NCBI RefSeq assembly: GCF_963921235.1
Contig: NC_086097.1
Span: 38,380,001-38,444,000, forward strand
Reading direction: 5' to 3'
Source of the DNA: Mobula hypostoma
Taxonomy: Eukaryota
Length of the DNA: 64,000 nt
Below, one piece after another: positions 1 through 64,000 of the stretch. Every line of letters begins with the position of its first letter. Position 1 is the first letter of the stretch. The notes below the pieces were generated by a model. That model had not been told where the DNA came from. It saw nothing but the letters and a program-made list of their open reading frames with translations, and did not search any database. A program made the position numbers and the translations under genes.

Positions 1-925
1 GACATCACTGGTACCTCAAGAACAGTCATCCCATGACCCAAGCAGAAGCCGTGGCTGAATGCAAAGGAGCTCAAAGTCCAGGATGCTGCCTACAAGTCTG
101 GAGACAGAACAGTTCTCGGAGCAGCCAAGAGAAACCTCATCTTAGGCAGTCTTTTCCCTCTTGAATCTTACACAGGAAGGGAAACATCACTACTCACACC
201 CCTCTTTACATTGCAAATTCAGGAGCACCAGTCTAACGACGCTTCCCAGCATATGTGGCTGGATATCAAGGGCATTACTGACTACACGAGGGAAAACAGC
301 ATTGACTAGTGAATCCTTCCTCCCTCACGCTCTAAATAACTTCTGCGCGTGCTTCAATGAATGCAACACAATGCCAGCTGCAAAAGCTTCCCCCCCCCCT
401 CCCCTCCCCAGGTGAGCAGCCATTGTCTGTAACAGCAGCAGATATGAGAAGGACTCTGCAGAATCAACTCTTGTAAGGCAGCCAGGACACACAACATCCC
501 AGACTGAGTACTCAGAAAGTGTGTACATCAGCTCACTGACGTCTTCACGAACATCTTCAACACTTCACTCACCCAGGCCTGCTGTCCCCACATGCTTCAA
601 TCAGCCACCATCATCCCTGTACCAAAGAACTCTACACCTTCAGAACTAAGTGACTACTGCCAATCATCATGAAGTGCTTTCAATGGCTAGTAATACGACA
701 TATCAGAAACTCAACTCCTGCCACACTGGACACTCACCAATATGCTTACCCAAAGAACTGCTCTCCAGCAGATACCAAGAGCATCTGTCATGCACCTGAC
801 CCTGGCACACCTAGAAAACAAGGACACTTATGTCAGAATGCTGTTACTGGATTTCAGTTCAGCATTTAACCCTATTGCCCGACAGACTTTGGTGAACAAA
901 CTCCTACTCCTCAATCTAACTTCAG
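1..925 (+). mobile_element. Degenerate Rex1/Babar-type LINE, reverse transcriptase region
   Basis: Frameshifted RT motifs: [48 protein letters not shown]. Confidence 0.8.
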
Positions 926-1084
926 TCATACAGTGATCACTCTTTCCAAGAGGATTTCTAATTGCAAGATTGTTGTTTTTGCCTCTCTCATTGCACAGGG
1001 CCAGATCTAAGACAGGATGTTCTCTTATGGTTTTAGTAACATACTATACACAGATGCATTCTCTGAAGACCTCAGCGCTGCCTT

Positions 1085-1350
1085 TACTGACTTGTTTTAC
1101 CCAATTCAATCTGAAAGTCAAACTCGGACATGATAACTGCTGTTCCATTCATACGTGCATCCAATATTTCTTGGTTTATTGCTTGCACCGTTGTCATTGC
1201 TACCAAGATGGATTCAACATTCAGCTTATTACATCTTGTATCATCTCTTGTTATTGCCTTGATTTCATCCTTAATTTCACTCCCCTTTCTGCCTTTTGCA
1301 CTCATTGCCCTTTTAGAACCTAGTGATCTCAATGACCTTTGCTTTTGGCA
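1085..1350 (-). mobile_element. Highly decayed CR1-like LINE endonuclease fragment
   Basis: ORF 1084-1332 (IKDEIKAITRDD...INQEILDA...AVIMSEFDFQIEL) resembles the APE endonuclease segment ending VIMGDFN. Confidence 0.5.
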
Positions 1351-2821
1351 TTAAGAACGTTAGATGAATTACATTAACTTTTTAAAAAGTGCAATTAATG
1401 AATGTGAATTTTGGATATAAATTATGTATAAGTTATTGATTAGTCATAATTTTCAGTATGAAATCTACTGTAAGATGATTCTACTGTAGTTGTGTACTAA
1501 GGAAAGCAAAAACCATTTTCCCTGCAAATGTTCAAAGCTGAAATAATTGAATAGAAGTTTTGGTATAATTATACAATTACATTTACTTTTTATTATATTT
1601 CACCAAATTATGTACTTTAGTGCTGCATTTAGTGAAATTGTTGCACAGAGATTTTCCTACCAAATATATTACCATATAATATTACCATATTACCAACAAG
1701 GTGTGTTCCTCATCTTTACTTTTGAAGATATTTTGAGCCAATTAAATAAGTTTGTTTTTTGCTTGCATTACTTGAGAGTCGCTTAATGAAGCATCGTTAT
1801 ATATTACCAGTACAGTACTGATGCTTGTGTACATTTTTAAATAATCTTTAAAGTGATTAGGGTTCATAGTTTCTGCTTTCTCCCCAGTTCTCCACATCAT
1901 CAACAAATGTTGAAACTGGTGGATCACCCTTACTTTTTTTAAGTCTTCCTACAGTCCACTGAATTTAAAATCCATGCTTGATATCACCTGATTGCATGTT
2001 AAATATCATGGAGATCCAGTTAGTGAAACCTTGAAACAAAATTAATTGCTGTTTCTCCCCATTGGTGCTGATGCTTGGTACATTTTACTGCAGGTAACTG
2101 TTTCTAAACGTTGACTGAATTAGCTGTGTGCTGGAGTGCCATGTTGGCAGGTGACCACAGTTGAAATGAAATGTGCACTTAAAACTGAGAAAACTGCTTA
2201 CTTACATCAGTTGGAGACTCAAAATTCCTGTCTTTGTGTTGCTTAAACCAACAGTTATAAAAAATTTTGTTTTCAAATAATTCAAAGCATTTCAAGAGTT
2301 TTCAACACATTGATGCCTCTTACCAGTACTCAACTAAGTTATTGTGATTTGGTATCTGGTTTTCCAATTATGTTTCATGATATGATTATGAAATATGCGT
2401 CACCAATAAACAACTATTTTCCATCAGTTAATTTGTCATAACTGTCAGTGTTTATGCTCCAAAATGTACATAATATGTACAGTGCAGGGATGTAAGCTAC
2501 ACAAACCAAACAGATTAAGGAGTTCAATAGTAGTATGGTACACAAAATGCCCTTGACTTGCTGTATGTATGGTCTTTTTTGGATGCGCTTAAGTTAACTG
2601 ACCCACCCCCCACCCACCCACCCTTGGTGAAATGGATTATGGTGAATTTCAAGGATTAAACTAAATCAGAAGACCGAGATACTGAAATATTAAAATAGTG
2701 GTTCCTTTTCTAAGTCCTAGAATTTTTAGATATAAGAGAAGATTAAGTATACTAGTTTTTATATATCTTTAAAGTCAGTGATTCATCCAATGATTAAAAT
2801 AATATTTTTCTTGGAAGGTAA

Positions 2822-3085
<264 letters not shown>

Positions 3086-3227
3086 TAGTCCAGTTAGTTT
3101 GGTTATGCTTTTGGAAGAGACTAGTGCAGTGAATTACATTTTCTTCCAGACTTAAGGAGACTTCTATTGCCTGATTTAAAATGTAGTTTTTGTTTTTTTA
3201 GAGAAAATAAGGATTAGGGACAATCAG

Positions 3228-3865
3228 CATGCACAAAATGGTGGAGGAACTCAGCAGGTCAGGCAGCATTGATGGAGGGAAATGAACAGTCAACATTTTG
3301 GATCGAGACCCTTCATCAGCATTGGAAAGGATGAGGTAGAAGCCAAGATAGGGGGAGGGAGAGGAGCACAAACTGGTGGATGATAGACAAATCTAGGTGA
3401 GAGGAGGAAAGTAGGCGGCTGGGGAGGGAAATGAAAGAGAATCATGCAAGAAGCTTAGAGGTGATAGGTGGAAGAGATAAAGGGCTAAAGAAGAAGGAAT
3501 CTAATAGGAGAGGGAATAAAAAGAGGTGGGGAACCAAAGGAAGGTTATGGATAGATTGTGATGCTGGTTATGGAAAGAGAAGAGATGTGGGGGCCACAAG
3601 AATGAGGTAAAACAAAGGGAAGTAGTTATTGGAGGTTTAAAAAAAATCAGTGTTGGTGCCATCAGGTTGGAGACTACCAAGACAGAATATGAGGTGTGGT
3701 TCCTCCAACCTTCATCTGGTAGTAAGAGGAGGCCATGGACAGACATGTTGGTGTGGGAATGGGAAGTCAAGTTGGAAAGAGATCCTGGCTGTCGCAGTAG
3801 ACAGAGTGAAGATACTCAACAATTTGTTTCAGGTCTCATCAGTGTAAAGGAGGCTGCACCAGGAG
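3228..3865 (-). mobile_element. Penelope-like element 3' part (GIY-YIG remnant plus terminal repeat with mutated hammerhead)
   Basis: Minus strand HSHTNMSVHGLL...RLEEPHLIFCLGSLQP-like residues; degenerate CTGATGA-AGGGTCTCG hammerhead at about 3287-3324. Confidence 0.75.
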
Positions 3866-3869
3866 CACT

Positions 3870-4905
3870 GAATGCCCAGGGTTCCCTTATCCTCAGCCTC
3901 CATACTATGAGCCTCTGCATCTGATATCATTCTCCACAACTTCTGCCATCACCAATGGGATCCCACCACCAGGCACTTCTTCCCCTATCACACCCACACC
4001 CCACAAATGCTTCCTGTGGAGATTGCTTTCTCTGTAATTCCCTTGTTGGCTCAGCCTTCCCCATTAATCTCTCTTCTGGCACTTATCCCTGCAACTATGC
4101 TAAGAGCTACACCTGCCCCTAGACTTTCTCCCTCACCACCATTCAGGGCCGTAAACAGTCCTTCCAGGTAAGACGATGTTTCACCTGTGAACTAGTTGGG
4201 GCTCTTTATTGCACTTGATGCTCTTGGTATGCCCTCTGCATTGGTGAGATCCGATGCAAATTGGAAGACCACTTTGTTGAGCATCTTTTCTCCATACGCC
4301 ACAACAGCCAGGATCTCCCAGTGACCACCCATTTCAATTCCACTGCCCATTCCCACACCAACATGCCTGTCCACAGCTTCCTCTGCTGCCACCATGAAGC
4401 CAAGTGTAGGCTGGAGGAACAACACCTCATATTCCATCTTGGTAGTCACCAACCTGACATCGTCAGCATCAATTTCCCTAACTTGTTTTTCCTCATTCCT
4501 GTGGACCCCTGACCTCTTCTCTTCATCTCCCTCCACACTCATGACCTACCCATCATCTTCCTTTGGTTCCCAACCTCCTTCCCTTTATTCCATGGCCTAC
4601 TGTCCTATCAGATTCCTTCTTCTTCAGCCCTTTGCCTCTTCCACCTTCACCTCCAAGCTTCTCACATCATTTCCTTTATTCATCCCTTTCCCCTCTCACC
4701 AAGACTCACCTATTACCAACGAGCTTATGCTTTCCCCTTCCCTTCACCTTTTTGTTTAGGTTTCTGCCCTCTCTTGCTTTCCAGCCATGATAAAGGATCT
4801 CAGCCTGAAATATTGACAGTTTACTTCCCTCCACTGATGCTGCCTGACCTGCTGACCCAGCCTAACCCAGCAATCCGTGTTGCTGAAGATGTCCAAACCT
4901 GCAGA
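3870..4905 (+). mobile_element. Penelope-like element 3' part, inverted relative to the adjacent copy
   Basis: GIY-YIG-type peptide EDHFVEHL...DLPVTTHFNSTAHSHTNMPVHSFLCCHHEAKCRLEEQHLIFHLGSHQP; polypyrimidine 3' region; decayed hammerhead at about 4781-4820. Confidence 0.8.
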
Positions 4906-5559
4906 ATCCTCTCTTTCCACATTGCCTACATATTTTCATTTGACTGATTCAATGTAGCTTTGAAGTTATATGTTTACCTCAGGCTAATGTGTACCATCGA
5001 ATAGTGTTCTCCAATCTTATGTTCGGTTTCTATACACAGAATTCAGCTTTCTTGAGTGGGTTCACCTGAGCTGCCTTGATTTTATAAGATTTAGCTCATT
5101 TAAAGGCCTTTCCTAATAAATACATCTGTGATGAACTATTAGACTCTTACATTTAAAGGAAAATACCTCTTTAGTTTGAGGGGAGTTTTGTTCTTTTCAC
5201 GTCATTCTTCTAATTAGTTATTCCACTAGTGACTGTGCCCTCTGCTGCAACTAAAATTCAGTAGTGGTCATGCCATCAATGACCAACTCTGCAATATCCT
5301 CCATAAATCTCAACACCTCTATCCTACTCTAAGAAGCTTATTAAAACCACTTGTTTGAAAATGCCTGTGCGAATCTGCTCTGGAATCTCCTTCCAAGTCT
5401 TGGTGTTAAATTTTGTCCTCTATGTTTCTTGGAAGCATCAAGATATATTATTACTTTAAAGGTCTTTACAAATCAAGATGTTGCTGGTGGTAACATTAAC
5501 ATTGCAATGATAAAGCTTCTCATGACTAAGTTGATTACAATATAATAAGTCTGTAGAGT

Positions 5560-6310
5560 TTAAAATAGGTATAGGAGCAGAAGTAGGCCATTTGTCCCAT
5601 TGTGTACCCTCCACCGTTTCATCATGGCTGATCCATCCCTCTCCGCCCCAGTCGCCTCCCTTCTCACTGTATCACTTCATGACCTGACTAATCAACCTCT
5701 GCCTTAAATATACTCGATGACTTGACCTCCTCAGCCACCTGTGGCAACAGATACTCCACTCTCTGGCTGAAGAAATTCCTCCTCATCTCCATTCTAAATG
5801 GACGTCCCTCTATTCTGAGGCTGTGTCTTATGGTTTTAGACTCCCCCACCAGAGGAAACATCCTCTCCACATCCACTATATCTAGGCCTTTCAACATTCG
5901 ATAAATTTCAATGAGATCACCCCTCGTTCTTCTGAATTCCAGTGAGTACAGGCCCAGAGCCATCAAACACTTCTGAGATGATAAGCCTTTCAATCCTGAA
6001 ATCATTTTAGTGAATCTCCTTTGAACCCTCTCCAATGTCAGCATATTCTTCCTAAGGGGCCCAACACTGCTCACAATACTCCAAATGAGGCCTCACCAAT
6101 GCCTGATAAAGCCTTAACGTTACACCATTGCTTATCAATTCTAGTCCTTTCGAAATGAATGCTAACATGGTATTTGCCTTCCTCAACATGGACTCAATCT
6201 GTAAATTAACCTTTGCGGACTCCTGCATGAGGACTCCTAAGTCCATTTGCACCTCCAATTTTGAGTTTTCCCTCCATTTAGAAAATAGTCCACATACTTA
6301 TCACTTTATT
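5560..6310 (-). mobile_element. CR1 LINE 3' fragment
   Basis: LYQALVRPHLEYC, LERVQRRFTKMI, RGDLIEIYRML, RRNFFSQRV motifs and CR1-type 3' tail. Confidence 0.9.
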
Positions 6311-8541
6311 TCTACATAGCTCCTTTTACATTTTTGCCCAATCATTATCTGATTCGTGCTCCATTGTATCTATGACTAAAATCAACCAATTTCCTCCCAT
6401 TTGTTTCAGAAATTAATTTAAGGAGCAGAATAAGACCATAAGATATAGGAGCAGAATTAGGCCATTCAGCCCATCAAGTCTCTCCACCATTCCATCATGA
6501 TTGATCCCGACTCTCACTCAACCCCACGTACCTGCCTTCTCACCTAGCCCACCTAGCCATCTTCTATGTCTTGGTGACTAAAGATTAGTCCACCTAGCCC
6601 TTTGAGCTTTTCATTAAGGTCAAAGCCAATATTCAAGCCAACTAATTTCCTTATTATGTCTTTATCCTTATCCTTAATGTCCAGAGATCAATCCATTTCT
6701 CTGTAGTTTGTAAATGAAATATACATTCCACGAGTCAGTTTCACCTTAGAAACTCAGCAATTTTAAATTATTTTGTTGTATGTTTTATTTTGTTTAACTG
6801 GTGGCTTTACTAATTCAATGAATGTTGTCAAATTGTCAACAGTTTCAGTTTTAATTTTTGCCTTGCATTACCATACAGTTGCTAGCCAAGATATTATCTC
6901 CATACATTATTGAATGCAGATTATGAACCAGCAGCAATTAGGTCTAAAACAGCAAAGCTACAGTACTTGCTCATAGCATTTATGTCTCTTTCCTTAATGC
7001 CAAAAAGCTCACACTACAAACCTTTTATGTGAGATTGCAGCATACCAATAATGAGTTGGTATACAGTTTCCTTCCCAGCTTTTACATACTTTAATTTATT
7101 ATCTGATTTTTTGCCTCTGGTTCCATAGAGAAACCTGCAGAGCACCCATTACCCTGTTCTGATCTTTTGCATCTGACCTCCCACTCTTCTCCTGAACTTG
7201 ATGAACTCAGTGGCAGCTTCACATTGTGTTGAGCTGTAGGGCCAGGTCGGCTGCATATATGGCCCCTCAATTTCACAATAGCCCATTGCCCTGGCCTTCA
7301 TTAAAAGTGTGAGTGAGGCTATGTGGTTTCTTTGTTTTTCCTTTCAGTTAATATTTATGCATTTTTCGTCTTAGGAGGTAGAAGTGTTTAGAATGCACTC
7401 TAAAAACCGATTGTTTAATTTCTTTGAACTATAAGCAAACCGTTTCTAAATCCTCCAATCAATGGAGGCATTCAGAAAGCAATGGGGGGAAAATAAAGCC
7501 TTTTTGCAGCACAGGTCATCAAAGGCCTTCACAGCAATCCAAGGGCACGACCACAGTCTTCATTGCCTGCGGACGTGTGATTTGCAACAGGAGACATTTG
7601 GAGTTGTGTAGCTGTCGAAAGTGATGTAAGCCACAGAAGTATTTGAGCATGATCTTTCCTTATCACAGTTATATAGCTACATTTTTATCCTGTTCTGAAT
7701 ACAATAACATGCTGGCAAATGGTACTGCATAGTTTTAGCGGCTTTTGTAATTTACATACGGATTACTCACAAGTGATGGACTGGATACATTAAAAACACT
7801 GTTTTGTTTGAGCTTTTTCAGTGGTGTTCAGAAAACAATACAGTTTGCCCAAGTATATTAAGAATGTTTTTAGTATACTTTAATTTTATAACACTACCCA
7901 TCTCCATTGATTGATAAATGAGTTTTTAGCGGAGAAGGAAGTTTGCAGCAGACTTTAAAGGAAAATTATTTCTCTTTATAAAATCCTTGCTCATGTTGTT
8001 GTGCCTAGTTTACAGACTATGCCCAGAGCAGAATGCTCAAGTTGATTTTTGGGGGGGATAAATTTTAAGTTCAGAAACAATATATTTTATTACTTTGAAT
8101 TTACGTTTATTAACACTGTAACATATCTTTGACTTTTGGGATTTTGAAATCTGTTATGAGAGCAGCAAAATTGGTTTGTTGTTCAGTGTTTTTGAGAATA
8201 AGATGTTCCATGATACTGCTACATATGTAGCTTTGTATTGGGTTTGCAACGCATGAGATCTTGAAAAATAAGTATTGTATTGTATTAAATAAAAAACGCA
8301 ACCTTTTGTAAAACGTTTTTCTTTGTGCCGCAACATTGTATTACGTAGGAGAAGTTAATTTATGTAAAGCACTTTGAGGTGTTTTGATATGAATTGCTTT
8401 ACATAAATGCAAATTTTTATTGTGCCCACGTTATGTTCCTCTTCTCATAACAGAAGCTGAAATTTCCTCATAGTTTATTTTCAAGCTTTTCTGCTAATTC
8501 TTGCTCATTCCCTTTTTCTGTGTGTCTTGCTTTCTCTGAAG

Positions 8542-8556
8542 GCAGGGAATAGTCAG
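8542..8556 (+). CDS. EML5: EML5 15-nt microexon (R-QGIV-R)
   Basis: Long pyrimidine tract, aag|GCAGGGAATAGTCAG|gtaagc; phase 2-2; matches recalled human EML5 RQGVVR. Confidence 0.88.
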
Positions 8557-9815
8557 GTAAGCACTCCTAAAGCAGAGTACAATCGCCAGTCTGTTTTACT
8601 TACTTTAAAGTTAATAGTTTTGTTAAATGGCTGTAATTGAAACATTAAATCCACATCAACAAGATGTGGATTCCATATTTTCATTGCTGAGGCTTCTCAA
8701 ATCAACTGATGAAATATATTTTTCCCTTGAAATAATGGTTGTGAAAAATGGGCAGAATCAGCTCCAGAAAGCTTTCAGACAGGAAGCATCTTGATTGAAA
8801 GCTCACGCATAATTGCATTAGAAACATGGCTCCAATCAATCATTAGGCAGCTCTGATGGTGTTCCAACTACTGTTCTATATGGGCCAGGTCCTCAAGTAT
8901 TCAAATACATTACTGAAGTATCAGAGCATGACTTGTATGTTGAAAATAACTGCACCTGCAATTTTTGAAGCTTTTTGGCAACCCAAACTGAATTTGATTG
9001 CCTGTTCCTGCTATTAAATGACAGCATCCACAATCCATTTCCTTTAAATATTGACCATAATATATTTTGATTTCTCTGATCTCCAATCATTAAAAGCTCG
9101 TGTGAGTGAATATAATTTTCTGTATGTTTTACCCATTTCCTATGAACTCTCAGCTATTATTCACATTTAATGCAACCCTTTCTGAAAAGTAAATGTTGCC
9201 TTGAAAATGAACTTGAGCAGGAGCCTGATTTCTTCCAGTAGATTATATTTGTTGAATGGACTCAGTGGAAAATGAGCTTGTGCAGGAATTAGACAATTGC
9301 CACCAGTTGTGGGATCAGTGGGGAGTGACTGTGCTTTAAGAAGAAAACTGTAAACGTAAAAATATATGACTGACTACTCTGAGAGATTTTCTTTCTGAGG
9401 TACTGAAGTTGTAGCCTGTCCATCTTTTCTTCTTTTACCACCTCTGTGTTTATAAATCTAACATTAATTTTAACTCAGCATGCTTAAGTTCAGGAATTTA
9501 AAGACGGGTACATTTGCTGTGCTGTTCATTGTTTGACTGACATATGAATGTGACTTTGTGCTGGACTGTGTCCCAAACATTTCAGCGGCAATAGGAAAAC
9601 TCTAGTCACTGCCACCATTTTTAGTGGTTAACAGTAAAGTCTCAATTCACTGGCAAATGCTCTCAATTTAGCACTTCAAGTCTGAGCAGTTTGTTTCTGA
9701 GTTGATCAATTTCTATTTGTCGTGGCAGCTATAAATATGAATTTCTAATTGAAAATTTGATGATATCATTTAATAATATACTACATTTATTTTTGGCTGC
9801 GGCTGTCCTGTTAAG

Positions 9816-9824
9816 GGGTTCAAG
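9816..9824 (+). CDS. EML5: EML5 9-nt microexon (R-GS-R)
   Basis: ttaag|GGGTTCAAG|gtaatt; phase 2-2; completes the recalled RQGVVRGSRPPVSR peptide. Confidence 0.8.
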
Positions 9825-10392
9825 GTAATTATATATTTCATTCTTTATTTATTTTTTGTATTGTGTTTTTACTTTGATGTTCAGCTGTCTAAAATAACAT
9901 ATGTAATTTGCATATTAGTTTAATCTAATGAAGCACATAATGAAATAACTAAAAACATTTAAATAAGCCACACCATACACATCATTAAATACTGCTAATT
10001 AATGATGTGGAATCAGGGATTGTATTTGACTAATACAAACGAACAGCTTTGCATCCTCAGTCATAGTAGTCCATGCAAAACACGTCACATTAGTTTGAAT
10101 TATAATCCAAACACTTTGTCCCGTATATTTTTGTAAAATAACTGTAATCTACATTTCGCTACGTAAAACCTTTGGGATTTCCATATGAACAATATTCCTG
10201 ACGTTGTAAGCAATGATTCACCACTTCCAAAGGTGCTGGGTTGTTCGTTCGGAGCCTGAAACTGCGGCAATTCCCCTCCCCTCACAGTGGGGAAACCACA
10301 AAAACAAAGCACTACAGTGGATTTGCCACATGGGCTGCTTCATATAATCTCAGTGGCAGCGAACAGTTTGTAGAAGAAAAATAGTAAGACAT

Positions 10393-11065
10393 TGTGACGA
10401 ACATTAAGGGGTTAATGACCTCCTTCTAGTACGTGAATTCAAAGTCTGTATTCACTTATCTGCGGCTAATGTACACTGCATGACTGAAATGTGCTTTGTA
10501 GATGGGATGGGAAAATAACTATGTCTGTGCTTCCTTATTCTAAGCATCATCACATGTCTGCACTTGGGAAAGCCTGATATATTTGTCCTGAGAACTACCA
10601 CTTAAGAAAACGTATAACTGCTCAGGGACATACAGTATAGTGCAACTTCGCTATTCTAATGAGTTGTAGTTGAAGTTCCCTCCTTTTTCAGATTTAAGTG
10701 CTTCTTGTCACGTACGCCTGGGGTATAAATAAGAATATAATCCATTGTTGAGCAGAGCTGTGGAGCTCTGCTTTAGGAGTCTGCGCTCTCCATGATATCA
10801 TGTAATAGAACCCTTTAGTCTGAAACAACACTCTGAGTCAGCCTGATCTATCCTGTCTGCTGCTCCTGAGATTTGTCCAAAACGCAGTTTAAAGGAAATG
10901 AGGCAGATTTTTTTTTTTGTGAGGCTACCTTCTACCCATCACTAACGAACACACAGGGCCAATCCCCACACAGTCTATCCTTGAAGAAAGGTGCTGGCTG
11001 TGGGCCTGACGTTTGTGCTGGGGACCCTACGTTAGGCAGGTGCCGGGGACCCTGTATTATTAACA
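10393..11065 (+). mobile_element. Probable solo LTR (boundaries uncertain)
   Basis: Starts TGTGACG...AAGGGGTTAAT; TATAAATA at 10724; 9-bp hairpin 10751-10772; 18-mer shared with the ERV LTR at 50166; no TSD found. Confidence 0.45.
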
Positions 11066-11789
11066 TCCAACTTCATAGTCCCTCCAGCTAAATGTTTCCG
11101 AAAGTCGTTGCAGTATACTATTTGTAGCATTTTGTTGTTCAAAGTTAATCTCCAATTCAGGACAATAAAATACTAAATATTATTTCTCTAAGGTTACAGC
11201 TATGTGATCTCTGCTAAGTATTTTTGGGATGGTTTAATTAGCAATTAATCAAATTAGTCTATCCACACAAGGCATCCAAAAGGAGAAAATGAAGAAGATA
11301 TTTTTAAAGGAAGTATGTTGTGTATTCAATAATATTGTGTACTTCCCATACAAATTGTACTAATCTATTTTAACTACCTGAATTTGCATTTGATCATTTT
11401 CCACACATCAGTCATAACATGAACAAATGGGTGAGTACCAGGATGGTAGCAAATTATATTTTTAAGAGTTTGCAAATATCTTATGCACGTAAATGTGGCA
11501 TTGCCTGGAGTGCTATCTGAAAGCATACATCTTAACTAAACTAAATGCACTGGTTGATAGATTTACATTGCAATAGTAGAAGAAGATTGGAGTAATTTAT
11601 CCATCTGAATTTGTCTATATTGCATTTTCAGCGAAAGTAATTTAAATTTGATTCCTTTGTTTTATTGCCTTCAAATTTAGGAAAATATACTTGCAGATGA
11701 TAGAATGACTCTCTTGACCAAAAAGCAGCCTCAGCCTCCATTTTTACTCAACTCTGCTTTGTAAATGGAACAAGGATGATTATAAAGCT

Positions 11790-12550
11790 ATAGAAATGGA
11801 AGCAGGCCATTCAGACCACCACACCCATGCTGTCCAGTCATTAATCTCAGATTTTAGAACCTGGTCTGTAGCCTCCTGTGCCTAGGTGATTTAAATACTG
11901 CCAGCAACTCTGCTTCCACCATTCTCTCTCTCTCTGACAGTGCATTTTAAGGTCAAAGCAAATTTATTATTAAAATACATATCCAGTACATTATCATATT
12001 CTAGCTTGCGATTCATTTTCTTGCAGGCATTTACAGGAAAAAAAGAAATGCAATGGAGTTTTACGAAAAACAATACATAAACAGTTAAAGACTGATAAAC
12101 AGCCAAAGTGCAAATGAAGATAAACTGCAAATTAAAATAATACTGGCAACCTGGGTTGTAGAGAGTTCTTGAAAGTGGTTGTAGAATCAGTTCAGAGTAG
12201 AGGTGAATGAAGTTACCTTTGCAGGTTTAGGAAGGATCCTATTAGTTGTAGGGTAATAACTGTTACTGAACCTGGTGGTGAGGAACCTAAGACTTCCACT
12301 CTCAGGGTGAAGGAGGTCCCTCTCAGATCCCCAAATCCATAAATCTGTTTCCTTCAGCTTTACTCACCTCCAATAAAGGGAAAAGATTCCTGAAGTGTAC
12401 ACTACTCATACTTTTACATACTTCAGTCGTGTCCCCTCTTAACCTCCTATGCTCCAGGGGAAAACAAATCTAGTCCCTCTAATCTCTCCTCATAACTAAA
12501 ATGCTCCAGCTCAGCCAACATCCTAGTGAATCTCCACTACATTCTCTCTG
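11790..12550 (-). mobile_element. Decayed CR1 3' end with a nested Rex1-derived tail (about 11945-12300)
   Basis: Similarity to the other CR1 3' UTRs and to the aataaatttactttga-tailed repeat elsewhere in the window. Confidence 0.55.
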
Positions 12551-13087
12551 GTGCTTTGGTTTTGTGGTTGTGGGGAAAAAAGACTAATTGTAGTAAATTA
12601 GGTGCTTATGAAAATGAGTGACATGATTCACTTTTGCATAAGAAAATATAACAAATTACAACTTTAAAAAAAATGAATATCATTTTTCTTTGGCCCTTTC
12701 GGTATAAATTTAATGTGTCAATGTGGACACGGAGCAATTATTGAGAAAACCTTGAATCTCTGTTGTTCTTATGTTTTTATGATTTCCCTTAAAAAATTTA
12801 TTACTACTGAATGTAGCAGCCGTGAATGTGAAGATTTTTTGCAGTTATTTTTCCTTTGTATATTTTTATAATAAACAGAGACTAATTTTGAAATAAAAAG
12901 ACTCAAATTCCATTACAGGAAAACTTCATTTGTAGATCTAAAAATAAGGGGTAAAGGTGCACATCACAAAATTGTTCCCATATTTCCAGTGCAATTTTAG
13001 TTTTGCAGTGTAAAGCCTTCAGTTATCTACAATTGAAGAAAAAAATGAATTGCGTTTGTTTGCTGGTATACAAGTTAAATTTATTGA

Positions 13088-13228
<141 letters not shown>

Positions 13229-14168
13229 TGAAAATGAGCAATTAATCTGGATTTTCACACCTTCTAAATGAAAATTTTGGAGAAACTTTGTTCATGATCT
13301 TTCAATGGTTAGATGGAATAAATTATAGGAGATTTGGAAGAGAAACAAGTGATGTTGCTGGTGATTAGGATCTGGTCAGACAGCAATAGAATTTTAATTG
13401 AAGAGTTTGAAGAATTGCAAGTACCTGGGAAGAACATACGCGCCTCTGTGTTGGAAGTGACGCATGGTTCTACTTGCTCTGAATCGTGAACAACCCCAGG
13501 AAAAGTAGCCATGTAAAAAGGGCCTGGGCAGGGAGCGCCAATACCATGCCCCTATCATAGAAATGCACTACCAGGAAACAAAAATCCCGGAGATGTAGAA
13601 GAGCAAACTTTCTGAGTGGTTGTGAATAAGTAAGTGAGTTAAGAGAGAGAGGGAGTGTGTGTGTGTGTGTGAATCATGGTTGGGAGTGGAGGGGATTGAA
13701 TGGAAGTGGAAATATCTTCATTTTGATCCTAAAACTTAAGAAAATTCACACCAAGTTTTTCTTAATTTACCATCAAAGAAAATCCATTATCTTTATTTAC
13801 ATTGTGAGGTGCATTTATTAGTTTTAACAGGTGAACAGGCCAATTAATAATTTCACCTTTTGAAGATCAAAATAAAAACAAACAAAATCTATAATGCCCG
13901 TCCCACTATCATGTAAAACTCTTGTTTTCCTTGTGTGCAGTCGGAAAGAAAAGTTACTGACTGGAACCATTAACCCTGATCCTCTGTCAATTGATGCTGC
14001 CCGAACTGTTGAGTGTTGCCAGCTTTTCACATTTTTAGTATCTGCAAACATTTTCCTTGGGGATTAAATTCAGTTTCCCTTTCCCATTCTCATTCACAAA
14101 TTAACGATATTCAGACTATGTATGTAGAGCACACATATATTATTTGACCAACTCTGTGTGGATATCAA

Positions 14169-15890
14169 CAGTGCCTTGTAGAAGTATTCAGCCCCCAAAC
14201 CTTTGTTCATATAAATGAGTATTACAACCAGGGATTTTGATCAATTTAACTGAGAGTTTTTATTTGTGAATCACATGTTCCTTTTCTCATTGTAGAACCC
14301 AAACAACAGGGAAATTGTAAAGCATGAAAAACTAAAAATTCAACAACTGAAATGTCAGCAGTTCAAAAGTTCCCTTTTGCTCGGTACATAGTTGAAGCAC
14401 CTCTCACAGCAATTGCAACCAGTCATCTTTTGGGATGTCTCTTTTAGCTTTACACAATGAGATCTGCCCATTCTTCCTTGCAAAATTGCTCAAGCCACGC
14501 CAGGTTAATTGGAAACTGGTGGTGGACAGCAATCTTGAGGCCTTGCTAGAGATGTCTGATCATGTTATGGTCTGAACTCTGCCTGGGACGTCCTGCTGGA
14601 AGACAAACTTCCTCCCCAGTTTAAGCTTTCTGGCAGAGGCTAGCACATTTTAATCCAGGATCTCTTTTATTTAGCAGCGTTCATCTTCCCATCAATCCTG
14701 ACCAAATTTCTAGTCCCTGCTGCTGAAAAGCATTCCCGTAGCATGATGTTACCTCCACCATACTTTACAGTACAGATGGTGTTACCTGGCTGATGCAGAG
14801 TATTAGATTTGTACTACATGTACCACTTAGTGTTCAGGCCAAAAAGTTCCACTTTAGTCTCATCTGACTACAAGACCTTTCACATCTTTGCAGTATCTTC
14901 TAAGTGACACTTTGCAAAGTCTTTACTGGCAAGGATATGCTTTCTTTTAAGCCAGGGCTTCTTCCTTGCCACTCTTCCATAAATGCCCTTTTTTGTACAA
15001 GGCCTTGGAGATTGTGGAGCCACGAACTTCATCTCCAGTTGCAGGCACTGACTTCTGCAGCTCACTCAGAGTGGCTGTTGGCATCACAGTAGCCTCTCTT
15101 ACAAGTGCCTTTCTTCTTCAGCAACTAAGCTTAGAGGGGCAGCCTGACCTAAAGCTGTGTGGCTGTGGTTTCATATTTTTTCCGCTTTTTCACAATGGAC
15201 GGCACTGAGCTCCAAGGTATGTTCAGTGTCCTCGAGATGATCTTGTACCCTCCCCCAGATTTGTGCTTCTCTATTCTCATTTCCCTGATTTGTCCTGAAT
15301 ACCTTTTTGTCTTCATTTTGGTTTGTTCTGTTGAAAATTGAATTGACTTTATTTTTTACCACCTCCATGTAGATGAGGAATAAAAATCTTTATGTTACAT
15401 CTCTGTCTAAATGTGCAATTTATAGTAATTTGTAATGAATAGTATGTACAACAGGACAGTCAATATAGCATAGAAATATAATTGTATCAGCATGAATCAA
15501 TCAGTCCGATGGCCTGGTGGAAGAAGCTGTCCTGGAGCCTGTTGGTCCCGGCTCTTATGCTGACATACCGTTGGAAACTTACAGAGAGAGAGGGATTTAT
15601 TCAGGTGATCCTCCAATTTTCTACATCAACGGATTGAGCGAGTTGGTACGGTAATATACAGCATTGTACTGGAGAAAAGTTAGTGCAATAATTACAAAGG
15701 AGATGAATACTTTTTCAGCCTCACAATTTTGGTTTTTAACTTTTAGTTAATTGTTGGCAAGTTTTAGAATTTTTCTTTTGATTTTACATGATGCACACTG
15801 TTTTGTAGATTAGCTTAAAAAGTCCGACTTCAATATATTTTAAATTTAGAAACTGAGACCATAAAATATGAAAACAGTTGTGGGGGCTGA
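14169..15890 (-). mobile_element. Tc1/mariner DNA transposon relic with transposase pseudogene
   Basis: TIR CAGTGCCTTGTAGAAGTATTCAGCCCCCA at 14169 and partial inverse TGGGGGCTGA at 15881-15890; minus-strand GYKIISRTLNIPWSSV, GRVARKKPWL, SDETKVELFG; nested LINE tail at about 15337-15570. Confidence 0.85.
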
Positions 15891-15976
15891 TGATCATCTT
15901 CTCAGAAAACATATTGGTGAGACACTGAGATTTTGAATGCTTTTCCTTCATATATTCAGGCAGCTTTTTCTAATAA

Positions 15977-16210
<234 letters not shown>

Positions 16211-17833
16211 TGAATCATTTATTTGAAGCTGATCAATAATGTAAATGGAATTTGGTTGGGTTTATGATTTAAGATCATTTTTTAAAGAAATGTAGTCCTA
16301 CAATTTTAAACGAGCACATTATAGAAAACTTAATTCTACAAAAATAATGACCTTAAATATCTTTGGGACCAGAGAAGACAGCATCGTTGTCACAGGTAGC
16401 AAATGTTGTTATCATAGACAGCAAACATTGTTATTATAGATGCCATCACTGAGGTCTGATATAAGTTGTGGCACTTTAAGCAATTCATCAATGTCTGTAT
16501 CTCATTCGATTGTGATTGCCTGTTATTAACTATCAGGTGTCTAATATCTGTTTGAAATCAACACTTTGCAGTAAATGCTCCTTCAACTCTGTGTTAATTT
16601 CTCATGAAAGATGCTCAGAATTAGTTATTATTGAAGTTTTGTCAACTTCATTCCGACTGTCTGATAGGTGTAAATATTGCCAAAGCCTGAAGAATGTGGA
16701 TCTTACTTTAGCACAAATGCAGAATAGTATGGACAAAATGCTTTAAACCAAGATGCTTTATCTTAAGAAGTAGAAATTGTGCATTGTATTTCTGTGCCCT
16801 TTAGCAACATTTAATGTCACTGCTAGGGAGTTCTTGACATGCACTCCATGAAAGGTGTGTAGAGAAGATGATTGAAATGTAATCAGAATCTTCTGCCTCA
16901 GCATCATTCTTTGTAGAAGTCCTGAAGTCTAGATCTGCTGGTGGTTTTATCTTCTACCTGTGTGATTGAAGCCATGTGGTGAATCCAGGCAGATAGTGCA
17001 AGCTTCCAAATGCTTTCCACCACTTGTCCTGGGAAATCTGCCCACTGAGCCTGGATAAACAGCCCCATTGAAACCAACAGGGTGATATCTATCACAAGAA
17101 CAATAAATAGATCTTTTTAATTTGGTAATTTTAAATTAAATTAAATGGTACCTAGACAGACAGAATTTTAAATATATTTGATTGCTTTAAAGTATATGCT
17201 TTGTAGAGTATTATTATTATTAGTATTATTATTTTATTTTCCAGTGCTTTCCGGGGTGTTTTTAAACATTTGTAATGTCAAAGTGGGTCTGGTTGGAAGA
17301 ACAGTCTTGCCAGTTATAAAGGACTTACTGGGAAAACTGAGGAATAGGCAAGATAGCCCCACAAATCTGCCCCACTTTCGATGAGATGGAGCTGAGAAAG
17401 TGGGAGTTGTCCTCCTCCCAGTGAAACATTGACCCTGGAACACACTGGAAGAGCAGCTTGGTCCAAGGGCAGGCCTCGTGGTAATTTCAGCCTTGTGGTC
17501 TGCCCGTGGTTCAGTCTTGGTGGATAAAGTGGATGTCCATAGAAACATGGGCAACCTATAACTGAAGGCATGTACCCTAACCCCAGCATGAGTAAATAAG
17601 CTGATGGGCAGTTGTTAGGGCAGTGGGACTATGGTGCTGAAAATGTTCTTCAGAAGTACTGAGCTGAAATGGGGTGTAGGAGACATGGTTGTGTCTTTTT
17701 GCAGGGAAGGGATTTCAAATGAGTCTGTGGAGATGGTGGTGGTGCTGCTATAGAACTGTCTAAATCCTGAAGCAATGGGTAACAGCACAGTTATACTTTA
17801 TGGAGTCCACCATTAGGGAGAATCCTCAGTACA

Positions 17834-18300
17834 GAATTGAATTGAATTGACTTTATTTCTTATACCCTTCACATACACGAGGAGTAAAAATCTTTACGTT
17901 ACGTCTCTGTCTAAATGTGCAATGTGAAATCATAGTAATTTATAATAAACAGAACGGTCAATATAACATAAAAATACACTCAAATCAGCTTGAGTTAATC
18001 AGGCTGATGGCCTGGTGGCAGAAGCTGTCCTGGAGCCTGTTAGTCCTGGTTTTTATGCTGTGGTACTGTTTCCCAGATGGTAGCAGCTGGAAGATTGTGT
18101 TTGGGGTGACTCAGGTTCCCAACGATCCTTTACACACTTGTCTTTGTAAATGTCCTGAATCATGGGAAGTTCACAACTGCAGGTGCGCTGGGCTGTCCGC
18201 ATCACTCTCTGCAGAGTCCTGCGATTGAGGGAGGCACAGTTCTCACACCAGGCAGTGATGCAGCCAGTCAGGATGCTCTCAATTGTGCCCCTGTAGAAAG
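17834..18300 (-). mobile_element. Rex1/Babar-type LINE 3' end with (AATTC)n tail
   Basis: Minus-strand FYRGTIESILTGCITAW; same 3' sequence as the insert at 15337-15570. Confidence 0.75.
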
Positions 18301-18572
18301 GTTTTGGAATAGAGTGCCAGTATTGAAATCAGCATGAACTGAGATGAAATATGTCCATAAGGTGAATTATAAAGAGTAGGTTTTCTAACAGCAAATTCAG
18401 GTATCAAGGCAGGAATGCCTCATTAATATCTCAGCAACTTAGAACTTGACATCTTTTTAACTCTCAAAATTTGTCACTAAACATTTGTTTATATTGTTGC
18501 TGTTTGGCTCCAGTAATTTTGTGATGAATGAAAAAGCAATAATTAAGGAGTTTTATTTACTGTGGAATGTGA

Positions 18573-18794
<222 letters not shown>

Positions 18795-19194
18795 TAAAGT
18801 AATAGTATAAATTTATCAGTACCAATCTCTCCCATGGTGTGTTTTGTTGGTGCAGGAATATTTGCCAAAACATCAAGTTCACATTGACCAAAACAGTACT
18901 TTTTCTTCTGAAAGAAGTATTTCACCGAACATATTACATTGTGCATAAGAGAGCAGAACTAAACTTGGTTTGACCAGAAATGTGCAAAACAACCCATTAA
19001 AAATTATGAAGGATATTGTCCTTGAAAATGGTAAACAGTAAGCTTGCCAGAATGACAGATCGTTAATGATTTTCCTTCCAGAAAATTACGTTGACCTGGT
19101 TTGATTGCATTAGACTTCTCTAAATCACTAACCATTTTTCCTCAATTAGATTAAATGGTCTACAGTTACCCATTTATTCTCTCTCTCTCTGTAC

Positions 19195-20810
19195 TTTAGC
19201 AAGGGTATGACAGTATGATAACTACTTTACATAGTGTACTCCAAACTGCTCGATTCTACCTCGTACTCAAGATCCACAAACCTAAATGCCCCTGTTCCTG
19301 CCCCATTGAACTTGTGTTCTCAAACTTCAACTCCATTTTGTGCCCCTTGGTTCAATTTCTTCTAACTTGTATCGTGACACTTCACATTCTCTCCATCACT
19401 TCAACTTTCAGTACCCTGACTGACCCTACCCACCATGGACATCCAGTCCCTGTACATTTCCATCTCCCACAAGGAAGGCCTTAAGGTTTTCTGCTTCTTA
19501 CTGATAACAGTAATCAGTTTTCCTCCCCCAGCACCACCACCTTCTGGCAAAACTGGTACTTAACCTCAACTTCCCAACTTCAGATAATCCACCCCTTTCT
19601 CTCTTTCTCCATTCCCCATTCTGACTCCTCTCGCCCCTTCTCCTTTCCTCACATGCCAAACACCTCCCTCTGATACCCCTCCTCCTCTCATTTATCCCAT
19701 GGTCCAATCTCCTGTCCTTTCAGATTCCTCCTCCTTTAGTCCTTCTACCTATCAGCTCCCTATTTCTAACCACCCCACTCCTTCACACCTACCCATTTTC
19801 CCCTCACCTGGTTTCATCTATCACTTGTCAGCTTGTACTGCTTCCCCTTCCCTACCTTATTCTGGCTTCATACTCCTTTCAATCGACTATTTATTCCTCT
19901 CCATAGATCCTCCCTGACCTGCTGAGTTTCTCAGTATTTTGAGTGTGTTGCTCTTAACCTCAACAATTTTACTTTCAGCTCCTCCCACTTTCTCCAGGCG
20001 GAAGATGTAGCCAACTTATGGACACTCACAAGGGTTTCAGATGTGCCAGCCTTTTCATCAGCTGTGTGGTCCAATCTGTGTTTCAAGCCTACACCAGCAA
20101 CATTCCCAAAGTGTTTCTACACTACAACTGCATTGGTACTGCTTCCTGCACCCATGCTGGGCTCATCAATTTCTCCAACAATTTCCATCCTGCCCCCTTT
20201 CTTGACTTCTCTGTCTCCATCTCTGGAGACAAAGTCTACTGACCCTCACAGTCATCTCGACCATACTTCTTCCTACCCTATCCCTTCTCTTGCTTCCTTC
20301 ACCTCCACTGCATCTGTTCTCAGGATGAGGCTACCCGTCCCTCCACCAAGATAACAAGAGTGGATAGAGGGATCCCGTTGTCGTTACTTACCACCCCATG
20401 AGCTTCTGTATCTAGCACACCATTCCATGCAAGCTCTGCCATCTGCAGTGGATTCCTACCACCAGGCACAGCTTTCCCTCTCCCAACTTCTCCCCTACAG
20501 CCCCCCTCCCTCACCCCTGGCTTTCTGCAGTAATCACTCTTCGTGACCCCCTTGTCCACTTGCCACTCCCCACTGATCTCCCTCTGGCACTTAGCCCTGC
20601 AACTGTGCTAAATGCTACACCTGCCATAAACCCCTGCACCTCCTCCCTTACCGCCATTCAGGGCCCTAAACAGATCTTCCAAATGCGGCAGTATTTCTCC
20701 TGAAAGTCTGTCAGGGTGATCTATTATATCTGGTGCTCCCAGTGCGGCCTCCTCTACATCGGTGTGACTCAGTGTAGATTAGGGGCTGCTTCATACAGCA
20801 CTTTCACTCA
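19195..20810 (+). mobile_element. Decayed Penelope-like element (RT to GIY-YIG) with a nested PLE 3'-end insertion at 19571-19952
   Basis: QTARFYLVLKIHKP...SCPIELV (PLE RT) and CGLLYIG (GIY-YIG); nested piece flanked by 12-bp TSD CTTAACCTCAAC (19559-19570 and 19953-19964). Confidence 0.75.
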
Positions 20811-20811
20811 G

Positions 20812-20945
20812 TCCAACATGGCTTTATAAAAGAAAAAGCATATTTAGTAAACTTGCTAAAGTTCTTTGAAGATATTGCAAACAGTCAGTAGAGGAGAACC
20901 TATAGATGTAGTGCTTTTGGATTTTATAGACAAGGTGCCACATTG
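20812..20945 (+). mobile_element. CR1 RT fragment left of the minisatellite; continues at about 23660-23990
   Basis: QHGFIKEKAYLVNLLKFFED...DVVLLDF...DKVPH. Confidence 0.7.
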
Positions 20946-20947
20946 AG

Positions 20948-23637
20948 GGAGTGTGAGAATTGAGGATCTAGTGAGAGGAGGAGGAGTGTGAGAATTGAGG
21001 ACCTAGTGAGAGGAGGAGGTGAGAACAGATGATCTAGTGAGTGAGGAGGAGTGTTAGAACAGAGGACCTAGTGATTGGAGAGGAGTGTTAGAACAGAGGA
21101 TCTAGTGAGAGGAGAGGAGTGTTAGGACAGAGGATCTAGTGTGAGAACAGAGGACCTAGTGAGTGGAGAGAGTGTGAGAACAGAGGACCTAGTGAGTGAA
21201 ATGGAGTGTGAGAACAGAGGACCTAGTGAGTGAAGAGGAGTGTGAACAGCGGACCTAGTGAGAGGAGAGGAGTGTGAGAACAGAGGACCTAGTGAGAGGG
21301 GAGGAGTGTTAGAACAGAGGACCTAGTGATTGGAGAGGAGTGTTAGAACAGAGGATCTAGTGAGAGGAGAGGAGTGTTAGGACAGAGGATCTAGTGTGAG
21401 AACAGAGGACCTAGTGAGTGGAGAGGAGTGTGAGAACAGAGGACCTAGTGAGTGAAATGGAGTGTGAGAACAGAGGACCTAGTGAGTGAAGAGGAGTGTG
21501 AACAGAGGACCTAGTGAGAGGAGAGGAGTGTGAGAACAGAGGACCTAGTGAGAGGGGAGGAGTGTTAGAACAGAGGACCTAGTGATTGGAGAGGAGTGTT
21601 AGAACAGAGGATCTAGTGAGAGGAGAGGAGTGTTAGGACAGAGGATCTAGTGTGAGAACAGAGGACCTAGTGAGTGGAGAGGAGTGTGAGAACAGAGGAC
21701 CTAGTGAGTGAAATGGAGTGTGAGAACAGAGGACCTAGTGAGTGAAGAGGAGTGTGAACAGCGGACCTAGTGAGAGGAGAGGAGTGTGAGAACAGATGAC
21801 CTAGTGAGAGGGGAGGAGTGTTAGAACAGAGGACCTAGTGATTGGAGAGGAGTGTTAGAACAGAGGATCTAGTGAGAGGAGAGGAGTGTTAGGACAGAGG
21901 ATCTAGTGTGAGAACAGAGGACCTAGTGAGTGGAGAGTGTGAGAACAGAGGACCTAGTGAGTGAAATGGAGTGTGAGAACAGAGGACCTAGTGAGTGAAG
22001 AGGAGTGTGAACAGAGGACCTAGTGAGAGGAGAGGAGTGTGAGAACAGAGGACCTAGTGAGTGAAATGGAGTGTGAGAACAGAGGACCTAGTGAGTGAAG
22101 AGGAGTGTGAACAGCGGACCTAGTGAGAGGAGAGGAGTGTGAGAACAGAGGACCTAGTGAGAGGGGAGGAGTGTTAGAACAGAGGACCTAGTGATTGGAG
22201 AGGAGTGTTAGAACAGAGGATCTAGTGAGAGGAGAGGAGTGTTAGGACAGAGGATCTAGTGTGAGAACAGAGGACCTAGTGAGTGGAGAGGAGTGTGAGA
22301 ACAGAGGACCTAGTGAGTGAAATGGAGTGTGAGAACAGAGGACCTAGTGAGTGAAGAGGAGTGTGAACAGCGGACCTAGTGAGAGGAGAGGAGTGTGAGA
22401 ACAGATGACCTAGTGAGAGGGGAGGAGTGTTAGAACAGAGGACCTAGTGATTGGAGAGGAGTGTTAGAACAGAGGATCTAGTGAGAGGAGAGGAGTGTTA
22501 GGACAGAGGATCTAGTGTGAGAACAGAGGACCTAGTGAGTGGAGAGTGTGAGAACAGAGGACCTAGTGAGTGAAATGGAGTGTGAGAACAGAGGACCTAG
22601 TGAGTGAAGAGGAGTGTGAACAGAGGACCTAGTGAGAGGAGAGGAGTGTGAGAACAGAGGACCTAGTGAGTGAAATGGAGTGTGAGAACAGAGGACCTAG
22701 TGAGTGAAGAGGAGTGTGAACAGAGGACCTAGTGAGAGGAGAGGAGTGTGAGAACAGAGGACCTAGTGAGAGGGGAGGAGTGTTAGAACAGAGGACCTAG
22801 TGATTGGAGAGGAGTGTTAGAACAGAGGATCTAGTGAGAGGAGAGGAGTGTTAGGACAGAGGATCTAGTGTGAGAACAGAGGACCTAGTGAGTGGAGAGG
22901 AGTGTGAGAACAGAGGACCTAGTGAGTGAAATGGAGTGTGAGAACAGAGGACCTAGTGAGTGAAGAGGAGTGTGAACAGCGGACCTAGTGAGAGGAGAGG
23001 AGTGTGAGAACAGATGACCTAGTGAGAGGGGAGGAGTGTTAGAACAGAGGACCTAGTGATTGGAGAGGAGTGTTAGAACAGAGGATCTAGTGAGAGGAGA
23101 GGAGTGTTAGGACAGAGGATCTAGTGTGAGAACAGAGGACCTAGTGAGTGGAGAGTGTGAGAACAGAGGACCTAGTGAGTGAAATGGAGTGTGAGAACAG
23201 AGGACCTAGTGAGTGAAGAGGAGTGTGAACAGAGGACCTAGTGAGAGGAGAGGAGTGTGAGAACAGAGGACCTTGTGAGTGAAGAGTGTGAGAACAGAGG
23301 ACCTAGTGAGAGGAGAGGAGTGTGAGAACAGAGGACCTAGTGAGAGGAGAGGAGTGTGAGAACAGAGGACCTAGTGAGAGGGGAGGAGTGTGAGAACAGA
23401 CGATCTAGTGAGTGAGGAGGAGTGTTGGGACAGAGGACCTAGTGAGTGAAGAGGAGTGTTGGGACAGAGGACCTAGTGAGTGAAGGAGGAGTGTTGGGAC
23501 AGAGGACCTAGTGAGTGAAGGAGGAGTGTTGGGACAGAGGACCTAGTGAGTGGAGAGGAGTGTGAACAGAGGACTTTGTGAGTGAAGGAGGAGTGTGAGA
23601 ACAGAGGACTTTGTGAGAGGAGAGGAGTGTGAGAACA
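20948..23637 (+). repeat. Purine-rich minisatellite, 34-bp monomer GAACAGAGGACCTAGTGAGAGGAGAGGAGTGTGA, with higher-order structure
   Basis: Diagnostic variant GTGATTGG recurs at 21071, 21326, 21582, 21838, 22191, 22447, 22800, 23056. Confidence 0.97.
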
Positions 23638-25009
23638 TCACTCAATGAGCCCGAAGTTGCTTTCAGATAGATAGATTTTTGGAATTTTACTGTGGATGGC
23701 TTGAGTGCATGGGTAAAAATTTGGTAAATGGAATTTAATGTGTGAAAATGAGGTTGTATACTTTGACATGAGCAATTGAGGAGCAGATTTTTATTTAACC
23801 AGAGGGAAGTTCCTCTGTACTGCACTTATTTGCAGTACAAGGTTAGCAAGTAGTTGGAGTAGTAATGGAACATTGGTCTTTATTGCAGGAGACTGGAGTT
23901 TAAAAAATAATACTGTTACAACTGTGCAGGGTATTGGTGAGGACACATGTGGAGTGTTGACACAGTTTTGGTCACCTTCTTTAAGATCCAAGGAACTTTG
24001 GACTTGCATACCAAGGTCCCTTTGTTCCACAATAGTCCTGATGCACGATGTATCTTCTAGCCTTATTAGTGCTCCCAGAATGCGTCACTCAACATCTCTC
24101 AGGATTTAAAACCATCTCCCATTTCTTAGCTCATTTCAACAAAGCATAAAACCCTGGAGCTTAAGAACAGAGACTAGTTACCAACAATTCAACAAATCCT
24201 AGTGACATCTGTAAATCTGCCAATCATGTCACCTACATCCACATCCAAATCGTTCATATTTATTACAAATAGCAAGGGTCCCAGTGCTGGTACTTGTGGG
24301 GGTTGTGAAGGAATGGACCTGTTCAGTGTGCAAGCTTCGCCATTGCAATGAGTTCCTTGGGCCTTCAGCAAAATAGAACTTGGCTTTATTCGGCCTTGCA
24401 ATAATCTATGCTTCTCCAGAGCAAGAACAGATTGAGAAATTCACAACTCTTTAACTATTTTATTTAAAATTCTTAAAAAATAATAAAAAGTCCAGCTTGA
24501 TTCATTTGTACTCCTAAACTTATTTATGAAGTGTATATATATCTGATTTCACTTCAAATAGCATGGAGAAAATTTTACCCCGAGCTCAAATACAGTTTTG
24601 ACTTTTATTTCTTCCTTCAACGTATTAAAATAAGCTTCATTTGCAATAACCTCTTTAAAACAATTCAATTGTGTCAAATTACATTCCTGTTTATTGCATC
24701 AACTTGGTGCTAAATTTCAATAGGAATATTCGAAGCTTTTCAGAGATGGCCTGAACTTTAGACATTGAATGTTCACAGTTTTTGGTGAAAAAGATCAAAA
24801 GATTGTTCATCAGGAGCTTCCAACGCCAGATGTGTTTTATGTTTTCTGAATTGTCTATAAAGCCTTCTTTTATTCATTTCACAGTAAAAAATTAACTGCA
24901 TGTTTGCCTGTTAGTTAAGTCAACGGCTGGTTATTTGCTTAATTGTGTAACACTATCATCCATTTAATATAGTTGGCAGTAAAACTTACCATTGTATAAA
25001 GTCAAATAC

Positions 25010-25560
25010 AAATGCTGGAACTTGGCTCCATCATGAGCACTGGCCTCCATGGTATAAGACTGTAGACATTTAGACTTAGGAGCAGAATTAGGCCATTCAG
25101 CCATCGAGTCTGCTCCTGCATTTCATCATGGCTGATCCCGGATACTATTCGACCCCATGTACCTGCCCAATCACCATATCCCTTGATGCCCTGACCAATC
25201 AGGAAACTATCATCTTCTGCTTTAAGTATCTACAAGGAGCGATGCCTCAAAAAGGTGGCATCGCCCTCTTCTCATTGCTACCATCGGGAAGGAGGTGCAG
25301 AAGCCTGAAGGCACACTCTCAACAATTCAGGAACAATTTCTTCCCCTCTGCCATCCAATTTCTGAATGGACACTGAACCCATGAACATGACCTCACTACA
25401 TTTAAATTTCTATTTTTTTGCACTACTCATTTCATTTAACTATTTCATATACCTAATAAATATTCACATTTTCACTGTTATTATGTATTGCACTGTACTG
25501 CCGCACAGACAACAGATTTCATTACGCATGCCGGTGATATTAGACTTGATTAAAATGTAG
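25010..25560 (+). mobile_element. Rex1-type LINE 3' end with an inverted CR1 tail inserted at about 25060-25230
   Basis: LFSLLPSGRRCRSLKAHSQQFRNNFFPSAIQFLN C-terminal motif. Confidence 0.7.
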
Positions 25561-26001
25561 GTTTAATTTTACCTATTTCCCCTCCCCTCCCCTCCCACCA
25601 TCTTTGCTGAACATACTAATAACATATCTCCAATACACTCTTACTTCTAAAATGCTATGCCATTTTGAAAACACAGCATAGAAATCGTTTGTTACTCACT
25701 TATAAATAAAGATGAATATGTAGTCACGTCCAGCAAGAAAAATCATTTATTCGTTGCATGTGTGTGGAATTGACAGTAGATGTATTGCAAATATTTTATT
25801 GTCTTTATTCTTGGTTTTAGTTAACCTACTTGTAAGTACTGATACATATCCAGAAATAGCAACACTAACATTTCACCAGCTACAGCAGTAAAAGTATGCT
25901 GTTGCATATTTACCAGTACTTATGTTCATTGTATTATTGTGATGTTTGTTTTGTTTTGTATTGCATTTTGTTTCTGGCTTTGGCTGTGATGTAACTAAAA
26001 G

Positions 26002-26022
26002 GTGATTCTGCTGACAAAGCAG
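26002..26022 (+). CDS. EML5: EML5 21-nt microexon (GDSADKA)
   Basis: aaag|GTGATTCTGCTGACAAAGCAG|gtaaga; phase 1-1; matches recalled human GDSADMS. Confidence 0.9.
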
Positions 26023-26434
26023 GTAAGAAATCTCAAATATTTGGCCTATGCCCTTCCCTTCTCTTGACTGACAGCTTAAAAATTGTTGTCCTTTGTTTAA
26101 AATTGACGGCTGCCCAAAAGCTGAAGGCTGCAAACACACTATGATTAACCTATTAGAAATTGCAGTTGAGTTTCAAGTTCCATTTCAAAAATAACTTCAT
26201 TCTCTTGATGTTATACATCACTCTCAAGGCTAATCATAATTTCATTGAAACCTTTGCAATTAATGTTTTCCTTATTAAATATAAACTTTAGCTACATTAC
26301 AGATTATATGGACAGTTACAAGAGTAAAACAATTCACATTTTAAAAAAACACTAAAATACTTAAAAATCATTGCAATTTAATTGTATCATGGTTGTCAAA
26401 CTGAAACCAAATCGTAGCAGGTGTAATTATGTTA

Positions 26435-26532
26435 CATACATCAAAGTTGCTGGTGAACACAGCAGGCCAAGCAGCATCTATAGGAAGAGGCGCAGTCGAC
26501 GTTTCGGGCCGAGACCCTTCGTCAGGACTAAC
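26435..26532 (-). mobile_element. ~98-bp Penelope-derived mini-insertion with 13-bp TSD
   Basis: TGTAATTATGTTA duplicated at 26422-26434 and 26533-26545; body matches the PLE terminal repeat seen at 3230-3325 and 30347-30440. Confidence 0.85.
26493..26530 (-). ncRNA. Minimal type-I hammerhead ribozyme motif with intact core
   Basis: UAGUC-CUGACGA-A-GGGU(CUCG)GCCC-GAAA-CG-UC^GACUG; stem I, stem II and all core nucleotides present; palindromic ACGU in place of stem III. Confidence 0.82.
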
Positions 26533-27917
26533 TGTAATTATGTTAGGTTGTTTAATATGGGGTAAGTCAGATAGCATTTACTGGAATACCATGCTGATTT
26601 GGGAGTTAAGCATATTTGAAATGCCTTATAAAAAGAAAGCAGATCTAAATCAAACTTGTAAAACTGTTGCCTTTAGTAAAATAGCTTAGGAGAGTTCCAT
26701 CTGCTGTCTGGAATTGATTTATTACATTCCGAAAATATCAGTAAATGCTTAAATGACAAAATAGCAAAAACACATGGAAATAGTTTTATAAAAGAACCCT
26801 TGTGTAATACTGTTTAATCTGTTCAATGTGACTGTACACTAATATTTCGGTCTGCTCTGAACTGGGGCTATCAACTGAGCCAGAGAGTTCTAAACTAGAG
26901 TCAGGGCAGGGCAAGATCTATGTCCTCATTCAAGGGGTGTGGGCTGGACCAGCCCTTAGTTGCCCATTCCTTGAGAAAGTAGTGATGACCGCTGTAATCC
27001 TTGAGGTGTGAATGCTATTAGAGGGAGAGTTTCAGGATTTTGACCCAGTGACGTTGAAGGAACAATGATTGGTTTCCGAGTCAGTATGGTGTTTGGCTTG
27101 AAAGGCAACTTCCAGCTGGTAGTGTTCCTGTGATTTTACTCCCTTTGTCCTTCCTGATGGTAGCATTCATGGTTGAGTGATGTTGAAGAGAGTGTTGCCA
27201 AACCAAGCGTAGATTAATTGTTACCTTTGAAGCAAGTCAATATTTAGCACACCTTCAAATCAAAATCAAAATCTGTGAATGCTAGAAATCTGAAATAAAA
27301 ACAGAAAATGTTGGAAACACTCAGCAAATCAAGTGACATGTATGGAAAGAGAAACAGTTCATCTTTGTGTGAAACCCCTTCAGAGCTTGGAAAAAGAAAA
27401 CAGGTCGATTTGCAGTTGGGAATGAGGCAACAGGACAATCTCTGACAGAATGGAGATAAGCCGGGCTTTGCTGATGGAGAGAGGGAAACTGAGTTAGTAT
27501 TACCGATGAATGATCTATGGCAGAACAGGCCTGCTCTGAGTTAACACTTTCACTCTGTGTTTGCTCTCTGAGTGTTTCTGGCATTTTGTTTTCATCCAAG
27601 AGTAGCATGATCTGTTTCTGTACGTTGTAATGAAGCTCCTGATGTTGAAGGCTGGTAGGCCTTCTTTCTCCACATTCCTCTAGCCTCCATCCAGAAAGGG
27701 TTTTGTTACACCAAACTCAAAATGTACACATTATTCCTGTTTTCTGAGACAAATAGCATTACTCAGTCATAAAGTTTCAGCTGATTTGGTGCTTCTAGTT
27801 GATAATTCAGCCCACTTACTCAGAAGTAGAAGTGTAGCTCAATTCTTCTTAAGGAATGTTGCTAATTCAGCTCTCTTGTAGCATTACGTACAAATACTCA
27901 TACATGTCAGCTTCACT

Positions 27918-28148
27918 GGGGGTGCTGTGATAGTGTAGCGGTTATTACAGCTCAGGGCATCAGAATTCAATTCCAACACTGTACGTCCTTCTGGATTTCT
28001 CTGGGTGCTCCGATTTCCTCCCACATTCTAAAGACGTACCTTTTGTCCCATGATTACCCTAAGTTTAAATAGAGGTGGGGTGCTGGGCACTGGGGCTTGT
28101 TGGGTCCGGAAGGGCCTGTTCCATGCTGTGTCTCTAAGTAAGATAAAA
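27918..28148 (+). mobile_element. tRNA-derived V-SINE (HE1-like)
   Basis: V-domain-like GGGTGCTCCGATTTCCTCCCACATTCTAAAGACG; related copies at 57555-57830 (+) and about 63110-63290 (-). Confidence 0.7.
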
Positions 28149-28622
28149 CTTCTAAACACTACATTGCGATTGTGGGGGAATTTATCATTTAGAAATAATG
28201 CAAATATTGGGGCCCTAATACATGAGTACTGAGCAGCCGTTTAAGGCTTTGGATTTAACTGAGCGTGCATGATTACTTGAGGATAAAACCAGAAGAACAG
28301 GAAAGCTTATGGCTATTGTTTGGCCAAGTTACCCGTATAATTCAATGTATTAAATCCTCTCAATGGATAAATGTCCAAACATCTAATTTAACTTCATAAA
28401 AAGGAATGGGAAAAAATTGAAAAATCATCATACTGAGGTACTCTTTTTCCGATTTTAAGTGTATTCTGGTACCTATGAAAGGCAGTTGTTATGAAATGCT
28501 GCTGAAGCAGCTGATTATTTTCACTCTACCTACTGGGGAATCTCTCCACTATTGCATGTTTCAACATTCAGCAAGTGGAAGTTAGAATTGTTTAAGAATT
28601 GTACTTTAAGGGGGTCTGATAA

Positions 28623-28949
<327 letters not shown>

Positions 28950-28999
28950 TAATGTTACTGAAACATGATAACAATTTCTTACCTATTTCTATTCCATAA

Positions 29000-29224
<225 letters not shown>

Positions 29225-30029
29225 TAAAATGTTGAATTACATGGTTTATGAATAATTATTAGAAATTATTTTGCTGCTTTCTAAAACTAAATGTACAGAA
29301 TAATTTAGAAATCTGTTCATGCTTGCGGTAGGCTTGTTTAATTTTGTTTCTTAAAATAACTATTGAACAATATAATTAGAATATTTCTCTGCATGTCATA
29401 GTTATCTTGACTTGTTTGGAACTTCTGTGTTTCCTTGGGAAAAAGAAAATTGATTTCTTTTGTGTGCATATTTCATATTGAGGTCACGAGACAGCAAATG
29501 CTGGAAATCTGGAGCAAATTTGTGTATTTCACATTGACATGCTGTTATTACAAAAGAAGTTCTTAATTATGCATCTTCTTAATTTCTAGACATTTAAATA
29601 AGTATCACACAGCTGAAACTGCTGCCACACCTGAAGAACTAAAACCTGTTTTAAACTCAAAAGCAAAATAATGCATATGTTGGAAATCAGAAGTAAAAAC
29701 AAGATGCTAAAAGTGCTGAGCAGATCAGCTAACATGAGTGGAGAGATAGTTAATGTTTCATCAGAATTAAAATAAGTCAGACATTAAATAAAGAATGGAA
29801 AATGGAAGGAAGGAAGAGGGATGTTCATCCATTCCAAGCCTGACCCCTATGTCTTTGAAAAATCTGAAAATAAATTTGAGGACCAGCTAATGGGCACAGT
29901 ACAGTCTTTGATTTTCAGCTCTAATTTCAACTATTCCATTTGCATCTCTTCAATGTTCATTCACTGCCTGTCACACTATCATTCCTCCTTGTCTTTTCCC
30001 AATATTCTATCATTAACTGCTCATGTACC

Positions 30030-30475
30030 GACTGGGTAGTCTCCAGCCCCTTGGTATGAACATAGAATTCTCCAACTTCTGGTAATTCCCTCCCCCTCCC
30101 TTCCCCTATCCCTATGTCACTCTGCCCCCTCCCCCAGCTGCCTACTACCTCCCTCATGGTTCCGCCTCCTTCTACTACCCATTGTGTTTTCCCCTATTCC
30201 TTCTTCACCTTTCCTGCCTATCCCCACCCTGCTTCCCCTCCCCCACCCCTTTATCTTTCCCCTTACTGGTTTTTCACCTGGAACCTACCAGCCTTCTCCT
30301 TCCCACCCTCCCCCACTTTCTTTATGGGCCCCTGCCCCTTCCCTCTTCAGTCCTGATGATCAGTCCAAAACGTTGACTGATCGTTTCCACGAATGCTGCC
30401 CGATCTGCTGAGTTCCTCCAGCTTGTTGTGAGTGTTACTTTGACCCCAGCATCTGCAGAATATTTTGTGTTTACT
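30030..30475 (+). mobile_element. Penelope-like 3' end with mutated hammerhead
   Basis: LGSLQPLGMNIEFSNF end of GIY-YIG; CAGTC-CTGATGA...AAAACGTTGACTG at 30348-30379. Confidence 0.75.
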
Positions 30476-30944
30476 GCTTGTCTTTCACCCTATCATATAT
30501 TTTTCTTTCTGTCTCCCTTTCTTGGCATCTGTTTGCTTTAAAACTGATGGAAGGTGATTGACCAAAGTTAAGGGTTTACTTCTCCACAGATGTGCTCAAC
30601 TTGGTACTTTTAGTATTAGTTCCTTTATTTCATTAAGGAGCTGGATGTGTTACAAAAGGCCAGGTTTTAAAACTTCTTACCCTCACTTCAGGATAATCCA
30701 CTTCTGCATTCGATAATTACACATTTAATGTCCATTTAATGTCCATTCGATAATTACACATTTAATTTACACATTTATTGAAAATTCTATAAAATTGTTC
30801 CATATCAAAATTCAGTCCTCCTCCATTTTTCTACCTATTTAAAAGGTTATGTCAAAAAAACTCATTAATTACTTGCAAGGTGGAAAAAAATCCTGATTTT
30901 AAAGTGCTTAATTGATTTTAAAAAAGCCGTGTTTCTTGTCATGA

Positions 30945-31130
<186 letters not shown>

Positions 31131-31324
31131 TGAGTAAAAGTATATTACTAATACACTGCTGCTATTCAGTCCAAGAGTGAGAATAATGGCCTTGTTTTAT
31201 ACTTGCAGTGACATTAAACATTTCCATTCTTCCTTTAAAATTACCAAAGGAAGTTGTTGTTTAACCCCTAAACCATAATCAGAAAAGGCTGATCTTCATG
31301 AGGTGCAGACAATGATTTTGTTTT

Positions 31325-32350
31325 CTTTTTTTTCTTTTCAAATCTTTTTTATTGTTACATTATACAGGAAAAATAACATGAGTACATTGAAGTAACAACA
31401 CTTACAATGTCTCAAAAAAGACATTATCTTAAAGATTGAAAAAAATTTTGTGATAACGAAAAAGACCTACTAGGCAGAAAAGTGAGAGAAAAAAAAGAAC
31501 CCATTAGGTGTACAACCCTGGAGTCATGCATCATACAAAAAGCTTCTAAAAATAAACATCAAACCGCCAGCAAGAAAAGAAAATATACTAAAAAATTTAC
31601 AATTAGATCATGGAAAAATTATATCAATTAACTCAAATGATAATAACGAGCAAATGAGCCCCATCTTTTCTCAAAATCAAATAAAGGTTCAAAGGTTCGA
31701 CTTCTAATTTTCTCCAAACTAAGACATAGCATCACTTGAGAGAACCATTGTGACAATGTGGGAGCTGATGTATCCTTCCACTTCAACAAAATGGCCATCC
31801 TAGCTATCAATGTAACAAATGCAATAACATGTTGGTCAGACACTGAAATACCATGAATATTTTGAGGAATTATTCCAAAAAGCGCAGTTAATTTATTAGG
31901 TTGTAATTTAATTTTAAGTGCTTTAGAAATTGTTGAAAAAGCTGACTTCCAGAACTGTTCCAATATAGAACAAGACCAAAACATATGTGTCAATGTAGCT
32001 ATCTCAGTTTTACATCTATCACAATGACTATCAACGTTAGAAAAGATTTTAGAAAGTCTCTCCTTTGTCAAATGATAATGATGTACAATTTTAAATTGAA
32101 TCAATGAATGGCTAGCACAAATTGAAGAAGAGTTAACCAACTTCAAAATCCGCATTCAATCCTCCATCACAAAAGTCAAATTAAGTTCCTTTTCCCAATC
32201 CTGTTTAATCTTAGATAAAGGACGCTTATCCCATTGTAACAATAAATTATAAATTCTTCCAATAGAACCCTTAATCAAAGGATTCATACTCATAATAGTA
32301 TCTAACAGGTCAGCCTCCAATATGTAAGGAAAATTACTTAAATATTTTTG
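31325..32350 (-). mobile_element. 5'-truncated L1-clade LINE (ORF2 C-terminus, 3'UTR, A-rich tail) with 12-bp TSD
   Basis: ORF2 CCHC region HCDRCKTEIATLTHMFWSC; ORFs 32156-32404 and 31628-32155 are in one frame split by one TGA; TSD TGATTTTGTTTT at 31313-31324 and 32351-32362. Confidence 0.92.
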
Positions 32351-32353
32351 TGA

Positions 32354-32527
<174 letters not shown>

Positions 32528-33625
32528 TAGCTTGAGAAAGCTGGAAGGACACATATGCGACTATATGGTGAGAGGGAGTTACGGCACAGATGAAAAATTT
32601 TCAAGGTTTTGTGCTCATAGTATTTTCAAAGCTAAAATGTCATGAAATAAATTCAGTATTTGTTCCTTGCTTTTCCCTTGTTCTTTAAGTCAAAGTGGAT
32701 TTCCTTCCTGAATTATCTTTCAGTACTTAATCTCATCCTACCCTCTTCCATTGTTCCCGTTCCTCTGATAATCTTTAAATTTTAAAGGATTTTGTTGAGC
32801 AAGAAAGAGTGCAGGAGTGGACAGGAAGTGTTAGGCTGGACTGAACAAGTCTATTTCCCTCTCAGTGAGATTAACAAATGCTTTCTCCCCAGGGGCCAAT
32901 TCCCCTTCTATGAGAGTTGTTTCCTTTTTAATGCGGACCGGGAACAGGCGAAGGGCTGCGAGAGAGAGGTTGGTGTTCAGTGGTTCCTTTATGAACCTGA
33001 ATGGCATTAAAATTTTCAACAGTTCAGTTGGGAGTCAGGGATTTCCCTCTTAGTGGATGAGGTATGTAACTGCTCATAGAAAGTAGGAATTGGTCCCTAA
33101 TTTATTCTTAATTGAAGTGATATATACAACTAGCACCTGAACATAAGAAAGCATCAGACCAATGTTGGTCTTGATGGAGGTAACGAGAAGGATAACTTCA
33201 ACTGAATAGGATTAAAGCCCAAGTTTTGTCTTCAAAAGGAAAAGGACAGTGTATGTCAGTCCTTTAGTAAGGAATGAACGATAGGTTTGCCTTCGGTTTG
33301 GGAGAATGGATCTTGTAGGTGGCTTTAAATTTCAAATAAGTAACGTGGCGTCATTTATTCTAGACCTATACCGAAGGAATATTTGTCCCTATCGAAGTGT
33401 TTAATCTCTACTGCCAGGAAAGATCAGAGTAGCAACGTTGTGGGAATGTCATAAACTCCAAATCACAATAGAAGTTTGCTGTGGTATATTTGAATTTTAT
33501 TACTACCCAATGTTCAAAGACTGGCATGTAAAGATTATACTAGGTACCTGGACATAACTTAAATATTCACTAATAAATTAATTCAAAGATAAGTGGTGAA
33601 ATTTTTTTAAAGCATACTTCATTAA

Positions 33626-33826
<201 letters not shown>

Positions 33827-34069
33827 TAATTAAAATGCAACTGAATGAGCAGTTTTTAAAATAGTTTTTAATTAGCTTATTTGGAATTCTGGAATCATGC
33901 CTTACCATCGCCCTACAAATGAGTCAGAAATCAATGAAATGATCAACCACAAGCCAGGTATAAAACCGGGAATGTTGCTCATACTATAAAGTTTCATCAT
34001 TTGAATTTGATTTATTTTTGGTTGAAAATGCTATTCCCAATCAAACAAATCCATAAAGCAACAACATAG

Positions 34070-35490
34070 AGAATCCAGTCTGGCATGGCTCCAGAGGACT
34101 GGAAAATTGCAAGTGCCACTCCACTCTTCAAGAAGGGATGGAGGCAGAAGAAAGGAAATTAGCCAGTTAGCCAGACCTCAGTGGTTGGGGAGATGCTAGA
34201 GTCAATTGTTAAGGATGTGGCTTTGGGGTACTTGAAGGGACATGGTTTTCTTAAGGAGAAATCTTGCTGGACAAATCTGTTGAAATTCTTTGGGGAAAAA
34301 AACAAGCAGCATAGACAAAGGAGAATCGGGCGGATGTTGTGTACTTGGATTTTCTGAAGGCCTTTGACAAGATGCCGCACATGATGCTTCTTAACAAGAG
34401 CCCATGGTATTACTGGAAAGACACATGCATGGAAAGAAGATTTGCTGATTGTCAGGAACTAAAGAATGGTAATAAAGGAGCCTTTTCTGGTTGGCTGCCA
34501 GTGACTAGTGGTGGTCAGAGGGAGTTGGAATTGGGAGTGCTTCCTTTTATGTTATATATCAGTGATTAGGATGAAGTCTTTGTGGCCAAGTTTGCGAACA
34601 ATGCACAGATAGGTGGAGTGGCAGGTAGTGTTGAGGAAGCAGGGTGTCTGCTGAAGAACTTAAAGACAGATTAGGGGAATGGGTGAAGAAGTGGCAGAAG
34701 TAATACATTGTCGGGAAGTGTATGGCTATGCACTTTGGTAGAAGAGTAAAAGTATAGACTATTTTCTAAATGGGGAAAACATTCAAAAACCTGAGGTGCC
34801 AAGCGACCTTGGGAATCCTTGTGCAGCATTCCCAGAAGGTTAACTTGTGGGTTGAGTCTGTGTTGAGGAAGGCAAATGCGATGTTAGTATTCATTTCAAG
34901 AGCACTAGAATATAAAAGCAAGGATGTTATGCTGAGGCTTTATAAGGCTTTGGTAAGGCCTCACTTGGGAGTACTGAGAGCAGTTTTACCCCCCCCCCCT
35001 ATCTAAGAAAGGATGTGCTGGCACTAGGGAAAATTCAAAGGAGGTTCACGAGAATGATTCCAGCAATGAAAAGGTTATTGTATGAGTAGTGTTTGATGGT
35101 TCTGAGCCTGTACTCACTGGAATTTAAAAGAATGAGGGAAGATCTCATTGAAATATTCGAATGTTGAAAGAGTGGATGTTTCATCTAGTGAGGGAACTTA
35201 GAACCAGAGGGAACAGCCTCAGAACATGGGGACAACCATTTAGAATGGGGTTGAGGAAGAATTTCTTTAGCTGAAGGGTGGTGAATCTATGGAATTTGTT
35301 GCCACAGGCAGTTGTGGAGGCCAGGTCATTGGATATAATTATGGCAGAGGTTGATAAGTTCTTGATTAGTCAGGGCATGAAAGGTTATGGGGAAAAGACA
35401 GGAGAATTGGTTTGAGAGGAAAAATGAATCGGCATGATGAAATGGAGAAAACTCAATGGGCCAAATGGCTCCTATGTCTTATGGTCTTGT
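34070..35490 (+). mobile_element. CR1 LINE RT and 3' end
   Basis: PEDWKIASATPLFKKG, VYLDFLKAFDKMPH, LYKALVRPHL, tail ctcctatgtcttatggtctt. Confidence 0.9.
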
Positions 35491-35692
35491 ATTGAATGCA
35501 AAAGATGTTCTGAGGAATTTGCAAACTAAAATCCATCCTTTTGGTACAAACTAGCTTTCAGCTGTTTAATTATTCCTTGGCTCAAAAGGATTCTCCCTCT
35601 CTACTGAAAGGGTTTGTATGTATTGCATTAATTACGGTAATAATTGACATGTTTTAACATGCATTTTAAACCCTAAGTTGTCCTCATTTTAA

Positions 35693-35914
<222 letters not shown>

Positions 35915-36407
35915 TAAAAACTTTAAACATAAAAATTTATATTTGTGCATTGCTTTTTCGTGAGTTCCGGGCATTCCTAAGCATTGTTGTATTAGAAAGG
36001 ATTTAACACTACACATCTCTGATCATCTGGCTCCTTCAAGATCTTAGTGACATTACTTTGTGTATTACTTCTATTAATATGTTAATTGTCGGGATCATTC
36101 TTGTGAACTTCTTCTGGACCCTCCCCAGTGCCAACACATCCCTTCTTTGATAAGGGGCCCAAAACCACTCACAGTAGTCCAAATGCAGTCTGACCAATGC
36201 CTTATAAAGCTACAGCATTACATTCTTGCCTTTATATTCTAGTCCTCTCAAAGTGAATGCTAACATTGCATTTCCCATGTTAGCAATCAACTACAAATCT
36301 GATCATGGTTTCAGATATTCATTTGAGTATTTAAGATGAGCAAACTTAAACATTTGGAAAAGAACATTATCTGCACCATATCTTCTTGAATGTATTTTGA
36401 TGATTAA

Positions 36408-36608
<201 letters not shown>

Positions 36609-37269
36609 TGATCATAGCATATTATAACATGCTGAAATCCTGCAAATAAATATATTTGGTAAAATTTAGAACTTTTTAAAAAAAAGACTTCAGTAGGACA
36701 TTTTTATCTTGGACTATATTAAATGCTTTTTCAAAATGAAATGCCTGTTATAAATTCAAATAATAATGTTTCCCAGTATAAATAAACTGGATTATTTCTA
36801 CTCTAGTAGGGGTGGCAAACCAACTGCATGCACAGACATTTTGTTGGCATAAGGCATGTAGTGCAGCCCCTCGATTCTTTAAACCTCACACACAGTGAAG
36901 ATACATAATCATTATCTGTACTGCCAAATGAAGCAGAAAATTATTTTTTTTAAAACAACCTGAGATCAGTGAGATGTTTTCACAGGAAATGTCTCATGCC
37001 AGCTTGACACCAGCTAGATGTAGGATGATACGTTTTGAATGCTCACAGACCTGGTTTATCAATCTATATCTGGATAGTGGAAATAGTTATTGATGAAACT
37101 GGTGTTTTATGCATGAATCTCAAAACAACCATATACAAACTGGATATAATATTTACCATCTTCAGTGCAACCAAAAAAAGCCTCATTGAGAGTAAAGTGT
37201 ATTTATTTCTATCTCCTTTGTTTATTTATACATGCGTGCATGTGTATGTGCTTAGCCCGCTACTCTTCT

Positions 37270-37925
37270 TTCTCTACACTCACAATTTTGTGTTAGGCAT
37301 AGTTCAAACACCATCTATAAATTTGCTAATGACACGACCATTGCTGGCAGAACTTTAGATGGTGATAATGAGGCGTGTAGGAGTGAAATAGATCTGCTGG
37401 TTGAATGGTGCTGCAGCAACAACCTTGTACTCAACGCTAGTAAGACCACGAGGATGATTGTGGACTTCAAGAAGGGAAAGTTGAGGCAACACACACTAGT
37501 CCTCATTGAGGGATCAGAGGTGGAAAGGGTGAGAGTTTCAAATTCCTGGGTGTCAACATCTGAGGATCTGTCATAGAGGCAACATTATAATATAATTACA
37601 AAGAAGGCACGATAGTGCCTATATTTCAGGAGTTTGAGGATAATTATATCACCAAAGACACTCGCAAATTTCTAGATGTACTTTGGAGGTATTCTAACAG
37701 GTTGGATCACTGTCTGGTGTGGAGGAGTCACTGCACAGTATTAGAAAACGTTGCAGAAAGTTGTACACTCTGTCAGCTCCATCATGGGCACTAGCCTCCC
37801 CAGCATTCAGGACACCTTCAAAAGGCGATGCCCCAAAAAGGCAGTATCCATCATTGTAATTTTTGATTATTATATACATACTGCCTCCGCAAAACCATAA
37901 ATTTCATGACATGCTACTGATTCTG
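37270..37925 (+). mobile_element. Rex1/Babar-type LINE RT C-terminal fragment
   Basis: IYKFANDTT, EIDLLVEWCCSNNLVLNASKTTRMIVDF, FKFLGVNI; similar relics at about 40940-41520 (+), 47835-48190 (+), 61330-62040 (-). Confidence 0.8.
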
Positions 37926-38366
37926 CGGTACAGTATCAATAGCATTCAGATATGTTATTTTTCAATTGTCTTTTTAAAAGATTAATATAATTTTGGACAT
38001 TTTCTAAAATACTTAATTTATTTCAATCTGTTATAAATAGTAAAACAATGAATACATGTAAATAAACAACAGGACATCAGTTTTCCTTAAAAAAAAGTCA
38101 ATAGTTATTGTTACTAATTCATTAATTAATGATATTCTCTGCTCAAAATTACCAATGCACACAAGAGAATATTTTAGAAAAATATCACCAATTTGTGCAC
38201 ACACTCTCAAAAAGGTTTGCCATTCCTGCTTGCAGTGCATGGATTAAGCAATTTTGTCAAAGTTAATCAGTCAAAAATGCTTGCTGTTATTTAGCATTCA
38301 AGTATATAAGGTAATATACTTAATCAGTTAAGTGCTATGAATTAAAGACAATTATTAATTTTCTAG

Positions 38367-38471
<105 letters not shown>

Positions 38472-39014
38472 TGAACTTTTTTCCCCTTCAGTTTGAACCT
38501 TCTTTCCTGGAGTTGAACACTGCATTTATTTGAGAGCAGCAATACACTGTGGCTTGAGACTTAAAACAATTTGACAAGGCCCATTTCAGCTCCTGTGTCC
38601 ACAATGGGGATGAAATGAGTCTTCTTACATTATCAATTTCAAATAATAAAGCCAATGAGAGAAGTTTATTTAAGTTCCAATTAGTAGCCAATTTCTCCAT
38701 CACATCAATCAAGTGTATTTTAAGCCCAGATACTTAGGATAAAATCCTTGATTATTTTTCAATGTATCTCACAAAAGTAATCTCCCATCCTACTTTCTCA
38801 TTTCACTTTCAAATAATATTCTCTACAGTTCTTATGCATTCATGTTTCAAGAATCCATACCATTTAATAACAATCTTAACCATGTTCTTCTTCCAGTGTA
38901 GAGCTAAGCTGTGCAAATTTCTTGCTACCATGATCTTCCTGCTCTGTATCTTCGATAGTTCCTGTGGTCTTTTCACTTAGAATTTGTTGTCCTGTTCCTA
39001 TCTGACATTGCTAA

Positions 39015-39350
<336 letters not shown>

Positions 39351-42301
39351 TAATTTTTTAAAAGAAAATTTACTTGCTATATATTTTTCTCCTCCTAAGC
39401 TTAATACAATTAACACTGTAAATGCAAAATTACAAGATCTACAGGAAGTGACCATGACTTCAAAATTACTAGGGTGAAGGGTAATTAGATTTAACTACAC
39501 TATAAACCAGCAATAGGCAAAGGAGGTAGTGACAGCTGGTTACCTCAGAAAATTGATTACTACATGTAAGTTAGTGTGGAATATAGTATTTTTGAAAAAC
39601 TGATTGACAAACAATACTTATTCACATTCCTACTGTTGTAAACTGGTGAACCAAAAGTGGAATATCATTAGTTGCTTATTTTTAAAAACAACTGACACTG
39701 ACATTAATCAAATATTTTAATAGGCACATAATTTAAATTTAGGTAGGTATTAACAAATTAGAAAACAATGTTAAATTGGAATTGCAACGTGAAAGTAAAC
39801 ATCCACACCACTAGGTTCGGTAACAGTTATTGCTCTTCAACCAGAGGGCATAACTTCACTCAACCAATATTCAATTGATTCCACAACCTATGTACTCAGT
39901 TTCAAGGAGTCTACGACTCATATTGTCGATATTTATTGCTTTCATTTCTCTTTTTGTGTTTGAATAGTTTGTCGTCTTTTGCACAGTGGTTGCTTGTCCA
40001 CCTTTGTGTTTCTTTGTATTACTGTGAGTGCCGCAAAAAAAATCTCAGTACTACATGATGATGTTATACAGTATGTACTTTGATAATAAATTTACTTTGA
40101 ACTTAATGGCTAAAAATGATCATTTCTGATCAGTGCAAATTTGTGGGAGATAAGTTAGAATTTTCTTCAAATTATTTTGGGCTCATTCTTGAGGAATGGG
40201 GTACTGAAATTGTTCTGTCCTATATTTTTTGTGTTCTACTAGCTTTAAAAAAGTACCTCTTATTCATAATGTTCGCATGGTAGATCACAGGAGTTTAAGC
40301 ATGGTGATTTTCATTAAACCTAAGGACACATGAAGGCAAAGTGCCAGAATTATGTCTCAAACAGTTAGGTACTTCATCTAATAACTCTGTACATTCTATA
40401 ATGTTTCCATTAAAGTATTAGCTAAGATATCAAAGTTAACTAGTCTCTCAAAGTTTAAAAAAATTAAGATCTTCATATAAGCACTGCTATGTTTCCTACA
40501 TCACAACAGTCTCAACCCTTAAAGTTTTTCATGGTTCTAATAGGGCTTTATTGACAAACACATCAGTCCCTATACAGATATATTGAAATGTATCCCTGTA
40601 CAGAGACACGTTTGTTCATTTTACTTCAACTACAAAAGCAACACAAGTCATTACATCTATCAATTGGGCTTAAGATCGCTGTTTCATTCTCCGGTCATCT
40701 ACAAACTGTCTTGAATGTTTCATCCCGCACTCCTCCTCCCATAAGTTTAAGTAACTTGTGTCTTTGTCGCTGTTTGAGCCATCCACTTGGCTGGCTCTGC
40801 CACCTTTCCTCCTGTCATCATGCCAAATTTCATTCTATTTTGTTTTTGACAACAACCTGTCCCAGAAAGTCAGCATAACTTCAGGAAGGGGGCGGGGGGG
40901 CGCAGTGCAATGTTTCTCTGAGCAAACATCACCACTAGCCTCTCCTGATCTAACCATGTTGATGCCATGCCAGGAAAGCTTACCAGCACCTCTACTTGCT
41001 CAGGAGCTAAGTAAATTTGGCATGCCCCTTTTGACCCTCACCAGTTTTTAACAATGCACCACAGAATACCTGGCATGGCAACTGTTCTGCTGTAACTACA
41101 AGAAACTGCATATGTTATAAATACAGATCAGCACATCACAGAAACTGGCCTCCTCTCCATAGACTCTATCTATAATTCTTCTTGCCTTGATAAAACAACC
41201 CGTAAAGAATCAAAGACCCCACTCGTCACCCCCAACGATAAGACACAAATACCTGAAAACACATCCCACCAGGCTCAAGAACAGCTTCCATCCCAATGTT
41301 ATAAGATTATTGAATGATTACCTCATACGATAAAATGGGCTCTTTGACCTTGTACCTTATTGTCTAGTTGCACTGCACTTTCTCTAACTGTAACACTTTA
41401 TTCTACATGCTCATTGTTTTACCTTGTACTATTTCAATGCACTGTTGTAATGAACTGATCTGTATGAATAGTATGCAAGTTTATCACTATACATTGGTGC
41501 ATGTGACGAGAATAAACCAATTCACCAAATATTTTGCTTTGACACCGTGTCCATAACACATTCGATTTTTCCCTACATTTTAAATGTAAATAAATATTCA
41601 TCATCACCAAAACTCTGTATTTGAACATACTAGTCAACATCTTACACGAGTATAACCACCCTATTTAATAATTATCTCCACAGCTTCTCCTGTAGTTAAC
41701 CACATCACCCACTTACAAAGCCTTAACATCCAGCATGGACATTTCCTTTGCATAGCTTCCCTATTTAATTCCACAGGAGGGTCCATAACACCGGGTCTCT
41801 TGTTCCCTGCATTATCTTCAATTTATATTGTAGGCTCCCTCCTTTATATTACAACTCTGATTGAGGATAATTCTATTTGTATATATTTACAGCAATTACG
41901 CCTAGTTCACCACCAGAGTTTTTAAACTTCACTGGTGTGTGCCACTTGGCACTTGATTCTACTGCCTGCCAATTTTTAGAGCTTTAAAACTTGAAATTAC
42001 AAAAGGTATTCCTTCAACAATAAAATAAGCAGATCACCAGGTTTCATACAATTAGCAACTCAAACTTTCAACACATTAAACATATTAAAAATAAAACTGC
42101 TTTGGCAATGGTGGTGGAGGGGGAATAGAAGTAGTAAATTATTTTGTATCCATCATAGACTCCGTATAAAGAGACACAAATGTGTCATCCTTCTCAATCT
42201 TAGTACTTTATACAACCTCAAACTTCTCATACAACCTTTTCATCTGAATCAGCTTGTCTGCTTCTCTCACGCACTTTTAGACTTGCCTATTGAATTCATG
42301 A

Positions 42302-42457
<156 letters not shown>

Positions 42458-42605
42458 TGACTATGAAGTTGTTTTTTCTTAGAATAATATTTGTATATGT
42501 AGCCAGTAAACAAAAAGTAATTTCCACTTGTGTAAGCAGCAAAATTACACCTCCAGCATTTACAATTCAATAAATAACTTTATTTTCTCTCCCTTCTGAT
42601 TCAAG

Positions 42606-42630
42606 TGTGTTTGTCTGGAAGTGTCTATGA
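42606..42630 (+). CDS. EML5: EML5 last coding exon (VFVWKCL-stop)
   Basis: Pyrimidine tract plus tcaag acceptor; TGA at 42628-42630. Confidence 0.92.
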
Positions 42631-43370
42631 AAATAGTGATTCAGCAAAAGAACACGAAGCAGAGCCTGGATCATAAGCAGAGTTGAAAAAGTTCAGTTCA
42701 ATGGAAAGAAATATATGAAGAACTCAAGGCTATATAAAAAAAGGCAGCTAATACTATCTGCAAGCTAAACTAGGAAGGTAATTTGGTAAATGATTTTAAG
42801 CTATTTTTGTTTTAAGGCATTTTATCAGATTTTCTACTGCACAGTGTTCAAATCACATCTTGAACTTTAGGCATAGCTTGTATTCTAACTTTAATGCTGA
42901 CTTACAAATTACTTTGACCATTTTACATCTATGGTCCTGTTGTCAAGGACAGAATTTCTAAACAATCATGTGGCAATGCCATGAAAATGGTTAATTGAGT
43001 TCTATCAATACACGAAGTTAATATTGTAAGTGCACTGCTAAATGTAAGACAAACTCAGTATCTCAAATCTTGTGCTGTAGCTGATTTGGTAAGCAGCCTT
43101 AGGACATTTATAGTAAACTTATGCTTTAAAACTTTTTTCCAGTGCTGTTGTGGGCTTCATCTTGAATGTACCAGTTGAATAACCTTTCAAATTGGGGGGA
43201 GAAAAAGCTGAAGCAAGCATGCCAAAACATACTATGCACTATTGTACCAATCACTGTGGCTACCTGAACAATACTTTTGGTTCAGTGTAATATGTTTAAT
43301 TTTTAACTTGTATCTTTTAGATTTTTCAGGTGTCAAATTTGTGATTCTGCAGATTATAATTTTTGCATTG

Positions 43371-43376
<6 letters not shown>

Positions 43377-43403
<27 letters not shown>
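43377..43403. repeat. (AT)n microsatellite in the EML5 3'UTR region
   Basis: Direct reading. Confidence 0.9.
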
Positions 43404-43409
<6 letters not shown>

Positions 43410-44421
43410 ATGTAGCTTTTTGACATATAGTAAATGTGTAATACTTTGACTTACAACCTGGGTTGATATACACTGTACTTTTGTTTTTCAAATTAATAGA
43501 ATCACAAAATACTGAATTTTTTTTACTTGAGTTAAACAGTTTGTGAATGATAACTTCATGTAAAATTCCCCATAAGCAAAACTAAATACATGTAGTTAAC
43601 TCCAAATAGTTTATTTGCTGATGATTGAAGTCTGTACAAAAGGATTTTCAAGTGAATTGTCAAATGATAGAAATTTTACTGAAATGAATAGTCTTTGTTC
43701 CAGTGCTTACACTGGAGCTAACCACAATGTATTACAAAATACACATTATAAATTACCAATCCACCAAGCTGCATTATTGTAACTTTAATACTTTGCACTG
43801 TATAGTCTGTAAACAGCAATACTTCTCATGTTTTGTTATAGCTCTTCTACTCCTAATGCTTCTGATAACTTCAGTTACTTAAAATCTAAAGAAACTACTA
43901 TTTATGATTTTGTTTTGGAAAAAGTGGATTCAGATTAATGGAATTCTGGCTAAGAGTATTATTTTTACAAAAAAATTACATTATCAATTTCCTCAGCATG
44001 ATTGTCGTGTTGCAAGGCTAAGACGCAAAAAATCTTTCCTAGAGAATGTTTATTAGCTGATACTTATTCAAACTGGATTACACTTAAAAACACAAAGCTA
44101 ATATAAATGGTTGCAGATCATTTATATCTGAAGTGTAACATAATGTGACAAGTTAAAAAATGCCTTCTCACATATTATTTTGAACCATTCAAGGAGTTAC
44201 TGACAAGATGAATATAATTTTTGGTTAATATACTGTTGGGTGACAAACTGATTAATGCAACTAATAATTCTAATTTATGTTGTTCACAGGAAGATAATTT
44301 TTAAACAAACTGTACAATCCCTGTTGAAAATAATTTACACCATTAAATAGCCACAAAATAACTCATTCTGATAATCAAAGTTCCAAGTGCTTTCCTAAAA
44401 ACAAGTTTGTGTTCAGTGTTA

Positions 44422-44427
44422 AATAAA
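44422..44427 (+). terminator. Candidate EML5 polyadenylation signal AATAAA (alternative at 43404-43409)
   Basis: Canonical hexamer followed by U/GU-rich sequence, in TE-free AT-rich DNA downstream of the stop. Confidence 0.5.
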
Positions 44428-45266
44428 ACATGTCAATGTTTCCACACCATCATGTTTCTTCTAATTTTAAACTCAAACTTGCAAAAATTAAGTTGTGACT
44501 TTGCTACTGAATTTACTATTAGTTTTTGAAGCAACAAGTATTTCCAAAGTTAAACATCTTTAGAAAAGGGACTGAAGATCTACTGAAAGTAAAATAGCAA
44601 GTATTACATTTTATCAATTACCTTTTAGTATTTTTTTGAAAATTCCTCCGCAAATTCTCATGGGATAAACCACGAGAGGAATATTTCTAACTTTTTAAAA
44701 AATGTTTTCATGAAATACAACACCTAGGGCCGTGTTGTGCCTTATTGTGCATTACAGTAGTGGAACAGCATTACATACTCTTTCGTAATTACATGATCTT
44801 AAAATGGATACAATGCCTAAAATACAAAGATATAATAAATGGCAAAGAACTGATCATGAGCAAATATCTGAAGGACAGCCAGTGTGTAAAAAAAAACCAC
44901 ACAAAACAAGTAACTGATTCATTAAACAAACTGAGTTCTTTTTACTGCAAACAATCTCAACAAAATTGACCTTACATCAAATACTGATCTTCTTTCAATT
45001 TTCCACTGAATTTAAGATACTGTCTCTAACAGCACAAAATACAAGTTACACAATGCACCTTACGAACTCATTATTGAGAAATTACGTCTGTATCCAAATT
45101 ATGCACAAAAAAATCTAGTCAGTTCACGTCTGAAGAATTATTTGTAAAATGTTTGATATTCAGTGTTATACAATATTGGAAGAGGGCAATACAAATTTGT
45201 AAAATGCTACATTAAATAGTTGCAACCTTATGTCCACAATATGGGATTCTGCACGATCCAGACTGA

Positions 45267-45273
45267 TCATTCG
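45267..45273 (-). CDS. ZC3H14: ZC3H14 last coding exon (S-E-stop)
   Basis: ttttacag|CGAATGA; recalled human protein also ends SE. Confidence 0.88.
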
Positions 45274-45429
45274 CTGTAAAAGAAAAGAGATGTCTTAGAC
45301 TTAATGAACAGTACAAAATTGAATTATTTACATTGTGGTGAAACACATGATGGGAGAAAATTAGCCTTTAATATTTACAACTTAACCAATTTTCAGGTGA
45401 TTAGTAAAGTTCTTTCAATGCTGTATTAC

Positions 45430-45539
45430 CTATTTTGTTGAGATCTGGTCCATTTAAGAGCATGGCGTGGAGGTAATGTAATTGTAGGGTGGTAGAATGT
45501 ACAGTCAGTTCTCTTACACTGTGTACTGAATCGACATGG
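45430..45539 (-). CDS. ZC3H14: ZC3H14 exon (PCRFSTQCKRTDCTFYHPTITLPPRHALKWTRSQQNS), CCCH finger
   Basis: ctcag acceptor, AG|gtaata donor; PPRHALKW signature. Confidence 0.95.
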
Positions 45540-45618
45540 CTGAGAAAAACAGGGAGAGTCATCACGTACAGAATAACCTCATTTCAATAAACTAATCCTT
45601 TCAAATGACATTGTTTAC

Positions 45619-45701
45619 CTTTGGATGAATAAAAGGACACTCCACTTTTTTGCAATCTGGAAAGAATCGACATAAAGAACTTCCTGCTGTTGTCACGGGA
45701 G
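45619..45701 (-). CDS. ZC3H14: ZC3H14 exon (PVTTAGSSLCRFFPDCKKVECPFIHPK), CCCH finger
   Basis: ttatag acceptor, AAG|gtaaac donor; phase 1-0. Confidence 0.94.
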
Positions 45702-47416
45702 CTATAAAATAAATTTAAGATACAAGATAAGCTGAATTTTTTTTAATGTGTCAATGCTAAAGCATATCAGTGATTTTCCTTACTATTCCTACTCTACTAC
45801 TCCATTTCACCTTTACAATTTTCCTAACCTTATCCAAAACTTTGAATGCAAATTACCCATATAAAGCAGTATATATGATACGTAAATTACACCTGCATTT
45901 TTTAACTGAATTAAGTCTTGTCAAAAATAAATGCACTTGCAGACCAACAATTTCCCCTTGAGGGGATTTGGGCAGGTCATTCCAAAAATGTATTCCACAG
46001 TTCCCAAACACTAACGTTTGTTGGTTGGGAGCCCAGGGGAGATACCAATTTCAGCTTAGCGCCTACCTCTGATGTGCTGATTGGGGTCTAATCACACAAA
46101 GGACTAATGTTAGAAAGTGGCACAAGGTGCTGAGTAGTCTAACTTTTTCTTCCAATTTTCAGGTACTAAATGTCCATTGTTTGGTTACAACTGTAGAGCT
46201 GTCTTTATAGTAGTCTTAAAATTAAAGTTACCAAACCATGTTAAGTACTTTAAAATATTTTGTGGTGGAGAAGGTTTCTTAATAATACAGACTGCCATGA
46301 TAACTAAGTAGGAGGAATCATATACCTTATAGATTTGGTCCTTATCTATTAGAAGGCACAAACGTGCAAATGATCAGCCAGTTACAAACCCTTTCAATTT
46401 TTATGGGGCAGAGGGGAAAAAGTTGTTTGAAGAAATACAATAAGATCAATACAAAATTGTATCTCAAGTGAAATACATAATAAAATTCACAATATTTGCT
46501 TTCTTGAACTAAATGTTTTGGTAAACAACAATCATCATTAGGCAAAATTTTAAGATTCAAGAAAGTACTGGGTTGTAAAACAGAGCAATATGCAAAGGAA
46601 TAAAACATTTACCTACAAGATGTCTCTATATTTCTTTAAACTGATTATGGACAGATTCAGATAGCTTATCTAGTGGTCATATTTCATGTGTCAACCAAAA
46701 CAGTGAGTACACATACAAAATTCCACTGAGGAAGACGTCACAGCCAAGATTGACTATATGCACATGGATATGGTAGATCTGTGCATTGCTGTGTTTTGAT
46801 GTCCAATCCTGGGAATGAGTAGTTTGTATTGATCAAGTGAGAGTTTACTTTATCAGATGTAGAGATCCTATTTGATTTTGTGGCTATAACCCAACTACAA
46901 CAGTATGTTGGTTAACAGCACAAGGTCATTCAATATTCAACACAACATGAGGGGGACATGCTACCGTGGAAAGTGATACATTTACCACTCTACGGAGTGG
47001 TACAGATACAGCCACACTCTGAACCTGATCACCGACAACACATCTTGACTGATGCCAATCAATATAGGTTAAAATTACTAAAGATAACATCTGACTGAAC
47101 CAGACGGGTGTTCGTGACAACGAGCAGTCTATTGGTTATTATTAAGAACTTTAAAAAAAGAACAAATTTCAGATTATTAACAGAATTTTAAAACTCTGGT
47201 GCAATTTGTCCCATTTTATGAGTCTTTTCTATCCCAGTAGAGTTCTCTGCAGTACCAGTCTGGTAATTTAACCTCTTATTATGAACCTCTGATTTCAGCA
47301 GCAATAGCACAGAAGATGTTTTATCACTCATTTATACTGAAAAGATTGTCTATTGGTAATAAGATTGGTATTGAGATTTAAGTTACATTTATGAATCAAT
47401 ATTGTAACATACAAAC

Positions 47417-47553
47417 CTGGCTGTTTTGGCATTATAGCAGTCCGTTTGCTTGCATGTGTGTATGGACAATCTGGTCTAGTACACTTGGAATCATATTTGC
47501 AGTTTGGATGGATAAATAGGCACTTGTCCCCGTATTTACATTTTGGAAAGGTT
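47417..47553 (-). CDS. ZC3H14: ZC3H14 exon (TFPKCKYGDKCLFIHPNCKYDSKCTRPDCPYTHASKRTAIMPKQP), CCCH fingers
   Basis: attag acceptor, CAG|gtttgt donor; phase 2-1. Confidence 0.95.
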
Positions 47554-48829
47554 CTAATAAAAAGGAAAAAATATTGGAAAATGTTAATACAAAACTATCA
47601 TAATGAACTTCCATACATACTGCTTAAAATTTATGTTCTTGCCAAAAAATACTAAAATGAAAATTTAAGAAGTATTAGAATACAAACAAAAAAATTTCAA
47701 CATTCATTCAAGCACAAGTACATTATTTGTATGTTTAAAACTGATCATTACATTTTGAATCAAGGTGACTGGCATTCAAAGAGCTACTTCTTTGGAGTTA
47801 TACCACACAATATGATATGCTTACACAAAGCAAGCTCCATCATGGGCACCAGTCTCCTACCATTGAGGTCAACTTCAAATGGTAATGCCTCAGAAAAGTA
47901 GCATCAATCATTAAGACCCCTAACACATGCTCTTTTCTTATTAGCACCATCAGGGAGGAGGGAGGAAGTACAGGAGATTTAAAGCACATGCTCAACGTTT
48001 TAGGAACAGCTTCTTCTCCTTGGCCATCAGATTTCTGAATGGTCAATGAACATTACCTCACTATCTTGCCCAATTTTACACTACTTATTTATTTTTTATT
48101 ATATTTCTTATGGTAATTTATAGTTCTTTAAAAAAAATGCCACAAAACAACACATTTCAAGACATGTCAGTGACAAAGCTGATTCTGACTCAGTATTACT
48201 AAATAATGTAAAAGAATCAGTTCATTTTTTAATGAATTTGAAACAGGATACAAAATGCAGTAAATACTCAACAGATCAGGTAGTATCTGTGGATAAAATT
48301 ATTACATTTAAGATTGATCGCCTTTCTGCAGGTTCTGAAGAGGTTATTAATCCTTAACACCACAGTTAGAAAATAAAATCCTCAGAGTTTAACATAATCT
48401 CCAGCTGAAGATACCTCTCATCTTTGACCCAATTGCTGACATGGTATAATAGAAAGATAATAATAATAGATAGATAGATAGCTAAGCAATAAATATCGAG
48501 AACACAAGATGAAGAGTCCTTGAAAGTGAGTCCATAGGTTGTGGGAACAGTTCAGTGATGGAGTTTCCCTGTCCATGCTTCTTCATTCCCATAAGTGAAT
48601 AGACCAAAATAACTGTGTTTCCCAAGTCCTCTTCTATGAAGCCTTCCAAGAATTCACCACTCTTAAAGTTAAGAACCTGCTTCACATTTCAGTCCTAAAT
48701 GGCTGACTTGTATCAGTTTTCAGTACTGTTAATTTCAAAGCTAATTTTATTTTTAGCTCCCTGTTCACTCTGGATCCATTGTTCTTCACTATTTCCAGAA
48801 GATTTTTTTGTCATTTTCCATGAAATCAG

Positions 48830-49700
48830 TAAAACATTTTCTTATTCCCATTATACAAGAGATCTCACTCAATTATTCCTAAATTGGAAGTTAGAGGGCG
48901 ACTGAGTAAAAGGCTCCCAATGCTGGGGAAGAATAAGAACTGATGGAAAAAGAACCCCTGTAGAACAGAGCACCTGTGATCAGATGTTAACCTTAGGATG
49001 GCATAAGGGTACAAATGAAACTACCCTCAGTAGTACTTATTGGATTTGTGGAAACTGGGCATACCCTTGGCTGCCAAAATATTCAACTGGGGATTGCTGT
49101 TTGGGTTATGTAGTACCATTTATACATCATACTTAAGATTTGAATCATGAACCTCAGTATACAAGGAAACAGGCAATCACAGAAAGTGAGAGATTTTGGA
49201 TGAAAGCCTTTCCAATGTATGGTGTGGGATGAATAATGAGAGAACTAATTATTATGGTTCCCACATTAGAGAAATTAGCAAATGAAACATCATATTCTTT
49301 TGGTCAAACAAGAGAAGCCTATTTGGAAATATCAGCTGAGTTAGTAGCAGCAAGAACTGTAGAAACAGTTGTAGAACTGCAAAACAGAATGGCCCTAGAT
49401 TTGTCTGAAAAAGGAGGCACTTGTGCCCTAATAGGGTAAAAATGTTACACTATATCCCTGACGAATCAGAAAATATAACTCATCTAACTGATCAAATTAG
49501 AAAAGCCATGGAAAAAAAATCATGAGAAGTAGGAGACCAGCTTCATAATTACAATCCTACAGGAGGATGGTGGCCATTTGGGAGCCTGAGCGGACGGTGA
49601 GCTATACTGGTTCACTAGTATAATACTGGGTGCAATAACTATAGTTGTAGTTGTACTGCAGTGTATATGCAGAGCAATACCCACACAGGAATGAAATCGG
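48830..49700 (+). pseudogene. Endogenous retrovirus env relic (class I/gamma-type TM)
   Basis: YWICGNWAYPWLP...CCLGYVVP (SU end), degenerate furin site TRKQ/AI, immunosuppressive domain LQNRMALD at 49377-49400, GGTCALIG*KCYT (CX6CC), hydrophobic TM segment; several stops and frameshifts. Confidence 0.85.
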
Positions 49701-49855
49701 CCTCTTATTCCTATATATTATAGAGGAAGAAGAGCTCTGGAGGATGTAGAAAACAAGGAGGAGGATTATTTAACGATGAGAAATTTACCACAAATATGAA
49801 TCTCCCTTTGCTGACACTGATCTTGAAGGTTGATCTTATAATCAACAAGGGGAAC

Positions 49856-50238
49856 TATGGAAGAAGAGTCAGCAAAGGAGTTAATAAACTAGGTAACTAA
49901 CTTGTATTTTTCTGTTTGAACTTTGTAACCCAATATTCTAGGCTTAGACCTGCAGTTGACAGTCTTTCACAACCAGGAAGCAGGCTCCAAGTGAGGGTAG
50001 TCGAAAAACAGGAATGTGCCCTCAAGTGATTTAGCCACTTCTTTATTCTATGATTAAGAATATCTTGTATAACAGAGGTACTCGCATGCTACTAGTCGCA
50101 CACACTTGTCTGTTCATGATACGCAGAAATCACTCTGTAACTCAGAGTCTTTCACCTTCCTGCAGGCTCTCCATGATATCATGCTGATTTAAGGCATCAC
50201 TGCTTGAAGTCTGATCTCCAGAGGCATTTTCTTCAACA
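49856..50238 (+). mobile_element. Probable 3' LTR of the ERV
   Basis: Preceded by purine tract AAGGGGAAC directly after env; ends TTCAACA; polyA-like ATTTAAG after the CATGATATCATG palindrome. Confidence 0.6.
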
Positions 50239-50754
50239 AATATACATTAATTGATTTATCACTATACATAAAAGCTATCTTCATTGCTCCATTGCTGCTA
50301 CAAGAACGTAAAATATGTCACAGAGAAAAAAGTGATTCAATAGTTAAGTAAATTCAATTAGTCCAATTGCTTTGGGTACCTACATAATGATCAGTCATAT
50401 TCACGTAGAGAATTACCTTTCTGACGAACAGCTTTCCTTAAAATAGGTGGCAGTAGTTACTTTACATTATTTAGCCACCATTATTGCAGTAACAAAATAG
50501 TAGTGTATTCTATGAAATGCACCATATTTAAGCCTTATTTATACTGTTAAGTATACCACTATTTATCTGGACTTAATTAAAGGTTATTTTGAAAATTGTT
50601 CAGTTGAACAAAACAAAATCGAAACCAGTAAAGCACCACTACATTTACTCTAATTTTTTTTAATTTTCAGTAAACATATATGTGCAAAAGTTAAAGAGAG
50701 CTATTCTGGCTGCCATCAAATATCAATAATAAATACTTTTAACTTGATACTCAC

Positions 50755-50878
50755 TTGCACGAGGTTACAGGATGATGATACATACAATCATCACCATTTT
50801 TACAGGCGGGCCAGTACTTGCACCTTTCTAGAAGTTTCTGTCGTTTTGCTTGAAAGTTGCTGTCATCGATCTCTTCCT
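50755..50878 (-). CDS. ZC3H14: ZC3H14 exon (EEIDDSNFQAKRQKLLERCKYWPACKNGDDCMYHHPVTSCK), first CCCH finger
   Basis: atcag acceptor, AA|gtgagt donor; KLLERCKYWPACKNGD signature; phase 1-2. Confidence 0.96.
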
Positions 50879-51053
50879 CTGATATTGGAAAAAGATTTGA
50901 TAGTATGTTCTAAGTTAAATCGATAGATGACCCAATGCTTTATTTTGTTAAAAATGCTTTAATTTCTGCCAATTTACATTAGTTAATTTCTTAGCCAAAT
51001 GTTTGTAAAAGGTCATCAAAAAAATAAAATAACAAGTATATTTTAATGATCCA

Positions 51054-51324
51054 GGCCGGCTGGTGGCGCAATGACATCAGCGCCGGACTCTGGAACGAAG
51101 GTTCACGGGTTTGAAACCAGTCGGGTCCGCTCCCGAGTACGCTTTCCGTCCGTGTCAGGTTGAGTGTTGAGATCACAACTCGACCTCGTAAAATAAAAGG
51201 AAAAATACTGCGACACACAGTCTCTCTCTCTCGCTCCGCGCCTTGTAAAGGCATGAAAAAGACATAGTCCCGCCAACATTGCACACGCACGAACGCACGC
51301 ATGCAGACACACACGCCAAAAAAA
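51054..51324 (+). mobile_element. tRNA-derived SINE with poly(A) tail and 20-bp TSD
   Basis: A box TGGCGCAATG, B box GGTTTGAAACC; TSD 51034-51053 vs 51325-51344 (2 mismatches); older relative at about 52010-52208. Confidence 0.85.
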
Positions 51325-51959
51325 AAGTGTACTTTAATGATCCAAACCCAGTCAAACATTTAATGTTTACTGTCTTTCTTCTTGGATGCTACCTCTGGAC
51401 TACAATAAGCAACTCTGGCATGCAGAAGATACAGCCATCCAACACCAGATCCAGTCAGACTGTAACATACCTTCCACCAAACCACCAACAGCAAAAATAA
51501 ATTCTGACTGTCTGTCTACTCCAAAAGGGGCAAGATATCTCACACGTGACAAACCAGCCATTTCTCCACTATATATTCCTAAATTCTAGTTGTTTTAACC
51601 CTGAATCAGTAACTCACAATCACTGATACCTTGCCCGACACGCTCAGTTTTTGAGCAGGGGGAGGGATTTGGGGGTTGATGTGCCTGTTCCATTTTTGTT
51701 CATTTTTTGCAGGGAGGTGGGATTTGGGGATTGATAATCATGCCGCCTTTCTGTTTTGGTTTCATGGCTGCCCAGAGAATTGAAGTAACAGATAAACCTT
51801 TGAAGATTTCAGGCACAGTAACCACAGCCCCACTTCAAGATCCTGCAGTCAATAGTTGATTTCTTGTACACTATTATATCCTCTCCAGCTTCTCTTTCTT
51901 CAGAAGGACTGTGAACATGTCAATTCTGACATCTAGTACGAATTTTTCATAACAGTCAG

Positions 51960-52760
51960 AGCATCGACTTTTGGAGTAGGATTATTATATTGCAGTTATA
52001 CAAGCTGTTAGCCAGACGGTGCCGTAGTGGCATCCTCACCGAACATGGAGGGGAGTAGTACCAGCTTCGAATCCAGCCGGTTGGTTCCTTGCACGCTTTC
52101 CATCTGTGCTGGGTTGAGCATCAAGCTAGGAATTCAGCCTCATAAAAATCAGACAGAAATGCTAAAGAAACAGCAAGATTACCACAAGGCAAGGAAAGGA
52201 ACATCAACACAAGTTGTTGGTGAGACCGCACTTGGAGTATTGTGCACAGTTTAGCTCTATTATAGAAAACCTGTTATAGAAAACACAATCAAGCTGCAGT
52301 GGGTGCAAAAGAGATTTACAAGGACGTTACCTGGACTAGAGAGTCCGAGCAACAGGGAGGCTGGCCACACTGGATCTTTATTCCTTGGAGTGCAGGAGAA
52401 TGAGAGGTAACCCCATAGAAGTTTATAAAATCATAAGGGTTATGAATAAGGTGGAAGTCATCTTTTTCCCGGGTTTGGGGAGACCAAAACTATAGGGCAC
52501 AGATACAAGATAAGAACAAAGTGATTTAAAAGAGACCAGAGCGGTAACCTCTATACACAGAGGGTAATGAGTATCCTGAATAAGTTGCCAGAGGAAGTGG
52601 TCGAGGTGGATATAATTGCAAAATTTATGAGGCATTTGGATAGGTATATGGAAAGGAAGGGCTTGCGAGGTTATGAGCTGAATGCTGGTAACTGGAACTA
52701 ACAGGGAGGATGATGTGAGTACAGCTGAAAGGCTTGTTTCCTTGCTGTATTTTCTCTAAC
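51960..52760 (+). mobile_element. CR1 3' fragment interrupted by a SINE
   Basis: LVRPHLEYCAQF, VQKRFTRTLPGL, RGNPIEVYKIIRV; ACAAG(C/T)TGTT duplicated around the SINE. Confidence 0.75.
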
Positions 52761-52844
52761 TCCTTGTTTAAATTACTCCACCTACATTTTGATTCTATGA
52801 CAGGACTATAAATAGGCCTAAACACAACTGATGAATTATATTAG

Positions 52845-53497
52845 GAGGGGGAGGAGAAGATGGCAGCACGTGCAGTCGCTCCGAAATGATATTGGTATTT
52901 GTTAAGTAGGTACCGTGCACAATCCTGATTTGATGGATACAGACATGAGAAGCACGGAGAAACTTCTGAAATGCCCGCTTCGCTGCCGCTGCTACTGTGT
53001 GATCAAGAATCTCCGGAGGGGAAGGCCCCAAATCCTCGGCTTTGCCTGTTGCCTGTTAAGGGGGTCAGGGTCGAAGCGCTCGGCAGAGATGGTGCTCGGT
53101 GTCGGAGGGCTGGTCAGAGGCTCAAAGTTTTTGGATGGACTCAAGAGTCGGCTGTGGTCGGGTGCTTCCAGGGTGCTGCATCGGCAAGTTTGCGGTGCTG
53201 GAAGCTCATGGCAGGGAGAGTTTTTCTTCCTTCTACCGTCTGCGTGAGATGATGGGACTTTTGAGAGACTTTGAGACTTTTCTTTTTACTGTGCCCATGG
53301 TCTGTTCTTCATCAAATTACATTATTGCTTTGCACTGTTGTAACTATATGTTATAATTATGTGATTTTTGTCAGTTTTTCAGTCTTGGTTTGTCTTGTGT
53401 TTCTGTGATATCATATTGGAGGAACATTGTATCATTTCTTAATGCATGCGTTACTAAACGACAATAAAAGAGGACTGCGTGTCCTCATAATCTAATA
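52845..53497 (+). mobile_element. Non-autonomous retroelement with GC-rich head and TAATC-type tail
   Basis: GGAGAAGATGGC start, CpG-rich body, AATAAA and cataatctaat end; no coding similarity recognised. Confidence 0.5.
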
Positions 53498-53634
53498 TCT
53501 CTTTGTTGTCTCTGCAGTATTTAAAAAGGATAATCACACCACTCTCCTAGAACTATTAACATTACTAAGCAGAAATAGGGTGCCTTTCACTCAATTCCAT
53601 TGTTATTTTGCTAATCAGTGCCAAGAATCTACAG

Positions 53635-53790
53635 CAGGGGTCGGCAACCTTTTTGCCTCTGTGGGCCGGATCGCGTATTAATGAGCGGACGGTGGGCCAG
53701 ATAAATGCCATAAAAAACTTGAAATATGGGAATTATCCATTTAAATACATCTAGTTATGTTTTACCTCAAATTAATGAATAACGCATGCT
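53635..53790 (+). mobile_element. hAT/Charlie-like DNA transposon end
   Basis: TIR-like CAGGGGTCGGCAACCT; partner end not found. Confidence 0.55.
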
Positions 53791-55608
53791 AGAAAATCAT
53801 TTGTGCTTAACGTTGCTTATCCCTCATCTAGAGCAATGCCTTCTTCTATCACCTTTATCTATAGTTCTATGTGGTCAGACTCTTCTAATGGTTGACAATG
53901 CCCAGCACACTCTCTCTCCTGCTCCTCCATTACTTCCACCTAGTTACCGTACTTTTCCAAAACCCAGCCTCAAGAAAAGCCTATTATTAAATATTTTCTC
54001 ACCACTGCATTAAACAGAATTAAACAGAATCCAATTTTAAACTACTGATGGGATTTCAATACAAGAGCAAAACAAATTTGGCCGCCTTCTTCCATTTCTT
54101 ATGTTCTTGTATCAGAATCCCTTGCGACGGCATCCCATTCAATGAAATCATTCATAATCATCTACCTCATTGACTTTCTTGCCAAAGCCCCTTCCGCTGT
54201 TTCTCAAAATTTACTTAAATATAATCAATGATTGAACAATCAAACCCCCTGGGATATATAATTCTAAATGTTTACAATCTTCTCGGTAAACAAATTTCAC
54301 AATTGGCCCATTATTCTGACTCTCATTCTAAACTCTCCAGTGAATACAGGCTTTCAGCATTAACCCGTCAATCACTCAGACCTGTCTATCAAACAGATTG
54401 TGTCCCACTCTTCCATATTCCAACAAGGAAACATCAATTCTACTCATAGAACAGTACAGCCTTTTCTTAGTGTATCAGGGAACATCCCTATCATCAATCT
54501 TGTGAATATATATTCATTTACTCCAGTGAATGTATACACTTACTGAGATAAGAATTTAAACTGCATGCTACTCTCAGGTTGCATGTGAGGCTGCATTTGA
54601 ATGCATTGCACTCACTAGTTTTCCCTCAACTATCCCACCTATTACACCAAAAACTATTATACTTAATCATATTATGATTTTCTAAATGTCTTATTACACT
54701 TTCTCATGAATAATCACATTTTTTCACAAGTAATAGTAATTCATCTCTTTTTCTCTTCCTCTTCTTGCATTAGGGTGTTGCACTTACTTCCTTTCAATCT
54801 TTTCCAGAATCCAAGAAACGTGGAAAACGTCACACTATTACATATTTCTATTTCCTTCAGAACAATGTTTTCTTTGACCTTTGCTGCTGAAGCTCAATTC
54901 TTTGTTTTACCATCACAAGATTCAATTAAAGCCATGTTTTCTTGGCTGGCTTTCTCCTCCCCACCATAAATTTAATTTTTAAAACTTAGCTTCTCACTTA
55001 CTTGCTTGCATGTTTTTGCATAAATCAAAAGATGCAAGCAAGTTGCAAGAATCGACTTACAACAAGGAACACAATCATGAACTGAGAAAATAAAAGGATC
55101 TACAGGCCCTTTGGCTCTTCAAACCAATCTATTAATCTCTGTTCTAAATAGCAACTGCATAGGAAATTTCCAAAGATTCGCTGCCCTCTATATGAAGATA
55201 TTTCTTCTCATCTACCACTTCTTCTGAAACTATGAACCTTGGTTTTAGATTGCTCAGCCAAGGAAAATATTCTTCCCGCGATCAACCTGTCAAAACTGGA
55301 AAGAATTTTGTAAATTTCAATGAGATCTACTCATTCTTCTAAACTCCAGGGAAGACATGTCTGACCTGCTCAATACCTTCCTTCAGCAAACCCTCTACCC
55401 CTAGGATCAGCTTAATGAAGAACATTAACAGAAACACCAAAGCACCTTTACTTCCCCCAAAATGTCTCCCACTATGATGTAAGGAAAGAAAATCAACAGT
55501 ACAAAAAGGTTGGTCACACAATGTGCTTCATTAGCTAAACATTTTTAATTAAATCTGGATTCTTTTTTAAAGTGCAATTATTAACTGTAAAAATACTTAG
55601 ACAATTAC

Positions 55609-55802
55609 CATCAGATTCAATCAATGTTTGAGCAACAGACTGCATTGATGATTTGTATTTCCTTCCAGCCTCTTGTAAGAGACCACTTTGCTCTATTGGC
55701 TCAGTCTCCTCATCTTGTTCTGAAATAGATTCAGGGGGACTTGGAATGCCATCCAGTGTCACAATAAATTTAGGACTCGATTCCTCAGAGTCAGCTTGAT
55801 CT
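55609..55802 (-). CDS. ZC3H14: ZC3H14 exon (DQADSEESSPKFIVTLDGIPSPPESISEQDEE...TLIESD)
   Basis: taatag acceptor, G|gtaatt donor; SPKFIVTLDG signature; phase 2-1. Confidence 0.93.
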
Positions 55803-56089
55803 CTATTAAGGAAATATAAAAATAGTAATTAATATTAAGGCTCTTTCATCTTAATTTCAGCAAGTAATGCTAAAAGATGATAACCATTACTCAATATTGT
55901 CAGAATAATAAGTTGTCTAAAGAATCCAACTAAAGAGCCTAAAAATTACTAAAAATATTTTATGGTCTCAGCTACCTGAGTCACTGATCTGTGACTTTAG
56001 ATTTAATGTAATTAGCCACTGCTGTTCTTTATACCCATCCTTAAAAGGCCCTTGGGAAGATGAAATCAAACCACCTTGTGTAAGTCATA

Positions 56090-56430
56090 GATCATAAAAG
56101 ATAGCAGCCGAATTAGGCCATTCAGCCCATTGAGTCTGCTCAGCCATTCCATCATGGCTGATTTATTATCCACCACAACCCCATTCTCCTGCTTTGTCCC
56201 CGTAATCTTTTCACACCCTTACTAATCAAGAACCTATTAACCTCCACTTTAAATATATCCACATCCAGCTGTGGCAATGAATTCCACAGATTCACCACCA
56301 CCTGGCAGAAGAAATACCTCCTCATCTCTGTTCTAAAGCGACATCCTTCTATTCTGAGGCTGTTCCCTGTGGTCCTAGACTCCCCCACGAAAGGAAACAT
56401 CCTATCCACATCCACTCTATCAAGACCCAT
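56090..56430 (-). mobile_element. CR1 3' end
   Basis: GLDRVDVDRMFPFVGESRTTGNSLRI...VVNLWNSLPQ. Confidence 0.85.
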
Positions 56431-57900
56431 TAAGTCTATGTGGAGAAGAGCATAAACGAATGGAGAAAGTACATCCAAGTTAGCTTGGTATGCATCTTGG
56501 AGGGGAAATTGCTAGGGCCTTGTCCCCAGATGCTTGTTACCTTTGTTTAGCTGGTGACATTATGACCTTAATCATTTGAATGCTTAACACTGGGTAGAAA
56601 TAACAACTTAGATTTACATTTTAAAATAAATTTGCTAAGCCATTAGACAATTTTCTATTGATAGAATTCCTTGTTGCTGAAGCACAGCATTCTAAAATTC
56701 TGTTATTGGTGAAATTAGGTTAAGATCAGTTTAATTAACTAAAGGTGCAAATTTCTACGAAAGGACTTGAGGATGGGACTTATTTACATTTGATTGATGG
56801 TTAATATGTGCAAGTAAACAAACTGCTGGCTTGGGAAGATAACAGCAGGGTTAATCTAAGACTTGTATACTGTATATGATATGAATGAAAACATAAAAAA
56901 GCAATCCTGCAGAGTCTTGGAACTTACCTTCATTCTCCCCATCAATGAACTGTTCCCACAAGCTATGGACTCAATTTCAAAAGCTGTTCATCTCATGTTC
57001 TTGATATTTATTGTTTATTTATCATTATTATTACTATTATTTCCTTTTTTTTTCCTTTTGTATTTGCAGAGTTTGTTGTCTTTTGCAAATTGATTGCTTG
57101 TCCGTCCTGTTAGGAGCGGTCTTTCACTGATTCTATTATGTTTCTCGTATTTACTATGAATGCCCGCAAGAAAATGAATCTCAAGATTGTATACAGTGAC
57201 ATATATGTACTTTGATAATAAATTTACTTTGAAGTGAACTTTCATGGAACCCCTCCACTTTTGTGCCATCTCAAAAAATTGATTAATAATGTTGAAACTT
57301 GGCTGGTTTTGGCCTGACAGTGAGGCCAGAAGACAAGAGCCTTCAAATGCAAAGTGATTTAGGAAAAGCAAGGAGCAAGAGCCTAGGATTCTACCTTGAT
57401 CAGATTCTTCAGATAAACATTTGACTATTATTATTGTCACATGTACCGAGATACAGTGAACAGCTTGTCATACGGATCAGTTCATTACACAGTGCATTGA
57501 GGTAGAAGAATATTAGGAAAATATAACTGATTCATGGAAAGTAATCAAATGCCATGGCTGCATAGTGGTTAACATGACACTATTACAGCTCAGGGCCGAG
57601 TTCAGACTTCAACTCTGACGTCAGCTATAAGGTGTCTCTACTTCCTCCCCATGGAATGTATGGGTTTTCTCCGGGTGCTCCGGTTCCCACCCACAGTCCA
57701 AAGATGTACTGGTTAGTAGGTTAGTTGGTCATTGTAAATTAGGCTAAGGTTGAACTGAAGTTTACTTGGGCAGCACGGCCCAAGGGGTCGGAAGGGCCTA
57801 CTGTAAGTAAATAAACGAATAAATAAATAAGCAGACAAAATAAAAATGCAATCTCGCAGTGAAAGCATTAATTCTTGATGTACATGAAGGGTTTACCCAC

Positions 57901-58051
57901 TTGGACTGCACCATACGATCTTGTTCTGCTGACAAAGCTTCCACATAAACTGTAGCCTTTCCCTGAAGATGGGGTTCCACTGCTTCCAATACAGGCTTCT
58001 TTAAGATAAACGACCTTGTATCACCACCAGGTTTTGACTCTATTGGTTGCA
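57901..58051 (-). CDS. ZC3H14: ZC3H14 exon (QPIESKPGGDTRSFILKKPVLEAVEPHL...DRMVQSK)
   Basis: ccctag acceptor, AA|gtgggt donor; DTRSFILKKP signature; phase 1-2. Confidence 0.88.
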
Positions 58052-58389
58052 CTAGGGAATCCATAGGAGTTTATATTTTACAACAGTTAACAATCATGAC
58101 AAAAAACAAAGTTATCCATTTCAGAGGCACTGCAGAGCATAAGGTCAAGCAAACCACTCTAGCACCTGTCAGAAACACTTAAAGGATGCATTTTTCAATC
58201 AGTTTTAAAATTTAATGCTTTATGCAAAAACAAGCTTCAAATATTCTTGTCTGGTTGGCTGTGAATCACAAATGCAGAATGACTGAAAAATGCTATATGT
58301 CAATATGCTGCAATTGTTTTGAGTTATTTTACATGATCCAAGGCTAAAACGATGCAAACTTTTTTTAAAAACAAAGCTTATACAAAGCT

Positions 58390-59870
58390 TAAGATCATAA
58401 GATGTAGGAGCAGAATTAGGCCATTTGGCACATTGACTCTACTCCGCCATTTCATCATAGCTGATTTAATATCTCTCTCAACCCAATTTTCCTGTCTTCT
58501 CCCCGTAACCGTTGAAGCTCTGAGTAACCAACAACTTATCAACCTCTGCTTTAAATATACTCAATGACTTGGCCTCCACAACCGTACATGGCAATGAAAT
58601 CCACAGATTCACCACCCTCTGGCTAAAGAAATTCCTCCTCATCTCTGTTTTAAATGGATGTCCCTCTATTTAGAGGCTGTACCCTCTGATCCTAGACTCA
58701 CACACTATAGGAAACATCCTCTTACATCCAGTCTGCCTAGGCTTTTCAATATTTGGTAGATACCCCTCATTCTTCAAAATTCCAACAAATACAGACCTTG
58801 AGCCATCAAAGGCTCCTCTTACATTAGCCCTTTTGTTACTGGAAGCATTTTCGTGAACCTCCTTTGGACCTTCTCCAATATCAACACATCTTTTCTTAGA
58901 TGAAACTGCTCACAATACTCTAAGCGTGATCTAACCAATGTATAAAGCCATACCATCACACCCTTGCTCTTATATTATAGTCCTCTTGAAATCAATGCTA
59001 ACATTGCATTTGCCTTCCTTACCACTGACTCAACCTGCAAGTTAACCTTTAGGGAATCCTGCACAAGGGCTCCCAAGTCCCCTTGCACCTTTGATTTCTG
59101 AATTTTCTCCCCGTTTAGAAAATAGTCTACGTCTTCATTCCTTCTGCCAAACTGTATGACCATACACTTCCCTACACTATTTTCCATCTGCAAATTCTTT
59201 CCCCATTCTCCTAATCAGTCTATGTCCTTCTGCAGATTCCCTACTTCCTCAAACTTCGTGACCAAGTTTGCGAATGATACAAAGATAGGTGGAGGAGCAG
59301 TAATCTTTGTATCATCTGCAAACTTGGCCACAAAGCCATCAATTCTGTCATACAAATCGTTGACATATAATGCGAAAAGAAGCAGTTCCAATATCAACCC
59401 CTGCAGAACACCACTAGTCACTAACAGCTTATTAGATAGGTACACTTTATTCCCACTCTTTGCCTCCACCAGTCAGCCAATCTTCTATCCATGCTGGTAT
59501 CTTTTATGTAATACCATAGGCTCTTATCTTGTTAAGCAGCCTCATGTGCAGCACCTTGTTAAAGGCCTTCTGAAAATCCAAACAAACTATTTCCACTGAT
59601 TCTCCTTTATCTATCCTGACTGTTAATTCCTCAAAGGATTCCAATGGATTTGTCAGGCAAGATTTCCCCTTAAGGAAACCATGCTGACTTACTTTATCGT
59701 GCATGTCCAAGTATCCCGAAAATACAACATCTTCGTAACCAATGAAGACAGACTGACTGGCCTATGATTTCTTACCTTCTGCCTCCCTCCCTTCTTAAAG
59801 AGCGGAGTGACATTCACAATTTTTTTAGTCCTCCAGAACTATTCCAGAATCTAGTGATTCTTGAAAAGAT
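58390..59870 (-). mobile_element. CR1 LINE RT and 3' end
   Basis: SQHGFLKGKSCLTN, LDFQKAFNKVLH, VAKFADDTKI, VRKANAMLALISRGL. Confidence 0.9.
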
Positions 59871-62499
59871 CAATACTAAACTTAACTATAGAAATGAATC
59901 AGCATAAACATGTTCTCCCAGTAGTATAAAGTGTATGATCCAACTTGGCTTATACTGAAGTCCCTGCATCATGGAAGCTGGTCTTCAGCCAACTTGACTT
60001 CCATCATGTGGTATCAGCAAAAATAATGGGACAAGAATATCACCACTGTAATACTGAATGCCTGCTATTCAGAACTAGCTACATATTTATAACTAACTTG
60101 TTCTATTTGAAATAACACTATTTTAATACCTAGCAGGGTGAAAAGTCTTCCAGGGGACCTCAGAGGATAAATCTAATTACCATCCAGTCTACTCTCAGTC
60201 AATAGAGCCATCAAGAATCAGAGTCAGAATCAAATTTATTATCACTGACATATGTCATGAAATTTGTAGTTTTGTGGCATCAGTACAGTGTAAGACAAAA
60301 AAAAACTTACTATAAGTTACAATAAAAAGAGGAATATCAAAGTAGTATTGATGGATAGTTCAGAAATAGAACGAAGAAGCTGCTCGTAAAACATTGAGAG
60401 GGTCTGACTCAGGTGGTTCTGATTCACTAATAACACTTTCAATGAGCCCCATCTGGGCTTCTTCAGAACCACTTATTTCTGATCCAAATAAAGAACAAAG
60501 AACTGAATTCCAAAAATCACTGCTCTTGACAACAAGGCACTGGGTATCAAGGAGAAAAACTATGAAATTAACAAGGAGAAATCTATGGAGGGGAATAGGA
60601 GTGGATGGAAGATGCCTGGAATAAAGATCAATCACCCAGTCCCCGTCACTGGTTCAGAGGCTCTCTCTACCAGCATTAGGCAACAACCACCACTTGCTTC
60701 ATCAATGATACCCTACCATTATGGAAAAGCCAGGTTTTCCTTTGCGACTTCTCAGAAAATGAAGCAGTCTGTGCATGCACGCAGCATGACCAAGGCAACA
60801 TTTGGGCATGGGCTAGTAAGTGGCAAATAATAAGCAGATCTAACACATACTCTCAGCATTCAATGGCACTGCCATCATCAAGTACTCCACAATCACTATC
60901 CCACAGAATACCAATGACCACAAAGTTAGTTGGACAAATCATATAAATTCTGAGGCATCAACAGCAGGTTGACAGCTGATACCCTACTGTGAACGACTCA
61001 TTCCTCAACACCCCTAAAGCTTTATACCATTTACAAGTCAGGTATGTATATTAGAGTACTCTTCACTTTCATGAATGACTGCAGCTTGAACATACTCAAG
61101 AAGCCCAATATCAATCAGGAACAAGCAGCAAGCTTAACTGGCACCCCATCTACTCTGTTCACCATTGCATACCATTGATACAGTGTAGGGCTTCTACAAA
61201 AATACACCTTAATTACTTGTTTCAGCAGCTTCAACAGTACCTCACAAACCTGCAATATATTTTGGCACATGAGACAAGGGCAAAGCACACATAATAGTAT
61301 GCTACCTCCTGTAAATTCCCTTCCAAAAGAAAGATTGAAGATTGTTTAATGTCATTTCTAGTACACAAGTGTAAAGGAGAACGAAATAATTGTTACTCCA
61401 GATCTGATGCAAAAACACTGAATAAGATAAAGAATGTAATATAATTTAAAAATATAATAAATATATATACATAAGATTGCGTATATACATAGCTTGATTG
61501 TATGTCCATAAAGTGACACTAGGCACAGAAGTTTCTGTACACGAGGTGACTGACAGAAAATTGTAAAGTAGTGACGGAGGGTGGGTTAGTGACTGTAAGT
61601 GTTATTCAGCCTTACTGCTTGGGAAAGTAACCATTTTTGAGTTTGGTGTCCTGGTATGGATGCTATGTAGCCTCCTCTCAGATGAGAGTGGAAAAAATAG
61701 ACAATGAACAGAGTGGTTGGGATCTTTTATGATGTTACTGGCCCTTTTCCAGCACCTTTCTGTATATATGTCCTTAGTGGCACGTAGGCTAGAGCCAGTG
61801 ATGCAGTTTTGACTACCCATTGCAGAGCCTTCCTGTCTGCAGCACCGCAGTTTCCACACCAAGCAATGATGCAGCTTGTTAGGATGCTCTTTACTGTGCA
61901 TCCGTAGAATGACCAGCGCATAGATGTGCATAATCCAGCTTTCTTCAGCCTCCTCAGAAAAGAGAGGTGTTGGTGAGCTTTCCTGATTCTGCAGAATGTG
62001 TTCTGGGACCATGAGAGGTTGTGCGAGATGTGCACTCCCAGGGGTTTGAAAATAGTGAATTGAGTAGAATAAGGAAAAAGGAAAGGATTTAAGAGAGTAA
62101 ATTTAAGATGAAAAATGTTGGAAAGGTTGAAAATTAATTTCGATATTAAGCTCTATAAAGCAAGAGTGATACAGCTGCTAAAGATAGGGTGCAACCTAGT
62201 ACCAATGTAAATGCCTGTATGGGCAAAGAGTGAAGATTATTAAATTGAGAAGAATGCAGGATTTCAAGCAACTATAATGCTGTAATAAAGAGAACACTGA
62301 GAGGAAGGGGGGGGGATGTGGTGCAAGAAACCGAGAAGTTAATATAAGGGAATATACATTTTAAAAGCCAATGAAGAACAGAAAACATTGACCACAATGT
62401 TATCCCCCCAAAATATATACATCAACTTCCAATAAAGATAATTACTATAGTCTTGGATTGATGTTGATTTGTTTTCATTAAGGTAATTATGGTTCTTAC

Positions 62500-62655
62500 A
62501 GTAATATTTTTGTACAGGTTGTTCAGCTGCACTGATCTGTAACTGTAAGCCATGTTGATGGGGTTTGTCTACTGGATTAATTGCTTCAATTTCACTGCTT
62601 TCACGTACGGCCCGAGTTCTAGGAGCCACAGGTACCATCTGTTTCTGTGAAACAA
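62500..62655 (-). CDS. ZC3H14: ZC3H14 exon (VSQKQMVPVAPRTRAVRESSEIEAINPVDKPHQHGLQLQISAAEQPVQKYY)
   Basis: gtatag acceptor; QKQxxPVAPRTR signature; donor T|gtaaga chosen for consensus and phase 1, less certain. Confidence 0.8.
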
Positions 62656-63546
62656 CTATACAAAAGGAATACTTGCAATTAATTTTTTTTAAACTCTTCA
62701 AATACTTCATCCATACTTTTGTATTATTTTAGCTTAACTCTCAGAGAAACAAGGTAGAAAACAAGAATGAAGTTTCAACCGAAATTGCTTCAGTTTTACA
62801 ATATAACAAAGCATTCAAAATGGAAGTGAAACTAAAATGGAATGTTTCGTTTTCATGAAACTCTAGATTGTTAACACAAAACATATAGATTGGAATTAAA
62901 AAATAGGCATCTTTGTTCTTTTCTTTTAAAATAAAAGCACACTTACTGATTACAACTTAGAAAGCAGCCTTACCACCTCTTAGGAACATGAGAGCAAAAC
63001 CCCCATCAGTCCTGTTCTCCCCCTCCTTATTTCCATGCATCTTACTTTCTTTCGGATTCCCATTAATTCCTCTTTGATTATTTTGCCACTTATCTTTATA
63101 AATAGCTGACTTACAGTAGCCAATTAACCTATCAGAACATCTTTGGGATATGGGAGTAAACTGAACCAGCGGGCAGAAACCTACAAGATCAAGGAGAAAA
63201 CAGAAAACTGCACACGTTCAAAGGTCAAGATCAAATCCAGGTACCTGGAGCATTGAAGGAGCAAAACCATTTATTCTGCCGCTGTGGTGCCCAATATGAG
63301 CAGCCATAGCATTTCATTTGGAGCATTAAGCTGTCAACATTTTCACCCCTCAACCATCAGGCTCTTGAACCAGAGGGGATAACATCACTTGCCCCATCAC
63401 TGAACTGTTCCCACAACCTTCAAGGACTCTTCATCTCATGTTCTTGATATTTATTTCTTATTTATTTATTATTATTTTCACTTTCTTTTTGTATTTGCAT
63501 AGTTTGCCGGTTTTTTTTGCATACTGGTTGTAGTCTGTCCTGTCGT

Positions 63547-64000
63547 TGTATAGCCATGTATTTGAAAACAAACTAAGACCACTCAGAGACTAAGCATGGG
63601 GTCTGACACTGTATGATATGCTCCACAAATAACGAAGCTCTTAGTCAAAGAAAATACGTTTCATCCTTTATTACGAAACCAGCAAAGACTAATAATCTTA
63701 CAACAATAAAAAACTAAGGAAACTAAAACCAGCAATATAACGAAATAAGTGGCCTAAGTGTATTCAGGAGTATTTAAGTGAACTTAAAGTGCATTTAAAC
63801 AATAAGCGGTTTTAAACATTAGCGAGAAATTAACGTTCGTAGACGTTAGCAGTCAATAAAAAAATAGCATTTTCCCGGCCTACCACTTGATCTAACCAAA
63901 CTAAAACTGACCTACAGACAAAGCATGAATATGTAACTATATTCTTCACTTCTACTCCGCCCCAACCCACATGACTAACTACCGATAATAAAAGTGCAAC
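63547..64000 (-). mobile_element. Possible LTR-like insertion running off the window
   Basis: Abruptly interrupts a LINE-tail repeat at TGTATAG; minus-strand AATAAA at about 63667-63672; no coding evidence. Confidence 0.3.

What the first reader, a model, noticed from the sequence alone, without database searches (positions are those of the whole stretch)
26422..26545. Mobile ~98-nt element that is little more than an intact hammerhead ribozyme
Seen: a perfect 13-bp TSD (TGTAATTATGTTA) flanks a 98-bp insert. Its minus strand reads GT-TAGTC-CTGACGA-A-GGGT(CTCG)GCCC-GAAA-CG-TC^GACTG followed by a ~58-nt tail. Stem I (UAGUC/GACUG), stem II, the CUGANGA and GAAA core and the GUC cleavage triplet are intact, with an extra A after A9. 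Stem III is reduced to the palindrome ACGU. Established: Penelope-like elements carry such minimal type-I hammerheads, which are thought to cleave as dimers. Inference: this is a recent insertion whose 5' end falls 2 nt before stem I. It may be an extremely truncated PLE or a member of a discrete non-autonomous ribozyme mini-element (retrozyme-like) family. It lies antisense to EML5, about 410 nt downstream of the 21-nt microexon.
Basis: partly seen in the sequence, partly recalled or inferred. Interest (0 to 1): 0.72.

Follow-up and report, generated by a model that had tools for sequence, protein, structure and literature searches.

The report
Penelope end-piece starting at its hammerhead
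This 98-base insertion is a recent, likely dead end-piece of a very abundant Penelope-like jumping gene in a ray- or skate-like genome, carrying a small ribozyme motif already known from such elements; the one open point is that many sister copies begin at the same few bases in front of the motif, which may mark where the element's RNA starts.

Summary
Observation confirmed: perfect 13-bp TSD, 98-nt insert, intact minimal hammerhead on the minus strand, antisense in EML5, 413 nt after a 21-nt microexon. Two related species hold the empty site, so the insertion is real and recent. It is the 3' end-module of a very high-copy Penelope-like element (PLE). Older window copies sit behind GIY-YIG coding pieces. 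Sister contigs continue upstream and downstream of both ends. Distant PLE relatives carry the same motif, with covarying stems, behind their ORF in 37 of 54 loci. It is not a retrozyme by the published test, being a monomer. 5' ends are not random: contigs with unique flanks pile up at 26528-26529, the front arm of stem I; the cut site is not among the listed piles. Best reading: run-off copy of an uncut RNA starting there. TATA boxes sit 34-39 nt before the core in one related family. Catalysis is untested, and the monomer is predicted to misfold. This scan reported the same family and pile-up many times on other DNA, including this genome. Known kind; modest interest.

The parts
26422..26434 (.). 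Target-site duplication, left copy (13 bp, 85% A+T); 26434 also matches the family's next base
   Evidence: single copy at the empty site in X5 and X10
26435..26532 (-). 98-nt insert: 3' end-module (pseudo-LTR end) of a Penelope-like element, without the optional 30-40-nt tail
26493..26530 (-). Minimal type I hammerhead motif; predicted cut 26498/26497
   Evidence: covariation across PLE relatives
26528..26529 (-). Front arm of stem I: place where many sister contigs meet unique flanking DNA; reads both as an initiator-like and as a splice-acceptor-like motif (consensus motifs recalled)
   Evidence: loose ends; random-flank control
26435..26492 (-). 58-nt stretch after the ribozyme with a small hairpin; ends 63 nt after the predicted cut, at the first of two family 3' ends
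26533..26545 (.). Target-site duplication, right copy; 26533-26534 also match the subfamily's upstream bases (2-nt microhomology)
26002..26022 (+). EML5 21-nt microexon (host context)
3926..4919 (+). Older PLE copy: linker and GIY-YIG coding piece, CT-rich UTR, decayed hammerhead, tail
3228..3877 (-). Adjacent inverted 5'-truncated PLE copy with decayed hammerhead (about 75% identical to the insert over 73 nt)
19651..20809 (+). Partial tandem of PLE pieces: UTR and end-module (hammerhead deleted) followed by RT, linker (C-x4-C-x2-C at 20598) and start of GIY-YIG
30016..30474 (+). Older 5'-truncated PLE copy: GIY-YIG end, UTR, hammerhead with stem II deletion, tail
13925..14059 (+). Old short end-module with a 9-bp direct-repeat remnant, starting a few bases before the stem I arm

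Best explanation
The insert is the end-module of a very high-copy Penelope-like retrotransposon, pasted recently with a 13-bp duplication, likely by target-primed reverse transcription of an uncut element RNA that likely begins just in front of the hammerhead. Shown: insertion, empty site, family identity, pile-up of 5' junctions at the front arm of stem I. Inferred by analogy to the anole PLE (PMC11167929): the GIY-YIG nuclease nicks AT-rich DNA and the RT starts inside the RNA, here about 63 nt (or about 105 nt, giving the tail) after the hammerhead cut site. Inferred here: when the RT uses that start site near the 5' end of a transcript initiated in the pseudo-LTR, it runs off the RNA end after about 90-140 nt, giving a stereotyped short copy; 2 nt of microhomology would help join the 5' end. 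The ribozyme did not cut the template, since the copy spans the cut site. This copy has no ORF, no partner hammerhead and lies antisense to EML5, so it is likely inert. Identity as a PLE end-piece about 0.95; the run-off step about 0.5.
For: Empty site in X5 and X10; flanks differ from the window at 19 and 50 of about 1090 positions. 32,994 contigs of run X1 align to the 151-bp stretch. 177 of them continue past 26534 into one shared upstream sequence (agreement 0.64); 85 run on past 26434 with family letters first. Homologous modules follow GIY-YIG coding pieces at 3.2-4.9, 19.7-20.8 and 30.0-30.5 kb. In relatives, a sense core lies within 450 nt of the ORF end in 37 of 54 loci, an antisense core in 0 of 54; stems covary (85% of cells paired against 61 +/- 2% shuffled, 8 of 9 pairs with double changes). 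Pile-up: 70 loose ends behind 26528 (agreement 0.34, random flanks 0.347; median length 255) and 125 behind 26529 (0.36, random 0.336), against a mean of about 4.6 at the 112 unlisted places if each contig has one loose end. Places 26527-26529 also head the lists of X5 and X10. The cut site is not among the six listed places in any of 4 runs. In relatives 3 of 13 minus-strand copies break 3-11 nt before the core, a TATAWA lies 45-26 nt before the core in 26 of 46 ORF-linked cores, and 3' ends cluster near +62-66 and +105-112 from the cut (read by eye).
Against: No RNA start was mapped; contigs cannot show one. This copy starts at 26532-26534, 3-5 nt upstream of the main pile, and its 2-nt microhomology fits ordinary truncation equally well. 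26529 is also where older subfamilies diverge from this copy, so part of that pile is alignment clipping (at 85% its consensus begins with family-like purines). Counts are contigs, not copies, and only 6 of 118 places were shown. The TATA signal comes from essentially one related family and I saw no clear TATA box before the ray copies. 3 of 13 is weak (P 0.08, 0.014 or 0.0005 for spans of 150, 300 or 1000 nt) and 10 of 13 extend 46-500 nt upstream. In D. virilis Penelope the RNA start lies 46 nt before a 75-nt intron whose end maps at helix I (PMC2377424, PMC4209133), so there the front edge is a splice acceptor, not a start. The young subfamily's own ORF was not seen: only 30 nt of its upstream sequence were available.
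Confidence: 0.55

Rival explanations
1. Ordinary random 5' truncation: the RT started at the element's 3' end on a long RNA and fell off after 98 nt, joining by 2-nt microhomology; the intact hammerhead is luck and youth.
For: Heavy 5' truncation is standard for PLEs (PMC8557442, passages). The subfamily continues upstream (177 contigs). This copy's end is 3-5 nt off the main pile and has microhomology. Window copies at 3.2, 4.8, 19.9 and 30.4 kb extend far upstream.
Against: Junctions to random-looking flanks are about 15 times (26528) above the mean of unlisted places and recur in X5 and X10.
Confidence: 0.22
2. Independent non-autonomous mini-element (retrozyme-like): short modules are themselves transcribed, perhaps as circles from tandem arrays, and are mobilised by the PLE protein.
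For: Both ends recur. pLTR sequences suffice for mobilisation in trans in rotifers (PMC3846280, passages). Retrozymes derive from pLTRs (bioRxiv 10.64898/2026.07.22.740005). A few single contigs join a module end to a module start (table 5c).
Against: This copy is a monomer. It spans the cut site and starts 35 nt before it, not at it. Its diagnostic bases are shared with contigs that continue into upstream element sequence. Tandem-like joints are a handful among 32,994 contigs.
Confidence: 0.1
3. The front edge is a 3' splice site: RNAs spliced onto the module (from an element exon or from host exons) are the templates, so junctions fall at the AG.
For: Pyrimidine tract plus AG at 26529-26528, and a second AG at 26533-26532, in window copies and loose-end consensus. 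An intron end maps at helix I in D. virilis (PMC4209133). Exons often end in G or AG (recalled), which would shift apparent ends to 26528-26529.
Against: Here the TSD abuts the module with no extra exon. No shared upstream exon appears in the 26528 consensus. The branch-point-like heptamer is in the X1 consensus only; its key base differs in X5, X9 and X10. The largest related family has no AG there, yet breaks at the same place.
Confidence: 0.08
4. The folded ribozyme, or protein bound to it, blocks the RT on a longer RNA.
For: The pile sits at a structure boundary; the PLE protein assists the anole hammerhead (PMC11167929).
Against: An RT meets the 3' arm (26493) first, but the pile lies on the far side, after the whole structure was copied. 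The fold is weak (-13.1 kcal/mol).
Confidence: 0.05

Closest known systems
Minimal hammerheads (min-HHR) in pseudo-LTRs of metazoan PLEs (Cervera and De la Pena 2014, PMC4209133; parts 1-2 of 4 read)
   Same: Type I core, 4-5-bp helix I, extra base between 9 and 10.1, G10.1-C11.1, palindromic 15.2-16.2, mostly solo copies related to truncated PLEs, thousands per genome, no monomer activity for the one tested.
   Different: Helix II is 4 bp here (7-8 in Schistosoma). Cartilaginous fish are not named in the parts read; the supplement was not seen. A preferred 5' junction at helix I is not described there.
Endonuclease-positive PLE insertions, Neptune/Nematis type (Craig et al. 2021, PMC8557442, passages; Arkhipova et al. 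2013, PMC3846280, section 6 and passages)
   Same: 5' truncation, partial tandems, adjacent inverted copy, optional 30-40-bp tail, short TSDs (8-10 bp in rotifer), C-x2-5-CxxC linker, TATA and Inr-like motifs in a pLTR.
   Different: This copy is only 98 nt with a 13-bp TSD; clade assigned by motif only; clustering of 5' ends at the ribozyme is not stated in the passages read.
PAc Poseidon element of Anolis (Frangieh et al. 2024, PMC11167929; parts 1-2 of 4 read)
   Same: AT-rich target, internal RT starts at two sites that define the tail, uncut RNA as main template, protein-assisted hammerhead, no RNA ends at the cut site.
   Different: PAc's start codon lies at stem II and RT starts 85-92 nt after the cut in an AC-rich stem-loop; here the end is 63 nt after the cut in GU-rich sequence and the core has no AUG.
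Non-LTR retrozymes (bioRxiv 10.64898/2026.07.22.740005; parts 1-3 of 5 read)
   Same: Non-coding, pLTR-related, type I hammerhead; monomers occur; present in one chondrichthyan genome.
   Different: Defined by at least two tandem units with hammerheads; this is a TSD-flanked monomer whose subfamily continues into element sequence.

Membership tests
Minimal hammerhead of metazoan PLEs | Core CUGANGA, GAAA, UH in type I order | tested here: met
Minimal hammerhead of metazoan PLEs | Short helix I, helix II with G10.1-C11.1, extra base after A9, palindromic 15.2-16.2 without helix III | tested here: met
   stems covary in 22 aligned motifs
Minimal hammerhead of metazoan PLEs | Location in the terminal repeat behind an RT/GIY-YIG ORF, sense strand | tested here: met
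   older homologous window copies; 37 of 54 related loci sense, 0 antisense
Minimal hammerhead of metazoan PLEs | Weak self-cleavage as a dimer or with protein help | not testable with these tools
   energy model only: core mispaired in the monomer, swapped dimer -17.1 against -26.2 kcal/mol for two monomers
EN+ PLE insertion | TSD at an AT-rich target with an empty site in relatives | tested here: met
EN+ PLE insertion | 3'-anchored, 5'-shortened copy of a longer element, optional 30-40-nt tail | tested here: met
   family continues at both ends; tail in copies at 4.8 and 30.4 kb, absent at 3.3 and 26.5 kb
EN+ PLE insertion | The young subfamily itself has an RT/GIY-YIG ORF | tested here: inconclusive
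   only 30 nt of its upstream sequence seen; no genome held
Neptune/Nematis clade | C-x2-5-CxxC linker between RT and C-terminal GIY-YIG | tested here: met
   window 20598, P0001; definition from PMC8557442
Neptune/Nematis clade | Placement in the RT phylogeny | not tested
   no clade-labelled reference proteins were fetched
Non-LTR retrozyme | At least two tandem units, each with a hammerhead | tested here: not met
   single unit between TSDs
Non-LTR retrozyme | Circular RNA | not testable with these tools
   only contigs were served
Rfam hammerhead families | Covariance-model match | tested here: not met
   no hit at E up to 1 in 24000-29000 or at gathering score in the window

The most novel reading that the evidence does not exclude
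Neptune-type PLEs start their RNA at the 5' arm of hammerhead stem I and begin reverse transcription only 60-105 nt past the ribozyme, so they shed a discrete class of 90-140-nt run-off copies, like retroviral strong-stop DNA integrated on its own. The same geometry holds in rays and in distant invertebrate-type relatives, and stem I lets the new cDNA end snap back to build the inverted repeats typical of PLEs. The conserved ribozyme fold would then be the 5' end-piece of the template more than a cutter.
Probability: 0.4. Interest if true: 0.55.

Novelty: new member of a known kind. Interest (0 to 1): 0.27.

Why it matters
The insertion itself is one of a great many sister copies and is likely inert; it could serve as a presence/absence marker between close species. 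The family-level pattern matters more: how PLEs start and finish copying, and what their weak hammerheads are for, is open (PMC11167929, PMC4209133). If short copies are run-off products, genome sequence alone maps the RNA start and the two RT starts, and gives a direct in vitro test. This scan has already noted the pattern many times, so this window adds an empty-site proof and a cross-family comparison, not a new idea.

Tried and rejected
No whole genome is held, so no assembly-wide table of ends or TSDs was possible. Rfam found no hammerhead. Exact-pattern scans for the motif found 0 matches in viral, metagenome and prokaryote collections; viral contigs held no PLE protein relative. No RNA holder was listed on record; run X9 is only guessed to be RNA and did not bridge the site, so expression and polymorphism within the species are untested. 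No empty allele was listed in X1, but contigs drop variants and X1 may be the source. Pfam did not recognise the decayed window pieces; P0001 gave GIY-YIG at E 0.0005, below the cut-off. The Atlas look-up of an EML exon gave only WD40 look-alikes. No TSD of 8 bp or more was found around the 3.2-4.9 kb inverted unit. A branch point before the module was considered and judged weak (key base varies between runs). Host co-option was rejected: lineage-specific, antisense, intronic. The look-up of earlier findings by sequence returned nothing. Lunse et al. on dimer cleavage is not held; only its title in a reference list was seen.

Full report
Observation. The 13-mer TGTAATTATGTTA lies at 26422-26434 and 26533-26545 and nowhere else in the window; between lie 98 nt. 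On the minus strand these hold stem I (26530-26526 with 26497-26493), CUGACGA, an extra A, a 4-bp stem II, GAAA, the palindrome ACGU and C17 at 26498. A descriptor for minimal hammerheads hits only this site in the window and nothing in 20 shuffles. Rfam does not detect it, and the 98-mer folds no better than shuffles. The host gene is EML5 on the + strand; the 21-nt microexon is 26002-26022 and is an alternative exon among homologs (26 of 120 carry a GDS.D peptide). The closest protein matches are from a skate and a manta ray, so the genome is likely a batoid.

A real and recent insertion. Contigs of organisms B and C bridge the site and skip exactly 111 nt, insert plus one TSD copy. Their flanks differ from the window at 19 and 50 of about 1090 positions. 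The insertion is therefore younger than a split of about 1.7% (or still polymorphic), which fits the perfect TSD and intact CpGs.

What it belongs to. 32,994 contigs of run X1 align to the 151-bp stretch at 90% or more; over the wider 1.2-kb stretch, which holds one more repeat, X5, X10 and X9 gave 22,713, 12,100 and 2,614 at 85%. These are contigs, not copies, but the family is very large. The 98-mer is a piece of something longer. 177 contigs match through 26534 and continue into one shared pyrimidine-rich upstream sequence, so 2 nt of the TSD are also element sequence; 85 run on past 26434 with family letters first. Within the window, decayed homologous modules lie at 3.3, 4.8, 19.9 and 30.4 kb, behind a CT-rich stretch and, in three of the four, a GIY-YIG coding end; the fourth is followed by an RT-to-GIY-YIG piece (probe P0001, an RT-C-terminus plus GIY-YIG protein). 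They show the PLE hallmarks listed in PMC8557442 (passages): an adjacent inverted copy, a partial tandem, an optional tail and a C-x4-C-x2-C linker, which points to Neptune or Nematis. No tree was made.

Relatives. A metagenome scan with a PLE protein alignment gave 520 loci, of which the best 80 were kept; their hosts are not named. In the 54 with an ORF end and at least 250 nt after it, 37 have a sense hammerhead core within 450 nt and none an antisense one (core-only pattern; the strict descriptor gave 5 of 36 against 0). I aligned the window motif with 21 hand-picked cores of the 59 found, spread over families. Stems I and II pair in 85% of cells against 61 +/- 2% in shuffles and 20-46% when slid; 8 of 9 pairs change on both sides. 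The pattern fixed part of stem II, and kin are not independent, but stem I was free. This is the min-HHR of PMC4209133.

Where copies start. In X1 the listed loose ends on the 5' side are 26534 (177, family sequence), 26529 (125) and 26528 (70). At 26528 agreement is 0.34 and median length 255, like random genomic flanks (0.347 for n = 70); at 26529 it is 0.36 against 0.336, a mix. The other 515 of 1102 partly fitting contigs spread over 112 unlisted places, about 4.6 each if each has one loose end. Places 26527-26529 also lead in X5 and X10. The cut site is not among the listed places in any run. Limits: only six places per run are shown, and 26529 is also where older subfamilies diverge from this copy. 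In the related loci, 3 of 13 minus-strand copies with a family match break 3, 9 and 11 nt before the core, and the other 10 extend 46-500 nt (one further core had no family). A TATAWA lies 45-26 nt before the core in 26 of 46 ORF-linked cores and in at most 2 in windows further upstream, nearly all from one family. By eye their 3' ends fall near +62-66 and +105-112 from the cut; this insert ends at +63.

Mechanism. Shown: insertion with TSD into AT-rich DNA, PLE identity, a copy that spans the cut site, and a preferred 5' junction. From PMC11167929: a PLE protein nicks AT-rich DNA, starts RT at two internal sites that define the tail, uses uncut RNA, and helps its hammerhead cut. Inferred: a transcript that starts in the pseudo-LTR at the stem I arm has an RT start site only about 100-140 nt from its 5' end; using it gives a short run-off copy. 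I adopted this reading after seeing the scan's earlier notes; my own tests are those above. Against it: no RNA start was mapped, this copy begins 3-5 nt upstream of the main pile with microhomology, and in D. virilis the same edge is an intron end with the start further up (PMC4209133; PMC2377424, passages). The ray sequence reads both as an initiator and as a splice acceptor (consensus motifs recalled). Activity of this copy is unlikely: it is antisense to EML5, has no partner, and the monomer is predicted to pair GACG with CGUC across the core (-13.1 kcal/mol; open core -9.1); the swapped dimer (-17.1) is not favoured over two monomers (-26.2) in a model that ignores tertiary contacts.

Known and new. 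The motif, solo truncated copies, tails, inverted copies and TATA/Inr-like pLTR motifs are in print (PMC4209133, PMC8557442, PMC3846280). It fails the tandem criterion of non-LTR retrozymes (bioRxiv 10.64898/2026.07.22.740005). I found no paper on this elasmobranch family or on 5' ends clustering at helix I in the listings; Repbase, Dfam, subscription journals and all supplements were not seen and may hold the family. PMC6155905 and PMC6765202 were read as passages. The scan itself noted this family in at least 13 genomes and the pile-up repeatedly in this genome (unchecked AI notes, not independent support).

Verdict. A correct catch of a known kind: a young PLE end-piece with a min-HHR. Interest 0.27, carried by the family-level start-site question.

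Noticed in passing
Read-laying table 5c, joints 26527-26529 to 26491-26493 in X1, X5 and X10: Recurring joints link the two arms of stem I. The strand is not given: they are either 38-nt tandem duplications of the ribozyme or fold-backs in which the cDNA end snaps back through stem I.
   Followed up: no
Read-laying table 5c, joints 26525-26534 to 26438-26442 in X1: A few single contigs join a module end to a module start, possibly short head-to-tail dimers, the best candidates for an active double hammerhead.
   Followed up: no
window 26528-26546 (+): On the EML5 sense strand the insert end adds a CTAAC branch-point-like motif 14 nt before an existing AG; a weak cryptic acceptor near a microexon is possible but has no support.
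   Followed up: no
window 13925-14059 (+), 27305-27388 (-), 29704-29759 (-), 48255-48327 (-): Four more old, short end-modules; the first has a 9-bp direct-repeat remnant, and all seem to begin near the ribozyme front edge. Upstream homology may simply have decayed.
   Followed up: partly
window 30.4 kb and 4.8 kb copies: The optional tail holds a reverse complement of the ATGCTG-containing stretch just after the ribozyme, so tailed modules could close a longer stem that this copy lacks.
   Followed up: no
L045, L009, L069: Inverted-pair PLE units in related loci are flanked by direct repeats of 13, 16 and 13 bp, the same size class as this TSD; 4 of 7 units tested had none of 10 bp or more.
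   Followed up: partly
window 25900-26057: The microexon and about 100 nt before it show no listed differences in organisms B and C, while the intron beyond does (23 rows were not shown). Its peptide ends in KA where most homologs have MS.
   Followed up: partly
window 20948-23637: A 2.7-kb purine-rich minisatellite (period about 34, higher-order 256) inside an EML5 intron.
   Followed up: no
L026 2030 (-): A canonical type I hammerhead with a 6-nt palindromic stem III, unlike the PLE motifs.
   Followed up: no
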